A stretch of 36,703 nucleotides of DNA. It comes from Bacillota bacterium. Lineage in GTDB: Bacteria; Bacillota; Dethiobacteria; SKNC01. Where the stretch lies: assembly GCA_007121375.1 (NCBI GenBank), contig SKLX01000009.1:1-36703 (forward strand), read 5' to 3'. The position numbers and the translations under genes are program-made. How positions within the stretch are numbered: position 1 is the stretch's first letter; each line of letters begins with the position of its first letter. Shown here one piece after another: positions 1 through 36,703 of this stretch. The notes below the pieces were generated by a model. The model was given only the letters and a program-made list of their open reading frames with translations. It was not told the origin of the DNA and did no database searches.

Positions 1-263
1 ATGATCTCCTCCAGGCGGGCGGATGAAGCTTCATCCAGCTGCCGGGGCATGATGCGTGGACTAAACTCAATAATAGTGACTTCTTTATCCAGAGAATGTA
101 TTTCTGAGGCCGCTTCCAATCCCAGAATGCCCCCGCCGATAATCGCAATTTTTTTGCTGTCTCTCAGAGCTTCTTTAATTTTCAGCAAAGTAATTATAAC
201 ATAACTGCCTTTTGCCGTCAAACCTTGCCTCTGGCATATATTCCGGCATATATTCCCGGCATA
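1..263 (-). pseudogene. 5'-truncated fragment of a NirB/rubredoxin-reductase/NADH-oxidase-type FAD/NAD(P) oxidoreductase; its 3' end runs off the window
   Basis: The minus-strand frame is open from 263 to the window edge. It translates to ...GLTAKGSYVIITLLKIKEALRDSKKIAIIGGGILGLEAASEIHSLDKEVTIIEFSPRIMPRQLDEASSARLEEI. This is the central NAD(P)-binding Rossmann segment (GGGxxGxE ... RQLD) of this flavoprotein class. The expected ~110-150 aa FAD-binding N-terminus is missing: there is an in-frame TAA at 264-266 and the upstream gene stops at 279. The only possible start is TTG at 221, preceded by AGAGG. Confidence 0.4.
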
Positions 264-271
264 TTATTTCC
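233..271. repeat. Three tandem copies of a 12-14 bp near-palindromic unit (GGCATATATTCC, GGCATATATTCC, c, GGCATATTATTTCC)
   Basis: Read directly from the sequence. On the minus strand the unit is GGAATATATGCC, in which 5 of 6 positions are self-complementary. The array lies between the transporter stop (279) and the truncated reductase frame. Confidence 0.8.
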
Positions 272-278
272 ATAGTTT

Positions 279-2387
279 TTAAACCAAAACACTTTCCAGC
301 CCCGAATCTGCCACAAAAACCAGGGTATGGTTTGTTTCATTAATTATAGTTATAAGTTGTTTATAGCGAGGAGACATGCCTATAATGGTTAAATCGGAAG
401 GCTCTTCTTTAATGGCCTGGTAAAAATCTCCCACCAACACCTTTATCTCTGTGTTCAGCGGCAGCCGGGCCGCTTCTTTAAATCTTTGCAGGCTCTCCTC
501 TGCCTTTTTAACCTGGGATGAATCCTCCACCGCCCTCATTAAGCAAAGGGAGGCGTTCCAGTTACGACTGAGCTGCAGGGCACTTAAGGTCGCCAGGTTG
601 TAGTTGGGGCTTTTTTCCCTCAGCCACAGGTTTATCCGCTTTTCCTGCCCAAAGCCCTCCTTGGGATGTAAATATAAAAGCATCATCCCTACCTGATAAG
701 TCCTTATACTTTCAATTACCCTTTTAAATCTTCTTTGCTTTTCCGGGTCACTGCTTATGGTAAAAAACAACATATTGGGGGGGAGAAAGGTATTAAGAAG
801 GCTTTGCAGGACTATTTTAAGCTCTACCTCAAAACGGCCCTTTTCTACGACTATTTTCTGGACAAACAACCCCTGGTCTTTCAGGCAGGCCATTACCTCC
901 TCAATCTCTTCCAGTTCCCCCTCCCCTTCTTTGTCCTCTTCTTTTATGGTCAAATAGTACAGCCTCCCTGAAGAATATATTAAATCCCTGATAAAGCGGG
1001 AAACCCTGCGGAAATCCTGGGGACTTTCCACAGGCACCAGGACGGATGGTTTCCAGAGGCGGGGATGATAATCCATGGTCATGGCCTTTTGGGCAGCCCA
1101 TTCTGCCAGGGCAATAAAAACACCCCCCCTGACATCTCCCCAGGGAGAAACCAGATGCTTTCGGCTTAACATATAGTAAATACCTATTATTACCAGGAAG
1201 GTAACCAGGGTAAAATATTTATTAATAAGAAGCATGGCCGATACACAACCTATCACCCCTACTATTGGCACCACCAGGGAGAGGGAAAAGCGGGGGCGGA
1301 AACTGATAATCCCTATGGTCTGCTCTACTAGAACAACCAGGTTAATAACTCCGTAAGTAGTTAAAAAAAACAGGGTTAAAAGTTGAGCAATGCTGTCCAG
1401 GGTTCCCAGTAGGAGAACGGCCAGGGATAGGAAGGAGGATATTACCACCGCCCGCCGGGGTTCCCCCCGGGCTGACTTCCTGGCCAAAAAAGAAGCCAGG
1501 GGAATAACCCGGTTTTCTGCCAGAGCAGCCAGAATGCGAGGGGCTCCAACCAGGGTTGAAAGGGCGGAGGACAGGGTAGCTCCCAGGATACCTGCTGCCA
1601 CCAGAGGACTGTAAAGGGCCAAGTCTAAAATGGCCATGGTATTGGTTAAAAGCATTTCCTCGGAAGCCTGCCGGGCAAACCAGAAGGCCAGGAGAATATA
1701 AACTGCCAGGCCCACCGTCACTGCTGCCAGGGTTCCTTTAATAATACTTCTACCCGGGTCTTTTAGTTCCCCTGACATGTTGGCCCCGGCCAGAACCCCC
1801 GTTACGGCAGGGAAAAATATGGCAAAAGTTCCCCAAAAGTTTTCTTCCAGGAAACTTCCCATCCATAAAGGCTCCCCAGGGTTTAAAGATTCTCCCCCTA
1901 AGAAAGAAAATATAGAAAGGGCTACTACCAGAAGTACCAGGTATTGAAGGCGAAAGGAAAGGCGAGCACTTGCTATGGAAAGGAGGGTTAAAGCCAGCCA
2001 GGTTAAAAATCCTACCAGAGGTACTGGATGGTGGGGGAAAAAGGTTGTCCAAAGTTCGGTAAAACCCACAATATAAAAGGAAACAGCAAAAGCCTGGGAA
2101 AAATAAAGGGGAATCCCCACTGCTCCCCCTGCTTCCAGGCCAAAAGAACGGGTAATAATGGCATAGGCTCCCCCTGCCTTTATTTTAATATTCGTCAGCA
2201 TGGAAGACATGGATAGGATGGTGCTAAATGTAATTATATGGGCTACACCTATAATAGCCAGGGTCCCCACAAAACCTGCATTGCCTACTATCCAGCCCAG
2301 GCGCAGGTACATAATAACACCTAAAATGGTTAACAGGGTAGGGGTAAAGACCCCTTCCAAAGTCCCTAAGCCTTGTTTTTCCTTCAT
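279..2387 (-). CDS. Cation:chloride cotransporter (SLC12/CCC family, APC superfamily) with a cytoplasmic C-terminal regulatory domain
   Basis: 702 aa. The N-terminus GTLEGVFTPTLLTILGVIMYLRLGWIVGNAG is the CCC-family signature. There are about 12 hydrophobic segments over ~440 aa, followed by a ~250 aa soluble C-terminal domain. RBS AAGGGAG lies upstream of the ATG. Confidence 0.85.
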   Translation of the reverse strand: MKEKQGLGTLEGVFTPTLLTILGVIMYLRLGWIVGNAGFVGTLAIIGVAHIITFSTILSMSSMLTNIKIKAGGAYAIITRSFGLEAGGAVGIPLYFSQAFAVSFYIVGFTELWTTFFPHHPVPLVGFLTWLALTLLSIASARLSFRLQYLVLLVVALSIFSFLGGESLNPGEPLWMGSFLEENFWGTFAIFFPAVTGVLAGANMSGELKDPGRSIIKGTLAAVTVGLAVYILLAFWFARQASEEMLLTNTMAILDLALYSPLVAAGILGATLSSALSTLVGAPRILAALAENRVIPLASFLARKSARGEPRRAVVISSFLSLAVLLLGTLDSIAQLLTLFFLTTYGVINLVVLVEQTIGIISFRPRFSLSLVVPIVGVIGCVSAMLLINKYFTLVTFLVIIGIYYMLSRKHLVSPWGDVRGGVFIALAEWAAQKAMTMDYHPRLWKPSVLVPVESPQDFRRVSRFIRDLIYSSGRLYYLTIKEEDKEGEGELEEIEEVMACLKDQGLFVQKIVVEKGRFEVELKIVLQSLLNTFLPPNMLFFTISSDPEKQRRFKRVIESIRTYQVGMMLLYLHPKEGFGQEKRINLWLREKSPNYNLATLSALQLSRNWNASLCLMRAVEDSSQVKKAEESLQRFKEAARLPLNTEIKVLVGDFYQAIKEEPSDLTIIGMSPRYKQLITIINETNHTLVFVADSGLESVLV

Positions 2388-2450
2388 GGTTTAACTCCCT
2401 TATCCTGTCAGGTCTATCTTATAAACGCCTTTTTATCTCATTTTATACCC

Positions 2451-2459
2451 ATTATAACA
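2451..2459 (-). promoter_or_regulatory. Extended -10 promoter element (TGtTATAAT) for the CCC transporter gene
   Basis: The minus strand reads cTGTTATAATggg about 60 nt upstream of the ATG. No good -35 hexamer is present. Confidence 0.35.
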
Positions 2460-2478
2460 GAAATATAAAGAAGAAAGT

Positions 2479-2512
2479 AGAATTATCTACCGTACAGAAT
2501 TATCTGCTGTAC
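2479..2512. repeat. Two tandem 17-bp direct repeats (AGAATTATCTACCGTAC / AGAATTATCTGCTGTAC) with an embedded inverted repeat GTACAG-N9-CTGTAC
   Basis: 15 of 17 positions are identical. The repeats lie immediately upstream of the extended -10 element of the transporter gene, covering roughly -35 to -70, and just downstream of the helicase terminator. Confidence 0.8.
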
Positions 2513-2514
2513 TC

Positions 2515-2550
2515 ATAAAAAGCAGGTGGAGGTTTGTTACCTCCCCTGCT
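2515..2550 (-). terminator. Rho-independent terminator after the DEAD-box helicase gene
   Basis: An 11-bp GC-rich stem (AGCAGGtGGAGG / CCTCCCCTGCT, one bulge) with a 7-nt loop. It is followed on the minus strand by TTTTAT and begins 6 nt after the stop codon. Confidence 0.6.
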
Positions 2551-2556
2551 TCTTTT

Positions 2557-3984
2557 CTATTTCCAACCCTTTTTACTTTTCCTTTTATCTCCCCTGCCTC
2601 CCTTAAATTTCGTTTCCTTCCAGGAAGGTTTTCCTTTGCCTCCCTTGAAGCCCCTTGATTTTTTCTGCCAGAGGGGGGCTTCCTCCGTCAATTTTACTGG
2701 TGTAGTATCCGGTTCTTTGGTAAGAATTTTTAAAGCTGCAGATAAGAGGGTAATGGAATCCTTTTCTTCCAGCATGCTCTCTGCCAGTTTTTTGTAGGGA
2801 TAAATATCTTCCTCTTCAATTACCTTCATCAATCTATCAACCGCCAGCTGTTGTTGACCCTCCAGGGCCTGATCGAAGGTTGGGACCGACAGGCGCAGAA
2901 TTTTCCTTTTGGTGGATTGTTCAATCAGTTTTAACTGGTTCATTTCCCGGGGATTAGCAAAGGTAATGGCTACACCTGCTTTTCCCAGACGTCCTGTCCG
3001 GCCAATCCGGTGGACATAACTGTCGGGATCCTGGGGAATATCAAAATTAAATATGTGGGTTATGTCACTGATATCCAGTCCCCGGGCCGCCACATCGGTA
3101 GCCACCAGAATTTCTGTAACCCCTGTCTTAAAGTTTCTCATAACGCTGTCCCTCTTGCCCTGGGTCAGGTCCCCATGAATGCCTTCGGCACAGTAGCCCC
3201 TCTTGGTTAAGGCTTCGTTAAGCTCGTCCACTCTCCTCTTGGTTCTGCCAAAAATAATAGCAAGTTCTGGTGATTGAGAGTCCAGTATTCTGCAAAGGAC
3301 ATCAAATTTTTGCTTTTCATGAACTTCCACATAATACTGTTCTACGTTGGGAACGGTAACTTCCCTGGATTTAATTTGTATAAACTCCGGGTCTTTCATA
3401 AACTGCCGGGACAGATCCTGAACCGGCTTGGGCATGGTAGCCGAAAAAAGCAAAGTCTGCCGTTCCCGGGGAACTTCCTTTAAAATGGTTTCGATATCCT
3501 CTATAAAACCCATGTTTAGCATTTCATCCGCTTCATCTAAAACCACTATTTCTATCTGTTGAAGCCTTATAGTTCTTCTCCTCATGTGATCCATTAAACG
3601 CCCCGGTGTCCCCACAATTATTTGTGGTCTCTTTTTAAGGGCACGGATTTGTCGGTTAATATCCTGCCCTCCGTATATGGGTAATGCCCGAATACCTTTG
3701 ATGTTTCCGATGGCATTAATTTCTTCAGCTACCTGAACCGCCAGTTCCCGGGTAGGGGTAATTACCAGGGCTTTAACACCTTCATCTCTGCTTATTTTTT
3801 CAATCATGGGAATTCCAAAGGCTGCTGTTTTGCCTGTTCCTGTTTGAGCTTGACCTATAATATCACGCCCCGCCATAACCAGGGGTATGGCCTGGTCCTG
3901 GATGGGTGTAACATCTTCAAAGCCCATATTGGATACAGCCTGTATAACCGGCTGACTTAATCCTAACTTATTAAAAACTTCCAT
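2557..3984 (-). CDS. cshA: DEAD-box ATP-dependent RNA helicase (CshA/DeaD type) with a basic G/K-rich C-terminal tail
   Basis: 475 aa. Motifs seen: Q-motif region, AQTGTGKT (I), PTRELA (Ia), DEAD (II), SAT (III), HRIGRTGR (VI). The tail is [12 protein letters not shown]...[24 protein letters not shown]. Confidence 0.9.
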
Positions 3985-4044
3985 TTTAATCTAATTTCCT
4001 CCTTATCTTATTAACATTTTTATTTTTCAAAAGTTCTTCGATGA

Positions 4045-4077
4045 CAAAATAAAAGCATTTCCGGTTAACGGAAATGC
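4045..4077 (-). terminator. Rho-independent terminator after the cold-shock gene
   Basis: A perfect 9-bp stem GCATTTCCG / CGGAAATGC with a 5-nt loop, followed on the minus strand by TTTTATTTTG. Confidence 0.75.
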
Positions 4078-4101
4078 CTTTATTAACAGTTCTTTTCCTC
4101 T

Positions 4102-4299
4102 TTAGAGGCGAGAAACATTAGCCGCCTGCGGACCCCTGTTACCTTCCACGATATCAAATTCTACCTCTTGCCCTTCATCTAAGGTCCTGAAACCATCACC
4201 CTGGATGGCTGAAAAATGGACAAAAACGTCTCCGCCTTCTTCCCTTTCAATAAAACCATAACCTTTTTCTGCATTAAACCATTTTACTTTACCTATCAT
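4102..4299 (-). CDS. csp: Cold-shock protein (CspA family, single CSD)
   Basis: 65 aa, [18 protein letters not shown]...VFVHFSAI, carrying the RNP1 (KGYGFI) and RNP2 (VFVHF) motifs. RBS AAGGAGG. Confidence 0.95.
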
Positions 4300-4445
4300 C
4301 TTGTAGGCCTCCTTAAATTTTTTAGTCCAAAAAGCGGAATAACATCAAGCACCTTACCCCATGCATCTTTCACCCTGCAAAAAAAAGCTTACTTCAGAGG
4401 CCTAAAGATGGTTAATTTCTTCACTACTTTTCAAAACCTTATGCT

Positions 4446-4474
4446 AGGTTATCATATAAGCTTACCGATTGCAA
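4446..4474 (-). promoter_or_regulatory. Candidate sigmaA promoter for csp (-35 TTGCAA, 17-nt spacer, TGa-TAACCT extended -10), implying a ~150-nt 5' UTR
   Basis: Hexamers read from the sequence. The -10 is weak (3 of 6 positions, though T1, A2 and T6 are kept). Other placements are possible. Confidence 0.3.
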
Positions 4475-4528
4475 GAACTATTTCCGGCTGTTTACAGCTA
4501 TTGGTGCTTCCTCTTCCGGTTACCGGCT

Positions 4529-5599
4529 CTACCATTCCTTCTTGAAAAAATTTGCTTCCTTCCAGTAAGGCTCCACCAGTTTTTCCAGCTCCTCTATTTC
4601 CCCAAGGGAATAGGGTTCAAATTCTCTGGCAGCTCGGGCATTTTCCTCCAGCTCCTCCATGTTGGATATTCCAACAACAGCTGTGGTTACGGGAAAGGTT
4701 AAAACATAGCCCAAAGCCTGCTCCATGGAGGTGATACCCCCCCCTTGAAATATTCTGCCATAAGCCGCTACCTTCATGGCTATTATCCCCATATCCTTTT
4801 CCCTTGCTTTGCGTAACAGTTCCTCCTGAAAAGGCTGGTAATATCTATCCCCTGCATTGAGGGACATTAACAGGCAGTCAAAGTCATATTCCTCGATAGC
4901 CCTTAAAAGGATCTGGGGTTCCTTATGACCAGTAATCCCGATGTTTTTAACAACCCCTTCCCTTCTTAATTCCTCCAGTACCCGGAGAGCACCAGAGGGT
5001 GCCAAGGCCTGCTCCCATTCTGCCCGGGAATGAACTCCATGGAGCTGATACAGGTCCAGGTAATCTGTTTGCAACCTCTCCAGGCTTCTTTCAAACAATC
5101 TCCTGGTGCCTTCCCCGGTACGGTCCAGGGTTTTGCTGGCCAGGAAGGCTTCCTTACGGCGGTGGGCCATCACCCCACCCAGGTTTGATTCACTATTCCC
5201 GTAAGTGGGGGCAGTATCTATATAGTTTATCCCCAGGTCCAGGGCATGATTTACTAATTCTTCCGCCTCCTGCTTTTTATCTTCCCGGGACAGGGTAAAA
5301 GCCCCTCCCAGCCCCAAAATACTTACTTTGTCTCCCGTCTTGCCCAGGATACGACGGGGAATACCTTCCTTTTCTTCAAATTTTTCTTTTTCTGCTACAG
5401 GGTCCCTTTCCTTGGGTCCGGGTTCAACCTCAGGTTCAGGTTTTTCATAACTTTCCCGGGCCTTTTTTTCCTCCCTGGAGGAAGTTAAACTCTCCTCCCC
5501 TTTTTCTTCCCTTAATAAGCGGCTGCACCCCAGAAGCCCCAGGCCTGCTCCCGTCAGAGTCATCTGGAGAAATTTTCGTCTGGTTATACCCCTTTTCAT
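4529..5599 (-). CDS. Aldo/keto reductase with an N-terminal twin-arginine (Tat) signal, a lipobox and an E/K/P-rich linker
   Basis: The protein begins MKRGITRRKFLQMTLTGAGLGLLGC, giving an RRxFL Tat motif and an LLGC lipobox. A ~55 aa low-complexity linker follows, then an AKR core with the D (YIDTA), Y (PTYG), K (LASK), H (LYQLHG) tetrad. I chose the ATG at 5599 (GGAG upstream). The track ORF starts at a TTG at 5611. Confidence 0.8.
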   Translation of the reverse strand: MKRGITRRKFLQMTLTGAGLGLLGCSRLLREEKGEESLTSSREEKKARESYEKPEPEVEPGPKERDPVAEKEKFEEKEGIPRRILGKTGDKVSILGLGGAFTLSREDKKQEAEELVNHALDLGINYIDTAPTYGNSESNLGGVMAHRRKEAFLASKTLDRTGEGTRRLFERSLERLQTDYLDLYQLHGVHSRAEWEQALAPSGALRVLEELRREGVVKNIGITGHKEPQILLRAIEEYDFDCLLMSLNAGDRYYQPFQEELLRKAREKDMGIIAMKVAAYGRIFQGGGITSMEQALGYVLTFPVTTAVVGISNMEELEENARAAREFEPYSLGEIEELEKLVEPYWKEANFFKKEW

Positions 5600-5619
5600 A
5601 AGCCACTCCAATCCTTTGT

Positions 5620-7344
5620 TTACTTTTTCTTAAGGATTTTTTTTAATTCTTTCCAAGAAAGGGTGTTAAGCACATCTTCCCTTTCCAGCCACCCCCGGCG
5701 GGCCTGATCAATACCATACTTCATATTTGTTAGCCCGCCTGTACTGTGAGCATCACTGCCCAGGCTAATTTTAACCCCCAAATCCTTAGCCATTCTACAA
5801 TGAGTATCCTTTAAATCCAGCCGGCTGGGATATCCATTAAGTTCCATAAAAACCCCTGCCCCTTTCGCTTCTGTCATAACTTTTTCCAGGTCCACCGGGT
5901 AACCCCTTCGCTTATTAATCTCCCGGCCGGTAGGGTGGGCTATAATATTTACATGGGGGTTTTCCACAGCTTTAAGTATGCGATTAGTCATTGCTTCCCG
6001 GGACATATTCCGATTATAGTGGACAGAAGCCACCACCAGGTCGCATTTTTCCAGCACCTCCCCCTCCAGGTCCAGGGATCCATCATAGAGTATATCCACT
6101 TCAATGCCCGCCAGGACCCGGAAACCCTCCAGAGTACTATTTAACTCTTTAATTTCTTCAATCTGTTCCAGTAAACCCTTTTCATCCAGTCCGTTAACCA
6201 TCCTTACCCGTTTGGAATGCTCCGTTACCGCCATGTAGCTGTATCCCTGTTTCCGGGCCGCCTCTACCATTTCCTTTATGGTATTACGTCCATCGGTGCG
6301 TGTGGAGTGGGTGTGGAGATCTCCCTGAATGTCTTTCCAGGTTATTAAGGAAGGAAGACTATTTTCTCGAGCGGCCTTTATTTCTCCCTGGTTTTCACGC
6401 AGTTGTGGAGGAATCCAGGGCATATCCAGCTTTTGGTAAACCCCTTCCTCCGTCTCCCCTGCCACCTGGGTTTCCCCCTCAAAGACACCATATTCACTGA
6501 TTTTATAGCCTCGTTCCAGGGCAAGCTTCCTAACTTCTATATTGTGGGCCTTGGAACCGGTAAAATAAAGGAGGGCTGCTCCAAAACTTTCCTTTTCCAC
6601 AGCACGAAGATCTACCTGGATTCCGGATTTTAACCTCACCGAAGATTTTGTTTCCCCTTTTGAAATAATCTCCGTTATGTCCTCGTAACCCACAAAATGT
6701 TCCATTACTCTATTATTATCCTTTCCTGCCAGGGAAACCAGGATATCTAAATCACCCACTGTTTCCTTCCGACGGCGATAGCTTCCAGCGACCTCTATCT
6801 GACCTATACCCTCACTTTTTTGTAAATAACTATAAAAAGCCTCTGCAACTTCCTCCGCTTCTTTCAAAAGGGTTCTTTTTTCTTCACCCATCTCCTGGAG
6901 TTCAGTCAGAATTTTTTCTTCTGTCTTTTTCCCAAATCCCTCAATCTCCCGGATTTTCTTCTTTTGTGCCGCTTCTTTAAGGTCCTTCAAATTATTTATC
7001 CCCAGGGCATCATAAAGCTTTTTTACCCTCCTGGGGCCCAGGCTGGCAACCTCCAGCATCCTTACCATTTCGGGATTGAGTTCCCTTTTTAATTCTTCCA
7101 GTTGTTCCAGGGTGCCCGTGTTGACTATTTCCTCAATTTTCCCCGCCAGATCTTCTCCTATTCCCTCCAGCCTGGTTAAATCTTCTCCCTCCCTCACCAT
7201 TTCCTCAACATTTTTTGATAATTGTCCCAGGGTCCGGGCAGCATTTCGATAGGCCCGGACGCGAAATTCATTGGCCCCTTTAATATCTAAAAGATCTGCC
7301 ATATCTTTTAAAATTTTTTTGATATCAGAATTATGAACGGGCAT
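5620..7344 (-). CDS. polX: Family X DNA polymerase with a C-terminal PHP (3'-5' exonuclease/phosphoesterase) domain
   Basis: 574 aa. The N-terminal HhH/8-kDa region reads LLDIKGANEFRVRAYRNAARTL. The Pol-beta palm carries GSYRRRKETVGDLDILV. The PHP domain carries DLHTHSTRTDG...HP...GSDAHS. RBS GGAGG. Confidence 0.9.
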   Translation of the reverse strand: MPVHNSDIKKILKDMADLLDIKGANEFRVRAYRNAARTLGQLSKNVEEMVREGEDLTRLEGIGEDLAGKIEEIVNTGTLEQLEELKRELNPEMVRMLEVASLGPRRVKKLYDALGINNLKDLKEAAQKKKIREIEGFGKKTEEKILTELQEMGEEKRTLLKEAEEVAEAFYSYLQKSEGIGQIEVAGSYRRRKETVGDLDILVSLAGKDNNRVMEHFVGYEDITEIISKGETKSSVRLKSGIQVDLRAVEKESFGAALLYFTGSKAHNIEVRKLALERGYKISEYGVFEGETQVAGETEEGVYQKLDMPWIPPQLRENQGEIKAARENSLPSLITWKDIQGDLHTHSTRTDGRNTIKEMVEAARKQGYSYMAVTEHSKRVRMVNGLDEKGLLEQIEEIKELNSTLEGFRVLAGIEVDILYDGSLDLEGEVLEKCDLVVASVHYNRNMSREAMTNRILKAVENPHVNIIAHPTGREINKRRGYPVDLEKVMTEAKGAGVFMELNGYPSRLDLKDTHCRMAKDLGVKISLGSDAHSTGGLTNMKYGIDQARRGWLEREDVLNTLSWKELKKILKKK

Positions 7345-7390
7345 CCTAACCGCCTCCTGCTTTTAATCTCACCAGGTATTATGTAAAAAC

Positions 7391-7434
7391 CAATAAATAA
7401 AAGCGCGGCCATGAAAAAAACTCCAGGCCCGCGC
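7391..7434 (-). terminator. Rho-independent terminator after tRNA-Ser(CGA)
   Basis: A GC stem GCGCGGCC / GGCCCGCGC (8 bp, one bulge) with a 15-nt loop, followed on the minus strand by TTTTATTTATT. Confidence 0.6.
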
Positions 7435-7442
7435 CATAATTT

Positions 7443-7536
<94 letters not shown>

Positions 7537-7590
7537 TTATTTATGCTATCATTTATTATTACTTTTCCATACTTTTACTTCTAAGCACTT

Positions 7591-8040
7591 TTACTTTCTA
7601 AGCTTTTGAAAAAATTCCTGCATGATCCTTCGGCAGTCCTGCTCCATAATGCCCTCCACCACTTCTATCTGGTGATTAAATCTGTCATCCTGGACCAGGT
7701 TGTAGAGGGAGCCACATACCCCTGCCTTAGAGTCCCGAACCCCGAAAACCAGCCTCTTAACCCGGGCCTGGATCAGGGCCCCGGCACACATGGGACAGGG
7801 CTCCACCGTTACATAGAGGGTTGTGCCCGTAAGCCTCCAGCTATTTAAAGCCCTACTTCCTTCTTGAAGGGCAATAATTTCCGCATGGGCTGTAGGATCC
7901 CTTTTTCCTTCCCTCAGGTTATGACCCCGGCCCAGGATCCTTTCCTCCTTTACCAGGACTGCTCCTATGGGGACTTCCCCCTTCTCCAGAGCAGCTTGTG
8001 CTTCTTTCAAAGCTTCTTTCATGAAGGCTTCATGGGACAT
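7591..8040 (-). CDS. tadA: tRNA-specific adenosine-34 deaminase
   Basis: The CDA zinc motifs HAE and PCPMCAGA are present, and the length is typical (~149 aa). The ATG at 8040 has GAGG 7 nt upstream. The track ORF start (TTG at 8076) falls at the predicted transcription start, so I rejected it. Confidence 0.9.
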   Translation of the reverse strand: MSHEAFMKEALKEAQAALEKGEVPIGAVLVKEERILGRGHNLREGKRDPTAHAEIIALQEGSRALNSWRLTGTTLYVTVEPCPMCAGALIQARVKRLVFGVRDSKAGVCGSLYNLVQDDRFNHQIEVVEGIMEQDCRRIMQEFFQKLRK

Positions 8041-8081
8041 TCTTTTACCTCGGTATTTATATTCTAAATTTAGCAACTTTC

Positions 8082-8110
8082 ATTATAACACATATGCTAA
8101 TAAAAGTTAA
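8082..8110 (-). promoter_or_regulatory. Candidate sigmaA promoter for tadA (-35 TTAACT, 17-nt spacer, TGt-TATAAT)
   Basis: A consensus -10 with a TG extension. The -35 overlaps the helicase stop codon. Confidence 0.4.
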
Positions 8111-10365
8111 AGGGCCTTATAGTCTTCTCCTTGGGGAGAAAATGCCTTCAAGGAATACATCATGTTTCGCAAGATCATAAGGGCGGCCCTCTTATCCAGG
8201 GGATCATTGTTGTTGCCGCACTTGGGAGACATCAAGCAGCGGGGACACCCCTCCCGGCAGCGGCATTTTTCCACTATCTCCACCGCCCTTTCCGTTAGCT
8301 GGTGAAAATGGCTAAAAAGGCGCCAGGATATACCTATCCCCCCGGGGAAACCATCATAAATAAATATGGCTCCCCTGGATTTTTCCTCCATGGATACTCC
8401 GCCGATATCCCAGCGGTCGCACATAGCCAGGAGGGGAGTAACCCCTATTAGTAAATGCTCTGCTCCGTGAAGACCTCCCGCCAGGTCTCCCTTCAGGCCC
8501 TTCAAGGGTAGTTCTGCCCACACGGCCCGAGTATCAAACTGGAGGGGCTCCATATCTATTTCTTCTCTTTTTACCACCTTATCATATTTTTTCAGAAGAT
8601 ATCCCCAGACCTTTTCTGTTACCATAACCCGGCCATATTTTAAGGATACCTGGCCCCTTTGCTCCTCCTTCAGGATCTCTTCCACCTTTATGGAGGTCTC
8701 CGACAGGACGGTAGTATAATAATCCTCCTCCAGGAGTTTGACTTTCACCACTTTCTTCTCCTCATCAAATTCGGTAACCCGGTAGGGTTTGGTCATATGA
8801 AGGAATACAGCTCCCGGGTGGGCCTCCATATAAGCCTGCCTTTTATTTAATATCTCTAAAAGCTCTCCGCTTTCCTGGCAAACCAGCCTGTATTCATCCT
8901 TGTCAAAGGAGGAAAGGCTAACCTGGAAACAAGCTCCCTTCCCCAGGGCGTAATACCTCTTCTTATTCCCCCTGCCCAAATGGAACTTTAAATCTCCCTC
9001 CGCCACCAAAGCCCTGACCCCTTCCTGGTAACCGGGACCAAACCAGCTTCTCTCATCCTCTTCCAGGACCAGCTCCTCCGCTCCACACTTCAGGTGCCTT
9101 TTTAATATATGTTCATTTTCCAGGGAAATCACTGCCTGTTCTACGGGTTCCCGGAAAAGATAATTGGGGTGGCTTAAAATATAGCCATCCAGGGGGTTAT
9201 CATAAAAAAGCTGTAAGATTAAAGCCTCCTGGCCGGACCTGCCTGCCCGGCCGGCTCTTTGGTGAAAGGAAGCAATGGTGCCCGGGTAACCGCCAATAAC
9301 CACCGCATCCAGTCCACCGATATTTACCCCCAGTTCCAGGGCATTGGTAGAAGCCAGGCCCTTAAGTTCTCCTTCTTTCAGCTTCTTTTCCAGTTTCCGG
9401 CGGTCTTCAGGAAGATAGCCTGCCCGGTAAGAAGAAATACCCTCTGCCGCCTGTCCTGCCCAGCGGGCTGTAAGTTCTGCCATCTTGCGGCTGACGGTAA
9501 AGCAAAGGGTCTGCATATCAAGGTTTACACACCGGGCAAAAAGGTCTGCTGTCTGCAGGTGAGGAGAGAGGTTAGGATTTTTAGCCGCATCCCAAAAAAG
9601 ATAGGTCCTTTTGCTTTTACTACTTCCGTCCTCCTGGATAAGCTTAAAATCCTTCCCGGTAAGCTTGTAAGCATGTTCTACCGGGTCAGCCATGGTGGCG
9701 GAAGCCATTATAATCTGGGGGTCAGCCCCGTAATAATGAAGAATACGCTGGAGCCTGCGCAGGAAAAAGGCCACATTGGTTCCAAATATACCCCTGTACC
9801 AGTGACCCTCATCTATCACAATATACTTTAAGTTCCGGAAAAAGCGCTGCCAGAGCTTGTGCCAGGACAGGTAGTAGTGAAAGGCATGGGGGTTACTTAA
9901 TATAATCCTGGACTGCTGGCGTATTTTCCCCCTTTGGCTCCTGGGGGTGTCCCCATCATACACCGCTGCTTTAAAATCTCCTCTCAGCCCCTTTTCCATT
10001 TCCTTTATGCCCTTTAGCTGGTCGTAGGCCAGGGCTTTCATGGGATACAGGTAAAGGGCGGTAGCCCCGGGATCCTCCAGGAGGGCTTCCATTACGGGTA
10101 GGTTAAAAGCCAGGGTTTTCCCTGAAGCCGTAGAAGTTACCAGGACTATATTTTCTCCTGCCCTGGCTCCCTTAAGACACCGGGCCTGGTGGCTGTAAAG
10201 CTTGATGCCCTGGGAGGAAAGGTAATCCTTTACCTGGGCAGGTAAGGAAGGTTCAACTTTTTCAAAGTAGGCTTCCCGGGCAGGTAATTCCATGACCTCC
10301 CTTACCTGGCGTCTGTATTCTTTATGATCGTTAATTATATGTAGAAAGTCCTTTATTTTAGACAT
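8107..10365 (-). CDS. MrfA/YprA-like superfamily-2 helicase with a C-terminal DUF1998 (MZB) zinc-binding domain
   Basis: 752 aa. Walker A reads TSTASGKT and Walker B reads DEGH. Motif VI is QRAGRAGR. The C-terminal four-Cys cluster CRCREGCPRCLMSPKCGNNNDPLDK is typical of DUF1998. Confidence 0.85.
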   Translation of the reverse strand: MSKIKDFLHIINDHKEYRRQVREVMELPAREAYFEKVEPSLPAQVKDYLSSQGIKLYSHQARCLKGARAGENIVLVTSTASGKTLAFNLPVMEALLEDPGATALYLYPMKALAYDQLKGIKEMEKGLRGDFKAAVYDGDTPRSQRGKIRQQSRIILSNPHAFHYYLSWHKLWQRFFRNLKYIVIDEGHWYRGIFGTNVAFFLRRLQRILHYYGADPQIIMASATMADPVEHAYKLTGKDFKLIQEDGSSKSKRTYLFWDAAKNPNLSPHLQTADLFARCVNLDMQTLCFTVSRKMAELTARWAGQAAEGISSYRAGYLPEDRRKLEKKLKEGELKGLASTNALELGVNIGGLDAVVIGGYPGTIASFHQRAGRAGRSGQEALILQLFYDNPLDGYILSHPNYLFREPVEQAVISLENEHILKRHLKCGAEELVLEEDERSWFGPGYQEGVRALVAEGDLKFHLGRGNKKRYYALGKGACFQVSLSSFDKDEYRLVCQESGELLEILNKRQAYMEAHPGAVFLHMTKPYRVTEFDEEKKVVKVKLLEEDYYTTVLSETSIKVEEILKEEQRGQVSLKYGRVMVTEKVWGYLLKKYDKVVKREEIDMEPLQFDTRAVWAELPLKGLKGDLAGGLHGAEHLLIGVTPLLAMCDRWDIGGVSMEEKSRGAIFIYDGFPGGIGISWRLFSHFHQLTERAVEIVEKCRCREGCPRCLMSPKCGNNNDPLDKRAALMILRNMMYSLKAFSPQGEDYKAL

Positions 10366-10414
10366 ATCAAATTCCCCATTTCCTCTAGATCTAATAAGTA
10401 AACGGCTTTCCTTA

Positions 10415-10443
10415 ATTATACCATAAAAGGAATATATGTTCTA
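10415..10443 (-). promoter_or_regulatory. Candidate promoter of the helicase gene (-35 TAGAAC, 17-nt spacer, TGg-TATAAT)
   Basis: A consensus -10 with a TG extension lies 50 nt upstream of the ATG. The -35 is weak. Confidence 0.4.
10429..10442 (-). promoter_or_regulatory. Possible LexA (Cheo/SOS) box AGAACATATATTCC
   Basis: 12 of 14 positions match the Firmicute consensus CGAACRNRYGTTYC. The second half-site reads ATTC instead of GTTC. The site overlaps the -35 and spacer of the helicase promoter. Confidence 0.3.
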
Positions 10444-10470
10444 AATAAATTATTACACTGTGTATATATT

Positions 10471-10505
10471 TGAAAACAAAAAAACTGGGCTGTTAATTCC
10501 CAGTT
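10471..10505 (-). terminator. Rho-independent terminator after the tRNA cluster
   Basis: A 7-bp stem AACTGGG / CCCAGTT with a 9-nt loop, followed on the minus strand by TTTTTTGTTTTC. Confidence 0.65.
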
Positions 10506-10524
10506 CCCAAACTACTTAAATAAG

Positions 10525-10601
10525 TGGTGCGCCCGGCAGGACTCGAACCTGCGACCTCCTGATTCGTAGTCAGTTACTCTGTCCAGCTGAGCTACGGGCG
10601 C
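10525..10601 (-). tRNA. tRNA-Arg (anticodon ACG), CCA encoded
   Basis: Acceptor GCGCCCG/CGGGCGC, anticodon loop CTACGAA, T arm GCAGG-TTCGAGT-CCTGC, discriminator A. It closely resembles bacterial tRNA-Arg(ACG). Confidence 0.9.
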
Positions 10602-10623
10602 ATGTGTTATAATAAATAAATTA

Positions 10624-10718
10624 TGGCGGAGAGAGAGGGATTCGAACCCTCGATACGGGCTTTTACCCGTATAATCGCTTAGCAGGCGACCGCCTTCGAC
10701 CAGCTCGGCCATCTCTCC
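10624..10718 (-). tRNA. tRNA-Ser (anticodon GCU), CCA encoded, long variable arm
   Basis: Acceptor GGAGAGA/TCTCTCC, anticodon stem GTCGC/GCGAT with loop CTGCTAA, T arm GAGGG-TTCGAAT-CCCTC. Confidence 0.9.
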
Positions 10719-10761
10719 ACATAAATCTTAGTCTATGGTAGCTTTACCCAAAGTACTTTTA

Positions 10762-10848
10762 TGGCGGAGGGGGTGGGATTCGAACCCACGGCTCTTTCGA
10801 GTCACCGGTTTTCAAGACCGGCTCCTTAAACCCCTCGGACACCCCTCC
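10762..10848 (-). tRNA. tRNA-Ser (anticodon UGA), CCA encoded, long variable arm
   Basis: Acceptor GGAGGGG/CCCCTCC, anticodon stem CCGGT/ACCGG with loop CTTGAAA, T arm GTGGG-TTCGAAT-CCCAC. Confidence 0.9.
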
Positions 10849-10861
10849 CGACGTATAAAAA

Positions 10862-10890
10862 AGTATAACATATGAGTATTTCTTTGTCAA
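10862..10890 (-). promoter_or_regulatory. SigmaA promoter for the tRNA cluster (-35 TTGACA, 17-nt spacer, -10 TATACT)
   Basis: Near-consensus hexamers. The -10 ends 13 nt before the 5' end of tRNA-Ser(UGA). Confidence 0.6.
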
Positions 10891-10944
10891 TCGGTGTAGA
10901 GCCCCTGAAAGGCCCTTAAACAGGGGGGCTTCGCCAGAAAGCTG

Positions 10945-12231
10945 TTAAGGGTTTTTGGTGATTTTACCCTCCTCCAGGTCGGGGAAATAGGGAAGGAGCA
11001 CTTCCGGGATCCGTATGCTTCCATCCTCCTCCTGGTAATTTTCCAAAATTGCTGCCACGGTACGCCCCACGGCTACCCCGGAACCATTAAGGGTATGTAC
11101 ATATTCGGCTTTAGCCTTGGGAGAAGGCCGGTAGCGGATATTAGCCCGCCGGGCCTGAAAGTCCCGGAAATTACTGCAGGAAGAAACCTCCCGATATCCT
11201 TCATAAGCGGGCATCCACAGCTCCAGGTCATACTTTTTAGCCGCCGCAAACCCCAGGTCCCCTGCACACATGAGAACTACCCGGTAGGGAAGCTGAAGAA
11301 GCTTTAAAACCTCCTCCGCATCCCGGACCAGCTTTTCCAGCTCCTCCTCCGAATCCTGGGGGGTGGTGAATTTAACCAGTTCCACCTTGTTAAACTGGTG
11401 CTGGCGGATCAAGCCCCGGGTATCCCTCCCGTGGGCTCCCGCTTCAGCCCTGAAACAGGCACTGTAGGCGGTAAAATACTTGGGTAGTTCTTCTCCTCGC
11501 AGAATTTCCTCCCGATAAAGGTTGGTCACGGGAACCTCCGCCGTAGGGATAAGGTAGTAATCGGTGTTTTCCACCTTAAAGGCATCCTCTTCAAACTTGG
11601 GAAGCTGGCCCGTTCCAATCATGCTGTCCCGGTGGACCATAAAGGGAGGGAATACCTCCTGGTAACCGTGTTTACCCGTATGAAGATCCAGCATGAAATT
11701 AATCAAAGCCCTTTCCAGCCGGGCTCCCAGGCCGTAATAGAGGGCAAACCGGGATCCTGTGATCTTTCCTGCCCTTTCAAAGTCCAAAATACCTGCCTCC
11801 ATGCCCAGGTCCCAGTGGGCTTTAGGCTGAAAACTAAACCTGGGAGGCTGACCCCATTCCCTTACCGTTACGTTATCCTCTTCCTCTTTTCCTGGAGGGA
11901 CATCATCATCGGGAATATTAGGTATATTTAAAAGGATCCTTTCTATTTCTTCCTGGACCCTTTTAACCTTCTCGTCCAGGTCCTTGATTTCCGAGCTAAC
12001 CGACTTCATCTCCGTTATCATTTCGGAAGCCTCCTGGCCTTCCTTTTTTCTTCGCCCGATCTCTTCAGAGACTATATTTCTCCTGTTTTTCAACTGTTCA
12101 ACCTGGTATAGGAACTCCCTTCTCTCCCGGTCCCTTTCCAGAAGGTTATCCAGGTCCCCGGTTTCTCCCTTTTTTTTAAGGGCTTCCCGGACCTGTTCCA
12201 TATTTTGACGTATATATTTTAAATCCAACAT
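10945..12231 (-). CDS. serS: Seryl-tRNA synthetase
   Basis: 428 aa. It has an N-terminal coiled-coil arm ([10 protein letters not shown]...) and a class II core ([27 protein letters not shown]). RBS GAGGGGTG. Confidence 0.95.
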
Positions 12232-12260
12232 GTCTTAAACACCCCTCTCATGAACTGCTG

Positions 12261-13967
12261 CTACATCTTCGACGGAGCTTTTATACCCAGGAGATATAAC
12301 CCGTTTACCAGCACCTGCCGGACTCCGTCTATAAGGATCAGCCTGGCTTCCTTTAACCCCTCTTCAGCCGTCAGTACGGGGCAGCGGTGGTAAAAATAAT
12401 TGAAATCACTGGTTAGATCCAGGAGATACCGGGCCAGGGTAGAAGGTTTATAAGTTTCGGCAGCCCTTTTAATATGTTCGCTAAACCTGGCCAAAAGGGA
12501 AATAAGCCTTTGCTCCTCTTCCCTTTCCAAAAGACTTAAATCTGCCTCCCGGGAGGCCTGAGCCCCTTCCTTCCTCAGTATGCTGCATATTCGGGCATGG
12601 GCATACTGAATGTAAGGGGAGGTTTCACCACTGAAATCCAGGACTTTATCCCAGTCAAAGTCTATATCCTTAACCCGGTCATTACTTAAATCCCCAAAAA
12701 TTACCGACCCTATACCAACCATTTCCGCAACCTCATCTTTATTTTCCAGATCCGGGTTTTTTTCCTCAATAATATCCCGGGCTAAAGCTACTGCTTTATC
12801 AATGACGTCCTCCAGGAAAATAAGGTTTCCCATGCGGGTAGACATTTTTCCTTCCTTAAACTTAATCAGCCCAAAGGGAACATGAACGCACCGGCTGGCC
12901 CAGGGTAAACCCATAAGCTCCAGGATCTTAAAAAGCTGTTGAAAGTGCAGGGATTGGGCCGCTCCCACCACATAGATAAGTTTTTGGAATTTATATTTTT
13001 CGTAGCGGTATAAAGCTGCACACAGGTCCCGGGTAGCATAAAGGGTAGCCCCATCTTTTTTCCGAAGGAGGGCGGGAGGCAAACCATAGGGCTCCAGGTC
13101 TACAATAAGGGCCCCTTCACTTTTTCTTACAATTTCCTCCTCCTCCAGCCGCTTTAGGGTAGAAGAAAGCATCTGGTTGTAAAAACTTTCTCCCTGCTCC
13201 TCATCAAACTCAATGTCCAGCCGCCTGTAAATCCGCCGGAACTCCTTCAGGCTTAATTCCCTGAATTTGTGCCACAGTTCTACCGCTTCCTCCTCCCCCT
13301 CTTCCAGCCTCTTAAACCAATGCCTGCCCTCCTCCTCAAGATTTTCATCTCCCGAGGCTTCCTGGTGAAAACTGACATACAGTTGATACAGGTACTGGAT
13401 AGGATCCTCTTTTAAAGAATCTTCATCTCCCCATCGCTTGTAGGCAGAGATAAGTTTTCCAAACTGGGTCCCCCAGTCTCCCAGATGATTAATGCCCACG
13501 CAGTTGTAACCCAGGGCCTCATATAAGCGATAGAGGGAATTGCCTATCACTGTAGAGCGAAGATGACCTATACCAAAGGGCTTGGCTATGTTGGGGGCTG
13601 AAAAATCAATAACTACATTTTCCCCTCCCCCTTCTTTAACCTTTCCATAATCCTTTCCTTTTTCATAAATCTCTTTTAGGGTTTCCCGGGTTAATTTTTC
13701 CCGGTTACAGTAAAAATTTAAATAAGGTCCGGCGCTTTTAACCTCTTTAATCCATTCTCCCAGGCCCTTCTTTGAAATTTCCTGGGCCAGATATTGAGAT
13801 ATCTCCTGGGGAGGTCTTTTCCACTTTTTAGACAAAATAAAGCAGGGAAAGGCATAATCCCCCAGCCCTGCATCGGGTGGAATGCTCAGGTTTTGTTGGA
13901 TTTCCTCCTGGCCAAGTTGAACCAGGCTTTCTAAAGCCTTAATAATTTCCTCTTTAAACTCCTGCAT
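12261..13967 (-). CDS. argS: Arginyl-tRNA synthetase
   Basis: 568 aa. The class I HIGH-like motif reads PNIAKPFGIGHLRS, and the protein ends in the DALR anticodon-binding domain (...ARLILIDGVRQVL). It stops 29 nt before serS. Confidence 0.95.
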   Translation of the reverse strand: MQEFKEEIIKALESLVQLGQEEIQQNLSIPPDAGLGDYAFPCFILSKKWKRPPQEISQYLAQEISKKGLGEWIKEVKSAGPYLNFYCNREKLTRETLKEIYEKGKDYGKVKEGGGENVVIDFSAPNIAKPFGIGHLRSTVIGNSLYRLYEALGYNCVGINHLGDWGTQFGKLISAYKRWGDEDSLKEDPIQYLYQLYVSFHQEASGDENLEEEGRHWFKRLEEGEEEAVELWHKFRELSLKEFRRIYRRLDIEFDEEQGESFYNQMLSSTLKRLEEEEIVRKSEGALIVDLEPYGLPPALLRKKDGATLYATRDLCAALYRYEKYKFQKLIYVVGAAQSLHFQQLFKILELMGLPWASRCVHVPFGLIKFKEGKMSTRMGNLIFLEDVIDKAVALARDIIEEKNPDLENKDEVAEMVGIGSVIFGDLSNDRVKDIDFDWDKVLDFSGETSPYIQYAHARICSILRKEGAQASREADLSLLEREEEQRLISLLARFSEHIKRAAETYKPSTLARYLLDLTSDFNYFYHRCPVLTAEEGLKEARLILIDGVRQVLVNGLYLLGIKAPSKM

Positions 13968-14023
13968 ATGATTCCCCCCTTCCTGCTTCCTTACCTTTAT
14001 TTCTATTTTTAACCTACCAACAT

Positions 14024-14052
14024 ATTATAACCAAACTTTTTCCATATATCAA
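14024..14052 (-). promoter_or_regulatory. SigmaA promoter for argS-serS (-35 TTGATA, 17-nt spacer, -10 TATAAT)
   Basis: Near-consensus hexamers 57 nt upstream of the argS ATG. The leader is too short for a T-box. Confidence 0.6.
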
Positions 14053-14069
14053 TAAAGGGCTATTTTATA

Positions 14070-16130
14070 TCATACCTCCGGGTTTAGATAGGGGTATTTT
14101 TCCAGGGGACTCTTCAGGTCTATAAACTCCGGGTGGGGGGACATCTTCTCCCCTTCAATATATATCTGTACTTTTTCAGGTTCAAAGTTACTGGCCAGGG
14201 TATAAGTCAACCCCTCCAGGATAACCTGGGCCCGGGCCTTCAGTTGGGGATTTTCTATTCCTTTAAAAATCTCTAAAAATTCCCTGCTTAGATTCACATA
14301 CAACAAATCATCTTTTATTCCCACACTGAGGACCTCCACTTCCCTGGCAAAATAGTTGGAGGTCTCTTGAAAAAATTTTTGAGTAAGGTTTTGAAGAGAA
14401 TTATCTTCTCTCATGTAAGGAAAGACTTCCCTGGGAAGTAAATAATACCTGTATCCCGAGCGAAAAGGAAGATATAGCAGGGGCTGGTCTTTTCTAAAGG
14501 TGCTGCTGTCAAATGCCTCTCCGATATAGATGCCCTGATCACCAAAAAAATCCCTTTCCTCTCCTTCTACCAGAAACTGCACTTCCTCTACTTTGGGAAA
14601 CTGGGTTACCGTATAAAGGATGGAATTAATTACCCCCAGGCTGTAATTGGTTCCCCCCGCCCGGGTTAGTTCTTCAGGCAGGTCAATATAAAGGGTTCCG
14701 CCTTCTTCTTTTATTTCAATATCAACACCCTTGGGGATGGTCCTTACCAGGTAACTGTTAGCCCGGGGGCCCTTTATCAATTCCTCCAGGGCCCTTTGTA
14801 CCACATCATTTCCCCTTCCAATATTCCTGCTGACAGGAATGAGAACCATAGCATTCTCATCATAAAAATACAGTTTAATCCTTGGATCATCATTAACCTG
14901 GATTGATTGGGAAGGCACGTAGAAAAACTGTTCTTCCCTGGCAGGAACATACTCCCCCAGGGTTTTCCTATCCAGGTTTAAAATATAAACATTGCCGTCG
15001 TCACAGCCCAGAACCAGCTTTTCCCCTTCCCAGCAAAGGGCCATCTCTTCCGCCCTGCTTCCTACTTCTATTTCCCGGCGCAGACGTCCCTGGTTATCAA
15101 AATAATTAATCAGGGTAAAATCTTCGCTGTAATGGCGCCAGGAGGAGGTTACAATCCGCCGGCCATCTTTAGAAAGGTCTACCAAAGAATCATCCCTGAT
15201 CCTTTTCTTCCACAGGAGTTCCCCTTCCGTGTTCAAGAAAAACAGGTTATCTTCTCCTCCTCCAAAACTATTGTAAGCCAGAAGATGTTCTTTGTTATCT
15301 GATATCTCCAGCTGGTTTATTGTTACTCCCGGGTCAAAACTCCACAATTCCTTTCCTTCCCTGGAAAAAAGGATTATTTTTTCTGAAGATGCCACTGCAA
15401 TATAATCACCCTGGTGGGATACCTCCAGGGTTGAATACCCCTTCTTTTCCCACAAAGGTTCTCCTTCCCTGTTAAAGGTGTAAAGGATGGACTCAGCTTC
15501 TTCTTCCGCTAAAAAGGCTATTATGTCGCCTTCAGAGCTCATATCAACCATGTTAACTTTTGGTATTTCCTTTCTCCAAACTGTATCTCCCTGGGAATCC
15601 AGGAAAACAATAGCTCCTTCATCCTTCTCCCTATCATTAACTACCGCTAATACATAGTTTCCTTCCGAACATACCTGAATACTTTCCAGAGGCATGGATA
15701 AATCTTTTTCCCAGGTAATTTCTTCATCTTCAATATAATATATCTTCCCCTCTTTGGTTCCCACCGCAATATTCGTTCCCTCATTGTTCAAGCCTGCCCC
15801 CAGAAGGGGTTCCTCAAAATCTTTTTCCCAAAGGAGATTGCCCTCTTTATCCAATAAAACCAGCCTGTCTCCGGAGCAAATAATGGCCCTTGAGCCATCG
15901 CAAGTAAATGCAGCACTGTTCAATTCTACTCTGGGGCGCAGCAAAGAAAAACGCCCTTCCAGGGACCTTCCCTGGTTAAAAGACCCTTCTTCTTCATAAT
16001 AGGGCTCCACGGGCCTTCCCTGGACATCTTTTCCGTAAAAGGAAAAAGACATCTGGCATCCAGCGGTAAATAACAATAGTAATATAATTAAAGGCAGGAT
16101 AACTTTTCGTGCGGCAAAATTATAGGTCAT
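14070..16130 (-). CDS. Lipoprotein with an N-terminal repeat (beta-propeller-like) domain and two C-terminal GerMN domains (GerM/LpqB-related)
   Basis: 686 aa. The signal peptide ends in a lipobox-like LFTAGC. About seven ~40-aa repeats each end in G-x-x-(L/V)-W-x-K (DKEGNLLWEKD, DSQGDTVWRKE, NREGEPLWEKK, SREGKELWSFD, NTEGELLWKKR ...). Two GerMN-like units follow (LYFYDENAMVLIPVSRNI...ALEELIKGP...GTLYIDL...EEVQFLVEGE, and LLYLPFRSG...LLYVNLSREF...KVQIYIEGE). Confidence 0.8.
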   Translation of the reverse strand: MTYNFAARKVILPLIILLLLFTAGCQMSFSFYGKDVQGRPVEPYYEEEGSFNQGRSLEGRFSLLRPRVELNSAAFTCDGSRAIICSGDRLVLLDKEGNLLWEKDFEEPLLGAGLNNEGTNIAVGTKEGKIYYIEDEEITWEKDLSMPLESIQVCSEGNYVLAVVNDREKDEGAIVFLDSQGDTVWRKEIPKVNMVDMSSEGDIIAFLAEEEAESILYTFNREGEPLWEKKGYSTLEVSHQGDYIAVASSEKIILFSREGKELWSFDPGVTINQLEISDNKEHLLAYNSFGGGEDNLFFLNTEGELLWKKRIRDDSLVDLSKDGRRIVTSSWRHYSEDFTLINYFDNQGRLRREIEVGSRAEEMALCWEGEKLVLGCDDGNVYILNLDRKTLGEYVPAREEQFFYVPSQSIQVNDDPRIKLYFYDENAMVLIPVSRNIGRGNDVVQRALEELIKGPRANSYLVRTIPKGVDIEIKEEGGTLYIDLPEELTRAGGTNYSLGVINSILYTVTQFPKVEEVQFLVEGEERDFFGDQGIYIGEAFDSSTFRKDQPLLYLPFRSGYRYYLLPREVFPYMREDNSLQNLTQKFFQETSNYFAREVEVLSVGIKDDLLYVNLSREFLEIFKGIENPQLKARAQVILEGLTYTLASNFEPEKVQIYIEGEKMSPHPEFIDLKSPLEKYPYLNPEV

Positions 16131-16275
16131 GATATTCCCCCCGTTACCCTTACAGTTTAAATATTTATCGTCTATTCTCCTTTAATTCTTCCTTATAAAT
16201 AGATTACATAAGTGTTAAACTTTTTTAACTTTATAAGGGAAGCCTTATTCTATAGGGGCGAAGCAAACCTTTTCA

Positions 16276-18066
16276 CTAATTATTTTCATTAACTTTCTTG
16301 GGAAGGGTAAAGAAAAAGGTTGTCCCGTAGCCCTCTTTACTCTCTATCCATATCCTGCCACCGTGGGCTGTAATAATTTCCCTGCATATAGCCAGGCCCA
16401 GCCCTGTTCCTCCCATTTCCCGGGAGCGGGTCTTATCTACCCGGTAAAACCGCTCAAATATATTAGCCTGGTCCTCCTGGGGAATTCCCGGCCCCGTATC
16501 CTTGACTTTTATCAAGATCTCGTCTCCCTGGTCTTCTCCTTCTACCTTCAACCATCCCCCTTCGGGGGTATATTTAATGGCGTTATCCATCAAGTTAATC
16601 AAAACCTGCTTGATCTGATCTTCATTAACCAGTAGGGGTGGAAAGTCAGGAATATCCCAGGTTAATTCCAGTTGGTTTCTTTCTGCCCGGGGATACAACC
16701 TGACCAGAGTATCATCAAAGACTTTTTTCAAGTCTGTTTTTTTCAGGTCTTTTCTTCCCTTTAATGATTCCAACCGGGTAAGGTCCAAAATATCCTGGAC
16801 CAAAAGATTTAACCTGTCAATTTCGGCATCGATGTCCTTTAAAAATTCCTCCCCCTCCTCCTTGACCAGGTCATAATCCAGCATATTTTTAACCAAAAGA
16901 TTTACCGAAGAAAGGGGGGTGCGAAGTTCATGGGAGACATCGGCAATAAATTCCCTTTGTTTTTGTTCCAGCTTCCTCATGCTGGTTATATCCTGCAGGA
17001 CTGCCACGGATCCGTATAACTCCCCGTCAGTCCCTAAAATAGGAGAAACAGCTACCTTAAAAACCTGGTCGCCCCAGGCCAGTTCCCCTGTTAGTTCCCT
17101 TTTATCCTTCCATACTTTTATAAAATACCGGTCCAGCTGGTGGTCAATATTTATTTCCCCCAGGCTTTTTCCCATATTTTCTTCTGCATCGAAGTTAAAG
17201 ATCTTTTCCGCCACGGGATTGGCCAGGATCAGCTTGCCATCTGCGTTTACGGCAATTACTCCATCAATCATATTGGTAAGGATGGCCGTTAATTTATTCC
17301 TCTCCTTGGAAACCTCCTCTATGGTATCCTGCAGGCGGCGGGTCATTTCCCGGAGTCGAGCCATCATGGTATTGAACTGGATGGCCAGCTGGCCTATTTC
17401 ATCATTATTAACTACTTTAATATTTTGATCCAGGCTCCCCTCAGCCGTTTCTCTAACTACCTGGGTAAGGGCCTTAATAGGTTGTAAGATTCTTTTAGCA
17501 AAAACTGAACCCAGACTTCCTACCAGGATCATAGCCATCAGGGTAGTATAAATTAAAATGTTTCTTATGTCCTCCAGCATCTTATAGATAGAGCTCAAGG
17601 AGTAAGATAAAAAAACCGCTCCCCGGGGAGTTCCTCCTTCATATACGGGAACGGCAACCTGCATAACCCACTGGCCCGTCTGGGAGCTTCTCTGAATACT
17701 GTAACCTTCCCCCTCTTCAAAGGCCTGGGTGATTTCTTTCCGTTCCAGGAGACTCCCAATCAGCCCTTCTACCCGTACCGAATCACCTACCACCATGTTA
17801 TTATGGTTAACAATAATAACCCGGGCTCCAATCTGTCGGCTAAAGTCCTCGGCCAGGCTGCTTAAAGTAACATAATCCGGGGCCCCAACTAATGAATCAT
17901 GAGAAAAATCGGCTACCAGTCTGCCTGCCTGATTCAGGACATCCTTCTGGTAGCCGAGATGATAGTTTTCTAACAGGTTGAGCAAAAACACGTTCACTAA
18001 AAACATCACCAGGAGGACTATAACCACATAAGTAATAATTAACCTGGATCGAAAGCTGCTGAACAC
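16276..18066 (-). CDS. Sensor histidine kinase, WalK/YycG-like (2 TM, ~140 aa extracytoplasmic loop, HAMP, PAS, HisKA, HATPase)
   Basis: 596 aa. The H-box is SHELRTPL, the N-box is LMDNAIKYT, and the G-boxes are DTGPGI and GGTGLGLAI. TM segments lie near residues 10-30 and 170-190. The GTG start shares one nt with the response-regulator stop (TAGTG). Confidence 0.9.
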   Translation of the reverse strand: MFSSFRSRLIITYVVIVLLVMFLVNVFLLNLLENYHLGYQKDVLNQAGRLVADFSHDSLVGAPDYVTLSSLAEDFSRQIGARVIIVNHNNMVVGDSVRVEGLIGSLLERKEITQAFEEGEGYSIQRSSQTGQWVMQVAVPVYEGGTPRGAVFLSYSLSSIYKMLEDIRNILIYTTLMAMILVGSLGSVFAKRILQPIKALTQVVRETAEGSLDQNIKVVNNDEIGQLAIQFNTMMARLREMTRRLQDTIEEVSKERNKLTAILTNMIDGVIAVNADGKLILANPVAEKIFNFDAEENMGKSLGEINIDHQLDRYFIKVWKDKRELTGELAWGDQVFKVAVSPILGTDGELYGSVAVLQDITSMRKLEQKQREFIADVSHELRTPLSSVNLLVKNMLDYDLVKEEGEEFLKDIDAEIDRLNLLVQDILDLTRLESLKGRKDLKKTDLKKVFDDTLVRLYPRAERNQLELTWDIPDFPPLLVNEDQIKQVLINLMDNAIKYTPEGGWLKVEGEDQGDEILIKVKDTGPGIPQEDQANIFERFYRVDKTRSREMGGTGLGLAICREIITAHGGRIWIESKEGYGTTFFFTLPKKVNENN

Positions 18067-18755
18067 TAACGACCCTCCCTGAATTTATAGCCTGTCCCCC
18101 ATACCGTTAAAATATACCGGGGGTTGCTGGGGTCCATCTCAATCTTTTCCCGCAGATGCCTGATATGAACATCCACTGTCCTGGCGTCACCGTAGTAATT
18201 ATATCCCCAAATTTGCTCCAGCAGCTGTTCCCGGGAATAAACCCTTCCCGGATTGGAAGCCAGCAGGTTAAGGAGAGCAAATTCTTTAGAAGTCAGGTCA
18301 ATTTCCTGGTCCTTTACCCTCACCCTGTGCTGGTACAGGTCTATTTGTAGATCTTGTATTTTAATCAAGTTTTTTATAGAAGAATTCTGGGAATTGCTTC
18401 GGCGAAGGATAGCCTTAACCCGGGCCAGAAGTTCCCGGGGATTAAAGGGCTTGGTAATATAATCATCTGCCCCCAGTTCTAATCCCAGGATTTTATCAAT
18501 ATCATCCCCTTTGGCCGTAAGCATGATTATAGGGATATCGTAATTTTTGCGAACCCTTCGGCAGACTTCAAAACCATCAAGGCCGGGAAGCATAAGATCA
18601 AGAATTAAAAGGTCCGGGTTTTCAGCTTCCATCTTTTTTAGAGCTTCCTCTCCTTCATATGCAGGTATTACCTGGTAGCCCTCCTTTTCCAGGTTAAAGG
18701 TTAAGGCTTTCACCAGAGTTTTTTCATCGTCAACAAGCAATATTTTTCTTTTCAT
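18066..18755 (-). CDS. OmpR/PhoB-family response regulator, WalR/YycF-like
   Basis: 229 aa. The receiver has DD...D(54)...T...K, and IIMLTAKGDDIDKILGLELGADDYITKPFNPRELLARVKAILRR is very close to WalR. The winged-helix C-terminus reads WGYNYYGDARTVDVHIRHLREKIE. By eye I cannot separate WalR-like from PhoP- or ResD-like. Confidence 0.9.
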   Translation of the reverse strand: MKRKILLVDDEKTLVKALTFNLEKEGYQVIPAYEGEEALKKMEAENPDLLILDLMLPGLDGFEVCRRVRKNYDIPIIMLTAKGDDIDKILGLELGADDYITKPFNPRELLARVKAILRRSNSQNSSIKNLIKIQDLQIDLYQHRVRVKDQEIDLTSKEFALLNLLASNPGRVYSREQLLEQIWGYNYYGDARTVDVHIRHLREKIEMDPSNPRYILTVWGTGYKFREGR

Positions 18756-18764
18756 TCCCTCACC

Positions 18765-19406
18765 TCAGTTATCCTCTTTTTTATTCCTGCTTAACTCTTT
18801 ATATTCTCTTTTTACCTCCTGAAAATCCTGCCAGACCAGCTTCTTTTTTTTAGGATCTCTCAATAAAGCAGCCGGGTGAAAGGTAGGAATTATTTTTAAC
18901 CCCTCCTTCTCCAACCACCCACCCCTGATACGGGTTATCTGGGCGCTGGGGTCAACTAAAACTTTAGTAGAAAGGGCTCCCAGGCATATAATTATGCGGG
19001 GAGAAATAATTTTAATTTGTCTTTGAAGATGAGGGTAACAGGCCTTTACCTCTTCATGGGTGGGAGTCCTATTATTCGGGGGACGGCATTTTACTATATT
19101 GGTTATATATACTTCTTCCCTTTTAAAGCCTGCTGCTTCCAGGATTCTATCCAGGAGTTGACCTGCCCTTCCCACGAAGGGCCGTCCCAACCGATCCTCG
19201 TCTCCCCCGGGGCCCTCTCCTACCAGCATTATTAGGGACTGGGGATTTCCTTCACCAAAAACTACTTGCTTACAACCTTCCCGAAGCTGGCAACGGCGGC
19301 ATCTTTTTACTTCCTCTTCCATTTCCTTTAAATCTTTATCCCTCTTTGCCAGCCTTTCCTTTTCCTCCTGGGAGTTTAAATAATCAAAAAGGCTTTCCTG
19401 CTTCAA
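18765..19406 (-). CDS. Family 4 uracil-DNA glycosylase (4Fe-4S type)
   Basis: The family-4 motifs are GEGPGGDEDRLGRPFVGRAGQLLDRIL and HPAALLR. Cys ligands are CRRCQLREGC ... KC. I prefer the TTG at 19406 (AGGGGTGG upstream). The track ORF begins at a TTG at 19439 that has no SD. Confidence 0.85.
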   Translation of the reverse strand: MKQESLFDYLNSQEEKERLAKRDKDLKEMEEEVKRCRRCQLREGCKQVVFGEGNPQSLIMLVGEGPGGDEDRLGRPFVGRAGQLLDRILEAAGFKREEVYITNIVKCRPPNNRTPTHEEVKACYPHLQRQIKIISPRIIICLGALSTKVLVDPSAQITRIRGGWLEKEGLKIIPTFHPAALLRDPKKKKLVWQDFQEVKREYKELSRNKKEDN

Positions 19407-19518
19407 AACCCCACCCCTTTCCGTAATTCCCTGGCACAACCCTATTCATGAATTTTTTTTGCCTTACTTTTTATACACTTTTATTATAATATTTTAACAT
19501 ATTAGAGAAGTTTTTGGC

Positions 19519-19551
19519 ATAAAAAAATAAATAGACTCCCTGAAGGAGTCC
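19519..19551 (-). terminator. Rho-independent terminator after pdxT
   Basis: A 6-7 bp stem GACTCC / GGAGTC with a 5-nt loop, followed on the minus strand by TATTTATTTTTTTATG. Confidence 0.5.
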
Positions 19552-19584
19552 TTTTATTTAACCTTAACCAGTGTATCTTTGTTT

Positions 19585-20172
19585 TTAACATACCTTTGGG
19601 GACGATTCTTCTCCAACCATTTTTAAGAAAAACTTATGAAACCGCAGGTCTTCCGTAAGCTCCGGGTGAAAGGAGGTTGCCAAAAGATTTCTCTCCCTTA
19701 CCCCTACCACCTTCCCCTGGAAAGATGAAAGGATTTCTACTTCCGGTCCAGTCCTTGTCACGTAGGGCGCCCGGATAAAAACTCCCGTAAAGGGTTCTTC
19801 TCCCAGCCCATGTATGAATAGCTCTCCTTCAAAACTTTCCTTCTGGCGACCGAAGGCATTTCTTCTAACCCGAATATCCATAAGTCCCAGGTGAGGGCTT
19901 TCCCCCTCTATTTCCCGGGCTATCAGGACCAGGCCAGCGCAAGTCCCCCAGATAGGCTTATCCTTTTTATGAAATTCAATTATTTCCCTGTCCAGCTGAA
20001 ACTCCCTTATAAGCCTCCCTATGGTAGTGCTTTCTCCTCCAGGAATTATAAGGCCTTCTATCCCGGCCAGATCTCCCTTTTTCTTTACGGGAACCCCTTC
20101 TGCCCCACATTTTTCTAAAATGTCTATATGCTCCGATACGGCTCCCTGGATATTCAAGACTCCTACTTTCAC
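19585..20172 (-). CDS. pdxT: Pyridoxal 5'-phosphate synthase, glutaminase subunit
   Basis: 195 aa, MKVGVLNIQGAVSEH..., with the GATase triad context (GTCAG, ..FHPE). GTG start, with GGAGG 7 nt upstream. Confidence 0.95.
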   Translation of the reverse strand: MKVGVLNIQGAVSEHIDILEKCGAEGVPVKKKGDLAGIEGLIIPGGESTTIGRLIREFQLDREIIEFHKKDKPIWGTCAGLVLIAREIEGESPHLGLMDIRVRRNAFGRQKESFEGELFIHGLGEEPFTGVFIRAPYVTRTGPEVEILSSFQGKVVGVRERNLLATSFHPELTEDLRFHKFFLKMVGEESSPKVC

Positions 20173-20189
20173 CTTTCTTCCTCCTTACC

Positions 20190-21074
20190 TTACCATCCTC
20201 TAACCTGCATCCTTTCCTTTTCATCAAGGGTGGCAATATCTATTCCGGTCATAGCGTCTCCCAGCCCCCGGGAAACCCGGGAGAGTACCTGGGGATCATC
20301 ATAATTCAAGGTAGCCTCCACAATGGCCCTGGCCCTTTTTTCCGGGTCCCGGGACTTAAAGATTCCCGAACCCACAAAGACTCCATCAGAACCCAGCTGC
20401 ATCATGAGGGCAGCATCAGCAGGAGTTGCAATACCTCCAGCGGCAAAGTTTACCACCGGCAATCGCCCCAGCTTTTTTACTTCTTTTATAAGCTCCAGGG
20501 AAGCACCCAGGCTTTTAGCTTCCGCCGTCAGTTCCTCCTCCCGCATATTAGAAACCTTCCTTATTTGGGCCATTATTAGCCTCATATGACTTACGGCCTC
20601 TACCACATTTCCCGTTCCCGGTTCACCCTTGGTGCGGACCATGGCCGCTCCTTCGCCGATGCGCCTTAAAGCTTCCCCCAGGTCCCGGGCACCACAAACA
20701 AAGGGCACCGTAAACCTATCCTTGTCAATATGATAAAGCTCGTCGGCAGGGGTTAAGACTTCACTTTCATCTATATAGTCAACCCCCAGGGATTCCAGTA
20801 TTTGGGCTTCAACAAAATGGCCTATCCTTACCTTGGCCATTACCGGTATAGTTACCTCTTCCATAATTTTCTCTATAATTTCAGGGTCAGCCATCCTGGC
20901 CACTCCCCCTACTGCCCGTATGTCAGCAGGTACCCTCTCCAGGGCCATCACCGCCACGGCTCCTGCCTCCTGGGCAATTTTTGCCTGTTCGGGAGTAGTT
21001 ACATCCATAATCACTCCGCCCTTTTGCATTTCCGCCAGACCCTTTTTTACTCTGAAAGTCCCTCGTTCCACCAT
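20190..21074 (-). CDS. pdxS: Pyridoxal 5'-phosphate synthase, lyase subunit
   Basis: Near-identical blocks to B. subtilis PdxS ([59 protein letters not shown]). The ATG at 21074 gives the canonical N-terminus [12 protein letters not shown]. The track start at 21101 adds 9 aa. Confidence 0.95.
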
Positions 21075-21133
21075 TTTATCCCTTCTTTCCTCCTGCTCCA
21101 TAGTGTTAAAGTTTCCTTAATTATTACCATATA

Positions 21134-21162
21134 ATTTTACTATAAAGGAGGTGAAATAACAA
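21134..21162 (-). promoter_or_regulatory. Candidate promoter for pdxST (-35 TTGTTA, 17-nt spacer, -10 TAAAAT)
   Basis: Hexamers read from the sequence, 60 nt upstream of the pdxS ATG. Confidence 0.35.
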
Positions 21163-21193
21163 GGAGCTAAGTTTTAAAACCATGGAATTGGCA

Positions 21194-22309
21194 TTAAAAC
21201 TCCACCGTTGTTTTAAGCTGCTCCTTCTCCCTGAACCTCTCCAGAGCCAGGTTAATTAACCGGTCCAGAAGTTCCCCATAACTAACCCCGGAGGCCTCCC
21301 AGAGTTTGGGGTACATGCTCACCTGGGTAAACCCGGGTATGGTGTTGATCTCGTTAATAATTATCCTGTTAGTTTCCTCTTCCACAAAGAAATCTACCCG
21401 CCCCATACCTGACCCGTCCAGGGCCTTAAAGGACTCAACTGCCATTTCCTGGACCCGGGAGGCTGAAGAAGAGTCCATTTCCGCAGGTATATATAAAAGA
21501 GAACGGTCGTCAAGATACTTGGCCCGGTAATCATAAAACTCATTACAGGGGACTACCTCCCCGGGGAGGGAAGCCAGGGGCTCATCATTTCCCAGGACGC
21601 TTACTTCTATTTCCCGTCCACGAATAAATTCCTCTATAACAATCTTGCGGTCATACTGGATCGCCTCCTCAATGCCTCTCAGGAGTTCCTCCCTGCTTTT
21701 AGCCTTGGAAATTCCCACGCTAGAACCCAGGTTACAGGGCTTAACAAAGCAAGGATAACCCAGTTTTCTTTCCACCTTATCCAGGTAGTATTCCCGGTCC
21801 TTTTCCCATTCTTTCCTTAGAAAATATAAATATTTACCCACGGGAAGGCCCCTTTGTTGAAAAACCATCTTCATTATCGCCTTATCCATGCCGGCACTGG
21901 CTGCCAGCACTCCAGGGCCCACATAGGGAATACCTGCCAGCTCCAAAAGCCCCTGGACGGTACCGTCTTCCCCGTAGGGACCGTGGAGAACAGGAAAAAC
22001 CACCTCTAACTTCTCCACCTCCTTTGAAGGAGAAGGGCTTTCCCCCCCCTCCCGGGGAAGCTTTACAAACCCTCCCACCTCCGGGTCGGGAATAATTGCA
22101 ATGGGATCATTGCCTTCCAGGGAACCACCCTGGGCAAGGTCCTGGATAACATTTTCCCCTGTAAACCAGGCCCCTTTCCGGGTAATTCCTATGGGTATAA
22201 TTTCATACTTTTCTTTATCCAGGGCATCTGTAATAGAAGCCGCTGACTTAAGGGAAACCTCATGTTCTCCTGAACGTCCACCGCAGAGGACTCCTACCTT
22301 TAATTTCAC
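21194..22309 (-). CDS. ddl: D-alanine--D-alanine ligase
   Basis: Motifs seen: KVGVLCGGRSGEHEVSLKSA, VFPVLHGPYGEDGTVQGLLE, and the ATP-grasp C-terminus (EINTIPGFT). The GTG at 22309 has GGAGGTG 6 nt upstream. The track ORF is extended by 23 aa to 22378. Confidence 0.9.
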   Translation of the reverse strand: MKLKVGVLCGGRSGEHEVSLKSAASITDALDKEKYEIIPIGITRKGAWFTGENVIQDLAQGGSLEGNDPIAIIPDPEVGGFVKLPREGGESPSPSKEVEKLEVVFPVLHGPYGEDGTVQGLLELAGIPYVGPGVLAASAGMDKAIMKMVFQQRGLPVGKYLYFLRKEWEKDREYYLDKVERKLGYPCFVKPCNLGSSVGISKAKSREELLRGIEEAIQYDRKIVIEEFIRGREIEVSVLGNDEPLASLPGEVVPCNEFYDYRAKYLDDRSLLYIPAEMDSSSASRVQEMAVESFKALDGSGMGRVDFFVEEETNRIIINEINTIPGFTQVSMYPKLWEASGVSYGELLDRLINLALERFREKEQLKTTVEF

Positions 22310-22376
22310 CTTACCCACCTCCAATACTTTATACCATTTATATTTATGCCAAAACATTATCTTTAAAACCCTTATC

Positions 22377-22416
22377 AAAAAACGCGAACCTGGGAAACAT
22401 CCCGTTCGCGTTTTTT
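22377..22416 (-). terminator. Strong rho-independent terminator after the EF-G paralogue (A-tract/T-tract flanks, potentially bidirectional)
   Basis: A perfect 9-bp stem AACGCGAAC / GTTCGCGTT with a 14-nt loop. The minus strand continues TTTTTTGAT. It begins 6 nt after the stop codon. Confidence 0.8.
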
Positions 22417-22421
22417 ATACC

Positions 22422-24506
22422 TTACTCCTCTTCCCCTTCTTTAGATGCTTCAATAATTTTTTTGGCAATATGGTCGGGGACCTCTTCGTAGCGATTAAAC
22501 TCCATGGTAAAAAAGCCCCTTCCCTGGGTCATGGACCTCAAGTCAATGGCATAACGGAACATTTCCTCCAGGGGTACCTGGGCTTTAATTATCTGTTTTC
22601 CATCCAGGGGTTCTGTACCTATTATCCTGCCCCTCTTGGAATTAATATCTCCCATGATGTCCCCCATATATTCTTCAGGTACCGTAATATCCACATCCAT
22701 AATGGGTTCTAAAAGGACGGGCTTGGCCTTTTCCATCCCCTTTTTAAAGGCCATAGAAGCAGCAATCTTGAAAGCCATCTCCGAGGAATCCACTGTATGA
22801 TAAGAACCATCATAAAGGACAGCCTTAATCTCAGTAACAGGGTTTTTAGCCAGAATCCCTTCCTCCATGGCTTCCCTAATACCCTTTTCTACAGCAGGAA
22901 TATACTGCTTGGGCACTGCACCTCCAAAAATCTTATCTTCAAATTCAAACTCTTCTCCCGAGTCCAGGGGAGCAATTTCCAGCCAAACATGGCCAAACTG
23001 CCCTCTGCCTCCCGATTGTTTCTTGTGCTTTCCTTCTATTTTAACCGTCTCCTTAATAGCTTCCCGGTAGGGAACCTTGGGTGAATCCAGTTCTACCTCC
23101 ACCCCAAACTTCTTGGCCAAGCGGCTGCATACAATATCCAGGTGCAGTTCTCCCATTCCCCATAAAAGGTTCTGCTTGGTTTCGATATTTTTTTCTACTT
23201 TAAGGGTGGGGTCTTCATCCAGGAAACGGGTTAATCCAGCAAAGACCTTCTCCTCTTCTCCCTTGGTCTTTGGTTTTACTGCATAAGAAATTACCGGGGA
23301 GGGGAAGGTAATGGGCTCCAGCACCAGGGGACTGGCCTTATCACAGAGGGTATCTCCCGTAGTAGTTTCCGCCAGCTTGGCCACCGCGGCAATATCTCCC
23401 GCCACCGCCTCTTCTAAGGATATCTGGGTTTTCCCCCTCATGATGAATACCTGGGCCAACCTTTCATTTTTTCCTTTGTTAGCATTATAAACCTGAGAAT
23501 CCGATTGAATTTTGCCGGAAAAGACCTTGAAGAAGTTAATTCTTCCCACATAGGGGTCAGCCAGTGTTTTAAAAACCAGGGCAGAGGTGGGTTCCTCCAC
23601 GCTTATCTGACGGGTGGTCTCTTCCTCTTCACAGCCAGGAACCCTCCCCTTAACTTCTCCCACATCAGCAGGAGAGGGTAAACAATAGTTAATCAAGTCC
23701 ATGAGGGGCTGGCTGCCAATGTTGCGGGTAAAAGCTCCACACAGGACCGGAACCACTGCCCCTTCCCGGGTCCCAGTTTTCAGGCTGTCCTTAATCTCTT
23801 CGTCGGTAAGGGGTTCCCCCTCCAGGTACTTCATTAAAAGCTCATCGTCCGTCTCCGCCAGGGACTCCATCATCATTTCCCGATAGGTTTCCACCTGGTC
23901 GGAAAGTTCCCCGGGGATTTCTTCTTCCTTTACCTCCCTGCCATCTTCGCTGAAGGTAAGGGCTTTCATCTCCACCAGGTTAACCATACCCTTAAAAGAG
24001 CTTTCCTGGCCGATAGGAATTTGTACCGGAATAACCTTCGTGCCAAAATTTTGCCGGAGCTGCTCCAGGGCTTCACTGAAATTGGCGTTTTCCCGGTCCA
24101 CCTTGTTAATAACCACCATCCGGGGCATTTCGTAATCATCAGCATATTCCCACACCTTTTCTGTGCCCACTTCCACCCCTGAAGCGGCACAAACTACTAC
24201 TATAGAAGCATCGGCTACCCGCAGGGCCGCATGGACTTCTCCTACAAAGTCAAAATAGCCCGGAGTATCCAGAATATTAATCTTCATATTATTCCATTCG
24301 CAGGGCGCCAGGCTGGTATTGATGCTCATCTGTCTTTTGGTTTCCTCCGGGTCAAAATCACTGACGGTGGTACCGTTTTCCACCTTTCCCAGGCGGTTGG
24401 TAACCCCCGAGGTAAATAAAAGGGCCTCCGTCAGAGATGTTTTGCCAGCCCCTCCGTGAGAAATAAGGGCCGTGTTTCTAATGCTGCTGGTTTCGTATGT
24501 TTTCAT
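22422..24506 (-). CDS. Elongation factor G paralogue (EF-G II-like translational GTPase) with a divergent GTPase centre
   Basis: 694 aa, with the five-domain EF-G layout. G1 is SHGGAGKTS (canonical AHIDAGKTT). Switch I is EETKRQMSI (canonical EQERGITI). G3 is DTPGYFDF (canonical DTPGHVDF). G4 is NKVD. Domain IV (YDGSYHTVDSSEMAFKIA) is conserved. RBS AAGGAGG. Confidence 0.85.
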   Translation of the reverse strand: MKTYETSSIRNTALISHGGAGKTSLTEALLFTSGVTNRLGKVENGTTVSDFDPEETKRQMSINTSLAPCEWNNMKINILDTPGYFDFVGEVHAALRVADASIVVVCAASGVEVGTEKVWEYADDYEMPRMVVINKVDRENANFSEALEQLRQNFGTKVIPVQIPIGQESSFKGMVNLVEMKALTFSEDGREVKEEEIPGELSDQVETYREMMMESLAETDDELLMKYLEGEPLTDEEIKDSLKTGTREGAVVPVLCGAFTRNIGSQPLMDLINYCLPSPADVGEVKGRVPGCEEEETTRQISVEEPTSALVFKTLADPYVGRINFFKVFSGKIQSDSQVYNANKGKNERLAQVFIMRGKTQISLEEAVAGDIAAVAKLAETTTGDTLCDKASPLVLEPITFPSPVISYAVKPKTKGEEEKVFAGLTRFLDEDPTLKVEKNIETKQNLLWGMGELHLDIVCSRLAKKFGVEVELDSPKVPYREAIKETVKIEGKHKKQSGGRGQFGHVWLEIAPLDSGEEFEFEDKIFGGAVPKQYIPAVEKGIREAMEEGILAKNPVTEIKAVLYDGSYHTVDSSEMAFKIAASMAFKKGMEKAKPVLLEPIMDVDITVPEEYMGDIMGDINSKRGRIIGTEPLDGKQIIKAQVPLEEMFRYAIDLRSMTQGRGFFTMEFNRYEEVPDHIAKKIIEASKEGEEE

Positions 24507-24551
24507 CTAATTCCTCCTTACTAATCAGTAATATTTAAAAGAAGAAAGCTT

Positions 24552-25055
24552 TTATTCTTTTTCCGCCAATTTTCCTTTGACGTAGTCAATCAATCCCCCT
24601 GCCCTGATGATTTCCTGCATAAACTCCGGAAAGGGGGCCGCATAAAATTTTTCTCCCGTGGTCTCGTTTTGTATGATTCCCTTCTCCAGATCCACTGAAA
24701 CCTCATCTCCTGGAGAAATCTTTTCCGCGGCTTCAGGAGATTCCATAATGGGAAGCCCGATGTTTATGGCGTTCCGATAAAATATACGGGCAAAGGAGTC
24801 GGCAATGACACAGGATATCCCCGCCTCCTTGATGGACAGGGGAGCATGTTCCCGGGAGCTGCCACAACCAAAGTTTTTCCTGGCTACTATTATATCCCCT
24901 TTGTTAATCTTATTGAAAAATTCCGGGTCTGCATCCTCCATGCAGTGCCGGGCCAGTTCCTGGGGGTCAGAAGTGCTCAGGTACCGGGCGGGAATAATAA
25001 CATCCGTGTCCACGTCATCCCCAAACTTCCAGGCTTTTCCTCTGATGTCCGCCAC
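24552..25055 (-). CDS. leuD: 3-isopropylmalate dehydratase small subunit (short, archaeal-type LeuD)
   Basis: 167 aa, containing [15 protein letters not shown] and GCGSSREHA. The GTG start directly follows the leuC stop, with GAGGAGGTG upstream. Confidence 0.9.
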
Positions 25056-26318
25056 TTACAACACCTCCTCGGGGGAACATATTTTTCCGGCCACTGCCGA
25101 GGCTGCTGCTATTGCCGGGTTGGATAAGTATACTTCACTTTCCGGGTGGCCCATCCGCCCTACAAAGTTCCGGTTAGTGGTGGCCAGGGCTTTTTCCCCT
25201 TTGGCCAGGACTCCCATATGGCCTCCCAGGCAGGGTCCGCAGGTAGGGGTGCTTACTGCCCCTTCCGCTTCAATAAATATGTCTATAAGGCCTTCCCTTA
25301 AAGCCTCCTGGTAAATCTTCTGGGTGCCCGGGATTACAATAAGGCGCACCCGGGGGTCCACCTTCTTGTTCTTCAATATCTCCGCCGAAACCCTCAGGTC
25401 TTCCAGCCTTCCATTGGTGCAAGACCCTATAATCACCTGGTCCAGGGGAATCTCCTCCACCTGGCTTATTCCCCGGGTGTTTTCGGGCGAGTGGGGAAAG
25501 GCCACCTGGGGCTCAATTTCCCCCACCTGGAATTCAATTACCTGGGAATAGCTGGCATCCCCATCACTGAAAAGTCCCCGGAAACTTCTCTGGGCCCTGC
25601 CCTCCAGGTAATTATAGGTTATCTCATCGGGTTCAATAATACCCGCCTTGGCTCCCGCTTCTATGGCCATATTGCTCATGGTAAGGCGCCCATCCATACT
25701 CATGTTCCTGATGGCAGGACCGGTAAACTCCATAACCTGGTACAGGGCCCCATCCACCCCGATCTGTCCAATGGTAAAGAGGATCAGGTCCTTTCCGCTT
25801 ACCCACTTCCTCAATTCTCCCTGGTAAACAAACTTGATGGTAGAAGGTACCTTGAACCAGGTTTCCCCCAGGGCCATGGCCGCTGCCATATCAGTACTGC
25901 CAATACCTGTCGCCAGGGCTCCCAGGGCACCATAAGTACATGTATGGGAATCGGCCCCGATTATAATCTCCCCGGGCAGGGTAAGGCCCAGTTCCGGTAG
26001 CAGGGCATGCTCTATTCCCATCCGTCCAATCTCAAAATAGTTTTTAATCTTCTGTTCCCGAGCAAACTCCTTTAATATTTTAGCCTGCTCTGCTGAAGGA
26101 ATATCCTTGTTGGGAGTGAAATGATCGGGAACCAGGACAATCCTCTCGGGATCAAATACCTTTTCCACCCCTATCTTCTTAAACTCTCTTATGGCCACGG
26201 GAGCGGTTATGTCATTTCCCAGGATCAAATCCACCCGGGCTTTTACCAGTTCCCCCGGCTTAACCTTATCCTTGTCTCCGCGACTGGCAATTATCTTCTC
26301 CGCCACGGTCATCCCCAT
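25056..26318 (-). CDS. leuC: 3-isopropylmalate dehydratase large subunit (short, ~420 aa type)
   Basis: The aconitase-family Cys ligands are GADSHT, GSCTNGR and CGPCLG. The ATG at 26318 has GAGGTG 6 nt upstream. This start overlaps the leuA 3' end by 53 nt. Confidence 0.9.
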
Positions 26319-27840
26319 AAAGCCCACCTCTTTTCTTCACAATCTTGTTAATAGCGTTAATATAAGCTTTTACGCTGGCTTCCAGTATGTCGGTACTTAC
26401 TCCCCGTCCGCTGATGATGTTGCCGTTATCCGTCAGGCGTATATTGACTTCTCCCAAGGCATCCCTGCCTCCTGTGACCGCCTTAATGGAATAATCCATA
26501 AGTTTGGTCTGTATGCCCGTGATCCGGTCTATGGTCCGGTACATGGCATCCACCGGGCCTCCGCCACAGGCAGCTTCCTCTATCAGCTCCCCTTCCCTTA
26601 TAATCCCCACAGTAGCCGTGGGACGGAACTTGTTCCCGGTAAAAATCTGGAAGTAGGAAAGCTGGTAGTATTCTGGGACTTTCCGGAGCTCTTCTTCAAT
26701 AATAGCCTCCATTTCATGCTCCGATACTATCTGTCTTTTGTCAACCAGGTCTTTAAACCGTTCAAAGAGCTTTTGTAATTCCTCCTCGGATAATTTCTCA
26801 AATCCCATCTCCTTTAATTTTATCTTAAAGGCATGCCTGCCTGAGTGTTTGCCCAGGACTATCCGGTTATCCAGCAACCCTATGGACTCAGGCTTCATAA
26901 TTTCATAGGTTGATTTCTCCTTCAGGACCCCGTCCTGGTGAATCCCCGATTCATGGGCAAAGGCATTTCTCCCTACCACCGCCTTGTTGGCCTGAACCAG
27001 CATGTTGGTCAGCTTACTTACCAGGCGGCTGGTGCGAAAAATATTTTTCTGGTTTATGTTGGTGCTGTAATACTGGTAAAAATCAGCCCGGGTAGCCAGG
27101 GTCATTACCAGTTCTTCCATAGCAGTGTTCCCGGCCCTTTCTCCAATCCCGTTAATGGTACATTCCACCTGGGTTACACCCTTTTCAATGGCTGCCAGGG
27201 AGTTGGCCAGGGCCAGGCCCAGGTCGTTGTGGCAGTGAACACTTAAGGTTATTTTATCTGTAGCGGGAACCTTTTCCCTGATCCTTTCAATAAGCTGCCC
27301 GAACTGCTGGGGAACCTGGTAACCTACCGTGTCGGGAACATTTATTACGGTGGCCCCTGCCTGGATAACCCGTTCAATTACCTGGCAGAGAAAGTCCAGG
27401 TCCGAACGGCTGGCATCCTCCGCCGAAAACTGTACATCCTCCACGTATTTTTTGGCATACTTAACCCCCGCCTCAGCCATTTCCAGAACTTCTTCCCGGG
27501 TTTTATTTAATTTATATTTTAAATGAATGTCTGAAGTGGCGATGAAGGTATGTATGCGAGGACGCCGGGCTTTTTCCAGGGACTCCCAGGCCGTGTCAAT
27601 ATCCTCCTGCCTGGTCCGGGCCAGGGCTGCAATAACCGGCTCTTTAACATTCTCGGAAATCAGCTTTATGGCCTGGAGATCCCCGGCGGAGGTTATGGGA
27701 AATCCCCCTTCTATAATATCTACCTTTAATTTTTCCAGGTTCCTGGCAATTTCTAGTTTTTCTTCGGGACACAGGTTAACTCCCGGGGACTGCTCCCCGT
27801 CCCGAAGGGTAGTATCTAGAATTTCGATTATCCCCGGCAT
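26266..27840 (-). CDS. leuA: 2-isopropylmalate synthase (a citramalate-synthase function cannot be excluded by eye)
   Basis: 524 aa. Motifs seen: [32 protein letters not shown], and the C-terminal LeuA-dimer/regulatory domain. RBS AGGAGG. Confidence 0.85.
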
Positions 27841-27852
27841 GGCCCTTTCCTC

Positions 27853-28851
27853 CTAGGTTCTCTTGATAATCCAGCTCATCATTCCCCGCAGCTTCTGCCC
27901 CACCTTCTCGATGAGGTGCTCCTCATCCTGCCGGTTCAGGGCATTGAACACAGGGCGGTTGGCCTGGTTTTCCAGGATCCACTTTTTAGCAAACTCCCCG
28001 TTTTGAATTTCTTCCAGGAGCCTTTTCATTTCTTTACGGGTTTCTTTATTTACAATCCTTTTCCCACAGGTCAGGTCTCCATACTGGGCCGTATCACTTA
28101 TGGAATAGCGCATCCCCGAAAGACCCCCCTCGTATATAAGGTCCACAATGAGTTTTAGCTCGTGGAGGCATTCGAAATAAGCCACTTCCGGCTGGTAGCC
28201 CTCCTCCACCAGGGTGTCAAAACCAGCCTTAATTAGCTCCGATACCCCGCCGCACAGGACCGCCTGCTCCCCAAAGAGGTCCGTTTCCGTTTCCTCCTGG
28301 AAGGTGGTTTCAATGACTCCCGCCCGGGTGCAGCCTACACCCTTGGCATAAGCCAGGCCCAGGTCTTTAGCCTTACCGGTAAAATCCTGGTACACCGCCA
28401 GGAGCCCGGGAACTCCAGTGCCCTCCTGAAAGGTCCGACGAACCAGGTGGCCAGGGCCCTTGGGGGCTATCATAAAAACATCCACATATTCGGGAGGCAC
28501 AATCTGTCCAAAGTGTATATTAAAACCGTGGGAAAAAACCAGGGCATTTTCTTTTCCTAAAAAGGGGGCTATAGAACTGGTGTATACCGCCCTTTGTATT
28601 TCGTCATTAATAAGTATTTGAATCATGTCCGCTTCTTTAGCGGCTTCCTCCGTATTTAAAACCTTAAAACCATCTTCCTCCGCCCTTTCCCAGGCCTCAC
28701 TGTGGGGAAGTTCACTGATAAGGACATCTATTCCTGAATCCCTCAAGTTCTGGGCCTGGGCATGACCCTGGCTTCCGTAGCCAAGAATGGCAACCTTTCT
28801 TTCCTTTAACCCTTCTAAATTGGCATCTTCATCATAATACATTTTAACCAC
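27853..28851 (-). CDS. ilvC: Ketol-acid reductoisomerase
   Basis: Motifs seen: [21 protein letters not shown] and class I KARI blocks. The GTG at 28851 gives [11 protein letters not shown] (compare B. subtilis MVKVYYNGD) and has an SD 5 nt upstream. Alternatives are the ATG at 28842 or the track start at 28869. Confidence 0.95.
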
Positions 28852-29359
28852 TTTTACCACCCTCTCCATTCATTTTAATAAACTTAACACCCCTCATCAT
28901 GGCAATCTTTCCGGTGCGGACCAGCTCCTGGATACCAAAGTGCTTGAGGAGCAGCTCAAAGGCCTTTATCTTTTCCTCATCTCCGGTGACTTCTACAATT
29001 ATGGAATCCAGGGAAACATCCACTATTTTAGCCCGAAAGGTTTCTACCAGCTGCTGGAGCTCGGCCCTCATGGAGGGTTCTGCCTTAACCTTGATAAGCA
29101 CCAGTTCCCGGTTTACGGTAGATTCATTAGTCAGGTTGCTTATCTTTACCACATCTATAAGCTTATTAAGCTGTTTAATAACCTGCTCAATGACCTTTTC
29201 ATCACCCTCTACCAGAATGGTCATCCGGGAAAGATCTTTATCTTCGATTTCTCCTACGGCGATGCTGTCAATATTAAATCCCCTCCGGCTGAAAAGACCT
29301 GCTACCCGGGTAAGGACTCCCGGCCTATTTTCTACAATAACTGACAGGACATGCCTCAT
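28844..29359 (-). CDS. ilvN: Acetolactate synthase small (regulatory) subunit
   Basis: 171 aa. The ACT domain begins [32 protein letters not shown]. The gene overlaps ilvB by 4 nt (ATGA). Confidence 0.9.
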
Positions 29360-31035
29360 TTTGTACCCCCTCCTAATATCTTGTTGATGGGGCTGGCAGG
29401 AGGAACCATGGGAAATACATTTTCCTCGGGCACCACCTGAAAATCTATAAATACGGGCCTATCATTAATTTCCATGGCCTTTTCCAGGGCAGGGACAACC
29501 TCCTGGGGCTTGGTAACCCGGATTCCTGCTGCTCCGTAAGCCTCCGCCAGCTTAACAAAGTCGGGGCTCCCTTCCAGGCAGGTTGAGGAATAGCGCCGCT
29601 GGAAAAAGAGTTCCTGCCACTGGCGAACCATTCCCAGGAACTGGTTATTGATGATGGCGACCTTGATGGGAAGTTTGTTGCATACAGCGGTAGCTATTTC
29701 CTGGGAGTTCATCTGTATGCTGCCGTCTCCAGCTATACAGAAGACCTTTTCCTGGGGGCATCCCACCTGGGCCCCAATGGCGGCAGGGAAACCGTAGCCC
29801 ATGGTGCCCAACCCTCCTGAAGAAATAAGGCTCCTTGACCTTTTAAATTTAAAATACTGGGCCGTCCACATCTGGTGCTGCCCCACATCAGTAGTAATTA
29901 TGGCCTCCCCATCGGTAATTTTGCAGATCTCCTGGATTATATGCTGGGGTTTTAATTCTTCCTGGGAGAAACTATAGGTCAGGGGATACTCTTTTTTCCA
30001 TCTCCCTATCTGTTCGACCCATTCCTCCGTTTCTCCTTTTTTCAACTTTTTTAGCATTTGTTCTAAAACCCGCCGGACGTCACCCACAATGGGTACGTCT
30101 ACCTCCACATTTTTGCCGATCTCCGCCGGGTCAATATCTATATGAATAATCTTGGCATGGGGAGCAAAACTGTCTACCCTACCCGTAACCCGGTCATCAA
30201 AACGCATCCCAATAGCAATGATCAGGTCTGCTTCGGTAACGGCATAATTGGCATAGACCGTTCCGTGCATACCCAGCATCCCCAAGAAAAGGGGGTGTCC
30301 CCCCGGAAAACTTCCCAGGCCCATCAGAGTATTGGTTACAGGGATCTGGCCTATCTCCGCTAGCTTGATAAGTTCCTCCTGGGCTCCCGAGCTTACCACT
30401 CCTCCTCCGGCACAGATAACAGGTCTTTTGGCCTCTTTGATAACCCGGACAGCCCGGTTAATCTGGCCTCCATGCCCCGTGTAGGTAGGTTTGTAGCTCC
30501 GCAAATCCACCTTTTCCGGGTATTTAAAATCCGCCTCCTGGGCCAGTACATCCCGGGGGATATCCACCAGGACGGGTCCCGGCCTCCCCGTAGTAGCTAC
30601 ATAAAAGGCTTCCTTTAATATTTGAGGGATATCCCTGGTTTCTTTTACCAGGTAGTTGTGCTTGGTAATAGGCAGGGTAATTCCTGTAATATCCGCTTCC
30701 TGGAAGGCATCGGTGCCGATAAGATTTGCCGGAACCTGGCCCGTCAGGGCAACAATGGGAACGGAATCCATATAGGCATTGGCAATTCCTGTTACCAGGT
30801 TAGTGGCTCCCGGCCCCGAGGTGGCAATGCAAACCCCCGCCTTTCCCGTAGCCCGGGAATAACCGTCGGCAGCATGGATTCCTCCCTGCTCATGGCGGGG
30901 CATTATGTGGGTTATATCCGCATCGTAGAGGGCATCATAGAGGGGAAGAACCGCTCCCCCGGGATATCCAAAAACAACATCCACATTTTCTCTCTTTAAG
31001 GCTTCAACTACCATCATGGCCCCCTTAATTTTCAT
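29356..31035 (-). CDS. ilvB: Acetolactate synthase large (catalytic) subunit
   Basis: 559 aa. This is a ThDP enzyme, with the motif [15 protein letters not shown] and the N-terminus [25 protein letters not shown]. Confidence 0.95.
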
Positions 31036-31039
31036 ATCT

Positions 31040-32710
31040 TTATGTCACCTCCCTTTTAAAAATGGCTCCGGTACTGGCTGAACTAACCAGTCGGCTGTAC
31101 CTGCCCAGGTATCCCCTTTCATATTTAAAGGGAGGCAGTTTCAGCTCCTTTAACCGCTTATCTATTTCTTCCCCGGTAAGCTCCACTTCCAGCTTACGCC
31201 CCGGGATATCAATCTTAATCAGGTCCCCCTCCTCCAGGGCAGCTATAGGTCCCTTTTCCATGGCCTCAGGGGATACATGGCCTATAGAAGCTCCCCGGGT
31301 GGCTCCGGAAAACCTGCCGTCGGTAATTAAAGATACCTCCCGGTCCAGGCCCATGCCCGCCAGGGCAGAAGTAGGACTCAGCATCTCCCTCATCCCCGGT
31401 CCTCCTTTTGGCCCTTCAAAGGCAATAACTACAACATCTCCGGCTAAAATCCGGCCATCCAAAATGGCTTTGGAAGCCTCTTCTTCCCTTTTAAAAATGC
31501 GGGCCCGCCCCTGGTGCTTCATCATTTCCGGTGCCACGGCTCCTTGCTTGACCACAGCTCCTTCGGGGGCCAGGTTTCCCATGAGGACCGCTATCCCCCC
31601 GTGCTCGCTGTAAGGATCTTCCACGGAACGGATGACCTGGGGATTTAAAATTTCCCCCTTCCCCAGGAGTTCCTCCATGTCCTTACCCCCGGCGGTCATA
31701 ACTTTTCCGTCAATCAAACCGTGCTTTAAAAGCTCCCTCAGTACTGCCGTAACACCCCCGGCAGCCCTTAAGTCCTGGATATGATGGGGACCGGCGGGGC
31801 TGAGTTTACACAGCTGGGGGGTCCGGGAGCTTACCCGGTCTACCAGCTTCAAGTCCAGTTTAATGCCTGCTTCATGGGAAATGGCGGGAAGATGAAGTAT
31901 GGTGTTGGTAGAACCTCCCAGGGCCATATCCAGGGCCAGGGCATTCTGGAAAGCCTCTTCCACCAGGATATCCCCCGGCAGTATTTCCCTTTCTAAAAGC
32001 TCCATAACCTTCATCCCCGTTTCCTTGGCCAACCGGTACCGGGCCCCTTCCACGGCAGGTATGGTTCCGTTCCCAGGAAGGGCCATTCCTAAGGCCTCCG
32101 TCAGGCAGTTCATGGAGTTGGCGGTAAACATTCCCGCGCAGGAACCGCAGCCGGGACAGGCAGCCTCCTCCAGCTGCTCCAGTTCCTCAAAAGTCATATT
32201 CCCGGCTTTAACGGCTCCCACCCCTTCAAAAACATTGCTCAAATCCACCTCTTTATCTTTAAACCTTCCTGCCATCATGGGTCCTCCGCTTACAAAAAGG
32301 GAGGGAATATTTAAGCGAGCAGCAGCCATAAGCATCCCGGGGATTATCTTATCGCAGTTAGGAATAAATACCAGGGCATCAAACCCGTGGGCCATAACCA
32401 CCGTCTCAATGGAATCGGCTATTAACTCCCGGCTGGGCAGGGAAAAATACATCCCTTCATGGTTCATGGCAATTCCATCACACACCCCTATGGTTGAAAA
32501 CTCCTGGGGAGTTCCTCCCGCCATGTAAATCCCCGCCTTAACTCCCTTGGCAATTTCCCCCAGATGAATATGCCCGGGAATTATTTCATTAGCGGAATTC
32601 ACCACTCCCACCAGGGGACGTTCCATCTCCTCCCTGGTATATCCCATAGCATTAAAAAGGGAACGATGGGGAGCCCTTTCCAGGCCCTTCTTGACTCTGT
32701 CGCTTCGCAA
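31040..32710 (-). CDS. ilvD: Dihydroxy-acid dehydratase
   Basis: Motifs seen: [25 protein letters not shown], and the Fe-S Cys residues. The TTG at 32710 has GAGGAGGGTG 6 nt upstream. The track ORF starts at an earlier TTG at 32728. Confidence 0.95.
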
Positions 32711-32752
32711 GCTTTTCACCCTCCTCAAAACTATTATAGTTTTATTCGTCCT

Positions 32753-33631
32753 TTATTCATAAATGGGTGTTCCGTTATTCATAACGTAATCATTGAAAGC
32801 CCTCATTATGTCACAGGTTATTTTGCCCGGCTTGCCGTCGCCGATCTCCCGCCCGTCTACATCAATTACAGGTATAACCTCGGCAGCTGTTCCCGTTAAA
32901 AAACACTCGGAGGCCACATAGAGGTCGTGGCGGGTAAAGGGCCTTTCCAGAATGGTATAACCCTTTTTAGCCGCCAGTTCCATAACCACTTCCCGGGTAA
33001 TGCCCTCCAGGGCTCCCACATAGGTGGGAGGAGTAATAATTTTCCCTTTACGCACTATAAATATATTGTCTCCCGATCCCTCCGTTATGTATCCGGAGCG
33101 GTTGAACATAATGGCCTCTAAAACTCCTGCCCGATTGGCTTCAATTTTTACCAGGATATTGTTCAGGTAATTCAAAGACTTAATCTTGGGATCCAGGGCA
33201 TCGGGAATGTTTCGGCGGGTAGCCACGGTAATTACCCTTAACCCCTCTTCATAATATTCCCGGGGATAAATGGATATCTTGCTGGCAATTATGACCACTG
33301 TAGGCCTGGGGCACTTCTGGGGGTCCAGGCCCAGGTCTCCCACTCCCCGGGACACTACTATTCGAATATAAGCATCCGTCAGTTCATTCCTACGCAGGGT
33401 CTCCAGGACCGCCTCTTCCATTTCCTCCAGGGTCAGGGGAATAAAAAGCATGATTGATTTAGCCGACTCGTAAAGCCTCACCAGGTGTTCCGTCAACTTG
33501 AATACCCTGCCGTTGTAAGTCCTGATCCCTTCAAAAACCCCATCTCCGTAAAGATAACCATGATCAAAAACGGAAACCCTTGCTTCCTCCCGGGGCACCA
33601 GTTCCCCATCAATATACACAAGCTCCTGCAT
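32753..33631 (-). CDS. ilvE: Branched-chain amino acid aminotransferase (fold type IV)
   Basis: Motifs seen: VSVFDHGYLYGDGVFEGIR and ..LEGITR.. . The ATG at 33631 has GGAGGAGGTG 6 nt upstream. The track start (GTG at 33640) abuts the SD. Confidence 0.9.
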   Translation of the reverse strand: MQELVYIDGELVPREEARVSVFDHGYLYGDGVFEGIRTYNGRVFKLTEHLVRLYESAKSIMLFIPLTLEEMEEAVLETLRRNELTDAYIRIVVSRGVGDLGLDPQKCPRPTVVIIASKISIYPREYYEEGLRVITVATRRNIPDALDPKIKSLNYLNNILVKIEANRAGVLEAIMFNRSGYITEGSGDNIFIVRKGKIITPPTYVGALEGITREVVMELAAKKGYTILERPFTRHDLYVASECFLTGTAAEVIPVIDVDGREIGDGKPGKITCDIMRAFNDYVMNNGTPIYE

Positions 33632-33660
33632 CAGTTGCACCTCCTCCGATAATAATTTGA

Positions 33661-33701
33661 TAAAAATAAAACCTTTCGCCCGGTGCTTAAGGGGCGAAAG
33701 G
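33661..33701 (-). terminator. Intrinsic terminator (attenuator) of the T-box leader
   Basis: A 10-bp stem CCTTTCGCCC / GGGCGAAAGG with a 10-nt loop, then TTTTATTTTA on the minus strand. Its 5' arm can instead pair with the T-box sequence (GCGAAA/TTTCGC) to form the antiterminator. Confidence 0.8.
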
Positions 33702-33927
33702 ATTATTTCGCGGTACCACCCTTATTACCCTGGCATACAAAACCAGGGCCTCTTCAGGTTAAACCCCTGGATAACGGCCAGGCCGGCTCCGCTTACTAAA
33801 AGTTCAGCGGGCAGCTCCAGGGTGACTTGGAACCCGAGCAAGGCACCGGTTTCCCAGCTATTCACCGGCTCTCTGTATCCTGTGCTCCGGCCTACTTGTC
33901 CCCTTCACAGCTTTTTTTCAAAAAATT
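33661..33927 (-). promoter_or_regulatory. T-box riboswitch leader of the ilv-leu operon, apparent specifier GUC (Val)
   Basis: All canonical elements occur in order on the minus strand: AGUA (caAGUAgg), AG box AGAGAG, distal loop GCUGGGA, specifier loop CCAAGUCA (GUC at 33824-33826, followed by A), AGUA-II, F-box CCGUUA, stem III CCCUGG...CCAGGG, the T-box GGGUGGUACCGCG (33709-33720), and the terminator. Confidence 0.85.
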
Positions 33928-33933
33928 TTTTTA

Positions 33934-33962
33934 ATTATAAACTAAAGGGGACCCTTTGTCAA
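33934..33962 (-). promoter_or_regulatory. Consensus sigmaA promoter of the ilv-leu operon (-35 TTGACA, 17-nt spacer, -10 TATAAT)
   Basis: Both hexamers are perfect and the spacing is optimal. It lies directly upstream of the T-box leader. Confidence 0.75.
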
Positions 33963-33991
33963 CCGGAATTACCTTCAAATGCCCGCCAGGA

Positions 33992-35482
33992 CTAGATAGG
34001 ATAACCTATAGTCCTGCCTTCCTTATCCTTCACTGCCATGGCGGGATCGATGCTGCCAATTTTTTCTAAATTAAGGTCCGCTGCCTCCGCCTTTTCTTCC
34101 TCCCGGGCTTCCTTACCCGGGGCCCCATGTAAGGGAGGCTCCAGGCCCTTTCTCCTCTTGAAAAAGGCTTCTGCCACCTGGGGGAATATGGCATAAGTAA
34201 TGGCATCCTCTTCCTTTTCCATGAGATCTTTAATGGCCTCCCGGGATTTTTCCATCTCTGGAGGCAAGTTATCCGCCGGCCGGTTGGTAATAGGTTCTTC
34301 CTCCTTTAAGACCTTTTCTTGCAGCTCTTCGTTCATGGGTGCCGGAGGCTGACCGTAAAGACCCTTCAAATAGTTTTTAACCTCCGTGGAAACCATTTTA
34401 TAGCGCTCGCCCATAATCACGTTTACCACCGCCTGGGTTCCCACAATCTGGCTGGAAGGAGTAACCAGGGGCGGATATCCCAGGTCAGCCCTGACCCGGG
34501 GGACTTCCTCCAGAACCTGGGACAATAGGTGGGTAGCGTTTTGCTCTGCCAGCTGGGATACCAGGTTAGAGATCATGCCTCCCGGCACCTGGTAGGTTAA
34601 TACGTTAGTATCGACTCCCAGGGCTACATCTACAGGTATAACATAATTCTTTCTGATTTCCTTGAAGTGGTTGCTTACCTGGAGTAAAAGCTCCTGGTCC
34701 AGCTCCGTATCGTAAGGAGTCCCCCTGAGGGCTGTCACCATGGTATCCGTGGGAGGTTGAGAAGTTCCCAGGGATAAGGGAGAAGAAGCCGTATCTATCA
34801 CATCCACTCCTGCCTCAATAGCCTTCAGGTAGGCCATGGAGGCCATTCCGCTGGTGTAGTGGCAGTGAAGCTGAATGGGAATATCAACCGCTTCTTTAAG
34901 CTGCCCAACCAGTTCGTAGGCATCATAAGGGGAAATCAGCCCCGCCATATCCTTTATGCAGAAGGAATCGGCACCCATTTCTGATAGTTTCCTGGCTATA
35001 TCCACAAAGTGGGCAATATCATGGTAGGGGCTTATGGTATAGCTGACAGTGGTCTGGGCATGAATCCCCACCTTTTTACATACCTCCAGAGCCTTTTCCA
35101 TGTTGCGCACGTCATTCAAGGCATCAAAAATGCGGATTATATCCAGCCCACATTCTGCCGTGTTTTTAATAAAGGCCTCCACCACATCGTCGCCATAGTG
35201 GCGGTATCCCACCAGATTCTGCCCCCGCAGGAGCATCTGCAGTTTGGTGTTCTTTAAATGCTTTCTTAAAATCCTCAGGCGCTCCCAGGGATCCTCATCC
35301 AGAAAACGCATGCAGCTGTCGAAGGTGGCTCCTCCCCAAACCTCCAGGGAGTGATAACCCACCTGGTCCATCACTTCCAGGATGGGAACCATTTCTTCCG
35401 TCTTCATCCGGGTGGCCATCAGGGACTGGTGAGCATCCCTGAGGCTTGTATCGGTAATCAAAACCTTCCTTTTTTCCGTCAA
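33992..35482 (-). CDS. Carboxyltransferase of the oxaloacetate decarboxylase alpha / transcarboxylase 5S / PycB family, lacking a biotinyl domain
   Basis: 496 aa. The N-terminus ITDTSLRDAHQSLMATRM...LEVWGGATFD matches the family, and HCH metal ligands are present. No AMKM biotin motif occurs in the C-terminal 60 aa. TTG start, with GAAGGGGTG 8 nt upstream. Confidence 0.85.
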   Translation of the reverse strand: MTEKRKVLITDTSLRDAHQSLMATRMKTEEMVPILEVMDQVGYHSLEVWGGATFDSCMRFLDEDPWERLRILRKHLKNTKLQMLLRGQNLVGYRHYGDDVVEAFIKNTAECGLDIIRIFDALNDVRNMEKALEVCKKVGIHAQTTVSYTISPYHDIAHFVDIARKLSEMGADSFCIKDMAGLISPYDAYELVGQLKEAVDIPIQLHCHYTSGMASMAYLKAIEAGVDVIDTASSPLSLGTSQPPTDTMVTALRGTPYDTELDQELLLQVSNHFKEIRKNYVIPVDVALGVDTNVLTYQVPGGMISNLVSQLAEQNATHLLSQVLEEVPRVRADLGYPPLVTPSSQIVGTQAVVNVIMGERYKMVSTEVKNYLKGLYGQPPAPMNEELQEKVLKEEEPITNRPADNLPPEMEKSREAIKDLMEKEEDAITYAIFPQVAEAFFKRRKGLEPPLHGAPGKEAREEEKAEAADLNLEKIGSIDPAMAVKDKEGRTIGYPI

Positions 35483-35620
35483 TGAAAATTCACCCCTTCT
35501 CGTGAAAGTTAAATTTAAAATTCTACCAAAAGAAGAATAATCCTTCCTCCTTCTTAAAGTTCTTAAAAATAAGGGTAACCTTCCTTTATTAAAACTATCC
35601 CTTCCTTAATCTTCTTTTTA

Positions 35621-36703
35621 CTATTCCTTGTTGCTGGCAGGAACCCGGGCAAAGCTGACTACCCGGTCTCCTTCCCCTATTCTTATCAGGGTTACCCCCT
35701 GGGTCTGCCGACCCTGCCGGGATATATGCTTAACCTCCTGGCGAATGACAATTCCCTTAGCCGTTATTATCATCAACTCATCCTGGGGGTGGACTCCCCG
35801 GAAACCAACCAGGGAACCGGTGCGAGAGGTAATCTTGGCAGTATAAATACCTTTACCTCCCCTGCTTTGCTTCCGGTACTCAGAAACGGGAGTCCTTTTC
35901 CCAAAGCCTTTTTCGCTTACCACGATAAGCTCCATATCCGGGTAAACGGCTTCCATGCCTACCAGGTAATCCTCCTTGTCCAGTCTTATTCCCTTTACTC
36001 CCCGGGCCTGGCGACCCATAACCCGTACATCCTCCTCGTGGAATCTTATGCATTTTCCTTTACTGCTTCCCATGAGGATCTCCTGTTGTCCGTCAGTAAG
36101 CCTACACCCAATGAGCTCATCCCCTTCCACCAGGGTAAGGGCTATCAGACCGCCCTTGCGGGCCGTTTCAAATTCGCTCAAAAGAGACTTTTTTACGTAT
36201 CCCTTCCGAGTGGCAAAAAACATGTAAAGCTGGCTGGTAAACTCTTTAATGGGTATAACGGTAGTTACAAATTCCCCTGGGGTTAAAGAAAGGAGATTTA
36301 TTATATTGGTCCCCCGGGCCTGCCTTCCTCCCTCGGGAATCTCGTATACTTTTAGACGGTAAAGCTTCCCGTGGTTGCTTACACACAGGAGATTATGGTG
36401 GGTAGAGGTTATGAAAAGATGTTCCAGGAAGTCCTCCTCCTTGGTAACCATCCCCATGATTCCTCTGCCCCCCCTCCTCTGGCTTCGGTAAGTGCTCAGG
36501 GGAAGCCTCTTGATATAACCCTGATGGGTAAGGGTAATAACGGCATCCTCTTCCGCTATCATATCCTCTATGCTTATTTCCTCTTCCCGGGGAAGAATCC
36601 GGGTTCTTCGCTGGTCGGCAAATTTTTCCCGGATTTGCAGTATTTCCTCCTTGATAATTTGCAGCACCAGCCGCTCATTGGCCAAAACTTCTTTATAGTA
36701 AGA
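35621..36703 (-). CDS. gyrA: DNA gyrase subunit A, C-terminal part (the 5' end is outside the window)
   Basis: The frame stays open to the window edge (...SYYKEVLANERLVLQIIKEE...). The GyrA box QRRGGRG is present, along with repeated beta-pinwheel blades ending in ...G.GV..I. Confidence 0.95.
   Translation of the reverse strand, partial: SYYKEVLANERLVLQIIKEEILQIREKFADQRRTRILPREEEISIEDMIAEEDAVITLTHQGYIKRLPLSTYRSQRRGGRGIMGMVTKEEDFLEHLFITSTHHNLLCVSNHGKLYRLKVYEIPEGGRQARGTNIINLLSLTPGEFVTTVIPIKEFTSQLYMFFATRKGYVKKSLLSEFETARKGGLIALTLVEGDELIGCRLTDGQQEILMGSSKGKCIRFHEEDVRVMGRQARGVKGIRLDKEDYLVGMEAVYPDMELIVVSEKGFGKRTPVSEYRKQSRGGKGIYTAKITSRTGSLVGFRGVHPQDELMIITAKGIVIRQEVKHISRQGRQTQGVTLIRIGEGDRVVSFARVPASNKE

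What the first reader, a model, noticed from the sequence alone, without database searches (positions are those of the whole stretch)
14070..18755. WalRK-like two-component system followed by a propeller+GerMN lipoprotein: a possible Firmicute analogue of the actinobacterial MtrA-MtrB-LpqB three-component system
Seen in the sequence:
- The response regulator and kinase are translationally coupled (TAGTG, 1-nt overlap).
- The kinase has a ~140 aa extracytoplasmic loop between two TM helices.
- A lipoprotein gene starts 145 nt downstream of the kinase stop, and I find no intrinsic terminator in that gap.
- The lipoprotein combines beta-propeller-like repeats with two GerMN domains.

Established knowledge:
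- In Actinobacteria the essential MtrAB system is always followed by lpqB.
- LpqB is a lipoprotein built from GerMN plus a beta-propeller (the Pfam Germane and Gmad1 families).
- LpqB interacts with the MtrB sensor domain.
- In Bacillus the homologous WalRK system is instead modulated by YycH and YycI, which are absent here.

Inference: this lipoprotein may be the extracytoplasmic partner of the kinase. Its domains are in the opposite order to LpqB (propeller N-terminal, GerMN C-terminal), which suggests independent assembly of the same module. A weak WalR-type half-matching site, TGTAAT-N5-TATAAG, lies at 16192-16208 in front of the lipoprotein gene.
Basis: partly seen in the sequence, partly recalled or inferred. 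Interest (0 to 1): 0.7.

Follow-up and report, generated by a model that had tools for sequence, protein, structure and literature searches.

The report
WalRK-like system with propeller–GerMN lipoprotein
A cell-wall-type two-component sensor system is followed, in every relative found, by a gene for a membrane-tethered surface protein (8-bladed propeller plus two GerMN domains), which makes that protein a likely but untested third partner of the kinase, as LpqB is in mycobacteria.

Summary
On the minus strand lie a WalR-like regulator (18755..18066), a WalK-like kinase overlapping it by 1 nt (18066..16276), a 145-nt gap with no terminator, and a 686-aa lipoprotein (16130..14070). The lipoprotein has a signal peptide with Cys25, a disordered tether, an 8-bladed PQQ/WD40-like propeller and two GerMN domains.

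The synteny test passed. All 31 genome loci with a homologue (class Dethiobacteria) keep RR-HK-lipoprotein. The trio also survives where one or both flanks have changed, in variants with a membrane anchor instead of a lipobox, and in propeller-only variants.

Separately, WalRK-like pairs in Lachnospirales are followed by GerMN-only proteins in 26 of 60 informative metagenome loci, in at least six contexts.

Not supported:
- The proposed WalR site is an ordinary 2-mismatch match and is not conserved.
- The propeller is not Gmad1, so this is not an LpqB orthologue.

C. difficile walA-walRK had already prompted the MtrAB-LpqB analogy for a Firmicute.

No interaction evidence exists, and a GerM-like sporulation role is not excluded.

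Verdict: a plausible three-component system and a new variant of a known kind. Interest is moderate.

The parts
19533..19551 (-). Terminator-like hairpin plus T-run after pdxT. It marks the probable upstream boundary of the transcription unit. An AT-rich promoter-like stretch (TATAAT around 19481-19486) follows.
   Evidence: GGACTCCTTCAGGGAGTCT + ATTTATTTTT; sequence
18765..19439 (-). Family-4 uracil-DNA glycosylase gene. It ends 9 nt before walR and is probably the first gene of the operon. The true start is likely the TTG near 19405.
   Evidence: (UDG_fam4, 217.9 bits against a cut-off of 125.3). It lies upstream of the RR in 29 of 31 genome loci.
18066..18755 (-). OmpR-family response regulator, WalR/YycF-like (229 aa)
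   Evidence: Response_reg + Trans_reg_C; best hit YycF at 307.8 bits (cut-off 340); MtrA at 270.3 bits (cut-off 300).
16276..18066 (-). WalK-like sensor histidine kinase (596 aa): TM, Cache, TM, HAMP, PAS, HisKA, HATPase. Its GTG start overlaps the RR stop by 1 nt.
   Evidence: the WalK model aligns 1-589 to 1-593/594 at 436.9 bits (cut-off 725).
17563..17973 (-). Extracytoplasmic sensor loop of the kinase (about residues 32-168), Cache_WalK/dCache_1-like
   Evidence: dCache_1 40-168; Cache_WalK 71-153; hydrophobic segments read
16131..16275 (-). 145-nt intergenic gap with no intrinsic terminator. The RBS GGGGGG lies 7 nt before the ATG. An AT-rich element, TTAAAAAAnTTTAACACTTAT(G/A)TAA(T/C)CTATTT, is conserved only among the three closest relatives.
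16056..16130 (-). Signal peptide and lipobox (residues 1-25, ...LLFTAG-C25)
   Evidence: sequence. The AF2 model has a helix at 5-22. Nearly all relatives have a Cys after a hydrophobic stretch.
15963..16055 (-). Disordered tether (residues 26-56) carrying the nearly invariant P-V-E-P motif (residues 40-43, window 16002-16013)
   Evidence: pLDDT below 50 for residues 24-53. P40, E42 and P43 are at least 90% conserved. The motif is also present in membrane-anchored and propeller-only variants.
14976..15962 (-). Eight-bladed beta-propeller (residues 57-385), PQQ_2/DUF5711/WD40-like, with the conserved motif SSWRHYSED
   Evidence: best structural matches are WD40 propellers (ODA16, TBLR1) and the designed Cake8 protein.
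14541..14882 (-). GerMN domain 1 (residues 417-530)
   Evidence: Germane 419-526, profile positions 1-116/117; B. subtilis GerM 6gzb, E 4e-8
14136..14480 (-). GerMN domain 2 (residues about 551-665), followed by a conserved C-terminal tail (Y-L-N-P-E here; Y-I-N-P-E in the family consensus)
   Evidence: second Germane stretch; same strand/helix pattern; N683 and E685 invariant

Best explanation
**What it is.** udg-walR-walK-lipoprotein is one transcription unit that encodes a WalRK-like envelope two-component system plus a dedicated extracytoplasmic accessory protein.

**Shown by the sequence and comparisons:**
- The regulator and kinase are translationally coupled.
- The accessory gene follows the kinase without a terminator.
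- Its product has a signal peptide with a lipobox Cys.
- After the Cys come a flexible tether of about 30 residues with a conserved P-V-E-P motif, an 8-bladed propeller and two GerMN domains.

**Inferred location.** The protein is exported and lipid-anchored at Cys25. This places it on the outer face of the membrane, in the same compartment as the kinase's Cache sensor domain.

**Inferred mechanism.** The protein contacts the sensor domain of the kinase, or presents a peptidoglycan-derived ligand to it. This sets the kinase/phosphatase balance and so the level of phosphorylated regulator, coupling wall status to the regulon.
- The propeller is the likely protein-docking part, because it is the part retained in every Dethiobacteria variant.
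- The GerMN pair is the likely wall-binding or oligomerising part.

The mechanism is an analogy with LpqB-MtrB, WalH/WalI-WalK and the proposed WalA-WalK. It has not been measured.
For: **Gene order in Dethiobacteria**
- RR-HK-lipoprotein is kept in 31/31 genome loci, down to 28-34% lipoprotein identity.
- It is also kept in loci L032, L034, L036, L037/38, L039/40 and L041.
- In L036 the upstream genes differ (aminotransferase, FemAB, no UDG or pdxST).
- In L039/L040 both flanks differ (DUF2225 upstream; abhydrolase, LuxR-type RR and transglutaminase downstream). The trio stays intact in both.

**Spacing**
- By my approximate start calls, the HK-to-lipoprotein gap is under 60 nt in about 11 of the 29 genome loci where I could place a start, and about 100-150 nt in most of the others.
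- Most gaps have no terminator-like site, including the window's.

**Variants**
- The anchor varies: lipobox or an uncleaved TM helix.
- The GerMN pair can be lost.
- The position behind a Cache_WalK kinase does not change.

**A second clade**
- In Lachnospirales (Defluviitalea, Anaerotignum, Lachnospiraceae) an RR-HK pair is followed by a membrane-anchored GerMN-only protein.
- The RR is 55-60% identical to the window's RR. The one pair I scanned (L043) scores best against the WalR and WalK models. Some sources name the RR VicR or WalR.
- This holds in 26 of 60 informative metagenome loci, with gaps of -4 to 170 nt (two high-GC loci have 438 nt).
- At least six different genomic contexts are represented.

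**Precedents**
- LpqB is a GerMN + propeller lipoprotein encoded next to mtrAB. It co-precipitates with MtrB (PMC2732212; PMC12818412).
- C. difficile WalA is a propeller lipoprotein in the wal operon (PMC9210968).

**Evolutionary rate**
- The lipoprotein evolves fast (mean distance 1.0-1.2) while the RR is highly conserved (0.34). I read this pattern as consistent with an accessory partner of an essential system.
Against: - There is no interaction, expression or phenotype evidence of any kind.
- In most loci the whole pdxS-pdxT-udg-RR-HK-lipo-argS-serS block is syntenic. Most of the synteny count is therefore shared ancestry rather than independent retention.
- Three loci have gaps of 260-540 nt, and several have terminator-like hairpins. 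Co-transcription is therefore not universal.
- A profile of the GerMN half scores TCS-linked and unlinked GerMN proteins alike. Nothing in the sequence marks a 'signalling' GerMN subtype.
- The clade probably includes sporulating organisms. D. alkaliphilus has Spo0A and SsdC (PMC7769602). A GerM-like sporulation role therefore remains possible.
- The RR and HK fall below the curated WalR and WalK equivalog cut-offs.
- The mirror-tree signal is not specific to the sensor domain.
Confidence: 0.5

Rival explanations
1. The protein is this lineage's GerM. It would be a sporulation lipoprotein that helps assemble the SpoIIIA-SpoIIQ channel and has acquired an N-terminal propeller. On this view its gene lies behind walRK for historical reasons and has no signalling role.
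For: - It has two GerMN domains and a lipoprotein anchor, like B. subtilis GerM.
- The GerMN half is no more similar to TCS-linked GerMN proteins than to unlinked ones.
- GerM is patchy in Clostridia, and its gene position differs between lineages (PMC7924749).
- D. alkaliphilus carries Spo0A and SsdC.
Against: - Canonical gerM lies next to rph and racE. That is not the case here.
- The GerMN pair is dispensable: propeller-only versions keep the slot behind the kinase.
- The gap holds no CATA-type -10 element of the sigma-E/sigma-K kind. This rests on my own reading of the sequence, which is weak evidence.
- Adjacency to the kinase survives changes of flank.
Confidence: 0.2
2. The protein is a cell-envelope factor, for example a peptidoglycan-binding scaffold or a regulator of wall hydrolases. 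It would be co-expressed with WalRK as an output or housekeeping partner and would not feed back on the kinase.
For: - It has the same operon structure as in the main explanation.
- GerMN domains have been proposed to bind peptidoglycan or polysaccharide (PMC2732212).
- BamB-like propellers are scaffolds.
- The neighbourhood contains ddl and, in L036, FemAB.
Against: - Every characterised accessory protein encoded in wal or mtr operons (WalH, WalI, LpqB) acts on the kinase. This statement rests on PMC9210968 and on established knowledge.
- No enzymatic domain was detected.
Confidence: 0.2
3. The adjacency is a coincidence. An unrelated lipoprotein gene has been frozen inside a conserved origin-proximal housekeeping block.
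For: The whole block from pdxS to serS is conserved in most loci. The window lies in a conserved gyrA...serS...tadA region.
Against: - The trio stays together where the flanks have changed.
- An independent RR-HK-GerMN linkage exists in Lachnospirales, in several contexts.
- Some loci have overlapping or very short intergenic distances.
Confidence: 0.1

Closest known systems
MtrA-MtrB-LpqB three-component system of Actinobacteria
   Same: - An OmpR-type RR plus a kinase with an extracytoplasmic loop, followed directly by a lipoprotein gene.
- The lipoprotein combines GerMN with a beta-propeller.
- The system belongs to the WalRK/MtrAB group of wall and division regulators.
   Different: - The RR and HK score higher against WalR and WalK than against MtrA and MtrB, and fall below both sets of cut-offs.
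- The propeller is an 8-bladed PQQ/WD40-like domain, not Gmad1. There is no PF10647 match at E <= 0.1.
- The propeller is N-terminal rather than C-terminal.
- There are two GerMN domains.
- The kinase here has a cytoplasmic PAS domain.
C. difficile walA-walR-walK-truA2 operon (Müh, Ellermeier & Weiss 2022, PMC9210968)
   Same: - A Firmicute Wal-type system without WalH or WalI.
- A beta-propeller lipoprotein is encoded in the operon.
- Those authors had already drawn the MtrAB-lipoprotein parallel.
   Different: - walA lies upstream of walR, and that paper ascribes no GerMN domains to WalA.
- C. difficile WalK lacks PAS. So do the Dethiobacter-type relatives, but not the window's kinase.
- I could not test sequence homology between WalA and this propeller, because the WalA sequence was not obtainable with these tools.
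B. subtilis / S. aureus WalRK with WalH (YycH) and WalI (YycI)
   Same: The kinase architecture is the same: TM, Cache, TM, HAMP, PAS, HisKA, HATPase. The match to the WalK model is full-length. Accessory extracytoplasmic protein(s) are encoded directly after the kinase.
   Different: - No YycH, YycI or YycJ domains occur in the window.
- The accessory protein is a single lipoprotein with unrelated folds.
B. subtilis GerM (PDB 6GZB)
   Same: A lipoprotein with two tandem GerMN domains (E 4e-8).
   Different: - This protein has an extra 330-residue propeller.
- Its genomic context is different: canonical gerM sits beside rph and racE.
- GerM has no known link to a two-component system.

Membership tests
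MtrAB-LpqB | Response regulator is an MtrA orthologue | tested here: not met
   NF040689 MtrA scores 270.3 bits against a cut-off of 300. YycF scores higher.
MtrAB-LpqB | Kinase is an MtrB orthologue | tested here: not met
   NF040691 scores 215.3 bits against a cut-off of 450. Only the catalytic half matches.
MtrAB-LpqB | Lipoprotein gene lies immediately downstream of the kinase gene | tested here: met
   145-nt gap with no terminator. Conserved in 31/31 loci.
MtrAB-LpqB | LpqB architecture: GerMN followed by a Gmad1 (PF10647) propeller | tested here: not met
   Germane is present. There is no Gmad1 hit at E <= 0.1. The propeller is of the PQQ_2/DUF5711 type and is N-terminal.
MtrAB-LpqB | Lipoprotein binds the kinase sensor domain and modulates signalling | not testable with these tools
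   The structure tool returns neither complexes nor PAE.
WalRK (YycFG) | RR reaches the YycF equivalog score | tested here: not met
   It is the best hit, but at 307.8 bits against a cut-off of 340.
WalRK (YycFG) | Kinase has the WalK domain order, including an extracellular Cache_WalK domain | tested here: met
   Pfam Cache_WalK scores 28.4 bits against a cut-off of 27, together with HAMP, PAS, HisKA and HATPase. The WalK model aligns end to end, but at 436.9 bits against a cut-off of 725.
WalRK (YycFG) | walH and walI (yycH, yycI) lie downstream (Bacilli type) | tested here: not met
   No such domains occur in any ORF scanned in the window.
WalRK (YycFG) | Essential; controls peptidoglycan hydrolase genes through TGTWAH-N5-TGTWAH sites | tested here: inconclusive
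   Essentiality cannot be tested here. Motif matches in the window are only modestly above chance: 77 against 50 +/- 7.6 at up to 2 mismatches.
C. difficile WalA-type accessory lipoprotein | Beta-propeller lipoprotein encoded in the wal operon | tested here: met
   description of WalA
C. difficile WalA-type accessory lipoprotein | Sequence or fold homology to WalA (CD630_17810) | not tested
The only lead is the DUF5711 match (47.4 bits).
GerM (sporulation) | Lipoprotein with two GerMN domains | tested here: met
GerM (sporulation) | Canonical context (rph, racE) and an architecture of only the two GerMN domains | tested here: not met
   The window context is udg-walRK...argS. Canonical context is seen in L044. 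An extra propeller is present.
GerM (sporulation) | Mother-cell expression and a role in SpoIIQ/SpoIIIAH localisation | not testable with these tools
   This needs expression data and genetics.

The most novel reading that the evidence does not exclude
Linkage of a GerMN-domain surface protein to the WalRK/MtrAB class of wall-homeostasis two-component systems may be ancient and shared by Actinobacteria (LpqB), Dethiobacteria (propeller + GerMN) and Lachnospirales (GerMN only). On this reading:
- The GerMN protein is the original extracytoplasmic co-sensor.
- WalH/WalI of Bacilli are a later replacement.
- Sporulation GerM is a specialised offshoot.
- The conserved P-V-E-P tether motif and the propeller are lineage-specific docking devices for the kinase's Cache domain.
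Probability: 0.2. Interest if true: 0.75.

Novelty: new variant of a known kind. Interest (0 to 1): 0.55.

Why it matters
**Open questions this bears on**
- WalRK and MtrAB are essential or near-essential regulators of wall growth and are antibiotic targets.
- How their kinases sense the wall is still debated.
- LpqB's role is called 'likely' but remains undefined even in 2026 (PMC12818412).

**What a Firmicute set of GerMN or propeller accessory proteins would provide**
- Comparative material to decide which domain contacts the kinase.
- A candidate for the missing WalH/WalI function in Clostridia-like lineages.
- A non-sporulation role for the widespread GerMN domain.
- A culturable test organism, Dethiobacter alkaliphilus.

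**If the link is only positional**, the result is an ordinary lineage-specific lipoprotein.

Tried and rejected
**1. WalR box at 16192-16208: rejected as evidence.**
- It is a 2-mismatch match among 77 in the window.
- Its TGT is not kept in L034 or L035.

**2. A 'split' propeller gene plus GerMN gene in L042: rejected.**
- At first it looked like a Rosetta-stone case.
- It is a single in-frame TAA relative to L003, at 96.7% nucleotide identity with no gaps.

**3. A signalling subtype of GerMN: not found.**
- A profile of the Dethiobacteria GerMN half scores TCS-linked and unlinked proteins equally.

**4. Mirror-tree co-evolution: too weak and unspecific to count.**
- After removing the argS/serS distance, the propeller residuals correlate with the HK catalytic half (0.76), the sensor (0.46) and the RR (0.18).

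**5. DUF5711 as a bridge to WalA: unresolved.**
- The one stand-alone DUF5711 protein I looked up (P0041) has no TCS nearby.
- Propeller repeat families cross-hit heavily: 45,647 proteins at E <= 1e-3.

**6. Pseudo-multimer AF2 run: not submitted.**
- I prepared paired kinase-loop + linker + propeller sequences.

**7. Sigma-70 promoter in the gap: nothing convincing.**
- Only a 9/12 match was found.
- I saw no CATA-type sporulation -10 element by eye.

**8. Literature search for a published WalK-GerMN link in Firmicutes: none found in the held library**.


Full report
**1. What is in the window**

All genes of the region lie on the minus strand.

| Gene | Coordinates | Size |
|---|---|---|
| pdxS | 21101..20190 | |
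| pdxT | 20172..19585 | |
| family-4 uracil-DNA glycosylase | 19439..18765 | |
| response regulator | 18755..18066 | 229 aa |
| histidine kinase (GTG start) | 18066..16276 | 596 aa |
| lipoprotein | 16130..14070 | 686 aa |
| argS | 13967..12261 | |
| serS | 12231..10945 | |

- The regulator's TAG and the kinase's GTG share one base.
- The glycosylase gene ends 9 nt before the regulator's ATG.
- A hairpin with a T-run follows pdxT at 19551-19533. The transcription unit therefore probably starts there and includes the glycosylase gene.
- The wider window is an origin-proximal housekeeping region: gyrA C-terminus, ilv/leu genes with a T-box, an EF-G paralogue, ddl, then the genes above, then tRNA-Ser/Ser/Arg, an MrfA-like helicase, tadA and PolX.
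- None of the ORFs I scanned in the window is a recognisable sporulation gene.

**2. The two-component system**

- The regulator has Response_reg and Trans_reg_C domains. Its best NCBIfam model is YycF/WalR at 307.8 bits (cut-off 340). MtrA is second at 270.3 bits (cut-off 300).
- The kinase aligns end to end with the WalK model (residues 1-589 on positions 1-593 of 594) at 436.9 bits, against an equivalog cut-off of 725.
- Its architecture is the Bacillus WalK one: a hydrophobic segment at about 9-31; a loop of about 137 residues matching dCache_1 and Cache_WalK (28.4 bits, cut-off 27); a second hydrophobic segment at about 169-190; then HAMP, PAS, HisKA and HATPase_c.
- 'WalRK-like' is therefore a fair name. 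'WalRK orthologue' is not established by the curated thresholds.
- No ORF that I scanned in the window has a YycH or YycI domain.

**3. The lipoprotein**

- Pfam finds Germane (114.3 bits, two stretches), PQQ_2 (49.4) and DUF5711 (47.4), all above their cut-offs. There is no Gmad1 match at E <= 0.1.
- Against PDB sequences, the best match is B. subtilis GerM (6gzb, E 4e-8). BamB is next (E 4e-3).
- An AlphaFold2 model built on 24 family members has mean pLDDT 82.5. It shows:
  - a signal-peptide helix (5-22);
  - a low-confidence stretch (24-53);
  - 33 strands between residues 57 and 385, which I read as eight four-stranded blades;
  - two alpha/beta domains (about 417-530 and 551-665).
- Foldseek's top PDB matches include eight-bladed WD40 propellers (ODA16, TBLR1) and the designed Cake8 protein.
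- The N-terminus ends in ...LLFTAG-C25. Nearly all relatives have a Cys after a hydrophobic stretch.
- Inside the disordered tether, P40-V41-E42-P43 is nearly invariant.
- The same P-[VI]-[ED]-P motif recurs in distant variants that differ in anchor and in domain content.

**4. The gap between kinase and lipoprotein**

- The gap is 145 nt. Neither the tool's scan nor my own (with flanks) finds a terminator-like hairpin with a T-run.
- The only sigma-70-like match in the gap is weak, at 9 of 12.
The window has 77 such matches against 50 +/- 7.6 expected.
- In the two closest relatives its TGTAAT half reads TATAAC. I do not count it as evidence.

**5. Relatives and synteny in Dethiobacteria**

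- The word-indexed search of 5.8 billion proteins returned 25 full-length homologues. They include Ca. Syntrophonatronum acetioxidans (75% identity) and Ca. Contubernalis.
- A scan of one genome per GTDB species gave 31 loci. By their titles they are Dethiobacter, Dethiobacteria or soda-lake 'Syntrophomonadaceae' MAGs, plus some bins with evidently mislabelled names.
- Every one of the 31 has RR-HK-lipoprotein in that order. Most have the whole block pdxS-(pdxT)-udg-RR-HK-lipo-argS-serS.
- Because the whole block is conserved, this count mostly reflects shared ancestry.
- In the Dethiobacter-type loci the kinase lacks the cytoplasmic PAS domain: residues about 262-352 of the window's kinase have no counterpart.
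- By my approximate start calls, intergenic distances between kinase and lipoprotein fall into three groups:
  - overlap or under 60 nt in about 11 loci;
  - 100-150 nt in most;
  - 260-540 nt in three.
- Terminator-like sites are absent from most of these gaps.

**6. Evidence that goes beyond shared ancestry**

A full HMMER search with a propeller-only profile found the family again, plus shorter and differently anchored versions. Their loci show the following.

| Locus | What changed | Trio intact? |
|---|---|---|
| L036 | Membrane-anchored full-length protein. Upstream genes are EF-G, FemAB, ddl and an aminotransferase; no udg or pdxST. argS-serS kept. | yes |
| L037/L038 | Membrane-anchored, propeller-only protein (392 aa) between a Cache_WalK kinase and argS. 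| yes |
| L032 | Propeller-only protein. | yes |
| L039/L040 | Propeller-only lipoprotein (393 aa). Both flanks differ: DUF2225 upstream; abhydrolase, LuxR-type regulator and transglutaminase downstream. | yes |

The position behind the kinase is therefore retained while the flanks, the anchor type and the GerMN pair all vary. This is the best argument for a functional link. It also points to the propeller as the constant element within this clade.

**7. A second, independent linkage**

- A search with the GerMN half alone returned a 320-aa membrane-anchored two-GerMN protein, P0216.
- Its gene follows an RR-HK pair in an unrelated context: SCIFF peptide and its radical-SAM maturase upstream, an HD-domain gene downstream.
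- That regulator and kinase also score best against the WalR and WalK models. The kinase lacks PAS.
- A metagenome scan seeded with GerMN-only proteins gave 80 loci. Of the 60 with enough upstream sequence to judge, 26 have a kinase gene directly upstream on the same strand. In 22 of these the regulator is visible as well. Gaps are -4 to 170 nt, except for two high-GC loci at 438 nt.
- The regulators are 55-60% identical to the window's regulator.
- Exact-sequence look-ups place them in Defluviitalea saccharophila, Defluviitaleaceae, Anaerotignum lactatifermentans, Lachnospiraceae and Clostridium sp. MD294. Some sources call them VicR or WalR.
- The commonest context is comEA-like, RR, HK, GerMN, comEC-like, holA-like. 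This is my reading of the flanking sequences, not an HMM result. At least five other contexts exist.
- Pfam does not recognise the extracellular loops of these kinases as Cache_WalK.
- A canonical gerM context (next to rph, with racE nearby, as in B. subtilis) was seen for another GerMN protein.

**8. Limits and contrary evidence**

- Nothing here measures interaction, transcription or phenotype.
- A profile of the Dethiobacteria GerMN half does not separate TCS-linked from unlinked GerMN proteins. Sequence gives no sign of a specialised subtype.
- The lineage probably sporulates. D. alkaliphilus has Spo0A and SsdC (PMC7769602). GerM's distribution in Clostridia is patchy (PMC7924749). A GerM-like role is therefore not excluded.
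- An apparent split into separate propeller and GerMN genes (L042) is only a single in-frame stop codon relative to a 96.7%-identical relative.
- Partial correlations of evolutionary distances link the propeller more to the kinase than to the regulator, but not specifically to the sensor loop. I treat this as inconclusive.

**9. Comparison with what is known**

- Rigden & Galperin 2008 (PMC2732212) defined GerMN and Gmad1 and noted three things. LpqB is a GerMN-Gmad1 fusion found in every actinobacterial genome then sequenced. It is nearly always adjacent to mtrAB. The propeller might mediate the interaction.
- LpqB is still described as a likely periplasmic modulator of MtrB and co-precipitates with it (PMC12818412).
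- Müh et al. 2022 (PMC9210968) described C. difficile walA-walR-walK-truA2. [quoted passage not shown] They called it unique to C. difficile and drew the parallel to the MtrAB lipoprotein.
- The present system works like these, in the sense of gene organisation and predicted location. It is not a member of the LpqB family: there is no Gmad1, the domain order is reversed, and the RR and HK are closer to the Wal models than to the Mtr models.
- I found no paper in the held library that links GerMN proteins to WalRK in Firmicutes.

**10. Verdict**

- I put about 0.5 on the lipoprotein being a functional accessory of the kinase. The rest is split between a GerM-type sporulation role, a co-expressed envelope factor without feedback on the kinase, and coincidence.
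- It is a new variant of a known kind of system.
- The more interesting by-product is that GerMN proteins follow WalRK-like pairs in two distant Firmicute lineages as well as in Actinobacteria.

Noticed in passing
window 18765-19439 (-), and the junction at 18756-18764: A family-4 uracil-DNA glycosylase gene ends 9 nt before walR. It lies directly upstream of the regulator in 29 of 31 genome loci. It probably shares the operon with the two-component system, which is an unusual pairing of DNA repair with envelope signalling.
   Followed up: partly
window 16002-16013 (-), lipoprotein residues 40-43: A nearly invariant P-[VI]-[ED]-P motif sits in the otherwise disordered, low-pLDDT tether between the lipid anchor and the propeller. 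It is kept in lipoprotein, membrane-anchored and propeller-only variants. It is a candidate short docking motif.
   Followed up: partly
L046-L125 (metagenome loci), e.g. L049 2780-5942: In Lachnospirales (Defluviitalea, Anaerotignum, Lachnospiraceae) a WalR/WalK-like pair is followed by a membrane-anchored two-GerMN protein. This holds in 26 of 60 informative loci. The trio is often inserted between comEA-like and comEC-like/holA-like genes.
   Followed up: partly
genome loci L003-L028, kinase gene; window kinase residues about 262-352 (17011-17283): The cytoplasmic PAS domain of the kinase is present in the window and its close relatives. It is absent from the Dethiobacter-type relatives, as in C. 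difficile WalK and MtrB.
   Followed up: partly
L042 2741-2743: One MAG carries an in-frame TAA inside the last propeller blade. Gene callers therefore report separate propeller and GerMN genes. A 96.7%-identical relative (L003) is intact. This is a nonsense mutation or a sequencing error.
   Followed up: yes
L112 and L113, 2065-6924: A high-GC organism has an RR, an HK, a 438-nt gap, a single-GerMN protein of 195 aa and then a Peptidase_C39_2 protein. This is a third architecture of a GerMN gene behind a two-component pair.
   Followed up: no
window 19483-19499 (-): A 1-mismatch WalR-type direct repeat (TGTTAA-N5-TATAAT) overlaps the likely -10 element of the promoter upstream of udg-walRK. 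This could be chance in AT-rich DNA.
   Followed up: no
window 10525-10848 (-) and 7445-7536 (-): tRNA-Ser(TGA), tRNA-Ser(GCT) and tRNA-Arg(ACG) lie directly downstream of argS-serS, so cognate tRNAs sit next to their synthetases. A fourth gene, tRNA-Ser(CGA), lies before tadA.
   Followed up: no
window 33687-33917 (-): A T-box leader (120.3 bits) lies upstream of the class-IV aminotransferase gene that begins the ilv/leu gene cluster.
   Followed up: no

Follow-up and report, generated by a model that had tools for sequence, protein, structure and literature searches.

The gene P0001 in the stretch of DNA analysed here (36,703 nucleotides; hereafter the window) encodes an EFG II (EF-G2-type) paralogue of elongation factor G (EF-G) that is retained beside a canonical fusA; at this locus it is probably transcribed by read-through from a T-box operon, and altered GTPase activity is expected of its product. 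We put the probability of this reading, which is based on sequence analysis, at roughly 80%. The gene, referred to below as EFG2, follows leuD on the minus strand. The features of this region, in the direction of transcription, are as follows.

33934-33962, minus strand: candidate operon promoter, TTGACA-17-TATAAT (promoter scan, 12/12 matches)
33687-33917, minus strand: T-box leader (RF00230, 120.3 bits; gathering score 93)
25056-33640, minus strand: operon body, ilvE-ilvD-ilvB-ilvN-ilvC-leuA-leuC (Pfam and NCBIfam equivalog matches for each ORF)
24552-25055, minus strand: leuD, last biosynthetic gene of the operon (TIGR02084, 261.5 bits, above the cut-off)
24507-24551, minus strand: leuD-EFG2 spacer of 45 nt (sequence and scans)
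22422-24506, minus strand: EFG2, EFG II/EF-G2-type elongation factor G paralogue (translation, Pfam, NCBIfam, and clade placement)
22376-22417, minus strand: intrinsic terminator directly after the EFG2 stop codon (hairpin of -23 kcal/mol in the RNA fold, z = -4.29, with a U run behind it)
21194-22378, minus strand: ddl (D-Ala-D-Ala ligase), conserved downstream neighbour (NCBIfam NF002526, 474 bits)

EFG2 is a single unbroken ORF of 694 codons, and its translation is a complete five-domain EF-G homologue (694 aa) with the full Pfam set of EF-G domains: GTP_EFTU, EF-G_D2, EFG_III, EFG_IV, and EFG_C. The motifs read in the initial annotation (SHGGAGKT, RQMSI, DTPGYFDF, and a conserved domain IV) were all found on translation, with G1 reading SHGGAGKT, switch I ETKRQMSIN, G3 ILDTPGYFDF, and G4 NKVD. 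RQMSI stands at the RGITI position of translational GTPases, so that Ser replaces the switch-I Thr. In the P-loop, the SRL-contacting Asp is replaced by Gly and the His is retained (SHGGAGKT); the switch-I Arg is retained as well. The domain IV loops read KHKKQSGGRGQFGHV and YDGSYHTVDSSEMAF, and the tip loops of this domain are near those of canonical EF-G in sequence.

Contig C176 of the same assembly carries rpsL-rpsG-fusA-tuf, and the fusA product is a canonical EF-G (AHIDAGKT, RGITI, DTPGHVDF) with 48% identity to the EFG2 protein. The window copy is thus not the sole EF-G of this genome, and a canonical fusA does sit in a str operon elsewhere, a point that the initial annotation asked to have confirmed. 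The assembly that holds the window comprises 1.64 Mb in 218 contigs and is about 90% complete. Two EF-G-family matches are present in 37 of the 41 genomes of the class that were searched; the remaining four, with one match each, are all less complete assemblies. EFG II is always accompanied by another EF-G, usually the EFG I of the str operon (PMC3150367), and the fusA of the C176 str operon is such a companion.

Membership of the protein in the EF-G II paralogue class, proposed in the initial annotation, is borne out by clade placement, by matches of the G domain to solved structures, and by most of the EFG II markers. In a FastTree analysis of 152 sequences, including the genome's own fusA product, seven sequences with both the catalytic His and RGITI (the fusA product among them) are split from the 145 others with an SH-like support of 100. 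The EFG2 protein lies deep inside the group of 145, apart from canonical EF-G; named EFG II anchors are absent from this tree, so the link to the named EF-G2s rests on the PDB matches. When residues 8-125 (G1 to G3) were searched against the PDB, the best matches were Thermus 1wdt (112 bits; DAPGYGDF), Mycobacterium 9k0z (103 bits; DTPGYADF), and Bacteroides 7uvp (93 bits; DCPGSDDF), with mitochondrial EF-G2 also among them. Every canonical EF-G scores 87 bits or less over these residues, below the three characterised EF-G2s. Full-length scores reverse this order (canonical EF-G 673 bits, Thermus EF-G2 535 bits), which fits the observation by Margus et al. (2011, PMC3150367) that few EFG II branches have diverged as little as the Clostridia subgroup.

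Three of the published EFG II markers are found in the protein. RGITI is relaxed to xxxSx in EFG II and to RxxSI in its Clostridia subgroup, Leu closes the P-loop at 1WDT position 25 (in 99% of sequences, against Thr in EFG I), and Lys-Lys is present at 471-472 in loop I of domain IV (PMC3150367). The corresponding sequences here are RQMSI, GKTSL (aligned to GKTTL of 1wdt; GKTTT in the genome's canonical EF-G), and KHKKQSGG (KFIKQTGG in its own EFG I). The fourth marker is found at 1WDT position 16, where 86% of EFG II sequences have Gly and EFG I has Ala (PMC3150367); here the window protein has Ser (ISHGGAGKT). Gly16 marks the majority of the family without being invariant, and Ser or Ala also stands at this position in about a sixth of the cluster representatives described below.

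Ribosomal protection proteins (Tet(M)/Tet(O)-like) and recycling-only EF-Gs (spdEFG2/mtEF-G2-like) are also EF-G paralogues encoded outside the str operon, and weak NCBIfam matches to tet_protect models were obtained for the EFG2 protein; we nevertheless regard it as highly improbable that the protein belongs to either group. The tet_protect model NF012153, with a cut-off of 775 bits, gives a score of 349, and the NCBIfam scores for Tet(M) and Tet(Q) are far below their cut-offs; on these grounds we reject a role in ribosomal protection. Recycling factors keep both the His and RGITI, as illustrated by an alignment to 7l20 in which mtEF-G2 has RGITI and DTPGH, and this makes a recycling-only role unlikely. 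Vertical inheritance of the gene across the class and a context free of mobile elements likewise argue against both roles.

The initial annotation drew attention to the exchange of the catalytic His for Tyr in this gene, but the exchange is the norm of the family and no special trait of the gene, both in the two sets of homologues described here and in the solved EF-G2s of Thermus and Mycobacterium. G3 reads DxPG[Y/F] in all of the 120 closest homologues (63-100% identity; named sources Dethiobacter and Ca. Contubernalis), with Tyr in 106 and Phe in 15. An exhaustive HMMER search of 1.84 billion cluster representatives was used to collect the best 150 diverse matches (50%-identity clusters). 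Among these, the catalytic position is Tyr in 62, Phe in 31, another non-His residue in 31, and His in 11, the motif pattern being unmatched in 15; eight of the 11 His representatives are canonical, with AHIDAGKT and RGITI. The Tyr has already been described for mycobacterial EF-G2 (bioRxiv 10.64898/2026.05.25.727771). The locus adds no new protein type.

The Mycobacterium smegmatis protein (MsmEF-G2) has Tyr (Y98) at the catalytic site and minimal GTPase activity, and the H88Y substitution in EF-G1 almost abolishes its GTPase (bioRxiv 10.64898/2026.05.25.727771). Thermus EF-G2 retains both GTPase and translocation activity (bioRxiv 10.64898/2026.05.25.727771; PMC3150367). Because the Tyr-bearing Thermus protein is active and the Mycobacterium protein nearly inactive, Tyr alone does not predict a dead enzyme. 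In the window protein, Tyr takes the place of the catalytic His and Gly that of the SRL-contacting Asp; we therefore expect its GTP hydrolysis to be altered, slow or absent, in keeping with characterised members of the family.

In the RF00230 alignment, the 3' side of the T-box specifier loop reads CCAAGUCA, and the specifier is apparently GUC (Val). The window also contains an oadA-like gene upstream of the T-box. At the other end of the operon, the initial annotation described a gap of 45 nt between leuD and EFG2, with its own Shine-Dalgarno sequence and neither a terminator nor an obvious promoter, and a strong terminator after EFG2; the sequence and the scans agree on each point. The Shine-Dalgarno sequence AAGGAGG is located at 24513-24519, 6 nt ahead of the EFG2 ATG. 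Scans of the spacer (24507-24551) detected neither a hairpin with a trailing U run nor hexamers resembling a promoter. A close relative assembled from a separate sample (contig L125, encoding a protein with 93% identity) has the same junction, its gap measuring 42 nt. As this contig is independent, the tight spacing of leuD and EFG2 is not an assembly artefact. Downstream, the NF002526 match begins at residue 24 of the listed ddl ORF and relatives align from residue 35, so the true ddl start is probably about 20-35 codons inside this ORF.

Gene order was compared in 30 loci from 40 related genomes, representing six families of Dethiobacteria, in which LeuC, LeuD, and Ddl were placed by tblastn. 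Of 29 relatives, 22 keep the order leuC-leuD-EFG2, in most cases with ddl and pdxS next. Among these 22, the gap between leuD and EFG2 is 15 nt in L030 and ranges from 99 to 547 nt in the remaining 21. Six gaps (L013, L019, L023, L025, L026, and L029) contain strong hairpin-plus-U terminators (-16 to -20 kcal/mol) positioned after leuD or after a small ORF. In seven gaps there is a 40-aa ORF with a CxxC...CxxC (zinc-ribbon) pattern and weak, below-cut-off similarity to the rubredoxin-like family PF21349; a search of the window genome for this ORF gave a best match at chance level (E = 0.84). Rfam searches of 20 relatives' loci matched none of the leuD-EFG2 gaps to a known RNA element.

Promoter-like sequences precede EFG2 in relatives. 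Loci of family f2 have TTGCAA-17-TATAAT-type sites, and L126, a 78%-identical relative, has a T-run followed by TGcTATAAT. Family f4, together with L023, L028, and L035, has a common block (GAGAAATATTAAcAGtCTGAGcAGGAwww-N12-rGTCGAAGT) approximately 60-90 nt before the start codon, in which AGGA and TCGAA are invariant and the spacing is fixed. In five genomes searched, this block occurs once per genome, at EFG2 only, and it is found with or without leuD upstream. The sigmaH promoters of Bacillus and Clostridium have the form AGGAwwt ... GAAT, and from this textbook consensus we infer that the block is a sigmaH-like promoter. An RNA-structure reading of the block was set aside in favour of the promoter reading, as the hairpins are inconsistent between aligned sequences.

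The biosynthetic operon is a variable part of the neighbourhood. In L017, L018, and L038 the ilv-leu operon is missing at this site and an oadA-like carboxyltransferase gene, followed by a promoter-like site of EFG2's own, directly precedes EFG2; in L009, ilvC is directly upstream. The conserved backbone is thus oadA-[ilv(-leu)]-EFG2-ddl-pdxS, in which the biosynthetic operon forms an insert that varies. A scan beyond the class, with one genome taken for each species, gave 80 loci, about 40 of them with a non-His EF-G paralogue; neither leuC, leuD nor ddl was found within 3 kb of these non-His loci, save in the Dethiobacteria-like MAGs L045 and L046.

The link between leuD and EFG2 drawn in the initial annotation therefore stands in part: their adjacency is conserved among relatives, but gating by the T-box is not a conserved design. 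A gap of 42-45 nt without a terminator or promoter-like site is found only in the genus of the window, and it is this feature that makes read-through plausible there. We lean towards read-through from the T-box operon as the most likely source of EFG2 mRNA in this genus, as a lineage-specific arrangement. In most Dethiobacteria, EFG2 has a promoter-like region of its own, sigmaH-like or sigmaA-like, downstream of the ilv-leu operon. On the simplest reading, the ancestral private promoter region would have been deleted in the window's genus and the gap shrunk to 42-45 nt, so that EFG2 mRNA would arise from read-through of the T-box-controlled ilvEDBNC-leuACD and the level of EFG2 would be tied to uncharged tRNA, apparently tRNA-Val. 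Such T-box control, if real, is recent and perhaps incidental, since relatives mostly carry promoter-like sites of their own.

It is also conceivable, though in our view rather unlikely, that EFG2 is transcribed alone from an unrecognised promoter in the 3' part of leuD or leuC, in which case the T-box would be irrelevant and the adjacency simply inherited gene order. Nearly all relatives have promoter-like elements, often with a terminator, between leuD and EFG2, which suggests that independent expression is the ancestral state, and oadA-EFG2-ddl-pdxS exists without the ilv-leu operon in the three loci named above. In the window, however, the promoter scan gave no sigma-70-like site on the minus strand across 24507-26327 (spacer, leuD, and leuC). 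The sigmaH-like pattern has 12 matches in the window, none of them upstream of EFG2 and none within 24507-26327 on the minus strand; the excess of such matches over shuffled sequences is probably due to the coding strand being rich in purines. A weak sigmaH-like candidate overlapping the leuD stop, AAAGGAAAA-N9-AAAGAATAA (AGGA...GAAT), was rejected, as its spacing is approximately 2-3 nt short and the 93%-identical relative does not preserve it. Moreover, nothing terminates transcription coming from leuD. For these reasons read-through remains our preferred source of the EFG2 transcript.

With respect to mode of action, the nucleotide-binding motifs of the EFG2 protein (P-loop, DxPG, and NKxD) are intact, and the tip loops of domain IV, the part that reaches into the decoding centre, are conserved. 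The protein most likely binds GTP and, like EF-G, occupies the ribosomal A site, and would serve as an auxiliary translocase or ribosome regulator with altered hydrolysis, a prediction drawn from its motifs. Such a protein may be useful when growth slows, as with the Bacteroides and mycobacterial EF-G2s. Alternatively, the protein may not translocate at all and may be a ribosome-binding regulator of the anti-association or hibernation type, as proposed for mycobacterial EF-G2. The Mycobacterium protein (9k0z/9k10), which also has Tyr, ranks second among the matches to the G-domain core; it reportedly shows minimal GTPase activity, is inactive in recycling, and acts as a regulator during stress (bioRxiv 10.64898/2026.05.25.727771). 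Against this stand the P-loop His and switch-I Arg, which the window protein retains like Thermus EF-G2 (GHAGSGKT; MsmEF-G2 has GPSGGGKT), as well as domain IV tip loops near those of canonical EF-G and the reported translocation activity of the best match, Thermus EF-G2 (PMC3150367; bioRxiv 10.64898/2026.05.25.727771). We consider a regulator without translocation activity improbable.

Taken a step further, the window may hold a starvation-type EF-G2 that has been rewired: having lost its private promoter, it would have been captured by an ilv-leu operon under T-box control (apparently tRNA-Val), and would act as a GTP-sparing or regulatory translocase made specifically when charged branched-chain tRNA is short. 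We offer this combined reading tentatively, at somewhat less than even odds. If correct, it would offer a natural example in which tRNA charging directly controls an alternative elongation factor, and read-through, if true, would provide a simple natural test of the usefulness of EF-G2 in amino-acid starvation. What EF-G2 does in the cell is still under study, slow GTP-independent translocation being proposed in Bacteroides and stress regulation in mycobacteria. Within one class, the regulatory inputs to the same EF-G2 gene differ widely, ranging from sigmaH-like and sigmaA-like sites to a zinc-ribbon peptide encoded alongside it and probable T-box read-through. The value of the locus is modest, and the His-to-Tyr exchange is the family norm.

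Among known systems, the EFG II Clostridia sub-subgroup of Margus et al. (PMC3150367) resembles the window gene in being a second EF-G outside the str operon beside EFG I. The two share RxxSI, the Leu of GKTSL, a positive loop I (KHKK), DxPG, and NKxD, and differ in that the usual Gly16 is Ser in the window protein; neither loss of the catalytic His nor a branched-chain amino-acid operon context is discussed in that study. The Bacteroides thetaiotaomicron EF-G2 (7UVP/8DMF; NF058620) is likewise a second EF-G without the catalytic His and is induced by starvation; its sequences DCPGSDDF and YGYSV differ from those of the window protein, which scores 633 bits with NF058620, less than the cut-off of 1000, and so falls outside the Bacteroides EF-G2 branch. 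Translocation without GTP hydrolysis is attributed to the Bacteroides protein in work cited in PMC12775393. M. smegmatis EF-G2 (9K0Z/9K10) has in common with the window protein the Tyr (DTPGYADF) and a non-RGITI switch I with Ser, but has neither the P-loop His (its P-loop reads GPSGGGKT) nor the switch-I Arg, whereas the window protein has both. The top PDB match over the G1-G3 core is Thermus thermophilus EF-G-2 (1WDT/2DY1), for which GTPase activity and poly(Phe) synthesis are known from the literature. Although this protein is shorter (665 aa) and is the poorer full-length match at 535 bits, it has in common with the window protein the Tyr, the P-loop His (GHAGSGKT), and GKTxLTEALL.

The T-box-controlled ilv-leu operon behaves as a present-or-absent cassette within a conserved oadA-EFG2-ddl-pdxST backbone, because in three related genomes (loci L017, L018 and L038) an oadA/pycB-like carboxyltransferase gene lies directly upstream of the EF-G paralogue gene (EF-G2), with no intervening operon. 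The corresponding features of the window are:

33992-35482, oadA/pycB-like carboxyltransferase gene, the counterpart compared with these three loci
24552-33640, ilv-leu operon, in the order ilvE-D-B-N-C-leuA-C-D
21194-22378, ddl ORF as listed, TTG start

Neither leuB nor ilvA is found within the window operon. The TTG of the listed ddl ORF falls within the EF-G2 terminator; alignment with family models and relatives begins only at residue 24-35, and the true start is therefore probably further downstream.

Many Dethiobacteria keep a block upstream of EF-G2, GAGAAATATTAAcAGtCTGAGcAGGAwww-N12-rGTCGAAGT, of which AGGA and TCGAA are invariant in an alignment (A2) of L013, L019, L025 and 11 more loci:

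L013:3571-3691 (-), conserved upstream block
L019:1380-1500, conserved upstream block
L025:1380-1500, conserved upstream block

The block is absent from the window. In the five genomes searched it occurs as a single copy, at the EF-G2 gene only, and from its sequence it looks like a candidate promoter of the sigmaH type, accompanied by a neighbouring A/T-rich site.

The leuD-EFG2 gap is about 462 nt in L011 and L014, where the stretch between leuD and the block contains a strong hairpin, palindromic in sequence (GCAAACAGCTGCCCC...GGGGCAGCTGTTTGC), as well as an apparent short ORF encoded on the other strand.

In seven relatives (L024, L021, L010, L025, L026, L027 and L035), an ORF of ~40 aa encoding a CxxC-N-CxxC zinc ribbon (consensus MAFWxCxQCGxEREARCKPKKCPxCEE...) separates leuD from EF-G2, for example:

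L024:1339-1461 (+), zinc-ribbon ORF
L021:1329-1460 (+), zinc-ribbon ORF

A search of the window's own genome did not find this ORF. Its product may be a small protein partner of EF-G2, and its similarity to the rubredoxin-like domain PF21349 is weak and sub-threshold.
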